Shown: positions 1-64,000, counted from the stretch's first letter. The stretch is 64,000 nt of DNA from Verrucomicrobiia bacterium (GCA_963664225.1 OY760937.1:416001-480000); one strand, 5' to 3'. Program-made: numbers and translations. Notes: generated by a model from the sequence alone, not told the origin.

Positions 1-618
1 CTGAATTAGGATTGAGGCTCCGCCTTCTTCCAGTGTCGCCGTATGTTTGTGAATCCAACCCGGAGGCGTGCCAATAGTTTGTGCTTTTGATATTCCAAGA
101 GTGTCGATGTCAAAAATGAAGATGGGTGTTGTCCCCGGCTTACGTTGCTCCGGGTGACCAAGGCAACCGATGATGATGATGCGATTACCAACAAGAGTGG
201 CTGTGTGAGAATCTGTGGGGGGGAAAATGTCGGCTGGATAACCAAGGATATCCATCTTGCTGTCTGGATGTACGACAACTACGTCATTGTAGATGTAGAA
301 ATCAGAATCGTAAAAGTCCTCGTGCTCTCCAGCGATCATCACGGTGCGGCCATCTCGAAGCTTCGTCGAACTTTGACCAAAGCGATCGAAGCACCAGCCC
401 GGCCCCTCATAACACGCCGAGTCATCGAATATTTCATCCGCTGAAAAGGCGCTGATTTTAGACCGGATAAGCCACTCCCAAACAGGATTATTCATCCGCT
501 CAGGATTGGTGCGCCCAAAACGCGGAGCACGCCATTCTCGGAATAATTCCAATGTCACCGCTGGATCCATTGGGACTTCTTCAGCGTCCTGCCCTTGACC
601 TGGAATTTCAATACTCAT
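1..618 (-). CDS. Hypothetical protein with Kelch-like beta-propeller repeats; runs off the left edge of the window and is missing from the ORF track
   Basis: Manual minus-strand translation from the ATG at 618 is open to base 1: MSIEIPGQ...GWCFDRFGQSSTKLRDGRTVMIAGEHEDFYDSDFYIYNDVVVV...PPTDSHTATLVGNRIIIIG...GWIHKHTATL. The repeated HTATL-(x)-IxIxG pattern is Kelch-like. Starts 17 nt after the shikimate dehydrogenase stop. Confidence 0.7.
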   Translation of the reverse strand, partial: MSIEIPGQGQDAEEVPMDPAVTLELFREWRAPRFGRTNPERMNNPVWEWLIRSKISAFSADEIFDDSACYEGPGWCFDRFGQSSTKLRDGRTVMIAGEHEDFYDSDFYIYNDVVVVHPDSKMDILGYPADIFPPTDSHTATLVGNRIIIIGCLGHPEQRKPGTTPIFIFDIDTLGISKAQTIGTPPGWIHKHTATLEEGGASILIQ

Positions 619-635
619 GACAAAATTAAATAGTG

Positions 636-1454
636 TTACTTTCGCGCAAATGCCGCCGCTTTCGCAATCAGGTCTGCGGAGGGACGGACTCCGGTGTAGA
701 GGACGAACTGTTCGACCGCCTGGATGACAATGACGTCCGCTCCGCTGATGATCGGTTTGCCGAGAGACTGCGCCAGTCGAATGAGCGGGGTTTCGGCGGG
801 AATGGCGACGACGTCCATCACAGTTTGCGCGGCGCGCACCTGCTCCGGTGTGAAGGCCAGTTGCTCGGATTCGGCCCCGCCCGACATGCCGATGGGCGTG
901 ACATTGATCAAGAATTGAGGGCGTTCATCGGCCAGTTCCGGCTTCCACTGAAAACCGTATTGGTGCGCAAGCGCCGTTCCCGTCTTTTGATTTCGCGCCA
1001 CCACGATGCCCCGGGTGAAGCCGGCGTCCCTGAGCGCGCAGACCACGGCCTTCGCCATGCCACCACTGCCGCGCACGGCAAAATCGACACCTGCCGGGTT
1101 CACACGCGCATGGATGAGATCGAAGACGGCGGTGTAGTCGGTGTTATAGGCTTTGAGATGGCCATCGGTGTTGACGATGGTGTTCACGGACATGATGCCG
1201 GAGGCCGAGGGCGTCAATTCGTCCAGGTAGGGGATGCAGGCTTCCTTGAACGGCATGGAAACCGCGCAGCCACGAATGCCCAGCGCGCGAATTCCAGTGA
1301 TCGCGCCCGCGAGATCGCGCGTGGTAAAGGCCTTGTAGAGGAAGTTCAGGCCGAGTTCCCGGTAGAGGAAGTTCTGAAAGCGGGTCCCGAAATTACCGGG
1401 TCGCGCGGAGAGCGACATGCAGAGTCGTGTGTCCTTATTGATTTGAAGTTCCAT
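636..1454 (-). CDS. Shikimate dehydrogenase-like protein (SdhL/HI0607 type)
   Basis: Motifs VSMPFKE, SVNTIV, YNTDY, Rossmann GSGGMA and NVTPIGM; N-terminal CMSLSARPGNFGTRF is typical of SdhL. Confidence 0.9.
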   Translation of the reverse strand: MELQINKDTRLCMSLSARPGNFGTRFQNFLYRELGLNFLYKAFTTRDLAGAITGIRALGIRGCAVSMPFKEACIPYLDELTPSASGIMSVNTIVNTDGHLKAYNTDYTAVFDLIHARVNPAGVDFAVRGSGGMAKAVVCALRDAGFTRGIVVARNQKTGTALAHQYGFQWKPELADERPQFLINVTPIGMSGGAESEQLAFTPEQVRAAQTVMDVVAIPAETPLIRLAQSLGKPIISGADVIVIQAVEQFVLYTGVRPSADLIAKAAAFARK

Positions 1455-1692
1455 GGGATTTTAAAATGTTTCTTTCGTCGCGCCGTTTACCTCTTGCTGC
1501 CGCCACCCAAAAATTCGCCGGTCAAGTTTTGCGAACCATCGGTCAACGTCCCTCTCTCTATCAGCGCGATGTCAGCGTAACCAGTATTATTTCAGACCTG
1601 CGCGACGCATTCACACCCACCATCGCTTGACAGTTCGGGGTCGCGCGGTAGCATGCGGGTTATTGCACGTCCACCATAACCATACGAACTTT

Positions 1693-4209
1693 ATGCAACA
1701 CTGGTTTAATCCTGTCCTGCGTTTGTTGTCGAAGGGAAAGTCGTTTCTCGGCCTGGGCCTGGTTGCCGCCTCGCTGGCCGTTTCCGCGTCCGCCGCAGAT
1801 AACGACGTTCCAGGCGTGAGCAAGGTTTTCCTGACGCCGCGCCTGCATATGGGAAACACAGGCATCATGCTGGTGCAACCCATCGACGAGGCCGCGTGGA
1901 TCTGGCATCCGGAGTTCGGGAATCCCAAGGCGCCTTCACACGCGGATGCGTTCGCCAACGGCTGGAAGGAACCGGTGGTGCTGCGCTTCCGCAAGGAATT
2001 TGAGGCGAAGACTTCGCCGATACGCATTCATGTCAGCGCCGATGAGCGTTATGAATTGTTTTTGGATGGGAAGCGCATTGCGCGGGGCCCGGACCGCTCC
2101 GATGTGGAGCATTGGTCCTATGCGACCTATGAACTGCGTCTTGCGGCGGGCAATCACCGCCTCGAAGCGCTGGCCTGGAGCATTGGTCCTTATGCGCCGG
2201 TGGCGCAGTTGACGTGGCGTGGCGGATTCATTCTCAAGGCCGAAGGCGATTACGATTCCCAGCTCACCACTGGAAAGGCCGCCTGGGAAGTCGCCAAACT
2301 CGGTGGTTACGAGTTCGCTCCGGGAGTGTTTTTTGTGGGCGCACAATTGACGGTTCGCGACAGTGGTTTGCAATGGCAGGAAGGCGAATACGTCAAGGCC
2401 CAGGTCATTCGAGGAGCGCTCCACGATAATCCCTATGGCGAAAATGCCGCCGGTTGGAAACTGTTTCCCGCGACGCTGCCCGACCAGTTCGACCGCGAGG
2501 TGACCACCGGTCGCGCCATGGCGCTGGGCAGTGGAACGCTTGCGGGCGACACGCTCGTCAGCGCCGAACAGGCCCAAAATAAGGACCTGCCCAAGTGGCA
2601 GGCGCTCATCGAGGGCAAAGATCAGATCGTCGTGCCCGCGAATACGGAGCAATTTCTGCTCTGGGATCTCGACAACTATTACTGCGCCTATCCGTTGTGC
2701 GAAGTCAGTGGCGGCGCGGGAGCGAAGATTGGCTGGAGTTGGGCCGAGTCGCTTTACTTGCCCAAGTCCGAAGCCAAAGGCCAGCGCGACGAGTTCATTG
2801 GAAAAACATTCCGCGGCATGACCGACACTTTCCTGCCGGGCGGCGGTGAGCATCGCAAATTCACCACCCTGTGGTGGCGCTCAGGTCGCTGGTGCCTGCT
2901 CTCAATCAAAACCGCAGCCGAGCCGCTGACCATTCACCGGCTCGCGCTGGATGAAAGCCGTTACCCGCATGAGAACGAGGGCAAGTTTGACGCCGGAGAT
3001 TCCGAATTGGCGGGCGTCATCAAGCTGGCCGTCCGGGGCATCCAGATGTGCACGCACGAAACCTACATGGACTGCCCCTACTACGAGCAGCTCATGTACG
3101 ATGGCGACACACGCCTGGAACTGCTCACCACCGACGTCATGACGCGTGACGACCGGCTGGTCAAACGCGCCATCGAGCTGTTTGATTTCTCGCGCCGGAA
3201 TTGGGGCTTCGTCAATGAGCGCTTTCCAGCCTATCTGCCCCAGCACTCGCCGACCTTCTCGATGATCTGGGCCGTGATGCTCAATGACTTCACCTATTGG
3301 CACAACGATCCGGCGTTTGTAAAGGCGCGCGCCATTGGCCTGCGCTCCATGCTGGAGCATTTCGAGCCCTACATGAACCAGGACGGCCTGTTGGAGAATT
3401 TGCCGGGCTGGCCCTTTATGGACTGGGTGCCGCAGTGGAATACCGGCAACGCCCCCGATGGCGCGAAGGGGATTTCGTCCATCAACAACCTGCTTTATGT
3501 CTTCGCCCTGCAGAAGTCGGCCGAGGTTGAAGACTCGCTCGGCGAACCGCTCCTGGCCCAGCGGCTTCGCGCGAAAGCCGTCCGCACCGCCGCAGCCGTG
3601 CGCGCCAAATTCTGGGACGAGTCGCGCGGCCTCTTCGCCGACAACGTGAAGCACAGCGAGTTTAGCGAGCATGCCCAGTGCCTTGCGTTGCTTTCCGACA
3701 CGGTGACCGGCGACCAGGCCAAACGCTGCTTCGAGCAATTGTTGACCGCCAAGGATCTGAAGCGCACGACCATTTACTTCAGCTTCTATCTGCTGGAGAC
3801 CTGGCAAAAATTCGGACGCGGCGATCTGATCGTGGAACGCATGGGCTTCTGGAAGGACCTGGTCAAACAGGGGCTCAAAACACCGGTCGAAATGCCGGGT
3901 GATACGCGATCGGACTGTCATGCCTGGGGGAGCCATCCGCTCTTCCATCTCCATGCCAGCGTGGCTGGGGTGCGTCCCGCCTCGCCGGGCTTCCGCACCG
4001 TGCGCATCGCGCCTCAGCCGGGCACACTGCCCAGGATTGTCAGCAGCACACCTCATCCGGATGGCTTCATCGGGCTCGACCTCGCCTTTGATGGCAACCG
4101 TTGCCACGGCAGTGTGGAATTGCCCGCAGGCATCACCGGAGTATTCGTCTGGCAATCCAAAGAACTGAAATTGAATAGCGGCGCCAACGCGATTGATTTG
4201 AAACCATAA
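1693..4209 (+). CDS. Secreted alpha-L-rhamnosidase, GH78 family
   Basis: Signal peptide; SADERYELFLDG N-terminal domain; YMDCPYYEQLMYDGDTR and C-terminal RSDCHAWGSHP motifs. Start placed at ATG 1693 (ORF track begins at TTG 1627). Confidence 0.88.
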   Translation: MQHWFNPVLRLLSKGKSFLGLGLVAASLAVSASAADNDVPGVSKVFLTPRLHMGNTGIMLVQPIDEAAWIWHPEFGNPKAPSHADAFANGWKEPVVLRFRKEFEAKTSPIRIHVSADERYELFLDGKRIARGPDRSDVEHWSYATYELRLAAGNHRLEALAWSIGPYAPVAQLTWRGGFILKAEGDYDSQLTTGKAAWEVAKLGGYEFAPGVFFVGAQLTVRDSGLQWQEGEYVKAQVIRGALHDNPYGENAAGWKLFPATLPDQFDREVTTGRAMALGSGTLAGDTLVSAEQAQNKDLPKWQALIEGKDQIVVPANTEQFLLWDLDNYYCAYPLCEVSGGAGAKIGWSWAESLYLPKSEAKGQRDEFIGKTFRGMTDTFLPGGGEHRKFTTLWWRSGRWCLLSIKTAAEPLTIHRLALDESRYPHENEGKFDAGDSELAGVIKLAVRGIQMCTHETYMDCPYYEQLMYDGDTRLELLTTDVMTRDDRLVKRAIELFDFSRRNWGFVNERFPAYLPQHSPTFSMIWAVMLNDFTYWHNDPAFVKARAIGLRSMLEHFEPYMNQDGLLENLPGWPFMDWVPQWNTGNAPDGAKGISSINNLLYVFALQKSAEVEDSLGEPLLAQRLRAKAVRTAAAVRAKFWDESRGLFADNVKHSEFSEHAQCLALLSDTVTGDQAKRCFEQLLTAKDLKRTTIYFSFYLLETWQKFGRGDLIVERMGFWKDLVKQGLKTPVEMPGDTRSDCHAWGSHPLFHLHASVAGVRPASPGFRTVRIAPQPGTLPRIVSSTPHPDGFIGLDLAFDGNRCHGSVELPAGITGVFVWQSKELKLNSGANAIDLKP

Positions 4210-4234
4210 AATATTGGTTCAGCAACCGAACGCA

Positions 4235-4263
4235 ACCGACCAAAAAAATAACTTTTGGTCGGT
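4235..4263. terminator. Perfect 11-bp inverted repeat downstream of GH78 (terminator or operator)
   Basis: ACCGACCAAAA (4235-4245) / TTTTGGTCGGT (4253-4263). Confidence 0.4.
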
Positions 4264-4310
4264 CCTCATGGTTGACTCGAGACATGAGGTCGAGAGTTCA
4301 CTCAATTTAA

Positions 4311-4529
4311 ATGAGCAAAAAGACTAAAAGCGTCGTTCTTGGCATTGCAGCATTGATCGTTTTTGAGGCGGTAATGTTCTACGGATATTCTTGGCTCTTT
4401 TTGCTTGAGGGCGAGCCACAGAGGCATAATGATCCACAGTTGCAAACTTGGGCTGGAATTCTTCTGGGTGCGATGTTTGCTGGGTTCCTTGCCTTCATCT
4501 ACTGGATTGTCCGAATCTGTAAGTCTTAA
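4311..4529 (+). CDS. Small two-transmembrane hypothetical protein
   Basis: 72 aa with a basic N-terminus and two hydrophobic segments; AT-richer than its neighbours. Confidence 0.55.
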   Translation: MSKKTKSVVLGIAALIVFEAVMFYGYSWLFLLEGEPQRHNDPQLQTWAGILLGAMFAGFLAFIYWIVRICKS

Positions 4530-4772
4530 ACAAAATTCACAGTGGCCGCCCAGATTGCGACAAGGAATTCAATCAATCCCAGGATTGGCTCGACTGACTT
4601 TGCGCTTTCTCGAAAATCCATGACGGGCGCAAAGAAAGGCGGTAATCATAGGTCCATGTCACCCACGAGCCTGAAAACAAGCCCTGTCTTGACGCACTTT
4701 ACCCCGCTTAAAAACAAGAAATCTCCAATAGAATCAAGGGTGTGGAGCTCATTTTGAATTTCAACAAAATGG

Positions 4773-6401
4773 CTACAGCTTGATTCCGAGCAGATTCAGG
4801 ATTTCCTGCTGCTGTTCGTTGGGCTGAGAGATTTGCTCAAAGTGCACGCCGCCCACGCTGACTTGTTGTTTGCGGATGCCGCGCAAATGCTCAATCACAT
4901 TTTCCATGGTCCATTGACGTTTCTTTCCTTTGCCATCCTTTTCAAAGAGCGGCTGCAATCGTTGCTTCATGTGCCAGTAAACGTAATAGGCGAGCATGCA
5001 TAAAAACACATGGCTGCGGATGCGATCATCCTTTTTGTGATACACCGGCCGAATCTCCAGGGCCACGGTCTTGAGGGTGCGGAAGGCCTGCTCGACAAAG
5101 GTGAGGCTTTTGTAGGTGGCCACCACTTGGGCCGTCTTCATCTGGCTTTCCGTCACGGTGGTGGTAATAATGTAACAGCCGTCCAGCAGTTGTTCCTGCC
5201 CGATGGCTTCCTGCTTCAAATGGTATTCCAGCCGCCCCTCTTTAACCTCCCAGTGGATGAATTTACCCATTTTGTATTTTTCCAGCAGCCGCCCCACCTG
5301 GGAACCGAGTTTCTCAGGGGTCCTTTTTTTCTTGGGCTCGACGAGCTTGTCCATACCCTGGCGGGTGAGCTCGAGCAACCGTTGGCGGGTGGCCGTTTCC
5401 CGGGCCTGAGTGTCTGGATTGCGGCAGAGACAATAGCGCTGGCCGGGCTTGTCCGGGTCGGTCACCTCGGCGATCTTCTTTTCGTCGAACAATTCGAGTT
5501 GGATGACTTTGCGCTCCAGCAGTTCGAACATCTGCCGATGGGTCAGCGCGCTGAGCGTGTGCAGGCCCTGGACCTTTTCAAGCTTCTGCGCGTTGGCCTG
5601 GGTGATCATGCCCCGGTCGCCCACGAAGGTCACCTCGCTCAAACCGTATTCACGGCGCAGCTCCTGGATTTTATCGATCACCGTCTGGGCATCCTGCGTG
5701 TTGCCCGCAAAGAGTTCGATGCCCACCGGACAGCCCCGCTCGTCGCAGAGCAAACCCAGGACCACCTGCTCGTGTCCGCTCTTGCAGTCCCGGTTGTAGC
5801 CGAAAAGCACGACGTCGCTTTGCTCGTAGGCCCCCTCAAAATAGCTGCTGGTGATGTCGTAGAGCACGACATGGCCATTGCGCAGATGTTTTTTGGCCAG
5901 GGCTTTTTGAATGGCCTCCTGGCGCTCCAGCAACCGGTCCATCGGCCGGTAGCAGTGGTCTTCAACATCCACCTCGCCAGTGACCCCGCAGATCTCCCAC
6001 AGAGCGCTGTTTTTGGTCTGGTGGGACAGGGCCAGTTTGCTGCCCGCATAAACCACCCGGCCAGCAATCATGGCCAGGCAATCCCGGACCCACGGCTCGT
6101 TGCGGGAGTAAAGAATGGTGTCCAAACCCAATTGGCGGGCCGTTTCCACAACGGCATGGCTGGCCCCGTATTCCCTGGAATCGGTGCATTGGAAGGCGTT
6201 GGGATCCTCCTTGGGGACGACCTTGCCCTGAAAGGCGGCCTGGATCAGCTTGAGCTGGTCCAGGGACACGCCGGTGATGCGCCCGTGCTGGGTGTGTTTG
6301 ACAGCTTGGGTGTCGGAGTCGCGGTAGGAAGAGCGGATCAGGCCGATGGGATTGGCCCTGTGGCTTTGGATTTCGAGGTGGAAACGCTTGCCGGACTTCA
6401 T
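4773..6401 (-). CDS. IS1634-family DDE transposase
   Basis: YDITSSYFEG, FGYNRD, VGDRGM, YKSLTFVEQAFRTLK and IRPVYH...RIRSHVFLCMLAY motifs. Start placed at ATG 6401 because the GTG at 6410 abuts the -10 box. Confidence 0.93.
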   Translation of the reverse strand: MKSGKRFHLEIQSHRANPIGLIRSSYRDSDTQAVKHTQHGRITGVSLDQLKLIQAAFQGKVVPKEDPNAFQCTDSREYGASHAVVETARQLGLDTILYSRNEPWVRDCLAMIAGRVVYAGSKLALSHQTKNSALWEICGVTGEVDVEDHCYRPMDRLLERQEAIQKALAKKHLRNGHVVLYDITSSYFEGAYEQSDVVLFGYNRDCKSGHEQVVLGLLCDERGCPVGIELFAGNTQDAQTVIDKIQELRREYGLSEVTFVGDRGMITQANAQKLEKVQGLHTLSALTHRQMFELLERKVIQLELFDEKKIAEVTDPDKPGQRYCLCRNPDTQARETATRQRLLELTRQGMDKLVEPKKKRTPEKLGSQVGRLLEKYKMGKFIHWEVKEGRLEYHLKQEAIGQEQLLDGCYIITTTVTESQMKTAQVVATYKSLTFVEQAFRTLKTVALEIRPVYHKKDDRIRSHVFLCMLAYYVYWHMKQRLQPLFEKDGKGKKRQWTMENVIEHLRGIRKQQVSVGGVHFEQISQPNEQQQEILNLLGIKL

Positions 6402-6410
6402 AATGGCCAC

Positions 6411-6439
6411 ATAATACGTTACGTGCGTTTTATAGTCAA
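6411..6439 (-). promoter_or_regulatory. Sigma70-type promoter of the IS1634 transposase
   Basis: Minus strand TTGACT-N17-TATTAT, 9 nt upstream of ATG 6401. Confidence 0.7.
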
Positions 6440-6592
6440 ATATAATATCGATATATGTATGGCTACATATGAACTATTACATTCCCCCTCAATCCCTTGC
6501 GTTTAAAGGCGATAAGCCCGATTGGCGGCTAATTTAAGGGGGTAAAGTGCGTCTTGATTGCGAAGAACGCAAGTGCATCGACTGTTTCCGAG

Positions 6593-9500
6593 ATGCAGAT
6601 ATTGGAGAGCCAGCTCGAGCCAATGATCCGCAGTGCCACATGGGTTCGTCTGAGCCTCGTGGGTGCCGCGTCAGCATGGCTGGCGTTGGCATCCGCCCCA
6701 ACTCGCGCGGGGGACCTCGATTTCAGCGATCCGGCAAAGGTATCGCCACCGCCAGCACACGCCATCGGTTTTCCGAATCGCGAGGCCAATTTCGATGCCT
6801 TGCCCGGTTTCAAGAGTCCTCCGCCGGGCTATGGAGAGGTGGCGTTCTACTGGTGGCTGGGCGATCCCCTCACGAAAGAGCGACTCGGATGGCAACTCGA
6901 TCAACTCGCCCAGGTGGACGGTGTGATGGGCCTGCAGATCAATTACGCGCACACGGATCGAGGAGGCACGAACTACGGCCTCACGTTCCCCAGTGAACCG
7001 CCGCTTTTCTCAACCCAGTGGTGGGATTTGGTGGGTTGGTTCATGGGTGAAGCGAAAAAACATGGCATGGCCATCAGCCTGAGCGACTACACTCTGGGCG
7101 TGGGGCAGGGCTGGCGCATGGATGAGGTCATTCGCGAGAATCCCGATATCCAGGGCTCCGTGCTGAAGGTGGAGCAAAAGGATACCGACGGCGGGCAGGA
7201 ATTTCGCTGGGAATTGCCTGCGGGGACTCTTGGTGTGACCGGGTATCGGCTCACCGGCGACCAGATCGGCGATGTCGGCACGGACCTGCGCAGCTTCATT
7301 CAGAGCGGCACGCTGGCATGGCAAGCCCCGGAAGGCCGCTGGCGCATCATGGCGGTGCGACCAGAGCGGGTGGTGCCTTCGCTTGACCCGATGAATCCCG
7401 GTTCCGGCGATGCCTATGCCCGCAAATTCTTCGGGCAATTCACGGACCGTCATCCGAACGAGGGAGGGCAGGGGTTGAACTGGTTTTTCTCGGATGAACT
7501 GGAATTCCGCGTCCAGGGCAATCTCTGGACCGCGCGTTTCGCCGATGAATTCCGCCGACGCAAGGGCTATGACATTATTCCTAAACTCCCCGCGCTATTC
7601 CAGGATATCGGACCGCGCACGCCGAAGGTGCGGCTGGATTACAGCGATGTGAAAGTGGCATTGACCGAGGAAGGCTTTTTCAAACCGGTCTTCGATTGGC
7701 ACCAGCAGCGTGGGATGATTTACGGGTGCGATCATGGTGGGCGCGGACGTAACGTGGTCGAGTTTGGGGATTATTTTCGCACGCAGCGTTGGAACCAGGG
7801 ACCCGGTTGCGACCAGCCGGCTTTGAGTCGCGACGTCATCAAGAACAAGGTGGCCAGTTCCATTGCGCATCTCTATCAGCGTCCACGCGTCTGGCTGGAG
7901 GGTTACCACAGCAGCGGCTGGAGCACAGGGACGGAGCAATTGACCGATGCCACCTTTGCCAACTTCATAGAGGGGCAGAACCTGCTCACGTTGCATGGTC
8001 TTTATTACTCCACGCATGGCGGCTGGTGGGAATGGGCGCCGCCCTGCAATCACTTTCGCATGCCCTACTGGGCGCACATGAAGGAGTTTTTCGCCTGCAC
8101 CAAACGGCTCAGTTACCTGCTCAGCCAGGGCGATCACCGTTGCGACGTGGCGATCCTCTATCCCGTGGCGCCGATGGAAGCCGGCATGGAGGGTGACAAG
8201 GCGGTGCAAACTGCGTTCGCTCTCGGTGAGCATCTTTACCGGACGGGAATCGATTTTGATTTCATGGACTTCGAGTCGCTCGCCCGCGCGCAAGTCAAGG
8301 ACACGGAACTACGCGTTTCCGGCGAACGCTCCCGTGTGCTGGTATTGCCCGCGATGAAAGCCGTCCGCTGGTCCACAATGCAGAAGGCGGCGGAATTTGT
8401 CCGCAATGGCGGACTCGTTATCGCGTTGGGCGCATTGCCCGAAGCCAGCGACCGCGCAGGGCGGAATGATGCCGAGCTTGAGGCTCTCAATGCAGTGGTC
8501 ACGAATCGAACCGAGCGGCCGGAGCAGGTTCAGGCGATGATCGAAAAGGCCTTTCCCCGCGACTTCGATTGCTCCGTGCAGACTCCTCAAGGTGCGAGGC
8601 CGGCCGTGATGCATCGGAAGATTGGTCCGCGCGATGTTTACGCCGTGTATGGCGCTTCGGAATCTGCGGAGTGCGCGTTCCGCGCCACCGGCAGTGTTGA
8701 GCTGTGGGATCCATGGACCGGCAAGAGCCGACCTGTCCAGGTGCTGGCGCAGAGTGCCGATACCACACGCCTGCGAATGCCGCTCAGCGCGAAAGAAATG
8801 CAATTGATCGTTTTCAGTCCAGGCAAGGCGCAGATCGAACCGGCTGACGCCATTCAGTCCGCCGCATCCACAGTGGCGCTCGATGGACCATGGGAATTTG
8901 AGCTTAAGCCCACGATGGATAATCGTTTTGGTGATTTCCGCTGGCCGCCCACCGCCGCGCTGATTGGAGCCGAGGCGCGGCAATTCCGATATGCCGATGA
9001 AACGACACCCAACACCAACTGGCAAAATCCATCTTTCGACGATTCCAAGTGGACCAAGGTCACTGCCTCATTCGGGCCAAAATTGTGGAAGTTGGGTCCG
9101 CTGCCGGATGCCACCGATACCTCCGCGCTCGAAGCCCAGCTTGCTTATCTCAAGCAGGTCGATCCCAGCGTTCCGGTCGAGTTCGGTGGTAAAAAATATT
9201 GCTGGCTGCCGTATTCCTACTCCTGGCGCTGGGGCATGGAGAACGACCCGGGGCATCAAGGGTATCATGGCCTGAAAGAAGAGGTGCATGAGGAGTTCAT
9301 TGGCCTGGGCAAACTTCAGACGCAGGCCACCGGCACAAGCTATGACAAAGAGGAGGTTGGCTCGCGCTATTATCTCTGGACCTCTATCAGCACCCATTCC
9401 AATCTTGAAGCCCGTGCCAGCATTGGCGGGCTGAAGCCGGCTGCGGCCTGGTTGAACCAGGTAGTCCTGGCTGACCCGACCGGTCTGCTTGGTCTCAACG

Positions 9501-10288
9501 AGGGTGCCAATCCGTTGCTCCTCCGTTACGACAATCCGGGTCGCGGTTATTTTGTGGTTCGCTCTGGTGAAACGGCGGAACAAGGTCCATCCCCGACCGG
9601 CGCCATGGCCATGCGCTGGTTCAATCAACCGGGCCTGCTGCCATACGACACGCGTCCTCAGGAGGCAAATCCAGCCGGATGGTATCGCTTTACGTCGCCT
9701 CCCGGTCTGCGTGCGATGACGATCCTTGCGCGTGGCAAAGTCCAGGCGTGGTCGGACGGGCATGAGATTCCAATCACAGATATCAAACTACGTGCTGATG
9801 GAGCTCATGAGTTCAGGGCTGTTGTTCCCAATCCCGCTGCCAAAGCGGTGGTTGTGGCTCTGCGCATTGAGCAGGAACGCGGGGCCTACGCGGGTGCGGC
9901 CTTGCCGGAACCGGTCGCTCTCGATTGTGCTCCGGGTCAGATCGAGTTGGGTGACTGGACCCAACAGGGCGTGCTGGAATGCTACTCCGGTGGCGCGTGG
10001 TATCGCAAAAGCCTGACACTGACTTCGGCACAGGCGCGCGGACATGTTACGCTCGATCTTGGCAATCTCTCCTCGAGCGCCGAGGTGCGCGTCAATGGCC
10101 AGTCTGCTGGGATTCGCATTCTGCCGCCGTGGAAGTTTGACATCAGCGCACTGATGAAACCGGGCGAAAACCGTGTTGAGGTGCTCGTTCTGAGCGCGCT
10201 GGGCGGCCATTACACCACCATCCCAACGCGGTATCGTGGATCCAGTGTGTCCGGCTTGCTTGGTCCGGTGAAGGCGGAGATTAGGTGA
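6593..10288 (+). CDS. Large secreted glycoside hydrolase, GH106 (alpha-L-rhamnosidase-like) with C-terminal GH2-type sugar-binding domain
   Basis: FYWWLGD, FFSDELE, KVASSIAHLY, LHGLYYS and C-terminal YSGGAWYRK...LDLG...AEVRVNG...PPWKFDI...SGLLGPV motifs; signal peptide. Start uncertain (6593 or 6623). Confidence 0.8.
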   Translation: MQILESQLEPMIRSATWVRLSLVGAASAWLALASAPTRAGDLDFSDPAKVSPPPAHAIGFPNREANFDALPGFKSPPPGYGEVAFYWWLGDPLTKERLGWQLDQLAQVDGVMGLQINYAHTDRGGTNYGLTFPSEPPLFSTQWWDLVGWFMGEAKKHGMAISLSDYTLGVGQGWRMDEVIRENPDIQGSVLKVEQKDTDGGQEFRWELPAGTLGVTGYRLTGDQIGDVGTDLRSFIQSGTLAWQAPEGRWRIMAVRPERVVPSLDPMNPGSGDAYARKFFGQFTDRHPNEGGQGLNWFFSDELEFRVQGNLWTARFADEFRRRKGYDIIPKLPALFQDIGPRTPKVRLDYSDVKVALTEEGFFKPVFDWHQQRGMIYGCDHGGRGRNVVEFGDYFRTQRWNQGPGCDQPALSRDVIKNKVASSIAHLYQRPRVWLEGYHSSGWSTGTEQLTDATFANFIEGQNLLTLHGLYYSTHGGWWEWAPPCNHFRMPYWAHMKEFFACTKRLSYLLSQGDHRCDVAILYPVAPMEAGMEGDKAVQTAFALGEHLYRTGIDFDFMDFESLARAQVKDTELRVSGERSRVLVLPAMKAVRWSTMQKAAEFVRNGGLVIALGALPEASDRAGRNDAELEALNAVVTNRTERPEQVQAMIEKAFPRDFDCSVQTPQGARPAVMHRKIGPRDVYAVYGASESAECAFRATGSVELWDPWTGKSRPVQVLAQSADTTRLRMPLSAKEMQLIVFSPGKAQIEPADAIQSAASTVALDGPWEFELKPTMDNRFGDFRWPPTAALIGAEARQFRYADETTPNTNWQNPSFDDSKWTKVTASFGPKLWKLGPLPDATDTSALEAQLAYLKQVDPSVPVEFGGKKYCWLPYSYSWRWGMENDPGHQGYHGLKEEVHEEFIGLGKLQTQATGTSYDKEEVGSRYYLWTSISTHSNLEARASIGGLKPAAAWLNQVVLADPTGLLGLNEGANPLLLRYDNPGRGYFVVRSGETAEQGPSPTGAMAMRWFNQPGLLPYDTRPQEANPAGWYRFTSPPGLRAMTILARGKVQAWSDGHEIPITDIKLRADGAHEFRAVVPNPAAKAVVVALRIEQERGAYAGAALPEPVALDCAPGQIELGDWTQQGVLECYSGGAWYRKSLTLTSAQARGHVTLDLGNLSSSAEVRVNGQSAGIRILPPWKFDISALMKPGENRVEVLVLSALGGHYTTIPTRYRGSSVSGLLGPVKAEIR

Positions 10289-10893
10289 TTCTTATGAACC
10301 AATCTGTGGATATTGGAGAACGCTGGCGGCTTTTCATTGCGATAGCGGCGCCGGAGGCGGTCAGGGCGGAGATTGAAAAGACTCAGGCGGAGATGCGCCG
10401 CGCACTGCGCGAGGCCCGGATCAACTGGACCCGGCGGGAGCAATTTCACCTGACACTCAAGTTCCTGGGCGATGTCGAGGCGTCGCGTGTCGGGGAATTG
10501 GCCGAAACGTTGCGTGGAGCTTGTCGCGGTTTTGGCGCGATGAACCTGCGTGCTGAGGGCGTGGGGTGTTTTCCGAACCTGCGTCATCCGCGCGTGATCT
10601 GGGTGGGAGTGCGGGATGAGCAGGAGCAGCTTTCCAGTCTCGCAGACACGATTGAGACCACAGTGAGCGGTTTTACATTGGAAGAACGCGAGGAGCGATT
10701 TTCCGGGCACATCACCCTTGGGCGTATCAAGGAACTCTATCATTCCGAGAACGAGAAATTGGTCCAGATGGCGCAGGACATGGCCCAGAGGCCTTTCGGC
10801 CAATGGCGCGCCGAGACAATAGCCATCATGCGAAGCGAGTTGTTGCCACAAGGCCCCCGCTACACGGAACTTTTCAAAATGCCTCTAACCTAA
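10285..10893 (+). CDS. thpR: RNA 2',3'-cyclic phosphodiesterase (2H phosphoesterase)
   Basis: RLFIAI, HLTLKFLG and GHITLGR: two HxT motifs. Confidence 0.9.
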   Translation: MILMNQSVDIGERWRLFIAIAAPEAVRAEIEKTQAEMRRALREARINWTRREQFHLTLKFLGDVEASRVGELAETLRGACRGFGAMNLRAEGVGCFPNLRHPRVIWVGVRDEQEQLSSLADTIETTVSGFTLEEREERFSGHITLGRIKELYHSENEKLVQMAQDMAQRPFGQWRAETIAIMRSELLPQGPRYTELFKMPLT

Positions 10894-11051
10894 CGATCAG
10901 CGAAACGGTTGCAAATGAACGAAAACCGTGTGAATGATCATGCATGGTACGCACGACATTTGGAAACGGTGTGGCGAGCGCGGTTGGAATGGTTGGATTC
11001 GTTTAATTTGGAGAAACCCAAAATCTAAATTTGCCTCGTAAAAGGTTTGTC

Positions 11052-11366
11052 ATGCGAATTATAAAGAAGAAAGTGCGCGATACAAAATCGGAACCAGCAG
11101 TAAAACGGAAGCGTGCCATTCTGCGGAAAAAGCCGCGGGCATTGCTCTCGGCAAAACGTCTGCGTGATCTTGAGCGCCGGTTTGCAAAGACTTCCGGGTT
11201 GGCATTTGCCAAGGCCCGAAAACAAACTTTGGTCTCTGGCCAAAGTGTTCTGCAATCCGAGGATGGAATCATCTTTGAAGTCTTTCCAGATGGGACACGG
11301 CATAAGATCAAAGAGATTGAGAAGCCCACTCAGGTAAAGCGCGGTCTTAGGCTGGCCATCCGGTGA
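11052..11366 (+). CDS. Small basic hypothetical protein, possible partner or antitoxin of the downstream P-loop protein
   Basis: Lys/Arg-rich, about 104 aa; its stop overlaps the next gene's GTG start (GTGA at 11363-11366). Confidence 0.6.
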   Translation: MRIIKKKVRDTKSEPAVKRKRAILRKKPRALLSAKRLRDLERRFAKTSGLAFAKARKQTLVSGQSVLQSEDGIIFEVFPDGTRHKIKEIEKPTQVKRGLRLAIR

Positions 11367-12121
11367 GTGCGGACACACCTCGATTGCGAATGTTTGCCGG
11401 ACCCAACGGGTCGGGCAAAAGCACACTAAAATCGATTCTGCCAAGCGCATTGCTTGGCGTTTATCTGAACCCCGATGACATCGAGCGGGAGATTTGCCGT
11501 CAGGGCTTTCTGGAGTTAAGTGCTTTCCGCGTGGCCTCAACAGAGGAAGAGATATTGGGATTCTTCCGCAAATCAGAACTCCTGATTTCTGCCAAAATGG
11601 ATGAGGTGGTAAAGCGTCTTTCCTTTGCCGATGGTCGATTGCAGTTTGTTGGGGTGAGGGTTGATTCCTATCTTGCATCCGTCACTGTTGATTTTTTACG
11701 CCAAAAACTGCTTGAGCAAAGGACGACCTTTACATTTGAAACGGTCATGTCGCATCCCGGCAAGATTGAGTTGCTCACGCAGGCGCAACAATTGGGATAT
11801 CGAACTTACCTGTATTTCATTGCCACAGACGATCCTGATATCAACATCTCCCGTGTTAAAAGCCGTGTGAAAATGGGCGGTCATCCTGTCCCAATAAACA
11901 AGATCGAAGAACGTTACCATCGATCGCTGGATTTGTTGATGGCTGCCATTCGCCACACAAACCGGGCTTATATTTTCGATAATTCCGGCAACAACCAGAA
12001 AAGGACGTGGCTCGCAGAAGTCACCGAAGGAAAGATGCTGGAAATAAAAACGGACCGGATACCGGCGTGGTTCAAAAGGTCGGTATTGGAAAAGGCGGGT
12101 GCGGATTATAAGCCAATGTAA
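11363..12121 (+). CDS. Zeta-toxin-like/AAA P-loop kinase-ATPase (COG4185-like)
   Basis: Walker A GPNGSGKST; FTFETVMS; RVKSRVKMGGHPVP; IFDNS. Confidence 0.8.
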   Translation: MSADTPRLRMFAGPNGSGKSTLKSILPSALLGVYLNPDDIEREICRQGFLELSAFRVASTEEEILGFFRKSELLISAKMDEVVKRLSFADGRLQFVGVRVDSYLASVTVDFLRQKLLEQRTTFTFETVMSHPGKIELLTQAQQLGYRTYLYFIATDDPDINISRVKSRVKMGGHPVPINKIEERYHRSLDLLMAAIRHTNRAYIFDNSGNNQKRTWLAEVTEGKMLEIKTDRIPAWFKRSVLEKAGADYKPM

Positions 12122-12246
12122 GAAGTATTCCGGTTGCAATCAGTTGGTTGCAGTTCCGCCGTGATTATTGATAACGGCTTGGTGCCACCCACTCATTTTG
12201 ATTACAATGGGCTGGACAGTGGGGATGGCTGGATTATTTTCGCGGA

Positions 12247-13158
12247 ATGCCTTTGGAAACAATAAATTCAGTGACGCCGGTTGCGCCCTCCAAATCGAGG
12301 GTCTTTTTGCGTCGTCTGGGGACATTCACCGTTTTATGGACGGTGATACTTTCGGCCTTGTTTTCGGGGAATAAGTTTCTGTCGGATTACGTGTTCCTGG
12401 CGATCATGATGGTTCTGGCGGGGTTGGGACTGCGTGAGTTTTATTCCTTGGTGGAGAAGAGGGGGCTGGTTTGTTTCAAGGTTTTTGGGATTTTGGGCGG
12501 ACTGCTGTTGATGGTGAGCGCCTTTTTCTATCTCTCCGGCGATCTGCGAAGGGCACCCGCCAAGGCCAACGATTTCGAGACCTCGTTTGTGATCATCTTT
12601 GTGTTGGGCCTGTGCGTGCGCCAGTTTGTCTCGAAGAAAAACACGGCGGGCATCATTGCGATTTCGACAACCCTGTTCGGCTTGATGTATGTGCCCTGGC
12701 TGTTGAATTTCATTCAAAAGATCAATTTTTTCCCGGGGGTCGATGGCCGGTATTATGTGCTGTATTTCATTCTGGTGACCAAGTTCAGCGATTCGGGCGC
12801 GTACGTGGTGGGGAGCCTGATCGGCCGGCACAAAATGATTCCGCGGATCAGTCCCGGCAAGACATGGGAGGGATTCGCCGGGGCCATTGTGGTGGCGGCG
12901 GGAGCCAGTTTTCTGTTTTCATATTGGGCGGGACCGCGTTTGGTGGGGATGACGCCCATCCATTCGATCATTCTGGGGGTTTTGCTGGCGGCAACCGCGG
13001 TGATCGGCGACCTCATCGAGTCCTTGTTTAAGCGGGAGGCCGGGGTGAAGGATTCGGGCACGCTGTTTCCCGGCATGGGGGGAATACTCGACTTGCTGGA
13101 CAGCCTGTTGTTTAATGCCCCGCTAATGTACTTGTACCTTCGGCACATGTTGACCTGA
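12247..13158 (+). CDS. cdsA: Phosphatidate cytidylyltransferase
   Basis: SDSGAY, ISPGKTWEG and GDLIESLFKREAGVKDSG...GGILDLLDS signature; multiple transmembrane helices. Confidence 0.95.
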   Translation: MPLETINSVTPVAPSKSRVFLRRLGTFTVLWTVILSALFSGNKFLSDYVFLAIMMVLAGLGLREFYSLVEKRGLVCFKVFGILGGLLLMVSAFFYLSGDLRRAPAKANDFETSFVIIFVLGLCVRQFVSKKNTAGIIAISTTLFGLMYVPWLLNFIQKINFFPGVDGRYYVLYFILVTKFSDSGAYVVGSLIGRHKMIPRISPGKTWEGFAGAIVVAAGASFLFSYWAGPRLVGMTPIHSIILGVLLAATAVIGDLIESLFKREAGVKDSGTLFPGMGGILDLLDSLLFNAPLMYLYLRHMLT

Positions 13159-13190
13159 GTCGGTGGCCGAATTTTGAATTTTTGCACACG

Positions 13191-14330
13191 ATGAAAAAAG
13201 TGGTTTTGCTGGGAAGCACGGGATCGATCGGCACCAGTACGGTGAAGGTGGCGGACGATCTGCCGGATCGGATCCAGCTCATTGGTCTGGCGGCGGGTCA
13301 GAATGTGGATTTGCTGGTCAAGCAGGCCGCCCGGTTGCGTCCGGCGGTGGTCTCGATTGCGGATCCCGCCAAGGCCGCGATACTGCGCGAGAAGCTTGGG
13401 CCGGGTTGCGAGGTTTGCAGCGGCCATGAGGGGTTGATGCGCCTGGCGACACTCCCGGAGGCGGATATTGTCCTGATTGCGATTGTGGGCACGGCGGGAT
13501 TGCAACCGGCGCTGGCGGCGATTCGGGCGGGCAAGGACATTGCCATCGCGTCCAAGGAAATTCTCGTCATGGCCGGGGAAACGGTGATGGAAGAGGCGCG
13601 CAAAAACGGGGTGAAGGTTCTGGCAGTGGATAGCGAGCACTCAGCCATTTTCCAATGTCTGGACGGTAAACCAGTGGAATCGGTGCGTAACCTCTGGCTA
13701 ACGGCTTCCGGCGGACCCTTCCGTTCCACCCCGAAAGAGGAGTTTCCCGGGATCACGGTGGAACGGGCGTTGAAACATCCTTCCTGGGTGATGGGCCGCA
13801 AGATCACGATTGATTCGGCCACCCTGTTTAACAAGGGCTTGGAAATGATCGAGGCGCGCTGGTTGTTCGGCGTGGAAATGAGCCGTGTGCGCGTCGTGGT
13901 GCATCCGCAGAGCGTGGTCCATTCGCTGGTGGAATTCGTGGATGGAGCCATGATTGCCCAAATGTCTTCGCCGGACATGTGTCTGCCCATCCAATACGCG
14001 CTAACCTATCCCGAGCGGGTTTCGAGCACCCGGGTGCAGACGCTTCTGGCAAAATGGGGAACGTTAACGTTCGAGGAACCAGACGAAGTTCGTTTTCCAT
14101 CAATGGGCCTGGCGCGACGGGCCGGAGAAATTGGCGGAACGCTGCCAGCCGTTTTGAACGCCGCCAACGAAGTCGCCGTGGAAGCTTTCTGTCAGCGCAA
14201 GATTCGTTTTGACCAGATCAGCCAGATGGTGCGCAAAGTCATGGATCGACATCAAGTGACGACCCGGCCCAGTTTGGATCAAATCCTGGAAGCGGATACT
14301 TGGGCGCGTTCCGCAGCCGCAGAAGGATAA
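13191..14330 (+). CDS. dxr: 1-deoxy-D-xylulose-5-phosphate reductoisomerase
   Basis: LGSTGSIG, VDSEHSAIFQ, LTASGGPF, HPSWVMGRKITIDSAT and NAANEVAV motifs. Confidence 0.97.
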   Translation: MKKVVLLGSTGSIGTSTVKVADDLPDRIQLIGLAAGQNVDLLVKQAARLRPAVVSIADPAKAAILREKLGPGCEVCSGHEGLMRLATLPEADIVLIAIVGTAGLQPALAAIRAGKDIAIASKEILVMAGETVMEEARKNGVKVLAVDSEHSAIFQCLDGKPVESVRNLWLTASGGPFRSTPKEEFPGITVERALKHPSWVMGRKITIDSATLFNKGLEMIEARWLFGVEMSRVRVVVHPQSVVHSLVEFVDGAMIAQMSSPDMCLPIQYALTYPERVSSTRVQTLLAKWGTLTFEEPDEVRFPSMGLARRAGEIGGTLPAVLNAANEVAVEAFCQRKIRFDQISQMVRKVMDRHQVTTRPSLDQILEADTWARSAAAEG

Positions 14331-14527
14331 TCACTGCAGTCTTTGAACAGCAGGGCGGAATGTTGGTCAAAACATAGAGTGAACCGCTTTGAACAGCACG
14401 GGCTGTTGGGTGGCTGAAAATCTATTTTGACTTGATGGCATGAACTCTATAGAGTCTCCTTTTTCAAGGGATACCGGAGAAAAATAATTTTCGTAAGTGT
14501 TTTGTAGTAAGATATTTTGATTTCAGG

Positions 14528-15574
14528 ATGAAGCAGTGCCCCTCAATTAATCTGGATCGTGGCGGGTTGCGTTCAATGCTCAATTGGGCGAAGTGCGGTT
14601 TATTTCTAGCGTCAATACTCGCGGTCCACGCTGGCGATCCCATTAAGTTTTCGCCCAGCGGCGACAAAGTGGCTTTACCTGATAAAAACACCAAAGAAAA
14701 CAAATTGGACGGCCCAATCAAGGGCGGTTCGGGCGAATCTGTTGGAGACTATGAACTTCCAACTTCGATGCCAGCCACGCCGTCGTCAACAGTACTTTTC
14801 AACAACAAGAAACTGCAGGAACTGATCGATCAACGGAAGAATTGGATATTCATGACCCCGGAGATGACGATGGGGGAGGGGAATGGAATCTTTGAGAAGG
14901 CTAAGACCAGCAATGAAGCGGCCCCTGACCTTTTTGAAACGGGCGGCAAATCCAAAAAGGTGGTCGAGCGCTACATTGAGAATAAGGATCATCTGAACAA
15001 GCCGTCCATCCGGGTGAATACGGAAAAGTTGGAGGAGGAATTGAGTTCGGGAAAAGCCAGCAAGGGAATGATTACTGGCAAGATGACCAAAGATAATGGC
15101 TCCAATAATTCCGATGAGGGTGGCGCCCAAATAGGTACGACCGAAATGGGTGCTGAGGATGCTCTTTATCGGGCTACGGAGCTAAGAGGGCGTGGATTTG
15201 GCTTAAAATCCTCTGGTTTTCTGGATTCTGCGACTCAAAGGAAAATGGAGGCAGACCGCCGATTCCAACAATTATTGCATCCTGCTGCGCCCGCTGCGCC
15301 GAGTGATCCAATGCAAATGATGGCTGATGAGACGGCCAAGGATATGCAGCCGGTCACCGTAAAGTCGCTTGAGTCGCTTGCGGGGGACAAAATAAGCACC
15401 TCGGGCAATCCTTTTGGCGATCCCAATCAGGCCGCCTTTCCTCGCCGATTTGGAAGTATCAATGCGACGATCAGCGGTTCGTCCAGCCTTTCGCCAGCCA
15501 TGATCGCACCTTCTCCAACGGTTCAGTTAATGTCCCAACCGGTCGTTTTGCCGCTGCCGAAACGGAAGTTTTAA
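14528..15574 (+). CDS. Hypothetical secreted protein, low complexity (Ser/Pro/Lys-rich)
   Basis: 348-aa ORF with a signal-peptide-like segment; no recognisable catalytic motif. Confidence 0.65.
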   Translation: MKQCPSINLDRGGLRSMLNWAKCGLFLASILAVHAGDPIKFSPSGDKVALPDKNTKENKLDGPIKGGSGESVGDYELPTSMPATPSSTVLFNNKKLQELIDQRKNWIFMTPEMTMGEGNGIFEKAKTSNEAAPDLFETGGKSKKVVERYIENKDHLNKPSIRVNTEKLEEELSSGKASKGMITGKMTKDNGSNNSDEGGAQIGTTEMGAEDALYRATELRGRGFGLKSSGFLDSATQRKMEADRRFQQLLHPAAPAAPSDPMQMMADETAKDMQPVTVKSLESLAGDKISTSGNPFGDPNQAAFPRRFGSINATISGSSSLSPAMIAPSPTVQLMSQPVVLPLPKRKF

Positions 15575-15696
15575 GTTTTCCCGTCTTTCGAAACCTCAAT
15601 TTGGAAAAGCCGCTGAGATTTGCGATCCCGTAAAAAAATCGCTTGGGTTTATGCTTGATGCGAGGCTGTTTCTCCGGCTTAATCGCGCACAGATTT

Positions 15697-15790
15697 TGCC
15701 AGGGCCCACGGAATGTGGACTTACGAACCCCGCCAGGGCAGGAATGCAGCAACGGTAGTTTGCTCTGCATCTGCCGTGGTCACCCTGGCA
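15697..15790 (+). ncRNA. ffs: Bacterial small SRP RNA (4.5S)
   Basis: Terminal stem TGCCAGGG/CCCTGGCA; domain IV core GAACCCCGCCAGG-GCA-GGAA-TGC-AGCAAC with GNRA tetraloop; followed by T9; directly upstream of dnaX. Confidence 0.9.
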
Positions 15791-15800
15791 TTTTTTTTTC

Positions 15801-17714
15801 ATGTCGTACCAAGTCATAGCGCGAAAATACCGGCCGCAGCGATTCGCCGATGTCGTTGGACAAGATCATGTCACACAGACACTTGGCAACGCCATCCGGC
15901 AAAACCGCATCGCGCATGCGTACTTGTTCGTGGGACCTCGAGGCACGGGCAAGACGACCATCGCCCGTATTTTCGCAAAATGCCTGAATTGCACCGATGG
16001 CCCCAAAGTCGATTTCTCCGAGGACGATCCCCGTTGCAAGGAGATCAGCGAAGGCCGGTCCTTGGACGTATTGGAAATTGACGGCGCCAGCAACCGCGGA
16101 ATCGAGGAAATCCGGGCCTTGCGCGAGACGGTGAAATTTGCGCCTGCGACAGGGAAATTCAAGATCTACATCATCGACGAAGTTCACATGCTGACGAAGG
16201 AGGCGTTTAACGCCCTTCTCAAGACTCTGGAAGAACCCCCCGAGCATGTGAAGTTCATGTTTGCCACGACCGAGCCGGAGAAGATTCTGCCCACCATTTT
16301 GTCCCGTTGTCAGCGTTATGATTTGCGACGGATTCCCGTGGCCTTGATTGTGAAGCATCTTGGCCAGATTGCGCAATTGGAGAGTGTCAAGGTGGAGGAA
16401 TCGGCGTTGTTTGTCATTGCGCGGGCGGCGGAGGGCTGCATGCGGGACGCCGAATCCACGCTGGATCAGCTTATCAGTTTCTGCGGCAATGAGATAGCGG
16501 AGACCGATGTGGTCTCCATGTTCGGCCTGGCGTCGCGAAGTCAGATTCAGGCGATGGCTGAGGCCGTGTTTGCCGGGAATCTGGAGGCTGTCCTGCGCGG
16601 TGTCGATGAGCTTTCCAAGAATGGAAAGGATCTGGGACTGTTGCTTTCAGACCTGCTCAATCACGCGCGCAATCTGTTGCTTTATCAGTTGACCAGGGGG
16701 GATTTGACCTTGTTGGAAGTGACAGAGACCGAGGCTGTAAAGCTTTCTGAACACGCCGGTTTGGTCGATTCAGAGGCTTTGACGCGAATCATGGAGGTTT
16801 TGGTCGATGGCGAGTCGCGCCTTCGGGACGCCGTTTCCAAGAAAACGCTGGTGGAAATCACCATGGTCAAGTCGGTGCAGGCGCGGCAAGCCGTGAGCAT
16901 CGATTCTGTGCTGAAGCAGTTGCGGGAATTGCGCTCCGGTAATCCTGTAACGATGCCTGCGGCGGTCCCGGCCCCACAAGTTGCAGCCCGGGCTATCACC
17001 AGCGTGGCCGCAACGGTGCCCGTCGAACCTCCGCAAGCGAAGCCGGCGGTCGCGGCGGCTCCAGCGGCTCCAGCAGCGCCAACCCCATCCACACCGGCAG
17101 TCGTCCCAGCCGTGGCAACGCCTCCGACTCCAGCTCCTTCGGCTCCAGTCTCCACGCCAGCGTCCTCCGTTGCTACTGCGGCCTCTGCGGTCCCTGTGCC
17201 TACGGTGTCCTCCGTGGATTTGGCTCCGCTATGGACCGGCGTTTTGGAGTGTGTGAGCCGGATCAGCCTCTTCACACACAGCTATCTGGTCAACGCCCAT
17301 CCGGTTTCTTTCGAGCGGCAGGTTTTGACGATTGGTTTTCCGCCGGAGTTCGCGGATCAGGTCGATCTGGTGGATAATGCCAAGAACCGAAAGATCATTC
17401 AGGGCGTGCTACAAGACTTGGGCCAGGGCGAGGTGAGTCTGAAGATCGTCAAGACGAAGGAGTCAGTCGCTAAACCGGCTCCATCGCAGCCACAAGCTAC
17501 GGTTCAGCAGGCTCCGCCGTTGCGCCAAAGGAAGCCAGAACCGGCGTCAACCCCGGGTTCTCAGGCTCAATCCACCGCCAAACCACAGGTCGCCAAGACA
17601 GAGACCGCCAAGCCCCCGGTCATCACCATGACCAGGGAAGATTTTAAGAACGATCCGCTGATCAAACAAGCTTTGGAAATTTTCAAAGGCCAGCTCGTCG
17701 AAGTCAAAGGCTGA
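15801..17714 (+). CDS. dnaX: DNA polymerase III subunit gamma/tau
   Basis: ARKYRPQ, GPRGTGKT, EIDGASN, IIDEVHML, LKTLEEPP and SRCQ motifs; Pro/Ala-rich linker. Confidence 0.97.
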   Translation: MSYQVIARKYRPQRFADVVGQDHVTQTLGNAIRQNRIAHAYLFVGPRGTGKTTIARIFAKCLNCTDGPKVDFSEDDPRCKEISEGRSLDVLEIDGASNRGIEEIRALRETVKFAPATGKFKIYIIDEVHMLTKEAFNALLKTLEEPPEHVKFMFATTEPEKILPTILSRCQRYDLRRIPVALIVKHLGQIAQLESVKVEESALFVIARAAEGCMRDAESTLDQLISFCGNEIAETDVVSMFGLASRSQIQAMAEAVFAGNLEAVLRGVDELSKNGKDLGLLLSDLLNHARNLLLYQLTRGDLTLLEVTETEAVKLSEHAGLVDSEALTRIMEVLVDGESRLRDAVSKKTLVEITMVKSVQARQAVSIDSVLKQLRELRSGNPVTMPAAVPAPQVAARAITSVAATVPVEPPQAKPAVAAAPAAPAAPTPSTPAVVPAVATPPTPAPSAPVSTPASSVATAASAVPVPTVSSVDLAPLWTGVLECVSRISLFTHSYLVNAHPVSFERQVLTIGFPPEFADQVDLVDNAKNRKIIQGVLQDLGQGEVSLKIVKTKESVAKPAPSQPQATVQQAPPLRQRKPEPASTPGSQAQSTAKPQVAKTETAKPPVITMTREDFKNDPLIKQALEIFKGQLVEVKG

Positions 17715-17753
17715 GAAGCGGAAGACACACAACTCAAACAACACCCATTCGTT

Positions 17754-18065
17754 ATGTCCAGCATCGGCAAACTCATGAAACAGGCGACGCGCATCCAGCA
17801 GCAAATGGAGGCGGTCCAGGCGCAACTCGCCGCAAAAACGGTCGAAGCCACCAGCGGAGGCGGCGCGGTCAAAGTGGTCGCGCGTTGCGATGGCACTCTG
17901 GCGTCGATCAAGATCGATCCCCAGGCGGCCAATCCGGCGGACGTTCAATTGCTCGAAGACATGCTGCTTGCCGCCGTGAACAACGCCCTGGGTCAGGCCA
18001 AGGAAATCTCCAACACGGAGATGGGGAAGGTCACCTCGGGCTTGAGCCTGCCCGGCTTGATGTAA
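17754..18065 (+). CDS. ybaB: YbaB/EbfC nucleoid-associated protein
   Basis: SGGGAVKV...LEDMLLAAVNNA; dnaX-ybaB-recR synteny. Confidence 0.93.
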   Translation: MSSIGKLMKQATRIQQQMEAVQAQLAAKTVEATSGGGAVKVVARCDGTLASIKIDPQAANPADVQLLEDMLLAAVNNALGQAKEISNTEMGKVTSGLSLPGLM

Positions 18066-18084
18066 GGGACGTTTCCCGGTTATC

Positions 18085-18693
18085 GTGTCGATGGGACTTC
18101 CAGAGAGCCTGGTGGCGCTGATTGGGCATTTGAAGCAATTGCCCGGCGTTGGTCCGCGCTCTGCCGAACGGCTGGCGCTGCATCTGGCCCAGACCGATGC
18201 GCACGCCGTGGAAGCCCTGGCTGAAACCATGGTCAGGGTTCGCACCGGGATTCAGTGGTGCGAGGACTGCGGGGCCATGACCGAAGCCCAGCCTTGCGCC
18301 ATTTGTCAGGATCCCCGGCGCGACGCCGAAACTCTGTGCCTGGTGGAACGCGCCGTCGATATCTTCAGCATTGAGAAGGCGGGCACTTTTCGCGGCCGTT
18401 ACCATGTGCTTGGCGGGCGGATTTCCCCGGTCAACGGCGTGGGGCCGGAGGATTTGAAGCTGGCGGAATTGGAACGTCGCCTGACTGAAAACCCCTCGAT
18501 CAAGGAGATCATCATTGCCCTGGGCGCGGATGTGGAGGGAGACGCCACGAGCCTGTATGTGGCGAAACGCTTCGGACGTCAGGGCCTGAAATTGTCGAGG
18601 CTCGCGCTCGGATTGCCCGTGGGCGGCAGCTTGGAATTTGCCGACGAATTGACCTTGGGCCGCGCCATTGAAGGTCGCCGGACCATGTCGTAG
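18085..18693 (+). CDS. recR: Recombination mediator RecR
   Basis: LPGVGPRSAERLA helix-hairpin-helix, C4 zinc finger, TOPRIM domain with YHVLGG and EGDAT. Confidence 0.96.
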   Translation: MSMGLPESLVALIGHLKQLPGVGPRSAERLALHLAQTDAHAVEALAETMVRVRTGIQWCEDCGAMTEAQPCAICQDPRRDAETLCLVERAVDIFSIEKAGTFRGRYHVLGGRISPVNGVGPEDLKLAELERRLTENPSIKEIIIALGADVEGDATSLYVAKRFGRQGLKLSRLALGLPVGGSLEFADELTLGRAIEGRRTMS

Positions 18694-18719
18694 GAATCCT
18701 TCATTCGCTTTTACTCAAC

Positions 18720-19328
18720 ATGGAAACTTCCCCGGCCATCGTCTTTGATTTGGGCAAAGTATTATTGAATTTTGATTACGCGGTGGCGGTGCGCCGCCTG
18801 CTCGCCCAATCGAAATGCACCTTGACGGAGTTGCTCAACCTGATCAATCAATCCCCGCTGTTGCTGGAATATGAGCGCGGCACACTGACGACCTCGGCCT
18901 TCTACGAAAAGGTGCGCGAAGTGTCCGGTTACGAAGGTTCCTTCGAGGCCTTCCAGGAAATGTTCGGGGATATTTTCACCCCCATCCCGGAGATGGTTCA
19001 GTTGCATGAGGACCTGGTGGCACGGGGCTATCCTGTTTTCATTTTCTCGAATACCAACGACATGGCGGTCCGGTATATTCGGAGGCATTTTCCGTTTTTC
19101 AGCCGGTTCGATGGCTATGTTTTTTCCTACGAACATGCGTCGATGAAACCCGAGGCGGATCTATACGAAGTGGTCGAAAAACTGACCGGCCGCCGGGGTG
19201 ATAAAATAATCTACCTGGATGATCGCGCGGAGAATATTGAGGCGGGTAGGGCGCGGGGTTGGCGCGCGCTTGTGCATGAATCACCCGCCGCAACGCGGTC
19301 ATGGGTGGAGTCCGCGCTGGCAACGTGA
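18720..19328 (+). CDS. HAD-family phosphatase (YihX-like)
   Basis: FDLGKVL, SNTN, KPE and LDDRAEN HAD motifs I-IV. Confidence 0.88.
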   Translation: METSPAIVFDLGKVLLNFDYAVAVRRLLAQSKCTLTELLNLINQSPLLLEYERGTLTTSAFYEKVREVSGYEGSFEAFQEMFGDIFTPIPEMVQLHEDLVARGYPVFIFSNTNDMAVRYIRRHFPFFSRFDGYVFSYEHASMKPEADLYEVVEKLTGRRGDKIIYLDDRAENIEAGRARGWRALVHESPAATRSWVESALAT

Positions 19329-19482
19329 CCTCATCGGGCTTTGGAGAGACAATCCGGGGTTGAGGCCAGGCCCCAAATAAAAACTCCGGCGCGCGATCAG
19401 CGCAAACCGGAGCGAATTTTCAACTCCACCGCCCAGGCCGGATTTCTTCGCGGCCCTGAGCAGCGGATGAAAGAGGGGCTTC

Positions 19483-21072
19483 TTATAATTTTACAACGCG
19501 GACGTTCGTGATGTCAGCGTCCTTCTGTATCTCAGCCATCAATTCGGCGGGGGGCACGCTATCGAGATTGAGCACGGTGAGCGCCTGACCTCCGGCTTCA
19601 TTGCGGCTCAAGCTCATGCTGGCGATGTTGATGCCGTGTTTTCCCATGAGGGTGCCGACCTGGCCGACGATGCCGGGGCGATCCTTGTTGTTCATCAGGA
19701 AGAGAACACCATTGGGAACAATCTCCACCGGGCTGCTATTGATGCGCACAATGCGCGGATGATGGCGCGCGCTGAAGAAGGTGCCACCCGCGGAGACTTT
19801 GCTTTTCTCGTGGAAGGCGGTTACGTGCAGCCATTCGCTGAAGTCGGTTTCCTCGTTGGATTTAACCTCTTCGACGAGCAGCCCCAGCGTGTGGGCCTGC
19901 ATCAGGACATTGACGTGGTTGACGTCGGGACCGCAAACCGGCTCCAGGAATCCCTTGAGAATGGAACGTGTGATGGGATCCGTGGGCAGTTCATTGGCCT
20001 TGCCGCCGTAAGTGATGACGAGGCGTTCGTTGCGGGCGGGGGCCAGTTGTGCCAGGAGCTTGCCCAGTTTTTCACCGAGGCTGATGTAGGGTTTGACCAG
20101 CTCGAAGGTCTTTGCATCGAGGTTGGGCATGTTCACCGCGTTGCGGATTTCACCGGTGAGCAGGAAGCTGGTGATGGCCTCGGCCACTTCGATGCCGACG
20201 TTATCCTGCGCTTCGGAGGTGCTCGCGCCCAAATGCGGGGTCATGATGACCTGGGGCAGGTCACGCAACGGATACGCCGCCGGTGGCGGTTCCTGCATAT
20301 AGACGTCCATGGCCGCGCCGGCGACCTGGCCGCTTTGGATGGCGGCGGCGAGATCGGTTTCATCGATGATTCCGCCGCGCGCGCAATTGATCAGACGCAC
20401 GCCCTTTTTCATTTTCGCCATGGTGGCGGCGTTGATCATTCCCTTGGCCTGATCGGTCATGGGAATGTGGACGGTGATGAAATCACTGCGACCGTAAAGG
20501 GTATCGAGATCGACGACTTCGATCTGCATCGCCTTGGCGCGGGAGACGGCCAGATAAGGATCATAGCCGATGACTTTCATGCCGAAAGCCTGGGCGCGAC
20601 GGGCGACTTCGGAACCGATGCGGCCCAAACCGATGATGCCGATGGTTTTGTTATAAAGCTCTACGCCTGAAAAGGATTTGCGGTTCCATTCCCCGGCTTT
20701 CATGGACGCATTGGCCTGCGGAATCTTGCGGGCCAGCGACATGAGCATGGAGAAGGTGAGTTCGGCAGTGGAGATGGTGTTGCCGCCGGGGGTGTTCATG
20801 ACGACCACGCCGTGCTGTGTGGCGGCCTCAACGTCCACATTGTCAACGCCCACGCCTGCGCGACCGACGACTTTCAATTTTGGGGCGGCCTCGATGACCT
20901 TGCGGGTAATCTTGGTTTCTGAACGCACGACGAGTGCAGACATCTCGCCAACCAGGGGAAGAAGCTCTTCCTCGGTGTGTTTGCGGTTGAGGACACTGAC
21001 TTTGAACTCAGACCGTTGTTGCAGTAAAGCAATGCCTTTTGGTGATACGGGATCGCAAACTAATATGTTCAT
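19483..21072 (-). CDS. serA: D-3-phosphoglycerate dehydrogenase with C-terminal ACT domain
   Basis: GRAGVGVDNVD, GLGRIG, NCARGG, TPHLGAST and C-terminal NKDRPG ACT motif. Confidence 0.96.
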   Translation of the reverse strand: MNILVCDPVSPKGIALLQQRSEFKVSVLNRKHTEEELLPLVGEMSALVVRSETKITRKVIEAAPKLKVVGRAGVGVDNVDVEAATQHGVVVMNTPGGNTISTAELTFSMLMSLARKIPQANASMKAGEWNRKSFSGVELYNKTIGIIGLGRIGSEVARRAQAFGMKVIGYDPYLAVSRAKAMQIEVVDLDTLYGRSDFITVHIPMTDQAKGMINAATMAKMKKGVRLINCARGGIIDETDLAAAIQSGQVAGAAMDVYMQEPPPAAYPLRDLPQVIMTPHLGASTSEAQDNVGIEVAEAITSFLLTGEIRNAVNMPNLDAKTFELVKPYISLGEKLGKLLAQLAPARNERLVITYGGKANELPTDPITRSILKGFLEPVCGPDVNHVNVLMQAHTLGLLVEEVKSNEETDFSEWLHVTAFHEKSKVSAGGTFFSARHHPRIVRINSSPVEIVPNGVLFLMNNKDRPGIVGQVGTLMGKHGINIASMSLSRNEAGGQALTVLNLDSVPPAELMAEIQKDADITNVRVVKL

Positions 21073-21159
21073 AAGCTGGGCCGAGCTTATGCAACGCGGC
21101 CCAGTTGGTCAAATCATTCGACAACGATTCCGCAAAAAAATCGTTATCGAAGGGGGGAG

Positions 21160-22677
21160 TTACCGTTTCGCCGAATCCTGCAAGGCGAGCTTGTCCAAAA
21201 TCGGATTCAACGCAGCCACCCATTTGGCGTATCCAATGGCGTTGGGATGCAGCAAATCAGGGAATTCCTCTTTCTTGGCCGCACCCTCGTCATTGGCGAA
21301 GATTCTCCAGGTATCGCACAGGGTGATGCGGGGATCGCCATGAGCCAATTCATAGAGGCGTTGGTTGACCTCGAGGATTTTGATGGGGAAACGGCCGGGT
21401 TCGATCGCCCTGGGCATCACACGGCACAAAACGATGGGCAGGTGCGGATCGGAGGCTTCAATCGCCTTGATAATGGCCTGCATATTGACTTCCACATCGG
21501 CGGGATTGCCACCCAGGCCCAGGTCGTTTGTGCCAATGAGGATTACAATGGCCGAGGGGTGAAGGTCCAGAACGTCCTCCTGGAGCCGGTAAAGCACGCC
21601 GCGGGTGGTGTCGCCACTGATGCCGCGATTGGCCACCTTCAAATTGGGAAAATCCTTGGCCAGACTGTTCCAACCGTGCGTGATGGAGTCTCCCAGGAAA
21701 ACAACAGCGCCTTTGTCATTGTCGCGATTGCGATACCACTCCAGACGGCGCTGCTTCCAGAGGTTTTTAAACCAATCGGCATTCTGCAAAGGCCCTTTGC
21801 CGGGGAACATATCATCGCCAGGCCATTGGGCGGCCTTGGGCAGGACAGGCACCGGCGTTTTCAGCGTGTAGGAGTCGGGTGTGCCCAGACGCTGGGCGAA
21901 CATCCAGGGCAGGAATTCAGGTTCGGCAAAGGCGGTGCCCCAGGCGTTGTGGCCCAGGCCGAAATACTCGAAATACTTAGGCTGGCCACCGGCGGCGCGC
22001 ATGGCTTTGACCATGTTTTGTGTGCGGCGAACCTTGACGACCGGATCGTCCTCCGAATGGAAGGCCCAAACCGGGGCCTTGGCCACGGCGGGAGTGACGG
22101 TTTTCTCATCGCCGCCGCCGCAAATCGGAGCGCCTGCGGCAAACCGATCTGGAAAACGGGTCATGCAGTCCCATGTGGCATAGCCGCCCATGGAAAGGCC
22201 GGTCACATACACGCGCGCGGGATCGACGCTGAATTCCTTTTCCGCCGCATCGAGGATTTGCAGCGCCAGTTGCATGGCGGCGCTGGGCTGTTCGGGACGT
22301 GTTCCCGAATCGGTGCCCCAGGCCATATCCACCCATTGCTGATTATCCGGGCATTGGGGGGCGATCACGAAGGTGGGGAACTGTTCCCGGACCTCGGGTT
22401 TTAAGAAGAGGGAAGTTCCATGAACGAGCTGTTTTTCGTTATCCGTTCCACGCTCGCCAGCGCCGTGGAAGAACAGGACGAGGGGATACTTTTTGTCCGG
22501 CTGATAATTGGCCGGGGACAGGATCCGGTAGGGCATCGTCTGGCCCTGGCTGTTGGTAAATACCCGTGCCTGGTAGCCGGTCTGGGCTCCGGCGCCAGGT
22601 GTCAGAATTGTCAGGACTGCGCAGAGGCAGGCCCAGACAAAGCCGCGAAAATGCGATGTTAAGAATTTGGTTTTCAT
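21160..22677 (-). CDS. Secreted two-domain esterase: alpha/beta hydrolase plus SGNH/GDSL hydrolase
   Basis: HGAGERG, GLSMGG, HSEDD and GHNAW, followed by GDSIT, NRGISG, GTND and DLLHP. Confidence 0.88.
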   Translation of the reverse strand: MKTKFLTSHFRGFVWACLCAVLTILTPGAGAQTGYQARVFTNSQGQTMPYRILSPANYQPDKKYPLVLFFHGAGERGTDNEKQLVHGTSLFLKPEVREQFPTFVIAPQCPDNQQWVDMAWGTDSGTRPEQPSAAMQLALQILDAAEKEFSVDPARVYVTGLSMGGYATWDCMTRFPDRFAAGAPICGGGDEKTVTPAVAKAPVWAFHSEDDPVVKVRRTQNMVKAMRAAGGQPKYFEYFGLGHNAWGTAFAEPEFLPWMFAQRLGTPDSYTLKTPVPVLPKAAQWPGDDMFPGKGPLQNADWFKNLWKQRRLEWYRNRDNDKGAVVFLGDSITHGWNSLAKDFPNLKVANRGISGDTTRGVLYRLQEDVLDLHPSAIVILIGTNDLGLGGNPADVEVNMQAIIKAIEASDPHLPIVLCRVMPRAIEPGRFPIKILEVNQRLYELAHGDPRITLCDTWRIFANDEGAAKKEEFPDLLHPNAIGYAKWVAALNPILDKLALQDSAKR

Positions 22678-22898
22678 ACTGAGTATGCCCGTGAGGATAT
22701 GCCTTGCGGATTTTGAAAAGCGAGAAGATTTGACCGCAAGCTCCGCACGCTGGTTTTGTTGTTACCACAAAGCCGATTTAAAAACAGCGCACCGCCATGG
22801 CTGTTTTTCACACTCCCGTTATTTGTCGTACTCATTTAGGTTGGGGATGGCCATAACACGGCTTGACCGCACCTCCTGTACAGATAACTTTCTTGCAT

Positions 22899-23168
22899 AT
22901 GAAAACACCAATCGCAGTGGCGTTGATCGTGATGGGCGGTTTTCTTGTCATGACCCCTGCAGTGTCCGATCTCTTTTACCAGCGGAACGTCGTCGCCTTG
23001 ATGTCGCAGCCCGGCATCAACAGGGTTACCTTGGACGGCAGGATGGGAGACGCCTATCGGTTTGCCTGCTGGCTGACCGGCAGTGCCATGATTGCGGCGG
23101 CGGTGAAATTCTCTTTCGTCGGAGGGAAGGCTTCCGTCCAGGAAGAAATGGTTGGAAGAGCAGCTTAA
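22899..23168 (+). CDS. Small membrane hypothetical protein
   Basis: Two hydrophobic segments; preceded by TTGACC-N16-TAACTT-N8-ATG. Confidence 0.6.
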   Translation: MKTPIAVALIVMGGFLVMTPAVSDLFYQRNVVALMSQPGINRVTLDGRMGDAYRFACWLTGSAMIAAAVKFSFVGGKASVQEEMVGRAA

Positions 23169-23244
23169 GAACCCGGGCTCGTGGCTTGTGCCGGGTGGTA
23201 GTGCGATTGCACCGCCGACAGACAGATTGAATCAAGGGGCGTAT

Positions 23245-23550
23245 ATGAACCTGAAACGATATTCATTGTTTGCATTGGCTTTCCTGGTGCTGGATTGGGG
23301 ATGGGGGATGGCCCAGGTTCGCGGCCTTGTGCCGTTGTGGTCAACGGCCGTGTTGAACTTCCCATTCGGCCTGCCATTCACATGGCTTGAATATCATTGG
23401 GCGGGCACACGCTACTCTGTCGCAGGCCACACGGTTGACGAGTTGTGGTCCATGGGTTTGTTCTTCTTTATGATTCTGGCGCAGGCCGCGCTCTATTGTT
23501 CCTTGTTCGGATACTGGCAGGCCAGACGCCGGAAAACTGCCAGAGCTTGA
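23245..23550 (+). CDS. Small membrane hypothetical protein
   Basis: Three hydrophobic segments and a basic C-terminus; AAGGGG upstream of ATG 23245. Confidence 0.6.
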   Translation: MNLKRYSLFALAFLVLDWGWGMAQVRGLVPLWSTAVLNFPFGLPFTWLEYHWAGTRYSVAGHTVDELWSMGLFFFMILAQAALYCSLFGYWQARRRKTARA

Positions 23551-23590
23551 ATTGCTCAGGCATTATCCATTTCAATGGCAGCTCAGGCCC

Positions 23591-24994
23591 TTATTTCGCG
23601 GCCACATCCAGGCAGATCATTTTATTGAGATCGCGCAGGATGAGGCGTCCTGCAGTCAGGGCCATGGGACCCCAGGAATCGGGGCCTTCGAGCACTTTGG
23701 CCTGGGCCAGTTGTTTGTAGCCCGTGGTGCTGGTTTCGGCCATGGTCAGCAGCCCGTTGTCGTTCATCATGTAAATCACTTCTTTGGTGAAGAGGAACGG
23801 CCCGTTTCCAAAGCGGTGCGCGGGTCCGCTCTCCCAGACGGGTTTGCCGGTCAAATCAATGCACGCGAACTGGCCATCGGGCCGGATGCCGAACAGGTGG
23901 TTGTCAAAGAGCACCGGTGTGTGCTGCGTGGCGCCGAACACGGCGGGCTTGAGACGATAGGCAATCTCCGGCTTGATTTTGGCGCCATCGGCTTTGAGCT
24001 GAAACATGGCCGCGCCGGCGTTGTAGCCGCCGCTCAGGAAGACGCGGCCTTCACCGACGGGCACGGGGGAGGGGACGGTCGCAATGCTGATTTTCCAATC
24101 TGGCGAGTCCCAGAGCAGAGCGCCATCCTTGGCGGACACGGCGGAAACACCGCCGCTGCCGCAATAGACGTACATCCGCTGGCCGTTGAATTCCATCGGC
24201 ATCAGTGAGGAATGCGTCATCAGCCAGTTATTCGGATTGGGCGATTTCCAAACGGTTTTTCCAGTGGCGCAATCCACCGCCACAACCAGCGCGTCTCCGC
24301 CGGGGGCCAGGATCAGTTTGTCGCCATCGATCAGCGGACACTGGCCCGCATACCAGGGGGGAACCTCGGCGTTGAACTCCTTGACCATGTCGAGCATCCA
24401 ATGGAGTTCACCCGTGATGGGATCCAGGCAGGTGACATGGCATTTGGGGCCGATGCTGATGACATATTTGTCTGTGACCACGGGAATGGTTCGCGTCATG
24501 CCGTGGTTGCGTTTCACCTTCACGGGGTAGGTGAAGCGCCAGATCTCGCGACCGTCATCCAGGGAGAGACAACGGAGGGCGTCCGCCGATTTTTCGCGAT
24601 CGTAATCCATCACATAGACGCGCCCATTCCAGATGGCGGCTCCGGCAAAACCCTCGCCCACATCCGCCGACCACAGGACCTTGGGACCGGCGGCGGGCCA
24701 GGTTTTGGCCAGAGGGGTGGGGTCCGTGACGATATTATCGAGGTTAGTGCCGCGAAAGCGGGGCCAGGCTCCGGCAATGGTGGAGGGAACGCCGTTGGAC
24801 TTGATAAGGTGGCCTTCAAGCTTCGCTTCAGGAGCGCCGGGGGCGCCGGTGGAATCCGCGCGATCGGCTCCCGGTATGCGCTCTGTCAACACCCGCGGCT
24901 GACCACCGCCGGTCAGCCACCAGGCCAGGAGCAGGGCGGCTCCAACCAACGCGACCCCGGCGGGCAACCACTTGATAAACCGTGAGTTATTCAT
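23591..24994 (-). CDS. PQQ-binding-like (BamB-type) beta-propeller protein
   Basis: WPRFRG motif and repeated D/A-x-x-T/D-G-x-x-x-W blades; N-terminal membrane anchor. Start placed at MNNSRF. Confidence 0.85.
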   Translation of the reverse strand: MNNSRFIKWLPAGVALVGAALLLAWWLTGGGQPRVLTERIPGADRADSTGAPGAPEAKLEGHLIKSNGVPSTIAGAWPRFRGTNLDNIVTDPTPLAKTWPAAGPKVLWSADVGEGFAGAAIWNGRVYVMDYDREKSADALRCLSLDDGREIWRFTYPVKVKRNHGMTRTIPVVTDKYVISIGPKCHVTCLDPITGELHWMLDMVKEFNAEVPPWYAGQCPLIDGDKLILAPGGDALVVAVDCATGKTVWKSPNPNNWLMTHSSLMPMEFNGQRMYVYCGSGGVSAVSAKDGALLWDSPDWKISIATVPSPVPVGEGRVFLSGGYNAGAAMFQLKADGAKIKPEIAYRLKPAVFGATQHTPVLFDNHLFGIRPDGQFACIDLTGKPVWESGPAHRFGNGPFLFTKEVIYMMNDNGLLTMAETSTTGYKQLAQAKVLEGPDSWGPMALTAGRLILRDLNKMICLDVAAK

Positions 24995-25353
24995 ATTTAA
25001 CACGCATACGGGCCAATCCATCGAATCCGATCCGTTAACAGGAGGCGCGTGCAGGTTTTCGCTGCGGCCTTCGATCAAAATTCAGCATGGTTTCAATCGG
25101 ATTAACGCATGGAACAATGCCATCATAGTGGAAAGCCTGGCCGCGAGTGTCAAAGCATAATGAAACAGCCCGCGTGTGCCATTAAGTCCCGGTGAACGGC
25201 ATCAAGAATTCAGAATTCCGGGGCTGGGCGGACCAGCCACGAAGAGGGCAGGGCGGGAGATGAATATTTCGAGCTTTTTTTGAGACTCAGTCTTGATTAT
25301 TTTGAAGGCTTTCCACACACTATTCTCGAAAGGGTATATAATTTAATAAAAGT

Positions 25354-26346
25354 ATGAGCTTGAGTCCCATTCGTGTCGCGGTGACCGGTGCTGCCGGTCA
25401 AATTGGTTATGCATTGTTGTTCCGGATCGCCTCCGGCGCCATGTTCGGCCCAAACCAGCCGGTTATTCTCCACCTGATCGAAATCGAGCCCGCCTTGCCG
25501 ACTCTCAAGGGAGTGGTGATGGAACTGGACGATTGCGCTTTTCCGCTTCTCCAGGGCATTGTGCCCACAGCCAGCCTGGATGAAGGTTTCAAGAATGTGA
25601 ATTGGGCGCTCCTGGTGGGCAGCGTGCCCCGCAAACAGGGAATGGAACGCAAGGACCTGTTGGGCATCAACGGCAAGATCTTCATCGGCCAGGGCAACGC
25701 CATTGCGAAGAACGCCGCCAGCGATGTGCGCGTGCTCGTGGTGGGAAATCCCTGCAACACCAACTGCATGATCGCCATGAACAACGCGCCGTCGATTCCG
25801 TCCGACCGCTGGTTCGCCATGACGCGTCTGGACGAAAACCGCGCCAAGGCGCAACTGGCCCAAAAGGCCGGTGTGGCCACGACCGCCGTCAGCAAGGTGG
25901 CCATCTGGGGCAACCACTCCGCCACCCAGTATCCTGACTTTTACAGCGCCCAAATCAATGGCAAGTCCGCCGCCACGGTCATCACAGACGAGGCGTGGCT
26001 CAAGGGCGAATTCCTGGCGACCGTGCAGCAACGCGGCGCAGCCATCATCAAGGCGCGCGGATCCTCCAGCGCGGCCAGCGCGGCCAATGCGGCAGTCGAT
26101 ACCGTGGCGTCCATCGTAAACCCCACGCCCGCAAATGATTGGCACAGCGTCTGCGTCTGTTCGGACGGCAGCTATGGCGTCGAGAAGGGCTTGATCAGCT
26201 CCTTCCCCATCCGCAGCAACGGATCGAAGTGGGAAATCGTTCAGGGCGTTGAGGTTAATGAATTCAGCCGCGCGAAGATCGATGCGTCGGTCAATGAACT
26301 GAAAGAGGAGAAGGCCATGGTGGCCGATCTTCTGCCCAAGAAGTAA
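25354..26346 (+). CDS. mdh: Malate dehydrogenase (dimeric type)
   Basis: [35 protein letters not shown] and [11 protein letters not shown]. Confidence 0.97.
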
Positions 26347-26375
26347 TTCGTTTTCGAAGCATTCATTGCTTTTAG

Positions 26376-26406
26376 AAAAGGCCGGGGAAAGTTCCCCGGC
26401 CTTTTT
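26376..26406 (+). terminator. Intrinsic terminator of mdh
   Basis: AAAAGGCCGGGGAA-AG-TTCCCCGGCCTTTTT. Confidence 0.85.
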
Positions 26407-26610
26407 CGTTCAACCGGTTGACCACGGGTTGACTGCTGGTCAACGAAGGCAGAGAGCGGAGGGCGGAGGGCGGAGGGCAAACCAGAGGTCAACGAAAAAG
26501 CATCGGTAGTCCATGGTCCATGGTCAAAAAACGCCAGGAGCCAAGAGCAAAGGTCAGCGGGCCGAGGAAATGGATAATGGACAACGTTAATGCATGTGAG
26601 TTGACAGAGC

Positions 26611-26701
26611 GAGACAACGTGGTCATTAAAACACATTGCCGTCCGGGCAGGGTAGGGGCGTTCCATGAGCGCCAATGCCACGCTGCCCTGTAGGAAGAAA
26701 G
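26611..26701 (+). pseudogene. Short degenerate coding remnant (HTH-like tail of a putative Y1/RAYT-type transposase); inverted second copy at 48573-48663
   Basis: Translates ETTWSLKHIAVRAG*GRSMSANATL, with an internal stop; DNA clearly similar to the reverse complement of 48573-48663. Confidence 0.45.
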
Positions 26702-26779
26702 CGACCGCTGCGGTGGGCTAAATCGTCAAGATATATGTTGACATATATCTGGAATTCTATCTATCAAAGTGATCGTCGG

Positions 26780-28051
26780 TTAAAATTTTGCAGCCTCCTG
26801 AAAGAGGCGTTCCTGGATTTCCTCAACTGCTTTCGCAGGGCGGTCGCAGTTAAAGAACATAATCACTCCGACGCCGTCTTCTGGACGGAAAAGCATTTCG
26901 GTCGCAATACCGGGATCATCTCCACCATGGCCCCAGGTCACATCTCCGTTTTTCAGCCTCCCTTTCCTCCAGCATAACCCTCGCCCGAAGTGCTCGACGG
27001 AGAGCATGGTCTGGATGGTTTCTTTTTTTAGGAGTTGTTTATTTCCATAGGCACCGTCCTTGATGCAGGCCCTCAGAAACAGGGACAGGTCCCGGACGCT
27101 CGTGCGGATCAATCCATCCGGGTAGTTGGGGAAACTGTAAAGGCAATGAGCAAGATGCACTCCCGTTCTTAAGGGCTGTCTGTCCATGGGGTATCTGGGA
27201 AGCAGAGTTTCTAAGGTTTTTCCTTCCGGCAATTTAAAATCCTTCGGAATATAAGTATAGGGGATCGCATGATCCGCAATGTTCAAATCTGCCAGATACC
27301 ATTGCGTGCTTTTCATCCCCAAAGGGGTGAAAATATATCCCTTGCAGTAATGGGCAAAATCCTCTCCCGATATAACCTCGACAAGGTAACCCAGAAGCCC
27401 AAATGCCACGTTGCTATAAGCCCCCTTCGCCCCGGGTTTCCAAGTGTGGAAATTTTCCTTTTCGCCATAATATTTGCCCCCTGGCGCCAGATAGCCTTTT
27501 ATCCAGTCTTTGAGGGGGATCGTGGGATCTCCGCAGGCATAGCTGGCGTCGTACGATGGACCGTCCTCGATGGATGACCTGTGCGTCAGAAGCTGCTCGA
27601 AAGTGATGGGATTGTCAGGAAAGTGAGGATTCCGCACTCGAAATGGCAGGTATTTGTTCACGTCGTCGTCCAGCTTGAACCTGCCCCGCTCCCAGAGCTG
27701 CATGACCGCAGTGGCCGTGATTGTTTTTGAGGCCGAACCTATGTTCAGAATCGTCCGGTCGGTCATCGGGGTCTTGTTCTCAATATCAGCCCAGCCGAAG
27801 CCCCGGCTCCAAACCAGCCTGTCATTTTTGACAATGCAGGCACTCAGGCCAGGAACGTTATCGGCTCTGAGTTTTTCCTGGATGAACTCATTCAAGCTCT
27901 GAGACTTGCCAGGAATCAAGCGTGCGACCCCATTGGTGCCCTCGCTGATCCTGAGCTGATCAAGGCCGAAGGTTGCGCACGGCGCGAGGCTGATTCCAGC
28001 CAGACAGCACACCATGACAATCAGCCTGGGGTGATAACTTTTGCAGGACAT
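26780..28051 (-). CDS. Serine hydrolase, beta-lactamase class C/AmpC-like family
   Basis: SxxK (SASK), LLTHRSS, YSN and HGG motifs; signal peptide. Start placed at ATG 28051, just downstream of a TTGACA box. Confidence 0.88.
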   Translation of the reverse strand: MSCKSYHPRLIVMVCCLAGISLAPCATFGLDQLRISEGTNGVARLIPGKSQSLNEFIQEKLRADNVPGLSACIVKNDRLVWSRGFGWADIENKTPMTDRTILNIGSASKTITATAVMQLWERGRFKLDDDVNKYLPFRVRNPHFPDNPITFEQLLTHRSSIEDGPSYDASYACGDPTIPLKDWIKGYLAPGGKYYGEKENFHTWKPGAKGAYSNVAFGLLGYLVEVISGEDFAHYCKGYIFTPLGMKSTQWYLADLNIADHAIPYTYIPKDFKLPEGKTLETLLPRYPMDRQPLRTGVHLAHCLYSFPNYPDGLIRTSVRDLSLFLRACIKDGAYGNKQLLKKETIQTMLSVEHFGRGLCWRKGRLKNGDVTWGHGGDDPGIATEMLFRPEDGVGVIMFFNCDRPAKAVEEIQERLFQEAAKF

Positions 28052-28094
28052 GAGATTCAACCTTTGCGTTCGGGGAGGTTCTGTCAATGCCATT
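28030..28094 (-). repeat. Repeat A copy 1 (promoter plus first codons); copy 2 at 29463-29527
   Basis: 65 bp, 58/65 identical by manual alignment; contains minus-strand TTGACA and ATG TCC TGC. Confidence 0.9.
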
Positions 28095-28272
28095 TGGCTC
28101 GCTGGAGAAATTCAGGATTCAGGGTGTTCATTTAAGGCCACATTCAGCGATTCTTTTCATCGTCCATGTGAGACCATATCCAGACCATACTATGGGTGAA
28201 CCCCTTTTAACCCATTTCTGGACCCATGTGAGGCCAGAACCGCATAAAATTATGCGGCGAACCCCTTTTTAA
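28093..28272 (+). repeat. Repeat B copy 1 with tandemly doubled end (CCATGTG...ACCCCTTTT twice); copy 2 at 31889-32005
   Basis: 28093-28170 versus 31889-31966: 66/78 identical; all three tails end in ACCCCTTTT. Confidence 0.85.
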
Positions 28273-28285
28273 CTTTATGATATTA

Positions 28286-29320
28286 TCAATTCGTTTTTTT
28301 GTATGAGCGTCGATACCACAATGTCAAACCGCCCACGCCAGCTAACGCCAGCAAGCTTATGATCGCAATTCGATCGTGTTTTGTGTCTCGTTTTGGTTGC
28401 ATCATAAAAGCAGGCTTAAAATTGTTGCCAATTAACGAATAGGACAGATCGTTCGTCCAAAAGGTGTAATTTCGTTCCATCTTACTGTTGGCGAACATCC
28501 CAGGTATATAGCCATCCTTCTCCAACTGGTCATTTGTGCCCATTGTCAGCGACACAAACTCGTAACGCATTACCTTATCACCGTATTTCTTAACGAATAT
28601 GACCGGTATGCCGGTTGTTTCCGGTTTGTATTCGTACGTAACAGAGGCTCCTTTGAAGTCGCCATCTTGGGAGTATTTCATGGAAGCAGGAAGTCCATTG
28701 GAACCGAGCGATAATTTACCTTTCGCGGACCCGGTTTTAAAGGCATTTCCTCTAGAATCGACCTTTGTCGCAACCGTCGCTGTAAATTGCAAACCGTCCC
28801 ATTTTATAGGCGACTCCCGAATGGACAAAACATCAAGTTGACGAGGAAGCCCGAGAGAAAGCGCGCTGAACATCAAATTGCGGTAATAATCGCCATATTT
28901 GTCAGGAACGCTGCCTCGAGCGGTGGCTTTGTCCGCGATATGGAAATCCTTGTCGCCAACAGTCCAGAGTTGCGTATAGGTGGCTCCGCACACTGATGTA
29001 TTTGATTCGGACGGAATAAATTTGGAGGGATCCTGCTTGTCTGGTTTAAGAAGTTGCGCATACCAAGTGTCGCCCTGATACCCAAAGCGCCACCATTCCT
29101 CATTTAACAAAGTGCCGTCCGTCTTCGAATACTTTCGATATACGACGGCCTCTTTTATAAGCACACTGCCGTTAACGAACCGTTGGAAATTCTGGAGGTT
29201 TGCATCCGCAACCTGTGCAAGGACCAACGGGGTATGGAGCAGAAGGACAATCGCAATCATAAACACAACTGACATGTTTTGATTGGCCCTTTGTCTGTTG
29301 AATGTAATCCGTTTCTTCAT
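28286..29320 (-). CDS. Low-GC hypothetical exported protein with C-terminal transmembrane anchor and basic tail
   Basis: AAGGAGG Shine-Dalgarno before ATG 29320; signal-peptide-like segment; C-terminus RIAIISLLALAGVGGLTLWYRRSYKKTN. Confidence 0.75.
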   Translation of the reverse strand: MKKRITFNRQRANQNMSVVFMIAIVLLLHTPLVLAQVADANLQNFQRFVNGSVLIKEAVVYRKYSKTDGTLLNEEWWRFGYQGDTWYAQLLKPDKQDPSKFIPSESNTSVCGATYTQLWTVGDKDFHIADKATARGSVPDKYGDYYRNLMFSALSLGLPRQLDVLSIRESPIKWDGLQFTATVATKVDSRGNAFKTGSAKGKLSLGSNGLPASMKYSQDGDFKGASVTYEYKPETTGIPVIFVKKYGDKVMRYEFVSLTMGTNDQLEKDGYIPGMFANSKMERNYTFWTNDLSYSLIGNNFKPAFMMQPKRDTKHDRIAIISLLALAGVGGLTLWYRRSYKKTN

Positions 29321-29462
29321 GTCGAATCCTCCTTTGGCGTTGAGTAAAAGGTTCAAAAACTGAAACCCTGGGCCGGGGTCAAACTTAATATTTTGATCCT
29401 CCCATCCATCATGCATCCGCCTAAGGCTCGGTATCCGGAGGGAAAGTCAAATTGCGGGCCTT

Positions 29463-29527
29463 GGTGATATCTTTCGCAGGACATGAGGCTCAACATTTGC
29501 CTTTGGGGAGGTTCTGTCAATGCCATT
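29463..29527 (-). repeat. Repeat A copy 2
   Basis: Direct repeat of 28030-28094. Confidence 0.9.
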
Positions 29528-29598
29528 CTGGAAAAGTACAGGGGAAGGATAACCGCAAAGAACGCATAGAAAACAGAAAAATAGGCGGAGAAGAAGGG

Positions 29599-29653
29599 GC
29601 CACAGATTCACATGGAGCAACACAGATTTGGAACATCGGAGGAAATTCATCCG
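29599..29653 (+). repeat. Repeat C copy 1; copy 2 at 33764-33817
   Basis: GCCACAGATTCACATGG[A/G]GCAACACAGATTTGGA[A/G]CATCGGAGGAAAT(T)CATCCG: 2 substitutions and 1 indel. Confidence 0.92.
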
Positions 29654-30018
29654 AAGGGTGCGGAACAAAATTCTTCCGAGAGGACCTTTGTTGAACAACT
29701 CTCCTCGGTCCTCTCCCCGTTCGTGCCTGAGGTTGATTTGGGGCGAGGAGGTGGAATGCGCGATTCGCAAGGTTTTGGCTTTTGGACGCATGGGAGCAGA
29801 GAAGATCGCTGATGGCGCGCAAAATGCGTCGGCGCCAGGTGGACGGGCGGCGCGCACGGAGTGAGGTGACCGAGCAGAACATTCACGGAGCAAAGGACTG
29901 ATTTGAAGCGAGGCGAAAGATGGATTTGATTCAACGCCTACAGCGTTGAGGATTCTGAGGGACGAAGACCCCGTGAGGTTGCCCCGATTTGACGGACACA
30001 GGAGCGGAGCGAAACTTA

Positions 30019-30372
30019 ATGAAAAACCGTATGAAGCAATCTGTGATTCCCGATTCCAAGACTCATCCGAAGTATGATTCTGCATTTAAGCAGGAAGCCG
30101 TGAACCTCTGGAAATCCAGCGGGAAATCGGCAGCCACGGTGGCGGCTGAGTTGGGGATAAAAATGGAGCGGCTCTATGCCTGGCGCGCAAAATATGTGCC
30201 GCTGCCAACAGGGGAAGGAGCCGAAACAAAGACCCGTGAGCAGTTGCTGGCCGACAATGCCGCTTTGTTGCGCGAACTGGACTATGTGCGCCAGCAGCGG
30301 GAGATTCTAAAAAAAACGTTGGGAATTCTTTCGGACCCCCAGAGCAACGCTATCAACGGGTTGAAGCGATGA
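30019..30372 (+). CDS. IS3 transposase OrfA (HTH plus leucine zipper)
   Basis: YDSAFKQEAV...VAAELGI...LYAW; ends near EILKKT, with A8C slippery run at 30309-30317. Confidence 0.9.
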   Translation: MKNRMKQSVIPDSKTHPKYDSAFKQEAVNLWKSSGKSAATVAAELGIKMERLYAWRAKYVPLPTGEGAETKTREQLLADNAALLRELDYVRQQREILKKTLGILSDPQSNAINGLKR

Positions 30373-31211
30373 AAGTCGATCATCCCATCCGCCTGCTCTG
30401 TGAGGCCTTTGATGTGTCTTTTAGCGGCTACTATGATTGGTGCCGACGGCAAATCCAGCCTTCGTTGCGTGCCCGTCAGGACGCCGTATTGAAAGGGACC
30501 ATCACAACGATTTTCAATGGCAGCCGCAAAACCTATGGCAGCCCGCGCATCCAGATCGCCTTGAAGCACCAGGGGCACTGCCATGGTCGCAACCACATCG
30601 CCCGTTTAATGCGCCAGGAAGGCCTGCAGGCGCGTTCTAAAAAGCGTTTCAAGGTCCGAACCACCGACAGCAATCATGATCAGCCCATTGCCCCCAACCG
30701 GCTGGCTCAAGCCGCGCCACCGGACCAACGCAATCAGACTTGGGTCGGGGACATCACCTACATTGCCACCGATGAAGGCTGGCTCTATCTCGCTGGCATT
30801 GAAGACCTTTACAGCCGCCGCATCGTGGGTTGGGGCATGAGCGAGCACATTGACACCGAACTGGTCCTGTCGGCCTGGAACATGGCCTGCATTCAGCGGC
30901 AACCCGAACCCGGATTGCTCTTTCATTCAGACCGGGGAGTCCAGTATGCCAGTCAGGATTATCGCCGGGCGATGGAAACCTCCGGTGCCCTGGCGAGCAT
31001 GAGCCGCAGTGGCAACTGCTATGACAACGCGGCCATGGAATCCTTTTGGAGCACCCTTAAACAAGAACTGGTTTATCGCCGGGTCTTTGCGACCCGAGCC
31101 CAGGCCCGACAGGCCATCTTTGATTACATCGAGACCTTCTATAATCGACAGCGTTTACACAGCACACTCAATTACATGTCTCCTGTTGACTTTGAAAATA
31201 TATCCAAATAA
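30369..31211 (+). CDS. IS3 transposase OrfB (rve DDE integrase), probably fused to OrfA by a -1 frameshift
   Basis: YGSPRI, WVGDITY, DLYSRRIVGW, HSDRGVQY, GNCYDNAAMESF and YNRQRLHSTL motifs; ATGA overlap with orfA. Confidence 0.95.
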   Translation: MKVDHPIRLLCEAFDVSFSGYYDWCRRQIQPSLRARQDAVLKGTITTIFNGSRKTYGSPRIQIALKHQGHCHGRNHIARLMRQEGLQARSKKRFKVRTTDSNHDQPIAPNRLAQAAPPDQRNQTWVGDITYIATDEGWLYLAGIEDLYSRRIVGWGMSEHIDTELVLSAWNMACIQRQPEPGLLFHSDRGVQYASQDYRRAMETSGALASMSRSGNCYDNAAMESFWSTLKQELVYRRVFATRAQARQAIFDYIETFYNRQRLHSTLNYMSPVDFENISK

Positions 31212-31589
31212 CCTATATGTGTCTTCTGTGTCCGATTTATCGAAGCAAGCCCACCGGGTAGTCCCCGGCGGACAACCCGGGGCTGAGTGATTTAATCCCT
31301 TCGGGATAAAGAGATGTGTCGAGGAAGTTGGCGCGTTACGGGGGATGCCACCGCGCCGTCGACTGCGTCCTGACTGGGTCCGTACGGTTTAGGCTTTTAC
31401 CAGCTTCCTGAATTTTGTCCTGTGCCCGAAGCACGGGGGCGCACGACAAAAACCTTCGGAATGAATGTCGAACCCTCAGGAAGTCGGTCGGGGTTGAGGT
31501 AACGCGGGCATTTCCGCTCGGTGGATCGCAACCCGAAGCACCAGAGAAGAAGCGGCGTGACGGATGAACGACGCGCGTGTTGAGAATGT

Positions 31590-31731
31590 GCCGCCCCGCT
31601 GGGGCTTTGATTTCGATGGGGGCTTGAGTGCTATAAACATGTCGCGCCTCCGGCGCTTCGGATGCCGGACTTGGCGATGAACGCACGCCGGAATTGGAGA
31701 TTAAAGTGCGCAAAAACGCTCCGTAGGAGCG
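31590..31731. repeat. Cluster of REP-like mini-palindromes (5-6 bp stem, 3-nt loop)
   Basis: GCCCC-GCT-GGGGC (31593-31605), GCGCC-TCC-GGCGC (31644-31656), CGCTCC-GTA-GGAGCG (31717-31731). Confidence 0.6.
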
Positions 31732-31888
31732 ACATCTTATTAAGTCAATCATTTCCCCCTACACGCCGCATTTCCAGATCCCATCCTCCGCGCCTCCGTG
31801 CGACCGAAATCGCGCCGTCTTAAAGCCAGCGCTTAGCAAATAGCCAAAGCGACCTGACTGGGAGGAGGTGAGCCAATTCCAAAGCCGG

Positions 31889-32005
31889 TTTGGCTTGCTG
31901 GAGAGATTCAGAATACAGGGGGTCCATTCAAGGCCCCATTCAGCCACTCTCTTCATGGTCCATGTGCATCCCAGAACCAAACCGTAATCTAAGCGGACCC
32001 CTTTT
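31889..32005 (+). repeat. Repeat B copy 2
   Basis: Direct repeat of 28093-28170 plus a tail ending GGACCCCTTTT. Confidence 0.85.
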
Positions 32006-32068
32006 CAAGCCAATCAATGAAGGAAATAAAGAGATTGCAAACAGTTATTAATGTGCTAAAAATCAGTC

Positions 32069-33709
32069 ATGACAACAACGATGACGAAAGGAAACATTAT
32101 TGATATTCTGGCCGTATCGCGTTTGAGCCTCATTTCAATGGTGCTTCTCTTATCCAGCCTGCCAACGCCGGTCAGAGCCGACACGTTTGGCGATTTCACC
32201 TACACGACCAACAACTCTTCGATCACCATCACCGAATACAATGGTCCCGGAGGCAACGTGACCATTCCAGAGACCATCGGGGGTTTGCCCGTCATCCGTA
32301 TCGGGGATCGCGCGTTCGATTCCTGCACCAGTCTGACGAATGTGACGATCCCTGACAGTGTCAGCAGCATCGGACCCAATGCGTTCGCTTGGTGCAAGAA
32401 CCTGCCCAGCATCACGATTCCCAATAGCGTGACCAACATTGGGAACAGCGCGTTCGATTCCTGCATCAGCCTGACGAATGTCGCAATCCCTGACAGCGTC
32501 AGCAGCATCGGATACGGTGTTTTCGCTAACTGCAAGAACCTGCCCGGCGTCACGATTCCCAATAGCGTGACCAATATCGGAACCCAGGCATTCCTGTTCT
32601 GCACCGGCCTGACCAACGTAATCATTGGCAGTGGCGTCATCACTATTGGCAGCGAGTCCTTCTATGGCTGCATCCGCCTGACCGACACCACGATCCCCAA
32701 TAGCGTCACCACCATCGGAGACTATGCGTTCTCTGGCTGCAGCAGCCTGTCCAGCATCACGATCCCCAACAGCGTCACCCGCATCGGGAACTATGCATTC
32801 AATAATTGTGGATTGACCGGCATTACGCTCGGTAACAGCGTCACCAACATCGGAAGTTATGCCTTTGGCTGGTGCTACAGTCTGCCCAGCATCTCGCTCC
32901 CTGCCAGCGTCACCAGCGTCGGAAACCTGGCGTTCAACCAATGCCGCAGCCTGTCAGCCATCTCTGTCGATGTTTCCAATGCCGTCTTTTGCAGTGTGGA
33001 CGGAGTCCTGTTCGATTACAGCGGGACGACACTCCTCGTATATCCACCCGCCAAAGCCGATCGTTACACCATCTCCAACAACGTCACCCGCATCGGTGAT
33101 GGGGCGTTTAATTACTGCACCAGCCTGACCAGTATCACGATTCCCGAAGGTGTCACCACCATCGGAAATGTGGCATTCAATGAATGCACTCGCCTGACCA
33201 GTGTCACCATTCCCAACAGCGTCACAAATATCGGGCACAGTGCGTTCGCCTACTCTGCCTTGACCAATGTCACGATCGGGAGCAGCGTCACCAGGCTCGG
33301 AAACAATGCGTTCGATTTCTGCGAAAACCTGGTGGATGTCTATTTTCGAGGGAATGCCCCCAGCCTTGGTTCGGGGGGGTTCTTCAGTGACGATAAAGCG
33401 ACGATTTATTACCTGCCGGGGACCACAGGCTGGGCAACGACTTTTAACGGACGTCCGACCTCAAAATGGGTGCTTCCGAATCCGGTGATTTTAAATTTCG
33501 GTCCCAGCTTTGGAGTGCAAACCAACGGATTCGGTTTCACCATCTCGTGGGCTACAAACGCGCCCGTCATCGTGGAAGCCTCCACCAATCCGGCCACTCC
33601 CAGTTGGTCTCCTGTGACTACCAACACACTCAGTGAGGGGACCGCGTATTTCCGTGATGCCGAGTGGGCCAATTATCCCAGTCGCATTTATCGCCTAAGA
33701 ACGCCTTAG
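32069..33709 (+). CDS. BspA-type leucine-rich repeat (LRR_5) surface protein with C-terminal sorting-like domain
   Basis: About 23-aa repeats C-x-x-L-x-x-I/V-TIP-N/D-SV-T-x-IG-x-x-AF; signal peptide; tail ...VEASTN...W...YRLRTP. Confidence 0.92.
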   Translation: MTTTMTKGNIIDILAVSRLSLISMVLLLSSLPTPVRADTFGDFTYTTNNSSITITEYNGPGGNVTIPETIGGLPVIRIGDRAFDSCTSLTNVTIPDSVSSIGPNAFAWCKNLPSITIPNSVTNIGNSAFDSCISLTNVAIPDSVSSIGYGVFANCKNLPGVTIPNSVTNIGTQAFLFCTGLTNVIIGSGVITIGSESFYGCIRLTDTTIPNSVTTIGDYAFSGCSSLSSITIPNSVTRIGNYAFNNCGLTGITLGNSVTNIGSYAFGWCYSLPSISLPASVTSVGNLAFNQCRSLSAISVDVSNAVFCSVDGVLFDYSGTTLLVYPPAKADRYTISNNVTRIGDGAFNYCTSLTSITIPEGVTTIGNVAFNECTRLTSVTIPNSVTNIGHSAFAYSALTNVTIGSSVTRLGNNAFDFCENLVDVYFRGNAPSLGSGGFFSDDKATIYYLPGTTGWATTFNGRPTSKWVLPNPVILNFGPSFGVQTNGFGFTISWATNAPVIVEASTNPATPSWSPVTTNTLSEGTAYFRDAEWANYPSRIYRLRTP

Positions 33710-33763
33710 GAGTCGGGTGATAGACTGCTTAGATCACACAGAAAACAGGGCAAAGACGAAGCC

Positions 33764-33817
33764 GCCACAGATTCACATGGGGCAACACAGATTTGGAGCA
33801 TCGGAGGAAATCATCCG
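33764..33817 (+). repeat. Repeat C copy 2
   Basis: Direct repeat of 29599-29653. Confidence 0.92.
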
Positions 33818-33878
33818 GGGGGGATGGCCTCCAAAACACTGGTCAGGGAGTCGGGTTTCGCGCTAGGGTGGGGCCAGA

Positions 33879-35051
33879 ATGAAGACGTTACACGGTTATT
33901 TGACGCGACAGGTATTGGCCACATTGGTCATGACCGTGGCTGTGTTCGCCTTCGTGCTGCTTTTGGGCAACGTGCTCAAGGAAATCCTGATGCTGCTGGT
34001 GAACCGTCAGGCCACACTCTGGCTGGTGATTCAGGCCATCGCGTTATTGGTTCCCTTTGTGCTCGTGTTTGCGCTGCCGATGGGAATGTTGACGGCCACG
34101 CTGCTGACCTTTGGGCGGTTCAGCGCGGATCAGGAATTGACGGCGGCGCGTTCCAACGGAATCAGCCTGTTGGCGCTGGCGATGCCGATCCTGGTTTTGA
34201 GCGTGGTCCTGAGCGGGTTGAGCGCGGTCTTCAATATGAAGCTGGGGCCGCAGTGCCGGGTGGCCTACAAGGACCTGCTCATGCAGTATGGAACGCGGCA
34301 GCCCACGTCGATCATCACCGAGGGCCGCTTCATCACCGATATTCCCGGTTACATCATTTATGTGAACAAGGTGAAGGACAATCACCTGGACGATGTGCTT
34401 TTTTGCAGGACCGAAAACGGACAGATTGTGCAGCGCATCCGGGCCGACAGCGGACAGTTGGTTCAGGGCACTAATTCGCGGCAATTCCTTCTTCAATTGA
34501 CCAACATCTCGATGACCATGTATCTGCCTGACAAGCAGGAATGGATTCCTACTTCGGCGGATGAAAACACGGTGACCGTGGATTTTAATTCCGCGTCAAA
34601 ATCGCGGGACAACCTCAATTACAGCGACATGACCTTTGCGCAATTGGTGGCGGAGAAGCGGCAGTTGGAGAAACTGCTGATGGAGCCGCCGGTGAAGGGG
34701 CAGACCAATGGCGCGGAAATGCGCAAGGAAATCCAGCGCATGAGCTCGATGAAAGAGGATCTGCTCATGCCGATCACGGTGCAGATGAACCAGCAGGTGG
34801 CCTTTTCCTTTGCGTGCATCGGGTTCACCCTGGTGGGCATTCCGCTGGGCATCCGGGCGCATCGTCGTGAAACCAGCGCCGGCATCGGAATCGCCCTGGT
34901 GTTGGTGTTGGTTTATTACAGTTTTATCATTCTGGCCCAATCCCAGCAAACCCACGCTGAATTCGCGCCGCAATTGATTGTCTGGCTGCCGAATATTGTT
35001 TTCCAGGCCGTTGGCGCCGTCCTGCTTTGGCGCGCGAACCGGGGCATTTGA
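33879..35051 (+). CDS. LptF/LptG-family LPS export permease
   Basis: 3+3 transmembrane layout; RFSADQELTAARSNGISL, GIPLGI and WLPNIVF motifs. Confidence 0.9.
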   Translation: MKTLHGYLTRQVLATLVMTVAVFAFVLLLGNVLKEILMLLVNRQATLWLVIQAIALLVPFVLVFALPMGMLTATLLTFGRFSADQELTAARSNGISLLALAMPILVLSVVLSGLSAVFNMKLGPQCRVAYKDLLMQYGTRQPTSIITEGRFITDIPGYIIYVNKVKDNHLDDVLFCRTENGQIVQRIRADSGQLVQGTNSRQFLLQLTNISMTMYLPDKQEWIPTSADENTVTVDFNSASKSRDNLNYSDMTFAQLVAEKRQLEKLLMEPPVKGQTNGAEMRKEIQRMSSMKEDLLMPITVQMNQQVAFSFACIGFTLVGIPLGIRAHRRETSAGIGIALVLVLVYYSFIILAQSQQTHAEFAPQLIVWLPNIVFQAVGAVLLWRANRGI

Positions 35052-35102
35052 TTTCAATAACAAGGTTGACAGGCGGGCCGGGACCGGATGATGCTCCCGC
35101 CC

Positions 35103-36620
35103 ATGAATCACGCAAAATATCTCACGGCATTGTTGGCCGTATCCGCCCTGTCCATGGGGTTGGCACACCAGGCGCAGGCGGACGTCCGGCTGCCCGGGGT
35201 TTTCTCGGATCACATGGTTCTTCAACAAGGCGCGCGCACGGCCGTTTGGGGCTGGGCCGATGAAGGGGAAGCGGTCACCGTCCAATTCCGGACCCAAAAG
35301 GTTCAGGTCGTTGCCAAAAATGGCCAGTGGAGCGTCAGCCTGAAGAATTTGAAGGCGGGCGGCCCCGACACCCTGACCGTGACGGGTAAAAACACCCTCT
35401 CCCTTCACGATGTGCTGGTGGGTGAGGTCTGGGTCTGCAGCGGTCAGTCCAACATGGAATTTGCCATGAAAGGCTCGTTCCAAAGCCAGGCCGATATCGA
35501 GAATTCGACCAACCCGAACATCCGCTTTTTCACGGTGCCCAAGTTGAAAGCGAACACCCCAACGAACGATGTTCCCTCCTCGTGGCTGGAATGCAATCCG
35601 CAGTCCACCGTGTGGTTTTCGGCGGTGGGATATTATTTTGGACGCGATCTTCAGAAAGCCCGGGGCGTTCCCGTGGGGTTGATTCACACCTCCTGGGGTG
35701 GTTCGCCTGCGGAAGTCTGGATGAGCGAAAAAGCGCTGGAGTCAAACCCGGCCTACAAAAAAGATATTCTCGACGTTTATCCGGCTCAGTTGGCCCAATA
35801 CGAGCAGGATCTGGCGAAATGGAAGCAGGAGACCGCCGCCCTGGAGAAGGAGGGAAAGAAGCAAACCCGCTGGCAGCCCTGGCCTTCCTGGAAGCCCACG
35901 GAATTGTATAACGGCATGATCGCGCCGCTGATTCCCTACACGATCAAGGGCGCCATCTGGTATCAGGGCGAGTCCAATGCCGGGCGCGCCTGGCAGTATC
36001 GCACCTTGTATGCGGACATGATCCGCAATTGGCGGCTGGACTGGCATTCGGGCGATTTCACGTTCCTTTGCGTCCAATTGGCGCCGTTTACCAATATCCA
36101 GCCCGCTCCCGGCGAAAGTGACTGGGCGGAATTGCGCGAGGCTCAACTGATCTCCACCAAGGTTCTGCCCAAGGTCGGCATGGCGGTCATCACCGATGTG
36201 GGTGACGAGAAGGATATTCATCCCACGAAAAAAGAGCCGGTGGGCGCGCGCCTGGCCCTGGCGGCCCGCGGCATCGCCTATGGCGAGCGGATCGTCTATT
36301 CCGGCCCCGAGTATAAAAGCATGAAGGTCAAAGGCAGCGAGATTATTCTGAGCTTCAAATCCGTGGGTAGCGGACTCGAAGCCCGTGGCGGCGATCTGAA
36401 GGGCTTTGCCATTTGTGGCGCGGACAAGAAATTTGTCTGGGCCAAGGCCGAAATCAAGGGGAACAAAGTGGTCGTCAGCAGCCCTGACGTGGCCGCTCCT
36501 GTGGCGGTGCGTTATGGCTGGGCCAATTATCCCGTGGTCAACTTGTGGAACAAGGACGGCCTGCCGGCCACGCCGTTCCGCACGGACGACTTTACGATGA
36601 TTACGGCGCCCAAGCTGTAA
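35103..36620 (+). CDS. Sialate O-acetylesterase (SASA domain), secreted
   Basis: FSDHMVLQ, GEVWVCSGQSNM, IWYQGESN, DIHP and VRYGW motifs. Confidence 0.92.
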   Translation: MNHAKYLTALLAVSALSMGLAHQAQADVRLPGVFSDHMVLQQGARTAVWGWADEGEAVTVQFRTQKVQVVAKNGQWSVSLKNLKAGGPDTLTVTGKNTLSLHDVLVGEVWVCSGQSNMEFAMKGSFQSQADIENSTNPNIRFFTVPKLKANTPTNDVPSSWLECNPQSTVWFSAVGYYFGRDLQKARGVPVGLIHTSWGGSPAEVWMSEKALESNPAYKKDILDVYPAQLAQYEQDLAKWKQETAALEKEGKKQTRWQPWPSWKPTELYNGMIAPLIPYTIKGAIWYQGESNAGRAWQYRTLYADMIRNWRLDWHSGDFTFLCVQLAPFTNIQPAPGESDWAELREAQLISTKVLPKVGMAVITDVGDEKDIHPTKKEPVGARLALAARGIAYGERIVYSGPEYKSMKVKGSEIILSFKSVGSGLEARGGDLKGFAICGADKKFVWAKAEIKGNKVVVSSPDVAAPVAVRYGWANYPVVNLWNKDGLPATPFRTDDFTMITAPKL

Positions 36621-36634
36621 TTTGAAGGCGTTTC

Positions 36635-36673
36635 AGGCGGATGGGCTGATCCAATGGTCCATCCGCTTTTTTT
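36635..36673 (+). terminator. Intrinsic terminator
   Basis: GGCGGATGGGC...GTCCATCCGCT followed by a T-tract. Confidence 0.75.
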
Positions 36674-36774
36674 ATGAACTCGTCGTGGTCGTTTTTATCA
36701 AATTCCAAAGTCCGCATGGTTTCTTAACGGAATATTGACGTTGAGCCCACTTTGACCGCTAATCTAGCGCACAC

Positions 36775-37386
36775 ATGAAAACACTTATTACCAGGATGGC
36801 GCGAAATATCGCCTTGGGTTGTCTCCTGCTGGCCTGCGTGGCCCCAACCGCGCGCAGCGCCGAAGCCGAGTGGACCACCCTATTTAACGGAAAAGACCTC
36901 ACCGGATGGACGGGGGTAAACGATGTAAGTTTTGAGGTCAAGGACGGCAATCTGCGCCTGGTTAAAGGCATGGGTTGGCTGCGCGCCGAAAAGGAATATG
37001 GCGATTTTGTATTGGAACTCGAGTTTCGCGCGTTGGAGGAAAAATATGACAGCGGCATTTATTTCCGCAGCGGACTCGTGGGCAAACCCTGGCCCGATGG
37101 CGGCTGGCAATTAAACCTGCGGTACGATGCCCTCGCCGGACTGGTCAAGGGCTACTCTCCCATCGTTCCCTCGGAGACGCCCAAGATCGCGTTGAACAAA
37201 TGGATGAAACTGCACCTGGTGGTCAAGGGTAAAAAGGTGACGCTGGATGTGGATGGCGAACGCGCCTGGGAATACGATGGCATTGATAAGGAGCGCGGCT
37301 ACATCGGCATTCAGGCTGAGAACAAATCGTTCGATTTCCGCAATATACGGATTCAGTCGCTCGCGAGTGACGCCCCGGCCAAGTAA
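36775..37386 (+). CDS. DUF1080 / 3-keto-disaccharide hydrolase domain protein
   Basis: LFNGKDLTGW, YGDFVLELEF, DSGIYFR and GYIGIQ...FRNIRI motifs. Confidence 0.9.
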   Translation: MKTLITRMARNIALGCLLLACVAPTARSAEAEWTTLFNGKDLTGWTGVNDVSFEVKDGNLRLVKGMGWLRAEKEYGDFVLELEFRALEEKYDSGIYFRSGLVGKPWPDGGWQLNLRYDALAGLVKGYSPIVPSETPKIALNKWMKLHLVVKGKKVTLDVDGERAWEYDGIDKERGYIGIQAENKSFDFRNIRIQSLASDAPAK

Positions 37387-37406
37387 TCCGTTTCCGCAGA
37401 TTTTCG

Positions 37407-37450
37407 AAAAGGGTCCGTTTGGCAAATCAAAATGCTGAACGGACCTTTTT
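37407..37450. terminator. Bidirectional terminator between convergent genes
   Basis: AAAAGGGTCCGTTT...GAACGGACCTTTTT. Confidence 0.75.
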
Positions 37451-37451
37451 A

Positions 37452-38858
37452 TTATTTGCGCGCGAGCGCTTCAGAGGCCGGTTTATCTGCGGCATCGGCC
37501 ACTTGAGTGGGAGGCGCCAGAGAGGATAAATAATCACCCAGCGCCTGGACTTCATCGGGGGTGCCGACCATGGGAGGCATAAAGGCGCGATAAGGAGAGT
37601 CTGGTTTGTAATCGTGCAGAATCTTGAGGAGACTGCTGATGGCTTCGCGATTCCTGCCCGCCAGCAGACGTTTCATGGGACGATAGACATCCCGCGTATG
37701 GCAGGCCAGGCACTGACCACGAAAAATGGCTTCACCCCGCGCAAAAGTGTTCGTGGTAGCCGCTCCCTGGGCGACCCATAAAGTGTGCTTGAGATAGCCT
37801 TCCGCATTGATCTTCGCTACGTCGCTTTTTCGTACTCCGTTGGAGAACATGTGCTGGCCGATCACGTAGGGTTTGCGGAGCATCTCGCGGGCGTATTCGG
37901 TGGAGGCCGTCGCCATCAGCGCCAGAAACATCACGGCCAATGCGTGCGCGCGACTGAAATCGTTCGGCGTGCGCCAGGCGAAGAAATACACGACACCGGA
38001 TATCGTGGCCGAGGTCATGACGATGATCAGCACGGTGCGGGTGACCTGCGTGAACGCCCCGGTGCCAATGGTCGATATGCCGAATTGGAGCAACGCGCGC
38101 TGGCCCTCAGGCACCATCCACAAAAACCACGCCAGGCAAAACGGCATCAGCAGAAAAGCGGGGACGAGCCATTTGGCGCTCCAGCGCACGAGTTCCGTTT
38201 TAAGTTTGGCATTATTGGAAATCTCGATGCGGCTGCAGTTGAACAGCGCCCAAACACCGGCGAGCGATACGCAGGCCAGCGCCCTCAAGAACAGGCTTGG
38301 CCAGTAGGTGGGGTTAAAGAACGCCTGCCAGAATCGGCTGGCTTCATGGCCTGTGCCCGCGACTTCCAACCAGGATCCTCCGGGCGTGAGCATGAAGGTC
38401 AGAATGCCGTTGATGATGACCAGCGTGAAGATCGAGGCGACGGCATAGACGTAGCCAATCTTTAAATGCAATTCCTTCGAGACCCGCCCCCAAGTGTAGT
38501 AATAAACCGCCGCCGTGGTCAGCTCGACCATGAAGAAGACCCACTCGATGGCCCAGCCGAAGACGAAGTTGTGAATCAACGTGCTGGTGGCTTCGGGATT
38601 CGTGAGTCCAATGGAAAACCAGATGCCTACACCCGACACGGCTCCAAACACGCCGGTCAGCACCAGAAAGAACTTGGAGTGTTTGTGCAGGATTTCGAGC
38701 CAGTCCTTGCGGCCCTCGCGCAAGGCCTTGCTTTCCGCCATCGGCAGATAAAGGCCGCCTCCCACCGCAAAGTGGGAAATCATGACGTGAAAAATGGCTA
38801 TGATGCCAATCACCCAACCGCTGCCCAGGTGGGGAACATCCCAAAACGGATAATTCAT
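37452..38858 (-). CDS. Cytochrome bd-superfamily subunit I (CydA-like) fused to a C-terminal class I cytochrome c
   Basis: Helix-1 His (FHVMISHFAVGGG), GAVSGVGIWF, WAIEWVFFMVE, FFNP and REMLRKPY (equivalent to ExGRQPW); then CLACH with a distal MPP. Confidence 0.85.
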   Translation of the reverse strand: MNYPFWDVPHLGSGWVIGIIAIFHVMISHFAVGGGLYLPMAESKALREGRKDWLEILHKHSKFFLVLTGVFGAVSGVGIWFSIGLTNPEATSTLIHNFVFGWAIEWVFFMVELTTAAVYYYTWGRVSKELHLKIGYVYAVASIFTLVIINGILTFMLTPGGSWLEVAGTGHEASRFWQAFFNPTYWPSLFLRALACVSLAGVWALFNCSRIEISNNAKLKTELVRWSAKWLVPAFLLMPFCLAWFLWMVPEGQRALLQFGISTIGTGAFTQVTRTVLIIVMTSATISGVVYFFAWRTPNDFSRAHALAVMFLALMATASTEYAREMLRKPYVIGQHMFSNGVRKSDVAKINAEGYLKHTLWVAQGAATTNTFARGEAIFRGQCLACHTRDVYRPMKRLLAGRNREAISSLLKILHDYKPDSPYRAFMPPMVGTPDEVQALGDYLSSLAPPTQVADAADKPASEALARK

Positions 38859-38886
38859 ATTACAACCAACATGTTAAAATACTTCA

Positions 38887-39966
38887 TTAGATCGCCAGAT
38901 ATCCCCAGACGGTTGTCACAATCGTCCCGATGAGCACCGCCAGACCGAAATAAGTGGCCACACGCGCGCGTCTTCCCGCAGGGGACTTGATGTTGTAAAG
39001 CGGCACCAGCATCCACAAAACGATGCCCAACGTGAATACGCCCATTCCCAGGAATTCACCCGCCACGCCGGGCACCCAATCGCCCAGCACCTTCAAGACT
39101 TGGAATTGGCTCATGAAATACCATTCCGGATGGATGCCTTTTGGCGCGGGCTTGAGGGAATCAGCCTGCACGCCCAAATCCCACGGAAACAGCGAGGCCA
39201 GCAGCGCGAGAATGTTCAGTGCGATGAGCCACATGGCCAGATCTTTGGCCATGAAATTTGGGAAAAACGGAATGCTCTTGCGCTCCGCCGGCGGTTTCAA
39301 TTCCTCCGAAGGGGGCACGGCATTTCCGTGTTTTTGCACGAGCCAGAGATGAAATCCGAGCAACGGCAGAAACAGCGCGGGCAGCACAACCACATGCAGG
39401 GCGAAGAACCGCTGAACGGTGAATTCGTTCACCTCAGTGCCACCGCGCGCCAGCGTGGCGATCGTATGTCCCAAAACAGGCATCGATTCGGGAATGGCCA
39501 GGCCGACTTTGGTGGCGAAATAGGCCAGTTCGTTCATCGGCAGCAAGTAGCCGCTGAATCCGAATACCATCGAGAGCATTAGTAATCCCATGCCGCTCCA
39601 CCAGCCGAATTCGCGCGGCTTCTGGTAGGCTTTCATGAAATAGACCGAGAACATATGGATGAAGATCGACGCAACCATCAGGTTCGCCGCCCAGGAATGG
39701 GCCGAGCGTATCAGCCAGCCAAAATTGATCTCGAAGGTCAATTGACGCACCGATTCAAACGCGTCCGGCCCGGGGCGGTAATAGACCAGCAGCAGCACGC
39801 CAGTGAAGGCTTGCACGAGGAAGAAAAACAGCGAGAGCCCGCCCCAGTAATACCAGGCGGAATGGCGATGGAGCGGGACGGTTTTCTTGCTGGCAAAATG
39901 AACCAAATCGGCCAGTCCCAGCCGGTCGTCCATCCAATGGTATATCGATCCCATCAACGCTTTCAT
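38887..39966 (-). CDS. Cytochrome b of a Rieske/cytochrome b complex (unsplit b6 plus subunit IV-like)
   Basis: RSAHSWAAN...IHMF, FSGYLLP, RFFALH-x14-H and PEWY motifs. Confidence 0.95.
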   Translation of the reverse strand: MKALMGSIYHWMDDRLGLADLVHFASKKTVPLHRHSAWYYWGGLSLFFFLVQAFTGVLLLVYYRPGPDAFESVRQLTFEINFGWLIRSAHSWAANLMVASIFIHMFSVYFMKAYQKPREFGWWSGMGLLMLSMVFGFSGYLLPMNELAYFATKVGLAIPESMPVLGHTIATLARGGTEVNEFTVQRFFALHVVVLPALFLPLLGFHLWLVQKHGNAVPPSEELKPPAERKSIPFFPNFMAKDLAMWLIALNILALLASLFPWDLGVQADSLKPAPKGIHPEWYFMSQFQVLKVLGDWVPGVAGEFLGMGVFTLGIVLWMLVPLYNIKSPAGRRARVATYFGLAVLIGTIVTTVWGYLAI

Positions 39967-40019
39967 CGGTTGCCCTGGAAAAAGTTAAATGTCATATCGC
40001 TCTTGTTTAGCGCTCTTGT

Positions 40020-40499
40020 TTAGGCGCGGGAAACGACCACCCCATCGGGAGTCACTTTGGCGTTGTAGCGTTTGAGGGGACGCGGCGGCGGGCCGCTGAC
40101 ATTTCCCCCGGTTTTGGGATCATAAACGCCGCCGTGGCAGGCGCAATGTATCCGGTTTTGCGCCGCCTCATATTCGACCGTGCATCCCAGATGAGTGCAG
40201 ACCGCGTCCAGCGCGACCCACGAATCATCCGCATGATGAATCAGTAAGGCCGGTTTCGAGCCAAACTTGAACATGAGCGAGGTGCCCTTGCCGAGTTTTT
40301 CGGCGTCTTTAAGGGTTACTTCCGTCACGGCTGTGGCATTTTCGGAGCGTTCCACAGGCGAGGCGAGATACCGGTAAACCGGGTATCCAATGGCCGCCGC
40401 GTAACACGCCCCCACGCCGCCCAAGGCGACACGAACAAAGGTGATCCGGCTCATTAAATCCGGCGCCGGTGTGTTGATTGCTGCTGGTTTATTCTTCAT
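40020..40499 (-). CDS. Rieske [2Fe-2S] protein
   Basis: CTHLGC...CACHGGVY...GPPPRPL motifs; N-terminal anchor helix. Confidence 0.95.
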   Translation of the reverse strand: MKNKPAAINTPAPDLMSRITFVRVALGGVGACYAAAIGYPVYRYLASPVERSENATAVTEVTLKDAEKLGKGTSLMFKFGSKPALLIHHADDSWVALDAVCTHLGCTVEYEAAQNRIHCACHGGVYDPKTGGNVSGPPPRPLKRYNAKVTPDGVVVSRA

Positions 40500-41611
40500 C
40501 AGGCGACTTTCTCAGAGACGGGTTTTGCATTTCTGGTGACCCACACCAGCCAGGCGACCGTCGCCAGTCCGGCCACAAATAAAAACAGGAACAGCCCCAC
40601 AACCGACCAGTTGGTTTCCACCTGGCGGTTCCAGACATCCAATCCCTTGCCTGCGAGGGTCAAATCGCGGATTCCATCGCGGAACATCGTCCAGGCAAGC
40701 ATTCCCACCAAACCGCAGATACCTGCGATCCATCCCAGGGCCTTGCCGGTTGGTTTTGCGAATGCAGACCAAATTCCAACCAGAAAAACCAGTGCGGCGA
40801 TTCCAAACCCGACGTAAGCCGCTATTTGATAGACCGGGTTGGACGTGAGGCCCTGACGCACGGTTTCCGGTTGCGCCTGGAAAACCTTCCAGGCCACGAA
40901 GGATTGAACGATGACCATGACCACGGCGATGCGGCCGCCATTTCCTGACAGAAAACTGCGGACATCTCCGGAGAGATTTTTGCGGCCTGCCAGATAAAGC
41001 ATCCACAGACCCGCCATCGTTAAACCGCCTGTGATCATGAATCCCCAGCGCGCCATCGAGGTGGCATCATGCGGCGGCAAATGGGCGCCAATGCCCGAGG
41101 CCGAATACATCTGATTCCACACTTCGGGCCGCAGCATCAAGGTCATGTTTGTGGTGTAAATCTTGGCGATGCTGGCAGCCAGCAGCCACGAAACCAGACC
41201 CAAGGGCCACGCGGTCCGGCCCGACTCGATGCGCGCGGCAAATTGATAAAGCAGCCAGTAACAGGCCATGAGGAGGAAAACCACGCCAATCCAATAGACG
41301 CCAATCAGGATGCTGCTGGTGTAGAGGGCGCGTCCGTAGAGCACCTGCGCGAACAACAGCGGCGGAACCCCCAGGTTGATCACATAGGTCATGACGATGG
41401 GCAGACGCCGCGCCATCGTCGATGCGGCGTTCAAATGCACCGCCGAACCGCTCAATTTGCCACGAAAACTCAGCCACACCGCCACCAGTATTCCACCGAG
41501 CATCATTTCCACGGAAATGAAATGGAGCGCCAAAGTGAGAATATGCAGCGCCTTGAACATCCAGACCGGCGCGGGCAGGGGAATGGGATCGACAGCGGGG
41601 AATAGGTTCAT
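40499..41611 (-). CDS. Polytopic membrane protein, probable CydA'-like partner subunit
   Basis: About 9 transmembrane helices; LHFISVEMMLGG, INLGVPPLLFAQVLY and RDGIR patterns parallel the CydA fold; TGATG overlap with the Rieske gene. Confidence 0.65.
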   Translation of the reverse strand: MNLFPAVDPIPLPAPVWMFKALHILTLALHFISVEMMLGGILVAVWLSFRGKLSGSAVHLNAASTMARRLPIVMTYVINLGVPPLLFAQVLYGRALYTSSILIGVYWIGVVFLLMACYWLLYQFAARIESGRTAWPLGLVSWLLAASIAKIYTTNMTLMLRPEVWNQMYSASGIGAHLPPHDATSMARWGFMITGGLTMAGLWMLYLAGRKNLSGDVRSFLSGNGGRIAVVMVIVQSFVAWKVFQAQPETVRQGLTSNPVYQIAAYVGFGIAALVFLVGIWSAFAKPTGKALGWIAGICGLVGMLAWTMFRDGIRDLTLAGKGLDVWNRQVETNWSVVGLFLFLFVAGLATVAWLVWVTRNAKPVSEKVA

Positions 41612-41797
41612 GGGTTCACGAGGTGGGCAGGCCGGAGCGACGCAAACCCGCACATTTCAAAGTGCGGGAGGCGCGCCTTGGGCTCAGCGGTACTCCGGTT
41701 ATTGAGAACGATTTTCATATCGATTGGAGCGAACTTTATCATAAAACCAATATTGTGCAAATTAACTATAATAATGCAAACAATAATAAACCATAAT

Positions 41798-41829
41798 AAA
41801 AAAACACCCCCGGTTTTGGAGGTGTTTTT
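41798..41829 (-). terminator. Probable intrinsic terminator after 41881-42405
   Basis: AAAAACACCCCC-GGTTTT-GGAGGTGTTTTT. Confidence 0.65.
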
Positions 41830-41880
41830 GCGCCGCCCGGTTTCCTGCTTTTCGACAGGCAGATGGAGCGGTTTTTGGAA

Positions 41881-42405
41881 TTAGTTGCTGATCATGGGAC
41901 AACCATCCATATACCCTTTCCCCCTGCCCCATCCCATGCCCATTCCACGTCCACAATTGCGTCCATGGCGACCACGTTGCATTCCGAATGGATCCATCCG
42001 TTGTAAAAAAGTCTGGTCTGCGGCGCCAAGGGTGCCAGCCGCTTTTTTTGCGTTTAACGCTGCAACGGCCGGGCACACGGGGGCTGTTGTGCCAAACGCC
42101 TGCGGGGTAAACGCACGACCAGCTCCGCGCGCCGGGGTGCCGGTGATGCAAATACCGCCGCGTTGTTCAGCCTTGTCGAGCCAGGCTTGTTCGGCCGCAT
42201 TGAGGGTTCCAGCAGCTTTTTTGGCGCGCAAAACTGCAACGGTGGTTTGCATTAGTTCGCGGCGCTGAGAACGTTGTTCAGAGCTCAGGCCCAGTCCCCG
42301 GCCCCTTTCCAGGGACGGCAGGGGATTGGTCTGTGCGTTGACATCTGCCATCAGGGCGACCAACCCTGCGAGCACCGTGGCGAGGTATCGAATTCTTATT
42401 TTCAT
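41881..42405 (-). CDS. Secreted small protein with internal duplication and Gly/Arg/Met/Cys-rich segments; possible accessory protein of the two-component system
   Basis: Signal peptide; AVLRAKKAAGTLNAAEQAWL versus AALNAKKAAGTLGAADQTFL; divergent from the response regulator. Confidence 0.75.
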   Translation of the reverse strand: MKIRIRYLATVLAGLVALMADVNAQTNPLPSLERGRGLGLSSEQRSQRRELMQTTVAVLRAKKAAGTLNAAEQAWLDKAEQRGGICITGTPARGAGRAFTPQAFGTTAPVCPAVAALNAKKAAGTLGAADQTFLQRMDPFGMQRGRHGRNCGRGMGMGWGRGKGYMDGCPMISN

Positions 42406-42513
42406 GATATTCTCTTTCTCTTTTTGTTCATACCAGGAAACGCCCTGGAATCTCTGTCTTCACTATAAATAGACTCCCCCTTTGTTAAGCTTTCGTGTGC
42501 AAGCGGCAGGAAT

Positions 42514-42532
42514 ATTGTAAAGGGATTGTAAA
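42514..42532. promoter_or_regulatory. Putative OmpR/CpxR-family binding site
   Basis: Perfect direct repeat ATTGTAAA-GGG-ATTGTAAA (11-bp period) in the divergent intergenic region. Confidence 0.65.
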
Positions 42533-42609
42533 AGTTGGAGCATTCCTGAAATGGATGCCATAATGTGAATTGGAGATCACCGGGAATGTGCGATGTCGGA
42601 CGCTGCATC

Positions 42610-43377
42610 ATGAATGAACCAAAGCATGCTCAAAATGTTCGGGAAACGGATGCGGAGGGCCGTCACCGTCTTTTGATGATCGATGATGACCGGAAATTGT
42701 GCCGCCTCATCAGGGATTACCTGGAACCGCTCGGTTATGAGGTTCATGCCGTTTACACGGGGCCGGATGGTTTGCAGAAGGCGCTTGGAGAGACATGGCA
42801 GGCGGTGCTCCTGGATGTCATGCTGCCAGGGATGGATGGCTTGGAGGTTCTCAAACAGATTCGTGCGAAATCCGATGTTCCGGTGTTGATGCTGACCGCG
42901 CGCGGAGAGCCGCCGGACCGTATTGTCGGTTTGGAGTTGGGCGCGGACGATTACCTGCCAAAGACCTTTACCACGCGCGAATTGCTGGCCCGCCTGCGCG
43001 CGGTGATCCGTCGAAGTGCGATCCAGAAACCAAACGCAGTGGGGCAGGGGGCGGAAGAGTTGGTTGTGGGCGGTTTGCGGATTCTTACCGGACCACATCT
43101 GGCTACCTTCGGGGATCAACCGCTCTCGCTGACTCCCGTGGAATATGATTTGTTACTGGCACTGGCGCGGGCCAAGGGCCGGGTGAAAACGAGGGAAATG
43201 CTTTTGGAGGATATTCGGGACCGCCAGTATGAGGCGTTTGACCGGTCCATCGACGTGCACATTTCATCTTTGCGCAGGAAGTTGGGGGACGACCCGAGGA
43301 CGCCCCGATATATCCGCACGGTGCGCGCCGCTGGTTATATGCTGGTCGATCCCCGGGAACCTGACTTTGAGCCATGA
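42610..43377 (+). CDS. OmpR/CpxR-family response regulator
   Basis: IDDD, LLDVMLP, LTARG, GADDY and winged helix RSIDVHISSLRRKL...IRTVRAAGY. Confidence 0.95.
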   Translation: MNEPKHAQNVRETDAEGRHRLLMIDDDRKLCRLIRDYLEPLGYEVHAVYTGPDGLQKALGETWQAVLLDVMLPGMDGLEVLKQIRAKSDVPVLMLTARGEPPDRIVGLELGADDYLPKTFTTRELLARLRAVIRRSAIQKPNAVGQGAEELVVGGLRILTGPHLATFGDQPLSLTPVEYDLLLALARAKGRVKTREMLLEDIRDRQYEAFDRSIDVHISSLRRKLGDDPRTPRYIRTVRAAGYMLVDPREPDFEP

Positions 43378-44864
43378 AAACGGGACTGCCACTTTACGCA
43401 AAAATCCTGATCTGGTTTTTTCTGAACCTGCTGCTCCTGGTTCTGGCCTTTTGGATTGGCATTCGCGCGCAATTATACTCGGGATTCGATACGCTGCTTT
43501 CCGCGCGCGCGGGTGAGCGGATGCAGGTTCTGGGTGATTTGGTGGGAGGCGAGTTGAGGGACAGCCCGGTTGCCGAATGGAATCGCGTTTTGGCACGGTT
43601 CAGCGCGGCCTACAAGGTTCAACTGATTCTCTTGGACGGGAACGGCAAGGTGCTGGCGGGAGGGTCTGTTATACTGCCGGAGGCGGTGTTGAAAAGCATG
43701 GGCACTCCGGCTTCGATGAGTGTTACACGTCAGCGCGGCCGGGGCGGGCCTCCCTGGGCCGTTTCCGGCACAACCACGACCGATGGGGGTGGCATTGGGA
43801 TGGGGATGGGAGGCGGGGCGGGGTTGGGGTGGGAATTCAAGTTTTTCATTCGCACAGACAGCCCAACGCGTTACTGGGCGGGGATGCGATTGCCAGCCGT
43901 GGCGGCGGGTCATCCCGATTGGCGTCCCATCACGCTTGTGGCAGTGTCGGATTCGTTGAGCGGCGGGGGGCTGTTTTTCGATGTTGGCTCATGGCTGGCC
44001 GTGGCTGGGGCCGTGGTCGTGCTCTCCGTTTTGTTCTGGCTGCCATTGGTGCGTGGCATTACGCGCGCCACAAGCCTCATGACAAAGGCCACGGGGCAGA
44101 TGGCCGAGGGTCATTTGGAAGCCCGGGTGGAACTGCACCGGAGTGACGAACTGGGACGGCTTGCGCAATCCATCAACCTCATGGCCGGTCGTCTTGAGAC
44201 TTACGTTTCCGGTCAACGCCAGTTTCTGGGAGCCACAGCGCACGAATTATGCTCGCCGCTGGCGCGCATTCAGGTCGCCCTTGGAATTCTCGAGCAGCGC
44301 GCCTCATCGCAGGAGCAGGAACGCTTCAAGGATTTGCGCGAGGATGTCGATTCCATGTCCCGAATAGTGCATGAATTGCTGTCCTTTTCGAAAGCCTCCT
44401 TTGGCACCGCCGCGGTTCAACTCCAGTCGGTCCCGCTGTTTTCCGCGGTTGAGCGTGCTGTACAACGGGAGGTTCCACCCCCAACGACAGTCCAGATTCA
44501 CATTCCCGGGAGCCTGGCGGTGATGGCCGAACCGGACCTGCTGCAACGCGCCCTGGGCAATATCCTGCGCAACGCGGTTCGATACGCGGGCGACGCCGGG
44601 CCTGTCATCATTACGGCGGAGAAGAACGCGGATGGTGCGATCCTGTCCATTGCGGACAGTGGGTCTGGGGTGCCCGAGGAGGCGCTCCCCATGTTGTTCG
44701 ATCCGTTTTATCGCGTGGAAAGCTCCCGTTCGCGCGATACCGGCGGGGCGGGGCTTGGTCTGACGATCGTGAAAACGTGCGTTGAAGCGTGCGGAGGTAC
44801 GGTGAGTTGCCATAACCGGAAACCTGCGGGATTCGAGGTTGTGGTGAATCTGACCTGCGGTTGA
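43374..44864 (+). CDS. HAMP-domain sensor histidine kinase (CpxA-like)
   Basis: Two transmembrane helices, HAMP (DELGRLA), H-box AHELCSPL, N-box NILRNAVRY, G-boxes DSGSG and GAGLGL. Confidence 0.95.
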   Translation: MKTGLPLYAKILIWFFLNLLLLVLAFWIGIRAQLYSGFDTLLSARAGERMQVLGDLVGGELRDSPVAEWNRVLARFSAAYKVQLILLDGNGKVLAGGSVILPEAVLKSMGTPASMSVTRQRGRGGPPWAVSGTTTTDGGGIGMGMGGGAGLGWEFKFFIRTDSPTRYWAGMRLPAVAAGHPDWRPITLVAVSDSLSGGGLFFDVGSWLAVAGAVVVLSVLFWLPLVRGITRATSLMTKATGQMAEGHLEARVELHRSDELGRLAQSINLMAGRLETYVSGQRQFLGATAHELCSPLARIQVALGILEQRASSQEQERFKDLREDVDSMSRIVHELLSFSKASFGTAAVQLQSVPLFSAVERAVQREVPPPTTVQIHIPGSLAVMAEPDLLQRALGNILRNAVRYAGDAGPVIITAEKNADGAILSIADSGSGVPEEALPMLFDPFYRVESSRSRDTGGAGLGLTIVKTCVEACGGTVSCHNRKPAGFEVVVNLTCG

Positions 44865-45001
44865 GAGGCAAAACGACCTTGATTAAGGCGCGAGCGTTGT
44901 TGATTCAGGAAAGGGTGGGATTGGGAGCTTAAACCGCGAACATAGGGGTTGACGATGGCGGCGTTGCCACGCCTCCTGTATCAAAGTAAAAAATAAGAAC
45001 C

Positions 45002-46186
45002 ATGAGCGATCAGGAATCGAAACCGTTGTATAAGGCTGGGGCTGGGATGGCTGGCAGGGAGTCACACGATGCCCAACTGGATCAATTGCGCGGGCAAATC
45101 GACAGCATTGACAAACAATTAGTCGAACTCCTGGCCCAGCGAAAGCGCACGGTCGAGCAGGTGGTCCAGGTAAAGCAACAGCATGATTTACCGACATTCC
45201 ATCCAGCTCGCGAAGAGAACCTGATCTCGGCTCGCCGAAAACAGGCCGGGCAGGCTGGATTGGATCCTGATTATATCGAGGACCTGTTTCGCACGGTTCT
45301 GCGACATTCGCGCGTAGGGCAATTGGACACCCTCGGACGTCGGGGCGTTCGACCGGGCGCGAAGGTGCTTATCGTTGGCGGACGAGGAAATATGGGCCGG
45401 TTTCTGGCTCGATGGTTCACACAATCGGACTACGAAGTGCGCATCCTGGATCAGGAGGATTGGCCCCGGGCACAGTCACTGGCAGCCGACATTGATCTAT
45501 GCCTGCTGGCGGTACCCATTGGCGTTACCCCCACCGTAGCCGTCCAGATCGCGGGCCATCTTCCACAAGGTTGCGTTCTGGCCGACATTACAAGCCTCAA
45601 AAGCGAACCGTTGGCAGCCATGCTGCGGGCGTACAGCGGACCCGTTGTGGGCCTCCATCCGCTCTTTGGCCCGGCGACAACCACCATGGACAAGCAGATT
45701 GTCGCCATCTGTCCGGGACGCCAACCTGAGGCCTGCAAATGGCTGCTCGACCAATTGACCCTTTGGGGAAACGTCCTGGTCGAGACCCCGGCCGAGGAGC
45801 ATGATGAGATCATGGGCATTGTGCAGTCCGTGAGACATTTCGCCACGTTTGCATTTGGTCAGTTCCTGTGTTCGCAGCAGGTTCCCATTCTCCGCACGCT
45901 CGAATTGTCGAGTCCGATCTACAGGCTGGAGTTGGCGATGGTGGGTCGGCTTTTTGCCCAGGACCCATCCCTGTATGCCGAAATTGTGTTTGCCACGCCT
46001 TCGCGCATTTCGCTGCTCAAGACCTTTATCGATTCACTAAACGGGAATCTGAACCTGATCGAGCGAGGGGATAAAGAGGAGTTCGCCGCCCGGTTTCGAA
46101 AAGTGGCCGAGTGGTTTGGGCCCTTCAGCGAACAGGCGATGCGGGAGAGCACATTCCTGGTGGAAAAGCTCGTGCATCGCTTTTGA
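45002..46186 (+). CDS. tyrA: Bifunctional chorismate mutase/prephenate dehydrogenase (T-protein)
   Basis: AroQ domain LRGQIDSIDKQLVELLAQR; GGRGNMG, DITSLK, HPLFGP, EHDEIM and SSPIYRLELAMVGRLFAQDP motifs. Confidence 0.93.
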   Translation: MSDQESKPLYKAGAGMAGRESHDAQLDQLRGQIDSIDKQLVELLAQRKRTVEQVVQVKQQHDLPTFHPAREENLISARRKQAGQAGLDPDYIEDLFRTVLRHSRVGQLDTLGRRGVRPGAKVLIVGGRGNMGRFLARWFTQSDYEVRILDQEDWPRAQSLAADIDLCLLAVPIGVTPTVAVQIAGHLPQGCVLADITSLKSEPLAAMLRAYSGPVVGLHPLFGPATTTMDKQIVAICPGRQPEACKWLLDQLTLWGNVLVETPAEEHDEIMGIVQSVRHFATFAFGQFLCSQQVPILRTLELSSPIYRLELAMVGRLFAQDPSLYAEIVFATPSRISLLKTFIDSLNGNLNLIERGDKEEFAARFRKVAEWFGPFSEQAMRESTFLVEKLVHRF

Positions 46187-46219
46187 TCGCTCACGCCAGA
46201 CTTGGCCCAGACGGAAGCG

Positions 46220-47176
46220 TCACCTTTGATGGGTTGATCCCGCGATCTTTTTGAGACGGTTTGCAATGAATTCGGGCGACTTTAATTCCGGGTAAAGCGC
46301 CACGGTATATTGCAGGTGAAATGTATCACCGGCATGGTAGGTAAGGGGATTGTTATCCAAACCCTGAGTCGCTGAAACGTAGGCAAACGGCTTTCGCATC
46401 GTGAAAAACCGCGCAGGACCTCCCGCGTTGTCTGGATGACCGTAAATCACCAGGGTGGCCGGTTTGCCAGGCGCGTCGAAGGAGACGGATGCCCAGTCGC
46501 CGGGCGCCACGTCCTGTTTTTCATCACTAAGGTCAGGTGTGTTGCCGGAGTTCAAGTGCCGGGCCAGAGGATCCAATTCCTTAAGAAAACGCATTCCGAG
46601 TCCGAAGTAGTTGGCCCCGGTGAGTGTGACCCGGTTGGTCTTTGCGCCCACCTCGAAATTTGAAGCCCATTGCAGGGCCGTTTCCGATGTTTCCTCATCG
46701 AGGATCAGCGTGAGAGTGCGTTGTTCGACCAGCAGTGCCACTTTTGAGGTATCCGGCAGGAAGGCATCCTCTGGCGTCAGCCAATGAATGGTCTGCGTGA
46801 ATGTGGCTTGTGGCTTGCCTTGGGCATTGGTGATCACTTCCGGTTTGCTCGTTTTGACCGATTTCTGCACGCCGCAACCGGGTGTCTCAGACCAAAAATC
46901 GATGCCGTTGACCGCGATGCCATACATGAGCCCGTGATGGTGCAAATGATCCGAAGGCGCATCGCGCAGAACATTCTCGCCGCGCAGGGTGTGGAGTTCC
47001 TTGACGTAAGGTTTGTATGTCCCTGGCGCAAAGGAATAGACGAACACATCCTGGTCATGGAACCGCAGGGTCCAGGCGGTGGGTTGCTGGGTGGCTTCGA
47101 CCCCAAGAGGGGCCTTCTCCGCCGCTGTCAGGCAGACGGTGAGACTGGCACAGAATAAAAAGAGCGTGAGTTTCAT
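46220..47176 (-). CDS. Secreted DUF6807 ('PmoA-family')-like protein
   Basis: KPY...L...G...D-P-DHLHHHGL...DFW and YFGLGMR patterns; signal peptide. Confidence 0.7.
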   Translation of the reverse strand: MKLTLFLFCASLTVCLTAAEKAPLGVEATQQPTAWTLRFHDQDVFVYSFAPGTYKPYVKELHTLRGENVLRDAPSDHLHHHGLMYGIAVNGIDFWSETPGCGVQKSVKTSKPEVITNAQGKPQATFTQTIHWLTPEDAFLPDTSKVALLVEQRTLTLILDEETSETALQWASNFEVGAKTNRVTLTGANYFGLGMRFLKELDPLARHLNSGNTPDLSDEKQDVAPGDWASVSFDAPGKPATLVIYGHPDNAGGPARFFTMRKPFAYVSATQGLDNNPLTYHAGDTFHLQYTVALYPELKSPEFIANRLKKIAGSTHQR

Positions 47177-47218
47177 GTGTTTCTGATCTTGGAATGGCTT
47201 CTCGTTGAGGGATTCACC

Positions 47219-48502
47219 TTATAGAAGGATGTCCTCTTTGGTAAAGTCGAACTGCGCCACCTTTTTGTGCAACAGGCTGAGCATGGCCATGTTCAGCGCG
47301 ACCTGCACCTGATAGCCAAACTCGACGTCGCTGGCTGGTTTTTCACGCGTGCGCACACAGTGGATGAAGTTTTTCCAGTGCGGATAGGTGGCGTCCATTT
47401 TCCCGGCGGGGATCACCTGTTTTTCCCCCTTGAAAGGAATTACCGTCACGCTGTCGAATCCGACATTCCACTCGCCAGGATTCTGAAGGGTGATGGTGCC
47501 TTCGTCACCGCGGATGGCCGGTTCGGTCGAATAGTCGTTGGCCAGGGTGTTGACGATCACGATGGAAAGTTTCTCCGGGTAATCCAGGCACATGTTGAAA
47601 GTGTCGGGCACCTCGCGGTCATAGGTGGTGTATTTGAAAATGCCGCCAGACGCCACCGCGAGCGCCGGAAATTTGAGGCCCAGCGCGCTGACGAACGGGG
47701 TGAACACATGAGGGAACAAGTCCGTGCAAGGTCCGCCGGCGTAGTCCAGGTATTTTCTCCAACTGAAATACCGGTCCACAGTGAATGGAACCTTAGGGGC
47801 ATCGCCCAGAAAGGCCTCCCAATCCAATTCAGGCCCGGGTTTGACGTTTTTATCGGGAATGGGCATGCGTTCACCCCAATCGCCGAGGCGATAGAACCCG
47901 GCCTGGACCAGCTGCACTCTGCCGATGGCCCCTTTTTTAACCAGCTCGCCCACCTTCCTCCAGGCGGGGCTCGAGTTGCCCTGGTTGCCGATTTGCACAA
48001 TCCGCTCCAATTTTTTGGTCTCCAGGTAGAACTGTTTGCTCAGGGCCGTTTGCGACCAGTGGCCCATCGGTTTCTCGCAATAGACGTCCTTGCCCGCGTG
48101 AATGGCATCCAGGGCCTGTGGCACATGGAGCCGGTCGGGTGTCGCGATACAAACGATGTCCACGTCCTTGGACGCAAGCAACTCCTGGTGTTTTGCATGC
48201 GGCCTGGCTCCCGTCTGGCGGGCGGCTTCCTGGAGACGAAAATCATAGGCGTCGTTGACGGCGACGATCTGCAAATTCTCTCCGTCCTGTATCAGGCGCT
48301 TGACGGTGGCGACATGGCTTGAGCCGCGTCCGCCGACGCCGATAAAGCCGACCCCGAGGCGTTCATTGGCCCCCAGCACACGGTTTGAAACAAAAGGAAA
48401 CGCGCTGATGGTGCCGACCGCCGCCGTTGCCCGCGTGGCTGTTTTCATGAATTGGCGGCGATTGATCGGATTCTCGTTTTTAATGGATGTTGAATCTTTC
48501 AT
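47219..48502 (-). CDS. Tat-exported Gfo/Idh/MocA oxidoreductase
   Basis: NRRQFMK Tat motif; IGVGGRG, IATPDRLH and GKDVYCEKP motifs. Confidence 0.92.
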   Translation of the reverse strand: MKDSTSIKNENPINRRQFMKTATRATAAVGTISAFPFVSNRVLGANERLGVGFIGVGGRGSSHVATVKRLIQDGENLQIVAVNDAYDFRLQEAARQTGARPHAKHQELLASKDVDIVCIATPDRLHVPQALDAIHAGKDVYCEKPMGHWSQTALSKQFYLETKKLERIVQIGNQGNSSPAWRKVGELVKKGAIGRVQLVQAGFYRLGDWGERMPIPDKNVKPGPELDWEAFLGDAPKVPFTVDRYFSWRKYLDYAGGPCTDLFPHVFTPFVSALGLKFPALAVASGGIFKYTTYDREVPDTFNMCLDYPEKLSIVIVNTLANDYSTEPAIRGDEGTITLQNPGEWNVGFDSVTVIPFKGEKQVIPAGKMDATYPHWKNFIHCVRTREKPASDVEFGYQVQVALNMAMLSLLHKKVAQFDFTKEDILL

Positions 48503-48572
48503 AACTTGGCAGTCTGTCTAAAGTTCAATTCCAGATCTGTGAATGGCACGCCCGGGCCCATCGCCCCATGAA

Positions 48573-48663
48573 CTTTCATCCTACGGTTTAATGTGGCATT
48601 GGCGCTTTTGGAACAGTCCAACCCTACTCTGGCGGCAATGTGTTTCAATGACAATGTCGCTGT
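48573..48663 (-). pseudogene. Second copy of the short transposase-tail-like remnant
   Basis: Translates TATLSLKHIAARVGLDCSKSANATLNRRMK; similar to 26611-26701. Confidence 0.45.
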
Positions 48664-49035
48664 AATGAAGAAAGGGGGAGGTCTCCGACAAAGCCGGTCT
48701 CGGCCTGACGGTCCTGAAAATCTGCATTCAAGCCCGCGCGGGCACGGTCAGTTGCCGCGATCGACAACCCTCAGGCTTCTAGTTTTCCCGCGAACTTATC
48801 CGCAGTTTGGAAAGCCGTCGCAAAAGACAAATCAGTCGCTTGAGTTTCAAGAAGAACGTGGCAATCTCCACGGTAAATATGTCGAGTATGACGCCAGTTG
48901 TTTTGTTTGCTAATGATCGTTCCGATCATCCAAGGGCAAATGAACTGGCAGTGAAAACAGCGTTTTATGTTTTTTTTGGGGGGACGGTGCCAAACAGCAC
49001 GCCCAGTTTACCATAATTCGCAAACTACTTGAAGA

Positions 49036-49791
49036 ATGAGCATAATGTCCAATGCATCCGAGAAGATATCGCCGGGGACTCTGATTATGAGTGTCCTCCG
49101 GGGGACCGCGTCTGGCATTGTGGAAATCGTACGCCGTCATTCGCGGACTTACGTTGCGCAGCGGCGTCATCCCGGCGTGATGTTCGCTCCCGGCTCAACT
49201 GCCGACTGCCACTGTAGCTTTGAGTCGCCGATCCGGATCTGGCACGGCACGATGCTAAGCTATGTAAACATGGGACGGCACGGCATCTGTGCGTTCAATT
49301 GCAAAATCAATCATTGCACCATTGGACGATTCTGTTCCATCGGTTCAGAGGTGTTGATTGGCCTGAGTATGCATCCCACAGATTGCGTCTCCACCTATCC
49401 AGGCTTTTATTCCGCCACAGCTCCCAATGGAAACTTCTGCGTTAACCCCCAAATAGCCGAATATCGGCCTGTTGTCATTGGTCACGATGTCTGGATTGGC
49501 CAGAACGCCATAGTGATGGGCGGTGTCACCATCGGCGACGGTGCGATAGTTGCAGCGGGTGCTGTCGTGACCAAAGATGTGCCGCCTTATGCCATCGTGG
49601 GAGGGGTTCCCGCCCGTCTCATACGCATGCGTTTCGCTGACGACATCATTTCGCAATTGTGCGCCTTGCAGTGGTGGAACTGGGAAGACGAACTGATTCA
49701 CGAGATGGCGGAATATTTCGTCAACCCGCCCTTGCTCCTGCAAAAAGTTCAGGAGCGGAAGAGCTCAATGCATGCACAGGGCAAAAAATAG
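49036..49791 (+). CDS. CatB/Vat-related hexapeptide O-acetyltransferase
   Basis: [37 protein letters not shown] and QWWNW motifs. Confidence 0.9.
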
Positions 49792-49797
49792 GTTAGC

Positions 49798-50835
49798 ATG
49801 GCATCCACATCACCAGGCGCAGGGAGTTCTGATTCTTCGGACACGTCGCGTTCTGATAAAGGCTCGCAGTTGGACAATAGAGATCATCACGAGGCCGCCA
49901 GGGATTCACGCATGCTGATTACCGTGGCCATTTGCACCTATCGCCGACCTGACCGCGTGGATTGCGCTCTGGCCAGCCTGTGTCGCCAGACCCCGCGCCT
50001 TCCGGATTGGGAAATCCTGGTGGTGGAGAACGATACAGAGCCTGGTACCGCGATGGCGGCGGTGTGCCAAAAATACATGTCGCAACTCCCCCTGCGGCAC
50101 GTTGTCGAGACCACCATTGGCGTCGCTCATGCGCGCAACACCTCCGTGCGCGAGGCTCGTGGCGAGTATGTGGCGTGTCTGGATGATGACGCGGAGGCCG
50201 ACCCGGGCTGGCTGGCGCTGCTGGCAGATTGCTGCAGGGAGTATGAACCTGATTTTTGTGGAGGTCCGAGCTATCCGCTGTATCGCGTCCCAAAACCCTC
50301 CTGGTTTCTGGACGCCTACGGCACGGCCAATTTCTATGGCGATCAGCCCCGATGGCTGGTGCAGGGTGAATGGATGGCCAGCATGAATCTGGTTCTGAAG
50401 CGCTCTCTCTGCGGGCAGATTGGAGAATTCAATACAGAATTGGGCATGATCGGGAGCAAGACCGCGTATGGCGAGGAAACGGAGTTGATGATGCGCGCCT
50501 GGGCCGCAAATCCACAGCTCAAGGTCCGGTATCTGCCTCAAGCCAGCGTGCTGCACGAGGTGCGCCCGGAAAAAATGACCATCCGCTGGAAGTTGAACTC
50601 AGCATGGGCTGGTGGCAAATCCGCAGTCACTGTTTATCCAATCACCCGCACAAGGGCCACACTCGGACTCCTGGCCAGCGCCTTGAGATTGGTCATCGCA
50701 ATCGCCAGGGCGGCGCCCTGTTTTCGGCGGGACGAATCCCAACGCTTGCGCTGGCAGCAATGGTTGTTTGAGAGCTTCCGCGTCTGGCTTTGGAACTTTT
50801 CACGCAGTCTGCATGCGATTTTCGGAAGGCGATGA
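49798..50835 (+). CDS. GT2-family glycosyltransferase
   Basis: VAICTYRR, ARN, LDDD and YGEETE motifs; true start may be ATG 49912. Confidence 0.9.
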   Translation: MASTSPGAGSSDSSDTSRSDKGSQLDNRDHHEAARDSRMLITVAICTYRRPDRVDCALASLCRQTPRLPDWEILVVENDTEPGTAMAAVCQKYMSQLPLRHVVETTIGVAHARNTSVREARGEYVACLDDDAEADPGWLALLADCCREYEPDFCGGPSYPLYRVPKPSWFLDAYGTANFYGDQPRWLVQGEWMASMNLVLKRSLCGQIGEFNTELGMIGSKTAYGEETELMMRAWAANPQLKVRYLPQASVLHEVRPEKMTIRWKLNSAWAGGKSAVTVYPITRTRATLGLLASALRLVIAIARAAPCFRRDESQRLRWQQWLFESFRVWLWNFSRSLHAIFGRR

Positions 50836-50915
50836 CTGTGCCAGACATCACCGATGGATCAGAACTCGCGCGATATTCTACGATAGCAAGCGGATGAAGA
50901 CGGCGAAGTGCTTTT

Positions 50916-52568
50916 TTATAGCCGCGCGGTGTCTGGTGTGACAGGAGCTGGATTGTCGAGCCTCGTCTGCAATGGCTTTGTCGTTGGCGGCAGGTTCTCG
51001 GAAATGAAGCCCGCCACGTCAAAAAAATGCCGTTCCACCTCTGGGAGTCGCTCTGCCGGCCAGTTCCACCACGCAATCTCCATGAGTTTGCGGATGATTT
51101 CTTCAGAAAAACGGTAACGCTCGATCCGCATTGGGCATCCGGCGACGATCGCGTAGGGCGGGACATTTTCTGACACCACACAACCGGCGCCTATGACCGC
51201 TCCGTCGCCCACAGTGACGCCGTCCAGGATGGTGACATTCATGCCAATGAAGACGTCGTTGCCAATGGTTACCGGTTTCCGCTCCTGCACTTTGTTCAGG
51301 CGGCTGAGGGAAAAACCATTTTGCCTGAGCGTGGAATAGAACATGGGGGAGGTGGAAACACCATCGACAGGTGCCAATCCCGAACCGCAGCAAAAATCCG
51401 GGCCTATGGAGCAGAACTTCCCAATCCGCGCCTGAGAGACCCATGAATTTCTGGCCAGACAGGAGTAATCCCCGATCATTGATTCACTGATGTGATGGGG
51501 CGGATACACTTTGGCTGTGGCTGCCACAGTTGTGCCACGAAGGCTGTTTGGGATGACGCCGAATTCCGGGCGCGTTTGATCAAGGATGTTCAGCTCGGGA
51601 TGGAAGTAACTCAATACCCGACGTGCGGACGAACGAAACGGACGGAATAAAAATTCCAACTTCCGCCGTACAACTCCCATGAACCAGGCTGCATTCATAA
51701 CTCTGAGTCCTCGGCAGCCTTTCCTCCAAATAAGGTCGATCTCCTTGCGCAGTCTCAGGTCTTCCTGCACCGGCTGCTTCCTGACCTCCAGATATTCAAC
51801 CGTTTCCCCATTGTAGAAAGGAGCAGGCGAATGCACGCCCGTGCCGTCGTGTCCGATGTTGGTCAGCAGCGACTTGCTGGGAAAGAGAGAGTAGCCGCCG
51901 GCAGTGAGCCAGGAGGCATACCAACGAACGGCCCAAGTGTAGATCCTGCCCTCTTTGTTATTGATCAGTTGCTGGTAAAAGGTGGCGCCACCGTCGATGT
52001 CGAATTGACGCGGCGCTATGCCCTGATCCCCGAGCCGCTGAATCAGCACATCAACATTGTGATCATAATGGTCCCAGGCTCTCTTCCAAGTCCCCCAACC
52101 ATTGCAGGAAAGCACGCGCAGAAACGCGGTTGAACTTTGTGTTGTATTGGGTGTTCCGAAAATCATGGCGCTGACATGCATCACCTTGGGATCGTCGGCA
52201 TAGATTTCAAGGGCCTCGTTCATGAACCGGAGGAAACCCTTTCGCGTGACAATATCGTCTTCAAGCACGATCACCCGTCCGTGCCGATTCACGACATCGG
52301 TAACCCCCGAAACTATGGAGTCGGCCAGCCCTTTGTTAAATTCCGACTCGATAACGATGACCTCTTTGCACCATCGCCGGCTGCGGATGACCTCGCGCAA
52401 CTGGGCGATCTTTCGAAGATTCTCCGCCGAGGCGTTGCACTTTGGCCCGTCGGCATAAATGTAGAGTGTGGACTGGTCAGCCAGGTCGTTGGAAGCCAGG
52501 GCCTCCAAAGTCCGCCGGGCGTGGTCCGGGCGGTTATACACAAATACTATTATTGGAGCGAAGTTCAT
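50916..52568 (-). CDS. GT-A glycosyltransferase fused to a CatB-like acetyltransferase domain
   Basis: FVYNRPDH, VLEDD and GWGTW, then IGKFCSIG, IGNDVFIG, VPPYAIVAG and IAWWNW. Confidence 0.88.
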   Translation of the reverse strand: MNFAPIIVFVYNRPDHARRTLEALASNDLADQSTLYIYADGPKCNASAENLRKIAQLREVIRSRRWCKEVIVIESEFNKGLADSIVSGVTDVVNRHGRVIVLEDDIVTRKGFLRFMNEALEIYADDPKVMHVSAMIFGTPNTTQSSTAFLRVLSCNGWGTWKRAWDHYDHNVDVLIQRLGDQGIAPRQFDIDGGATFYQQLINNKEGRIYTWAVRWYASWLTAGGYSLFPSKSLLTNIGHDGTGVHSPAPFYNGETVEYLEVRKQPVQEDLRLRKEIDLIWRKGCRGLRVMNAAWFMGVVRRKLEFLFRPFRSSARRVLSYFHPELNILDQTRPEFGVIPNSLRGTTVAATAKVYPPHHISESMIGDYSCLARNSWVSQARIGKFCSIGPDFCCGSGLAPVDGVSTSPMFYSTLRQNGFSLSRLNKVQERKPVTIGNDVFIGMNVTILDGVTVGDGAVIGAGCVVSENVPPYAIVAGCPMRIERYRFSEEIIRKLMEIAWWNWPAERLPEVERHFFDVAGFISENLPPTTKPLQTRLDNPAPVTPDTARL

Positions 52569-52952
52569 TGAGAACCTGTTTTAAACTCAACTCTGCACTT
52601 TGCGACAATGATGATTTGTGCCTCGTGCGCGGCACCAGGGTCGCCGAAGCCCTGACAGGCCTGGCCATGCCCTGTCCGATACTCTGTCGCCGGGTCAAAC
52701 ATTAGTTTTTAAAACGGGCACTAATCATAACACTGGATGAGTATTATTCATTCCATTCATCGGGGGCAAGGCGCGAATCCATGTCAGGACGAAGTTCCGA
52801 TACGCGAAAAGGACCTGCTTTTGTCCACCTTTCCACAACGCATTAAAACACGCTCCCGGAAAAAGGCGTTTTTTTGCCTCCCCGGGCCATCGGCGGAGAA
52901 AGGGATTGGATAAATTCTTCAAAGCGGGTATTTCCTTCGTCTGTCTGAACGA

Positions 52953-53414
52953 ATGAATACATCCGAAGTCACTGACAATCTGGAATCCGCGCTGGTGCGC
53001 ATTGGCCCGTCGGGCATTGAAGGCACCGGCGGATTTGCCCATGCGCCGATTTCCAAGGGAACGCGCGTCATCGAGTATAAAGGGGAAAGAATTTCCAAGG
53101 CCGAGTCGTTGGTGCGCTGCGAGGCCAGTAATCCTTACATCTTCAATCTGGACGGCGAGACCGATCTGGATGGAAACGTGGAATGGAATCCGGCGCGTTT
53201 TCTTAACCATAGTTGCGATCCCAATTGCGATGCGGAGTTGATCGAGGATCACATCTGGATCGTGGCCAAACGGGACATTGCGGAAGGCGAGGAAATCACA
53301 TTCGACTACGGCTATGACTGGGAGGATTACAAGGATCATCCCTGCGATTGCGGCGCAGCCAATTGCTTCGGATTCATCGTGTCCGCTGACTTGAGAATAC
53401 CGAAGAAACTGTAA
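52953..53414 (+). CDS. SET-domain protein-lysine methyltransferase with post-SET zinc motif
   Basis: [28 protein letters not shown] and CDCGAANC motifs. Confidence 0.92.
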
Positions 53415-55972
53415 TGGACCATCCCCTGTATCGTTTATTGCCCAAGGGCGACCGCGTCACCAACGACGATTTGCTGGACCGTTTTCTGGAATTTGTGCGC
53501 GAGCGCGGCCTGGAGCTTTACCCCGCGCAGGAGGAGGCCATACTGGCCTTGTTCGACGAGCAGAACGTCATTCTAGGCACGCCCACCGGTTCCGGCAAAT
53601 CGCTCGTGGCCACAGCCCTGCATTTCAAGGCGCTGGCCCAGGGGCGGCGCTCGGTTTACACCTGTCCAATCAAGGCGCTGGTGAACGAGAAGTTTCTGGC
53701 ATTGTGCCGCGATTTCGGTCCGGACCAGGTGGGGATGAGCACCGGGGATGCGACGGTGAATCGCGACGCGCCGATCCTGTGCTGCACGGCGGAAATTCTC
53801 GCAAACATCGCAATGCGCGAGGGACCGCGCGCGGATGTGCGCGAAGTGATCATGGATGAATTTCATTATTACGCGGATCGCGAACGCGGTGTGGCCTGGC
53901 AGGTGCCGTTGCTCACCCTGCCGCAGGCCCGGTTTTTATTGATGTCCGCGACCCTTGGCGACACCACATTTTTCGAGAAGGAACTCACGCGCTTGAATCG
54001 TCGGCCCACGGTGTCCGTGCAGTCGGAAACGCGCCCGGTGCCGCTCGCGTATCAGTATTCGGAAACGCCCCTGGACAAGACCCTGGAGGAGCTGGTTCAG
54101 GAGAACAAGGCGCCGGTTTATATCGTTCATTTCACCCAGATCGATAGTGCCGAGTCGGCGCAGAATCTCCTGAGTCTGAACTTTTGCACGCGGGAGGAGA
54201 AGGCGGCCATCGCTTCCGAATTGGAGGGAATCAAGTTCAGCAGTCCATACGGGCCGGAAATACGCAAATTTCTCAAGCACGGCGTGGGACTGCATCACGC
54301 GGGCCTTCTGCCCAAGTACCGCGTGCTGGTGGAACAACTGGCGCGCAAGGGTCTGTTGAAGGTGATTTGTGGCACGGACACGCTGGGCGTGGGCATTAAC
54401 GTCCCATTGCGCACCGTTCTTTTTACGCGTCTCTGCAAATTCGATGGTCAGAAAACGGGCATTCTCACCGCGCGCGATTTTCACCAGATCAGCGGTCGCG
54501 CCGGGCGCAAGGGTTTCGATGACAAGGGCTGGGTGGTCGTTCAGGCCCCCGAGCATGTGATTGAGAATCTTCAGATGGAGCAGAAATGCGCGGGCGACGC
54601 GAAAAAACTGCGAAAGTTCGTCAAGCGCAAGCCGCCGGAAAAGGGGTTCATCGTTTGGAACAAGGACACGTTCAAGAAATTGGTGACCTCCAAACCCGAG
54701 CAACTGGTTTCCCGATTTCAAGTAACCCACGGCATGTTGTTGAACGTGCTCAGCAGGGAAGGGGATGGCTGCCGCGCGTTGCGTGAGCTGATCCAGGATT
54801 GCCATGATTCCCCAAACGCGAAAAGGGCCCATGGCAAGCGGGCCTGGCAACTGTTCCGCTCGTTGCTGGATCGGAAGATCATCGAGTTCGCGCCGCCGTC
54901 GGACACCGGATCGTACTTGCGCGTGAATGTGGCCTTGCAGGACGATTTTTCGCTGGATCAAACGCTTTCGTTGTATGCGCTGGACACCCTGCAATTGATC
55001 GATCCGGCAACGCCGGACTATGCGCTGGACCTGTTGACCGTGGTGGAATCGATCCAGGAAAATCCGGACATCATTTTGCGCAGGCAGCTTGACCGGGTGA
55101 AGGACGAGAAGATGGCCGAAATGAAGGCGCAGGGCCTGGAATACGACAAGCGCATGGCGGAACTGGAGCTGCTCGAGTATCCCAAGCCGCTGCGCGAATT
55201 CATCTACAGCACCTTCAACGCGTTTTCAGACAAGCATCCCTGGGTGGGGCAGGAGAACATCCGTCCCAAATCCATTGCGCGGGAGATGTTCGAGAACTTC
55301 ATGTCGTTCGCCGATTACATCCGGTCGTATGAATTGCAGCGGGCCGAGGGCGTGCTGTTGCGCTATCTGACATCGGTTTACAAAACGCTCTCCCAAAATG
55401 TTCCCGACTCCGTGAAGAACGACACGGTGCTCGAAATGGAGACTTACTTTGGCACCATGATCCGGGCCGTGGATTCCAGCCTGCTGGACGAGTGGGAGAA
55501 AATGCGCAATCCCAATTATGTGGCGCGTGAAGGCTCGACGGAATTGAAGCCCGGCGGCGATGACGCGGAGGACATCACGCGCAATCGCAAGGCATTTGGG
55601 GCGCTGGTGCGCACGGAGATCTTTCGAGTGTTGCGGGCGCTGGCCAATGACGATTACGAGGTGGCCATCGAACTCCTGAATGTGCCCAATGACGCAACCG
55701 GTACGCCCTGGTCACCGGAGTCGTTTGAAGGGCGGATGAAGGCCTACCACGAACAGCATCAGCACATTTTGCTCAATCCAGAGGCGCGCAACATCCGGCA
55801 CACTTACATCAAACCGTCGGACGACCATTCGAGCTGGCAGGTGCAGCAAATCCTCGTGGATCCGGAGGCCCACAACGACTGGATCCTGGATTTTAACGTG
55901 GACCTGGCACGATCCCGGGAATTGAAAAAGCCCCTGCTTCAGCTCAATCGCATTGGGCCGGTTGGCGGCTGA
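53414..55972 (+). CDS. Ski2-like DExH RNA helicase with DUF3516-type C-terminus
   Basis: [37 protein letters not shown] and [10 protein letters not shown] motifs. Confidence 0.9.
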
Positions 55973-55995
55973 TCCGCGCTGGCGCGCCCACTGGA

Positions 55996-56367
<372 letters not shown>

Positions 56368-57801
56368 TTAATCATTGTAAGCCTTTTCGCCATGTTGCGA
56401 GAGGTCGAGGCCGAGGCTTTCCTCATCCTCATTCACGCGCAAGCCGACCAATGCATCCACAATTTTCAAAATGATCAGCGTGGCGACGGCTGACAGCGCT
56501 ATGGTAAACAATACGCCCTTGAGCTGATTTGCAAACTGGCTCATCCCGCCCGCCAGCGCCACAACCTGGTTGTTCACCTTGAAGGACGTGTCCAGGGCGG
56601 CATTGACATGGCCGCTGGCCAGGAAGCCCAGGAGGAGCATTCCCGTGATGCTTCCCACGCCATGCACACCGAACACATCGAGCGAGTCGTCATAGCCGAA
56701 GGTCGATTTCAATTTGGTGACCGCCGTGTAGCAGACCGCACCGGCCACCAGTCCGATGCAAAAAGCTTCCGGGATTCCCACAAACCCCGAGGCCGGGGTG
56801 ATCGTGGCCAGTCCCGCCACCATGCCGGAAGCGGCGCCCAGCACGCTGGGGCGTCCCTTGGTGATCCATTCCACTCCCGCCCAGCTCAACGCGGCCGCCG
56901 CAGCCGAAAAATGCGTGGCGGCAAAGGCGCTGCTCGCCAAGGCTCCGGCGCTCACGGCGCTTCCCGCATTGAATCCAAACCAGCCCACCCACAACAACCC
57001 CACGCCAATCAGGCTCAAGACCACGTTGTGCGGCGGCATCGGTTCGCCGGGGTAGCCCATGCGTTTTCCCAGGACCATGGCGCAAACCAGGGCGGCCACA
57101 CCCGAGCTGATATGCACCACCGTGCCTCCCGCAAAATCCAGCACCGGGATCGACCCGCCCAACGCCCAGTTGAACATCCCGCCCTTGCCCCAGACCATGT
57201 GCGCCAGCGGAAAATAAACCACCGTGGTCCACAACACCATGAACAGGACGTAGGCGCTGAATTTCATGCGCTCGGCAATCGCGCCGCTGATGAGTGCAGG
57301 GGTGATGATGGCGAACATCATTTGAAAAAGCATGAACGTCTGGTGGGGGACCGTGGCCGCGTAATCCGCATTCGGAGCGGCGCCCACGCCCTTGAGCATG
57401 AAGTATTGGAGGGGATTTCCGAAGAACGCGTTTCCTTCTCCAAAAGCCATGCTGTAGCCATAAACCATCCAGATTGCCGACATGATCGCCATCAGGACCA
57501 GGCTGTGCATCATGGTCGCCAGAACGTTTTTACTCCGCACCAACCCGCCGTAGAACAGGATCAAACCCGGCGCGGTCATCATCAGCACCAGGGCGGCGCT
57601 GGCCAGCATCCAGGCATTATCCCCGGAACTGATCGCCGATGCCGCGGGCATTGCCTTGAGGCTTTGCTCGATTTGCGCCACGCGCTGTTCGAGTGTGGGT
57701 GCCGCGTCTGCCGCGTTCAAACGGGCGGCGCAAAAGGCAAATGTCAGTCCTGCCAGAATCCACGTCGCAAACCATGAATTCAACTTGGTCGGTATGTTCA
57801 T
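56368..57801 (-). CDS. amtB: Ammonium transporter
   Basis: FYGGLVR, FQMMFA, DFAGGTVVH, GWFGFNAGS and DDSLDVFGVHG motifs. Confidence 0.97.
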   Translation of the reverse strand: MNIPTKLNSWFATWILAGLTFAFCAARLNAADAAPTLEQRVAQIEQSLKAMPAASAISSGDNAWMLASAALVLMMTAPGLILFYGGLVRSKNVLATMMHSLVLMAIMSAIWMVYGYSMAFGEGNAFFGNPLQYFMLKGVGAAPNADYAATVPHQTFMLFQMMFAIITPALISGAIAERMKFSAYVLFMVLWTTVVYFPLAHMVWGKGGMFNWALGGSIPVLDFAGGTVVHISSGVAALVCAMVLGKRMGYPGEPMPPHNVVLSLIGVGLLWVGWFGFNAGSAVSAGALASSAFAATHFSAAAAALSWAGVEWITKGRPSVLGAASGMVAGLATITPASGFVGIPEAFCIGLVAGAVCYTAVTKLKSTFGYDDSLDVFGVHGVGSITGMLLLGFLASGHVNAALDTSFKVNNQVVALAGGMSQFANQLKGVLFTIALSAVATLIILKIVDALVGLRVNEDEESLGLDLSQHGEKAYND

Positions 57802-57929
57802 TGGCGGGTGAAATTAGGGATTCTGTCAAAATTCGCAAGTCTCCATTACGCGTTTGAATTGAAGTCTCCGAGTCCAGCGCCATCCCAAAATCTTCAGGCT
57901 CCCGAAGAAGCGCATGACGCGCTGGAAAT

Positions 57930-57959
57930 AAAAAAGCGGAATCCTTCACGGATTCCGCT
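57930..57959 (-). terminator. Intrinsic terminator after the TIM-barrel gene
   Basis: Minus strand AGCGGAATCC-GTGAA-GGATTCCGCT followed by a T-tract. Confidence 0.8.
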
Positions 57960-57982
57960 CGCAAAATGCCTTTTAACACAGC

Positions 57983-58882
57983 TTACCAGGTGACCGTGCT
58001 CAAATAGCGCAGACTCTCGGGTATTTGCACCCTGGAGGACGGGGATTCGTCTTCGATGAAATAGTATTTGATCTTGGCTTTTTTGGCGGCGCTCAGAATG
58101 GCTGGAATATTCATCTGTCCCGCGCCAATGGCCACGTCGTTGCTCACATCGGTGCTGCCAGAGAGGCTGCCCGTTTGCACGCCCTTGCGCATATCCTTGA
58201 GATGCATCAATTCCCAGCGGCGGCCATATTTTTCGAGCAGCTTCACAGGGTCCTGCCCCGGGAAAACCACCCAGAAAATATCCATCTCGAAGCAGACATA
58301 GTGCGGATTGGTCTGCTCCATCATCAGGTCCAGCAGCGTTCCCTGACCCCAGGGGGCAAACTCATAGCCATGCTGGTGATAAAAGAATTTGATCCCGTGA
58401 CTGGTGAGAACCTCGCCCGCGCGGTTGAAGACCGCAATGGCCTCCTGGCATTTTTTGATATCGAATCCGCCATCATGGGGAATCCAGGCGCAACCGACAT
58501 ATTTGAGATGCAGGGCCTTGGCCTCTCGCACCACGCCGTCGATGTCATCCTTGAGCCGGTCATAGGGGAAATGGCCGGAGATGGCCGTCATGTTATGATC
58601 GCCGAGCATCCGGCGAAAACGATCCGGTTTCTCATTGTACGTCCCCGCCAACTCGACCAGATTGAAGCCAAGTTTGTTGGCCAGGGTCATTGTTCCAGGC
58701 ACATCTTTCGAAAACTCGTTCCGCAAACTGTAGAGCTGGAGACCCACCGGCCCCTCGAAATGCATGACTCTGGGGGCCTTTCCGGCCTTTGTGGCCATGA
58801 TGGCCTTTTCAGCACCCAATCCGTCGACGGCGCCGACAGCCAGCGCGCCGCAAAGAACCAATGCGTAAAGGATATGTTTCAT
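57983..58882 (-). CDS. Sugar phosphate isomerase/epimerase (xylose isomerase-like TIM barrel), secreted
   Basis: GLQLYSLR, YHQHGYEF, EMDIFW, HLKD and IEDE motifs. Confidence 0.88.
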   Translation of the reverse strand: MKHILYALVLCGALAVGAVDGLGAEKAIMATKAGKAPRVMHFEGPVGLQLYSLRNEFSKDVPGTMTLANKLGFNLVELAGTYNEKPDRFRRMLGDHNMTAISGHFPYDRLKDDIDGVVREAKALHLKYVGCAWIPHDGGFDIKKCQEAIAVFNRAGEVLTSHGIKFFYHQHGYEFAPWGQGTLLDLMMEQTNPHYVCFEMDIFWVVFPGQDPVKLLEKYGRRWELMHLKDMRKGVQTGSLSGSTDVSNDVAIGAGQMNIPAILSAAKKAKIKYYFIEDESPSSRVQIPESLRYLSTVTW

Positions 58883-59003
58883 AAACTGACTTTAACAAAA
58901 GACATGTGAATGAAAAGCCAATGTTTTTCAGGCGTGCATCGATAAGCCGGCTCCGAGGCGGCAATGAACACCCACAAATACGGACGTCCTTACACCAGCA
59001 CGC

Positions 59004-61304
59004 CTATTTCTTGGCTTTTTTGAGCTTCTTTTCGGTTTTGTCCAGCCGCTTCTGCTCTTCGATTTTATTATCCTGTTCCGCGGCAATCACTCCCGGCAGT
59101 TTTCTCTTCTCCATTTCCGCGACCAGGGAGGCGTCCTTCGGTGTTTGCAGCACGGTCGGTCTCATGAGCACGATCAGCTCGACACGTTTTTCGGTCTTGC
59201 TGTTGCTGCGAAAAAGATTACCCAGCAATGGAATGTCTTTGAGGACGGGGACTCCGGACTTGGAGTTGCTTTTTGCGGATGTGATATAGCCGCCGAGCAT
59301 GATGGTTTTACCATCTTCGACAGACACCGTGGCCTGCTGCCGGCGACTCGTTGTGGTCGGCACATCGTTGTTATCGATCTTCACGTTGGTGCCCAATTGG
59401 CTGATGTCCTGGGAAATTTCCATCACCACCAGGCCGTCAGGCGTGACGTAGGGCGTGACGGAAAGGGTGATACCCACTTCCAACTGCTGGTATTGGGAAC
59501 GGCTGCCCGTGCTGTAATCCGAATAATAGGAGCCGGTGATGTAAGGCACGGTATCACCCACGAAAAATTCCGCAGGCACCGCGTGCGTCGTCTGAATGCG
59601 GGGCCGCGACATCACGTTGACCGTGGAGTCTGCGGCAATGGCCTGCACGGTGATATCCAGATCGTTGCCCCATTTGCCGAAATACGAGAGGCCGCCGCCG
59701 CCGCCGGTGGCGGAATTGGTGGCCAGATTTCCCAGATTATTCATGAAACCGCCGCCGTTATCCATCACCCCGGCACTGGAGAACCTCCCAGAAGTCTGGG
59801 GCCTTTGCAGCGCGCTCACACCGTATTTCAGCGAATTATCCAATGTGACTTCCATGACGATGGCTTCGATCAGAACCTGCGCGAGGGCCACATCGAGTTT
59901 GCCCACAATGTTGGTGATCGTCATCATGTCCTTCTTGGTCGCATAAACCACCAGGGAGTTGGAGCGGTCATCGGGAATGATCTTCGCATCACCCAGCATC
60001 TCGCTCTCCCCGCCCGCGGCGCGGCTGACGATTTGCTGCAACCGCTGTTGGAAGGCGCTTTGCGCCGCCCCGGCCGCAGGCTGCGCGGTTTGCCCGGGCT
60101 GCATGCCGCCCATATTACGACGGTTCAGACTGCTGTTGGCGGATCCGGCGCGGTTGCCTCGCGCGCCCGCGCCTCCCGTGGTGGTTCTGGGGCGTGTTGA
60201 CGCCACGCCGCCGCCTCCTCCGCCCCCGACCAATCCAGACATCACGTTGTAGATGTCCTCAACCTTGCCGTACTTGATGGGAAACACCTCGAGCTTGTAG
60301 TCCGAATCGCTGGCCACATCGATCTTCTTGATCACTTCCAGCATGCGTTTGACGTTGATGGCGTAGTCGCGAATGACGAGAATTTGGCTGCTATCGATCG
60401 GAACAATGCCGCCGCCACCCTGTACCTTGGCAAAGGGTGTGATGGCGGGCACCACTTCGCTGGGCATCGCATTGGTCAATTGGACAATCTGCGTGATGAA
60501 TTGCGCCGCTTCGGGCAGGTTCTTGCCCGCTTCCGTGCTGAAAGCCGATCCTTCCTGCAGGGCATTGGCGATGGGCACCGCAGTGATGAATTTCTCGCCC
60601 GTGGGAATCATCGCGATGCCGTTCAGGGAAAGCACCGTGTCGAGAGCCTGTCGCGCTTCAGTGCGGGTCAGCGGGGTTTGTAACTCCAAAGTGATTGTCG
60701 TGTTTTGTGGAATCAGTGGGTGTTTGAGGATGGTGCGTCCAACCAGCTCCGCATAGAACTTCAGCACTTGATCGACCGGGGCGAGCGGAAACCGCATGGC
60801 GACCGGCGGGACCATCGTGTCATCAGGGTCGGCTGTGCCGGGGGCGTTTTTGGTCGCAGCCTGGGCTGCGGCATCGGCAGTAGTAGTAGCAGTTGGACTC
60901 GCGGCGGGAGTTCCGAATCCGGGCGGGCCGCTTGCAACAGGAGCCGTCGGGGTTGCCGTGGCCGGAGCGCCGAATGCCGGCGGATTCGCGGGGGCCAGTG
61001 CCGGTGAACCTGGGATGGTGCCTTGCGCGGCAGTCTCCGCGGTATCCAGGGCCACTGCGGCGGGATTATTTGTAAGGGCCGTGATAATGGGCGTCGCATT
61101 GGTGGGCGCCTCCACCTGGGGCGCGGTGGAGATCACCGGCGGGTAGGTCGCAGGCGCGCCATACGAGGTGCGCGGCGGCGCCGAAGGGATCCTGCGCACC
61201 GCGGGTTTGGGCGCTGGGCCGGCTGTGTTTGTCTGTCCGTAAGCCCCTATCCCCGCATCAAGCAGGCTCAAGGCCACTAAGAGAATGGACCAATACGTTT
61301 TCAC
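59004..61304 (-). CDS. gspD: Type II secretion system secretin
   Basis: N-domains (DDRSNSLVV), QVLIEAIVMEV, GITLSVTP, GVPVLKDIPLLGNLF and ELIVLMRPTV. Confidence 0.9.
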   Translation of the reverse strand: MKTYWSILLVALSLLDAGIGAYGQTNTAGPAPKPAVRRIPSAPPRTSYGAPATYPPVISTAPQVEAPTNATPIITALTNNPAAVALDTAETAAQGTIPGSPALAPANPPAFGAPATATPTAPVASGPPGFGTPAASPTATTTADAAAQAATKNAPGTADPDDTMVPPVAMRFPLAPVDQVLKFYAELVGRTILKHPLIPQNTTITLELQTPLTRTEARQALDTVLSLNGIAMIPTGEKFITAVPIANALQEGSAFSTEAGKNLPEAAQFITQIVQLTNAMPSEVVPAITPFAKVQGGGGIVPIDSSQILVIRDYAINVKRMLEVIKKIDVASDSDYKLEVFPIKYGKVEDIYNVMSGLVGGGGGGGVASTRPRTTTGGAGARGNRAGSANSSLNRRNMGGMQPGQTAQPAAGAAQSAFQQRLQQIVSRAAGGESEMLGDAKIIPDDRSNSLVVYATKKDMMTITNIVGKLDVALAQVLIEAIVMEVTLDNSLKYGVSALQRPQTSGRFSSAGVMDNGGGFMNNLGNLATNSATGGGGGLSYFGKWGNDLDITVQAIAADSTVNVMSRPRIQTTHAVPAEFFVGDTVPYITGSYYSDYSTGSRSQYQQLEVGITLSVTPYVTPDGLVVMEISQDISQLGTNVKIDNNDVPTTTSRRQQATVSVEDGKTIMLGGYITSAKSNSKSGVPVLKDIPLLGNLFRSNSKTEKRVELIVLMRPTVLQTPKDASLVAEMEKRKLPGVIAAEQDNKIEEQKRLDKTEKKLKKAKK

Positions 61305-62059
61305 TTTGTCTTTGGAGATTCAGGAGGTTTGGGAGTCACTGTCGGCTTGGGTGTGACCGTTGGCATGGGCGCCTCGCGCGTTGTAGGCCTGGATGGGTTC
61401 AGAGTGCGTCCGCCCGGCGGCGCCAGCGCCGGTGTGGCCGCGCCCGGTTTGGCGGTGGTGTCCGGCTTTTTGACCAGCGCCGTGGCATCGGCTTTGCTGG
61501 GCCGGCTTCTTTGATAACTGGCCACCAGCGTGATGGTCCCTTGCAGGCGCATTTGAGAGGGATCCGGTCGCAGGTTCATGCTGCGCACGCGGATCATCGA
61601 GTTGGTCGAAGCCAGCGAAACAAGAAATTCAACCAGCTCTTTTTCCCCGGTCACAACATTGATCAGACGGGCCTTTTCCTCGAAGAACGCGTTCGTTCGT
61701 GTGCTGGTCGTGGTCTGCACCTCGGAGTTGGCGGTGATGGTGACCCCGCTCTGAACGGCCTGGTTTTGAATGGAGCGAATCAGGTCCAGCGATTGTTCGG
61801 ATGGCGCCACCGCGCTTCCCTGGCCTTCCAGCTCTTTAAGGCGCTTTTGATATTCCGCAATCTTGGCGGGCTGAGTCTCGCGTTCGAACAGGGCGAGCGT
61901 CGTTTTTGCCTTGTCCAGATCCGCGTCCGCCTTGCTCCAGTCGTGCCGGTGCGGCAGGACGAACCAGACGTTGATCACCACAAAGAACACCACCGCCACC
62001 GCCACAACCAGGCGGCGCTCCTGCGGACGCAAATTAAGTCGTTCCAAGGGCCCGGTCAT
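61301..62059 (-). CDS. GspM/PilO-like assembly platform protein
   Basis: LRPQERRLV followed by a transmembrane helix, coiled coil and ferredoxin-like segment; operon context. Confidence 0.7.
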   Translation of the reverse strand: MTGPLERLNLRPQERRLVVAVAVVFFVVINVWFVLPHRHDWSKADADLDKAKTTLALFERETQPAKIAEYQKRLKELEGQGSAVAPSEQSLDLIRSIQNQAVQSGVTITANSEVQTTTSTRTNAFFEEKARLINVVTGEKELVEFLVSLASTNSMIRVRSMNLRPDPSQMRLQGTITLVASYQRSRPSKADATALVKKPDTTAKPGAATPALAPPGGRTLNPSRPTTREAPMPTVTPKPTVTPKPPESPKTK

Positions 62060-63459
62060 TCAATATCCTTGCGGTTGAGTTCGCAGGTAAAATTCCAGGC
62101 TTGGATCCCGCCCACCCCGGCGCGGCTGGTCGTGTTGTAGGGCTGGACCTTGCTGAACAGCAACTGGCCGTTGGTTCCATCCGTCTGGTAATGGCTCATC
62201 GCTTGATTGTACTCGATGATCTGGTTGACCTGATCCGCCGGCGCCATGCCATTGATGGTCAGCGTTTTGCCTTGAAACAACGAAAGATCCGTCAGGGTCA
62301 AATCCTGCGGCAGCAATGTCGCCGCCGCCTTCCAGCAATCCAGGGCCGCGAATTTCAAATTAACCTGGTCCTGCAACACCTGGAGACGCGCCTTAAGCTG
62401 CATGGAATTGGTGTATTGGTCGCTCAGGGCGGTCACCTTGGTCTCCACCCGGTAGGTTTTGAAATGAATCCATTGGACCGCCACGAAACAAACGGCAAGG
62501 AACAGCATGTACAATCCCACAATCGCCCCCAATCCCCGCATCCACAAACGATCGACGAATTGCTGCCGGTAACGCACCGCAAATTCAGGCGGCACCAGGC
62601 TGGCCGACATCTCCGATATGGCCAGACGTTGCGCGTTTGCGGCCGCCAGTTCGGAAGCCGCCAAAGGCGCCTGCAAATCAACCCTCACCCCCAGCGCTTC
62701 CGCCAGCGCCGGTTCCCACACCGACACCGTCTCGGGACCGCCCACCAGCACGATGCGATGAACCCCCTGGCACCATCCCTCCATTTCCCCGGCCCATGCG
62801 ATTTGGGTCAGCTCTTCAAGAAAGACCTTCTTCCATTCCGGTCCCGCGGAAATTCTCAGCAAATTCACATTGCGCAGGAATCCCTTTTGCCACCACGCGG
62901 ACAGGCAATATTCCTTGACGCCTTCAGTCAATGGACACAGCCAGAGACCGTCCCCCTCGAACGGCTGGGCCTGCAACTGCCGCAGCGCCGGCAATTCGAG
63001 CCGGTCCGCCATATAGCCCTGTCCCTCCAGTCCGCCCAGGAATTCCTCCACCGCGTTCCGCGCCGCAATCAGCACGATCACGGTCTGTTCGCCCGGTTCC
63101 GGAGAAGGAACGGCCTCGGCGCTCCAGACAATCTGGGCCACCGGCAGGGGGGAGAGCTTTTCCAATTGCAGCTCGACCATCGCCAGCGCCTCGGAAAATT
63201 CCTTCGCGGGAAGCTGGACGACGCGCAAAAAGACCTGGTCGATGGGCAGCCAGGCCACATTCACCTTGGGCTGCCACAGGCATTGCCAGTTTTTGCCCGC
63301 CACTTCCGGGGGCAGGCGCTGGCCGGCGGGAACATCCTGTGCCGGGCCTGGACGCACCTCCGAACCGCTGAAGCCAAACTGCCATAGCCGCAGTTTCTCC
63401 GCGCCCGTCTGCAGCACGTTGCATGTATGGATGCGGGTTGTCTTTACTTTTTGACCCAT
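62056..63459 (-). CDS. GspL/PilN-like assembly platform protein
   Basis: Cytoplasmic N-domain, single transmembrane helix and coiled periplasmic domain; lies between gspE and the gspM-like gene. Confidence 0.65.
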
Positions 63460-64000
63460 ATTCCCGCCTTCGTATCAGCCACCAATCCCATATGCTCTTC
63501 GATTTGGGTTACCCGGAGCACTTCCTCAATCGTTGTTTTTGCTTCCCGCACCTTCACCCATCCGTCCGAGCGCAAAGGCCGCATGCCTTGCTCGACCGCC
63601 TTATTGGCAATGGTCGATGCGGGAGCGCGGCTCAAAATCAACGGCCGGATGGTTTCATTAATGAGCAGCAATTCGTAAATACCCATGCGGCCCTGATAGC
63701 CCAATTGACGGCAGTTTTCGCAGCCCTTGCCGTTGTAAAACTTCGCGGTTTCAATCTCCTCTTCCGGATAACCGATGCGCATCAGGTAATCGCGGTCCAC
63801 CTTTTGCTCGGTCTTGCAGAACGGACAAATCGTGCGCACCAGTCGTTGGGCCATGACCGCTTCCACCGAGGAGGCCACCAAAAACGGTTCGATTCCCATG
63901 TCGATCAACCGGGTGAACGCGCTCGGCGCGTCGTTGGTATGCAACGTGCTGAAGACCAGGTGACCCGTCAGGGCGGCGCGAATGGCGATTTCCGCCGTCT
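63444..64000 (-). CDS. gspE: GspE/PilB secretion ATPase; N-terminus lies beyond the window
   Basis: [26 protein letters not shown]...CENC and [10 protein letters not shown] motifs. Confidence 0.92.

Follow-up and report, generated by a model that had tools for sequence, protein, structure and literature searches.

In the textbook view, bd oxidases circumvent complex III, and the energy they conserve is small. The actinobacterial bcc-aa3 and bc1-cbb3 supercomplexes are obligate or hard-wired complex III-IV assemblies, and 8smr, presumably one of them, was among the Foldseek matches of A. In the text of the OR-C preprint, this class of bd-like enzymes is defined with cytochrome c as the expected donor and O2 reduction as the expected activity (Murali, Gennis and Hemp, bioRxiv 10.1101/2021.01.16.426971). 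Furthermore, the passage of a second paper that deals with Nitrospirales describes ACIII genes followed by an OR-N5 bd-like oxidase, the two being presumed to be coupled (PMC12342949). Here we analyzed a cassette of four genes, A to D, in a 64,000-nucleotide stretch of DNA from a Verrucomicrobiia bacterium (GCA_963664225.1 OY760937.1:416001-480000; hereafter the window). On the basis of the encoded sequences and of structural models, these genes probably, if with considerable reserve, specify one membrane-bound, self-contained assembly leading from quinol via a Rieske/cytochrome b unit and a haem c to a di-haem O2-reducing site.

The cassette consists of four close-packed minus-strand genes in the order A-B-C-D, bounded by two terminator-like hairpins (Table 1). 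The original prediction had read this order as membrane protein, TGATG-coupled Rieske protein, cytochrome b, and CydA-like protein plus cytochrome c, and both the ORFs and the Pfam matches bear it out. Genes A and B overlap at TGATG, in which the stop codon of the first and the start codon of the second share a nucleotide (the first A). The long ORF for A covers 40499-41653; since the homologues span 96% of it and have ∼370-375 aa, the true start was placed at ATG 41611. The first hairpin lies immediately 3′ of the D stop and is common to the convergent gene 36775-37386. The second follows the upstream gene 41881-42405 and would make the cassette a separate transcription unit; the interval 41611-41800 yielded no convincing match to a promoter. 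In the public annotation D is a 'cytochrome ubiquinol oxidase subunit I' and A is 'hypothetical'.

Table 1. Features of the cassette and of protein D (positions in the window)
Feature	Position	Strand	Description
gene A	40499..41611	-	370-aa polytopic membrane protein, OR-C1b-like; predicted CydB-position paralogue of CydA
gene B	40020..40499	-	159 aa; Rieske [2Fe-2S] protein, membrane anchor at N-terminus
gene C	38887..39966	-	359 aa; cytochrome b: b6-like N-terminal half and subunit-IV-like C-terminal half
gene D	37452..38858	-	468 aa; OR-C1a-like CydA homologue with C-terminal mono-haem cytochrome c
D key residues	H24 38787-38789; E105 38544-38546; E112 38523-38525	-	conserved in 57 sequences
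D EYAREMLRKP block	37869-37898	-	E321/R324/E325/R328/K329/P330; conserved in 57 sequences
D haem c motif CLACH	37698-37712	-	C383-x-x-C386-H387; conserved in 57 sequences
D M427	37578-37580	-	conserved in 57 sequences
terminator-like hairpin	37407..37450	.	18-pair stem, T/A runs both sides; consensus pattern match only
terminator-like hairpin	41800..41829	-	consensus pattern match only

B matched the Rieske family of Pfam (PF00355, E 4.8e-14) and C matched PF00033 (E 3.8e-43) and PF00032 (E 4.5e-7); the best NCBIfam model for C was cytochrome b6 (203 bits, under the cut-off of 325). The two proteins carry the CxHxGC...CxCH cluster boxes (CTHLGC...CACH, 40134-40199), the four haem His and the PEWY Qo motif (39118-39129) of a Rieske/cytochrome b unit. 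The residues C101, H103, C106, C119, C121 and H122 of B, as well as H90, H104, H191, H206 and PEWY of C, were invariant in 57 sequences, and C, at a mean column identity of 76%, showed the strongest conservation among the products of the cassette. The cassette contains no gene for a c-type subunit belonging to this unit (c1, f, dihaem or fused c), and its only c-type haem motif is that of D. The cytochrome c1 model PF02167 had no match anywhere in the genome, a single contig of 5.78 Mb, although the test was narrow, the model having matched only 1 of 14 control genomes. The absence of a cytochrome c1/f gene, as originally proposed, is consistent with these results. B and C would therefore form a b6-type Rieske/cytochrome b unit that oxidises quinol and lacks its own c1, f or dihaem c.

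D exceeded the Pfam cut-off for PF01654 (E 9.4e-19; 67.7 bits versus 26.2) over residues 15-204 only, and matched cytochrome c PF13442 weakly (22 bits, under the cut-off of 27). In a profile search of the PDB, D matched CydA of bd-II (E 0.0022) with H24, E105 and E112 placed on the known His/Glu/Glu, and its cytochrome c part gave weak matches to cytochrome c6 (E 0.08-0.3). These three residues, all invariant in the 57 sequences, are the equivalents of the bd-superfamily residues His19, Glu99 and Glu107 (E. coli numbering, as in the preprint). When D was compared with ten CydA chains using VIA-align, Z values of 26-27.7 were obtained, with 308-339 aligned residues and a match that covers D residues 5-336. 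The Q-loop is absent from D, the structural match to CydA jumping the loop (model 10-332 versus chain 3-455), and no invariant His, as a ligand of haem b558, was found between residues 132 and 386 in the 57 sequences. D thus appears to depart from the quinol-oxidising (qOR) type, which has the Q-loop and the haem b558 ligands His186 and Met393. The model of D (pLDDT only middling, 74) has 8 long helices up to residue 336, and the C-terminal periplasmic CxxCH haem c domain follows, as in OR-C1a. The helix-1 His, the E..E pair, the RxP motif, the missing long Q-loop and the C-terminal CxxCH...M, all originally picked out by eye, were confirmed by conservation and structural alignment. Close relatives of D number in the thousands in public data: of 8000 candidates that were scored, 5363 reached E ≤ 0.001.

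Gene A was assigned to no family by Pfam or NCBIfam. Neither PF01654 nor PF02322 matched any of the 65 members of the A family, and no bd relationship was detected by plain BLASTP or a PDB profile search with A. Alignment of the A family with the D family by hhalign gave a probability of 90.7% (E 1.2e-6, 301 columns), and placed His30 of A on His24 of D. His30 (41522-41524) is invariant in the 65 sequences, in which no conserved Glu pair was found; hence A, like OR-C1b, would be a CydA paralogue that keeps the His19 equivalent and has lost the two channel Glu. The AF2 model of A (pLDDT 95.1) has 9 long helices, and in a Foldseek search with it ranks 1-10 were all CydA chains (E 1.8e-5 to 4e-4, TM 0.59-0.67), with CydB chains next. 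By profile comparison and predicted structure, A is a distant paralogue of D with the CydA/CydB fold, and A and D therefore match the OR-C1b/OR-C1a pair catalogued in 2021. Both flanking proteins thus belong to the bd superfamily, as the original prediction had assumed.

Conservation of the gene order had also been anticipated. We found A-B-C-D on one strand in 67 of 80 loci retrieved for the nearest relatives of D; the other 13 are truncated, the contig ending no more than 175 bases upstream of the first gene detected, and are all compatible with this order. Since these loci were chosen at ≥ 60% identity to D, the perfect synteny applies to the clade of D only. By record title they come from about eight phyla, namely Verrucomicrobiota, Acidobacteriota, Hydrogenedentota, Chlorobiota, Planctomycetota, Nitrospirota, Omnitrophota and Armatimonadota. 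D is present in lineages of soil, peat, freshwater and groundwater, which are difficult to cultivate. More distant relatives of D belong to modules of just two genes, A and D, with neither Rieske nor cytochrome b (L091-L094). In addition, natural fusion proteins were found: A is fused to the Rieske protein in P0392, P0245 and P0264, all with intact cluster boxes, and D and A form a single chain in P0354.

A complex of B, C and D was modelled with D as the scored partner. The score was 0.63, and the best of 3 controls reached 0.11. Among solved complexes, 116 of 157 attained this mark, compared with 2 of 215 mismatched pairs, counts that hold only roughly here because custom alignments and three chains were used. 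The model runs shared at least 48% of contacts, with a partner pLDDT of at least 77. In the modelled interface, residues 265-322 of D face residues 232-259 of cytochrome b (helix E) and residues 25-36 of the Rieske anchor. We know of no solved complex of a Rieske/cytochrome b unit with a bd-like oxidase, so the model is unlikely to have passed by recall. Of the multimer model that had been suggested originally, the docking of D on cytochrome b and the Rieske anchor was obtained, but the Rieske head and the haem c domain showed no confident contact with each other. Since the confident contacts are between membrane helices, the key electron step from the Rieske head to haem c is not captured by the model.

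What the sequences and models show directly is which domains are present, that their ligands and gene order are conserved, how the proteins fold, and that fusion proteins occur in nature; from these observations we infer physical contact, the electron path, O2 as acceptor and proton-motive yield. In this assembly A and D would form a bd-superfamily heterodimer (OR-C1b and OR-C1a). D would have lost the quinol-binding Q-loop and, judged from the missing ligands, haem b558; it would have kept the di-haem O2-reducing site and the proton channel residues (His24, Glu105, Glu112 and the Glu/Arg block 321-330), and gained a periplasmic His/Met c-type haem. Electrons would pass from (mena)quinol to the Rieske cluster, the fused haem c of D, the di-haem site and O2, and the second quinol electron would be recycled via the two b haems of C. 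It is the conserved bd-type residues that point to O2 as the putative substrate. The superfamily, gene-order and c1/f results, together with the docked model and the A-Rieske fusions, support the original view of a Rieske/cytochrome b unit wired to a cytochrome c-fused bd-type oxidase.

A variant of the cassette was found in five sampled species of one genus (G345, G417, G466, G504 and G538) from the order to which the window belongs. Here an A-Rieske fusion is directly followed by D, and neither PF00033 (cytochrome b) nor PF00115 (haem-copper oxidase) was matched in any of the five genomes, which are 71-93% complete by marker count; the G466 assembly consists of one 2.7-Mb contig. G345 and G417 have NuoH, yet neither NrfD/ACIII nor any other bd-family gene (PF01654). 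A-Rieske plus D is the only putative terminal oxidase detectable in these genomes with the models used (PF01654 searched in two genomes, PF00115 in all five). In a quick tree the fusion-type D lies inside the cassette clade (SH-aLRT 96), which suggests that cytochrome b was lost and the rest kept. Since this related genus keeps Rieske, A and D with no cytochrome b detectable, the Q-cycle part is not an obligatory partner of the A/D oxidase in every lineage.

Two readings draw on this variant. A rather doubtful possibility is that the conserved core is Rieske plus OR-C1b plus OR-C1a, a new class of copper-free terminal oxidase in which the Rieske cluster, and not haem b558, would be the entry for quinol-derived electrons; the clade of the window would then have captured cytochrome b to give a single-particle 'complex III+IV', and the small-genome genus would work without it. 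If true, this core would imply a quinol- or donor-oxidation site of an undescribed kind. It is unlikely, in our estimate, that the bd-like oxidase itself includes the Rieske protein as a subunit, so that the A/D/Rieske core could dispense with cytochrome b and draw on the quinol pool or a different donor, with C as an add-on that recycles the second electron. The b-less genomes and the position of their D speak for it, but the fusion-type row lies on a long branch in a quick tree, the genomes are incomplete, and an unrelated protein of the periplasm or membrane could serve as donor. Moreover, we know of no Rieske protein that oxidises quinol without a cytochrome b partner, and cytochrome b is always present in the clade of the window, where it is the most conserved component.

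With a similarly low probability, the same assembly could receive electrons from the quinol pool via Rieske/cytochrome b and use an acceptor other than O2, its di-haem site reducing or detoxifying NO, H2O2, peroxynitrite or another small oxidant. Among the 25 loci whose flanks were scanned, the only common family was an Rrf2 regulator, beside the cassette in 3 (L038, L063 and L084); one is also present in L067. Some regulators of the Rrf2 family respond to NO. For canonical bd oxidases, reactions with NO and H2O2 are reported as side activities, among others by Eichorst et al. Against this, D keeps the bd proton-channel Glu pair and the His ligand that the text of the OR-C preprint ties to O2 reduction, and the genome has a dedicated quinol NO reductase (qNOR), a NorB with a cytochrome c-like domain (L010:6587-8857). 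In addition, most holders belong, by record titles, to taxa that we take to be largely aerobic.

Besides this qNOR, the genome encodes a canonical cydAB pair away from the cassette and a haem-copper oxidase adjoining an ACIII gene, so the need for an extra respiratory branch is not evident. It also has a second Rieske/cytochrome b, which has its own fused cytochrome c and whose cytochrome b is only 31% identical to C. That two complexes are merely co-transcribed, Rieske/cytochrome b reducing a soluble or lipid-anchored cytochrome c that an independent OR-C1-type cytochrome c oxidase oxidises, agrees with the donor proposed in the OR-C preprint text and with the A/D modules lacking Rieske and cytochrome b, whose existence implies that OR-C1 can use other donors, but is improbable, since B/C would be the genome's only Rieske/cytochrome b unit without a c-type subunit, B and C split A from D in every complete locus, and the A-Rieske fusions and docked model point to one complex.

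A bd-type site fed by a Q-cycle, as the single assembly would provide, would be the third hard-wired pairing of complex III with a terminal oxidase, beside bcc-aa3 and bc1-cbb3, and the first without copper. Knowledge of the substrate and affinity of the A/D oxidase would alter the genome-based reading of oxygen physiology in Verrucomicrobiota and Acidobacteriota, and the b-less variant offers a natural test case for the capabilities of a Rieske protein that lacks a cytochrome b partner.

The closest described relatives of A and D are the OR-C1 enzymes (bioRxiv 10.1101/2021.01.16.426971). As described in the preprint text, OR-C1 shares with D the first four CydA helices with the His and two Glu, a shortened Glu spacing and a Tyr cluster thereafter; OR-C1a shares the 8 helices, the lack of a quinol site and the C-terminal periplasmic CxxCH domain; and the 'b' subunits, like A, are paralogues without the two Glu. 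OR-C1 has 8 helices, whereas the model of A has 9 long ones. The same text calls OR-C1b 'adjacent' to OR-C1a and does not contain the word Rieske (the operon-context figure and supplements lie outside it), whereas Rieske and cytochrome b genes intervene in this cassette and in all 67 of the complete loci, and A/D adjacency was seen only in more distant modules (L091, L093 and L094). Canonical CydAB (5doq, 6rko, 7ose) has the fold in common with D and A, and the di-haem site and channel His/Glu are conserved; however, D has neither a Q-loop nor an invariant His candidate for haem b558. CydAB takes electrons from quinol, whereas entry via the fused haem c is proposed for D, and in place of CydB stands A, a CydA paralogue with a conserved His.

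B and C resemble b6f and the Firmicutes b6c complexes, their best NCBIfam models being the b6f Rieske subunit and cytochrome b6, all below cut-offs. C shares with b6-type complexes the four haem His, PEWY and a subunit-IV-like part, but here b6 and subunit IV are fused in one chain and no cytochrome f or c subunit accompanies them. The position ahead of the GG, which in b6 presumably holds the Cys for haem c_n, is occupied in C by an invariant Trp (W41). Like bcc-aa3 and bc1-cbb3, the proposed assembly would lead from Rieske/cytochrome b via a bound c-type haem to a terminal oxidase without a soluble carrier; it would differ in having a copper-free oxidase from the bd superfamily, in the fusion of the bridging haem c to a subunit of this oxidase instead of complex III, and in that a single four-gene unit encodes all parts. 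Finally, the ACIII/OR-N5 arrangement, in the passage describing it, likewise has a quinol-oxidising complex encoded beside a non-quinol bd-like oxidase (PMC12342949), but in the cassette the donor is Rieske/cytochrome b and not ACIII, the oxidase is of the OR-C and not the OR-N type, and the oxidase genes bracket those of the donor.

The four genes, namely A (a membrane protein in the position of CydB), B (Rieske), C (cytochrome b) and D (CydA-like, with a cytochrome c domain), lie in this order on the minus strand of a genome that consists of a single contig of 5.78 Mb. The long open reading frame of A opens with a GTG at 41653. Since about 120 listed homologues are 370-375 amino acids long and cover 96% of this frame, the ATG at 41611 was taken as the real start. 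The stop codon of A overlaps the start codon of B, which is the TGATG coupling described in the original prediction, and the gaps between B and C and between C and D measure 53 and 28 bases. Terminator-like hairpins, detected as pattern matches only, follow gene D and the gene upstream of the cassette, and their positions would fit a four-gene transcription unit. The upstream gene region includes a 174-amino acid protein (41881-42405, minus strand) with a signal-like N-terminal stretch and an internal repeat, which could be assigned to no family. Divergent from it (42565-44864, plus strand) are an OmpR-type response regulator and a histidine kinase, as judged by eye.

Coordinates of the cassette, of its cytochrome b-less variant and of other respiratory genes in the source genome (G000). 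L handles denote fetched loci
Feature	Position	Strand	Remarks
Gene A	40499-41611	minus	370 aa
Gene B	40020-40499	minus	159 aa
Gene C	38887-39966	minus	359 aa
Gene D	37452-38858	minus	468 aa
Terminator-like hairpin after D	37407-37450		pattern match only
Terminator-like hairpin after gene upstream of cassette	41800-41829		pattern match only
Second Rieske and cytochrome b-cytochrome c fusion	G000:C1 about 2589548-2591958 (L007:5549-7959)		
Canonical cydAB	L008:4797-7186		
Haem-copper oxidase near ActD/NrfD (ACIII) gene	L009:6166-12356		
Quinol NO reductase (qNOR)	L010:6587-8857		
Cytochrome b-less variant	L095:4941-8015 (genome G345)		A-Rieske fusion of 569 aa, then D with haem c

At E ≤ 0.001, D had 5363 relatives among 8000 scored candidates, and A had 1134 when cluster representatives were counted. 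One relative of D, 70% identical, is attributed by one source to Fontisphaera persica, a cultured organism. Contigs from one genome per species contained 251 stretches related to D, the best 80 of which were fetched; their record titles assign these loci to eight phyla. In 67 of the 80 loci, one strand carries all four genes as A-B-C-D. In the other 13 the contig breaks off within 175 bases upstream of the first gene detected, and in none was the order contradicted; this perfect synteny applies to close relatives of D (at least 60% identity). Because the order is shared between phyla and the genome is a single contig, we rejected the idea that the genes came together by chance or through misassembly. 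The distribution is patchy: of 151 genomes sampled from the window's own order, 20 have a D-like gene (16 of them at 64% identity or above), and in the phylum sample 6 of 301 do. The D protein of a metagenome-assembled genome (MAG) titled Nitrospiraceae (L054) is nearly identical to that of a Hydrogenedentota MAG (L041), with end branches of 0.006 and 0.023 in the tree and flanks that carry the same families (DUF7544 and DUF1501); this likeness points to a wrongly assigned bin or else to very recent transfer.

The surroundings of 25 loci were scanned for a maturation factor, small subunit or regulator that might accompany the cassette, and no neighbour was common to the different phyla. The sole recurring neighbour was an Rrf2 regulator, present in 3 of the loci and not seen in the remaining 22. 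This Rrf2-family protein (PF02082) adjoins the cassette at L038:2852-3307, L063:1584-2117 and L084:1952-2479, all of them acidobacterial, and a similar-looking frame upstream of another acidobacterial cassette (L067:986-1531) is Rrf2-like by eye. In 15 of the 67 complete loci B and C are more than 300 bases apart, and in 11 so are C and D. In the one such locus examined, L067 of an Acidobacteriaceae, unrelated genes are inserted in both gaps: by eye, a 254-amino acid short-chain dehydrogenase between Rieske and cytochrome b (3542-4306), and a 131-amino acid four-helix-bundle protein between cytochrome b and D (5555-5950).

The CydA-like nature of D had been proposed by eye, and each of the residues then named is present in D and conserved in the family alignment of 57 sequences. 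Residues ∼1-190 of D match CydA above the Pfam cut-off, and a D model, whose pLDDT is only 74, has a membrane core (5-336) that can be fitted to ten solved CydA chains at Z scores of 26-27.7. The helix-1 histidine and the E..E pair (H24, E105 and E112) are invariant and align with the His/Glu/Glu of bd-II CydA, the RxP motif lies in an invariant Glu/Arg/Lys/Pro block (321-330), and the long Q-loop is missing. Following helix 8 is the CxxCH...M domain, with CLACH at 383-387 and then Met427. Its matches to cytochrome c are weak (PF13442, 22 bits, below cut-off; cytochrome c6 chains, E 0.08-0.3). In the family alignment no invariant histidine occurs between residues 132 and 386 of D, so that a haem b558 site is unlikely.

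Protein A required more sensitive comparisons. It belongs to no family in Pfam or NCBIfam, none of 65 members of its family had a bd-family Pfam match, a BLASTP comparison of A with D picked up nothing (E 1.0), and the A-family profile found nothing relevant among PDB sequences. When the A-family and D-family profiles were compared, they aligned over 301 columns (90.7%, E 1.2e-6), and the invariant His30 of A fell on His24 of D. The structure model of A is confident (pLDDT 95.1), and its ten best Foldseek hits were CydA chains (E 1.8e-5 to 4e-4, TM 0.59-0.67), with CydB chains next. From the profile and fold evidence, both flanking proteins are members of the bd superfamily, as had been predicted. 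We conclude that A, although it stands in for CydB, is paralogous to CydA.

Between them, B is a Rieske protein (PF00355, E 4.8e-14) in which both cluster boxes, disulfide cysteines included, are invariant across 57 sequences. Its N-terminus in the window (40445-40499) reads S-R-I-T-F-V, with a single arginine; the family consensus, T-R-R-A-F-L, is a twin-arginine export motif. C is a cytochrome b with invariant PEWY and four invariant haem histidines; cytochrome b6 models give the best scores for its N-terminal half, and the C-terminal part has its match in the subunit-IV/C-terminal family. Every NCBIfam score of B and C was below the curated cut-off, hence neither is an equivalog of a named complex.

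The original prediction also held that the cassette has no cytochrome c1 or f. Consistent with this, the haem c of D is the only c-type component among the four genes, and no c1/f subunit was found for this Rieske/cytochrome b pair. No match to the cytochrome c1 family was obtained in the whole genome with a narrow model that matched 1 of 14 controls. The genome's second Rieske/cytochrome b pair differs in this respect: its cytochrome b, which shares just 31% identity with C, carries a fused cytochrome c domain.

To see whether the parts bind, a three-chain complex of B, C and D was modelled from 57-row alignments taken from the same loci. The score was 0.63, against 0.11 for the best of three controls. 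Of 157 solved complexes 116 attain this mark, as do 2 of 215 mismatched pairs; these counts are only rough here because our own alignments and three chains were used. At least 48% of the contacts agreed between runs, and the partner pLDDT was at least 77. The confident interface sets helices 7-8 of D (265-322) against helix E of cytochrome b (232-259) and the Rieske anchor (25-36). The model therefore supports physical contact between the parts. Since none of the confident contacts listed for it links the Rieske head to the haem c domain, the decisive electron-transfer step lies outside it.

Natural fusions join the same parts. Three proteins of the A family, P0392 (569 aa), P0245 and P0264, carry a complete Rieske protein, and P0354 (807 aa) joins D and A; longer fused forms of A were also sought, in the range of 649-2000 aa, and none turned up, which is weak evidence. 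Where A is fused to Rieske, its ninth helix leads into the linker and the Rieske anchor, a layout consistent with a periplasmic Rieske head. Another member, P0383 (560 aa), joins A to a Tll0287-like domain that bears a CxxCH motif.

One genus of the window's order was sampled in five species (G345, G417, G466, G504 and G538, of which G466 is assembled as one 2.7-Mb contig), and in all five D comes immediately after an A-Rieske fusion. In these genomes, 71-93% complete by markers, neither cytochrome b (PF00033) nor haem-copper oxidase (PF00115) was matched. NrfD/ACIII was not found in G345 and G417, where the D of the variant is the only bd-family match and NuoH is present. In a quick LG+G4 tree of 31 D sequences, whose deep branches are long and unsure, the fusion-type D fell inside the cassette clade (SH-aLRT 96), and the D proteins of two-gene modules formed a separate long-branched group (SH-aLRT 95). 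This placement suggests that cytochrome b was lost in the fusion-type genus, rather than being ancestrally absent.

Taken as a whole, the analysis confirms what the original prediction had observed and, within the reach of computation, supports its first reading. Gene content, ligands, folds, synteny and fusion proteins stand as direct observations. The cassette is most likely a hard-wired quinol:O2 oxidoreductase, for which we infer the electron path, the substrate and the energy yield. One electron would leave the Qo site of C for the Rieske cluster and reach the di-haem site by way of the haem c fused to D, and the second would pass through the b haems of C; the Glu105/Glu112 channel would serve as the proton route for O2 reduction. 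As the genome also encodes canonical cydAB, a haem-copper oxidase beside an ACIII gene and qNOR, the cassette represents an extra branch.

The nearest relatives in print are the OR-C proteins, defined in the main text of the preprint by Murali, Gennis and Hemp (bioRxiv 10.1101/2021.01.16.426971) as CydA homologues without the quinol site. There, OR-C1a is typically an 8-helix protein that ends in a periplasmic haem c part, and OR-C1b is the paralogue adjacent to it; the 'a' subunits retain the two channel glutamates, which the 'b' subunits lack, and these glutamates are more closely spaced, with tyrosines after them. The word 'Rieske' does not occur in that main text, and no description of the four-gene cassette was found in the literature searched; the operon-context figure or supplements of the preprint may show it. 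On each point compared, D and A agree with the defining features of OR-C1a and OR-C1b, respectively. The subunits are called adjacent in the preprint, whereas in the window B and C sit between A and D. The cassette is a Rieske/cytochrome b-containing variant of OR-C1, a family that has been catalogued but is unstudied.
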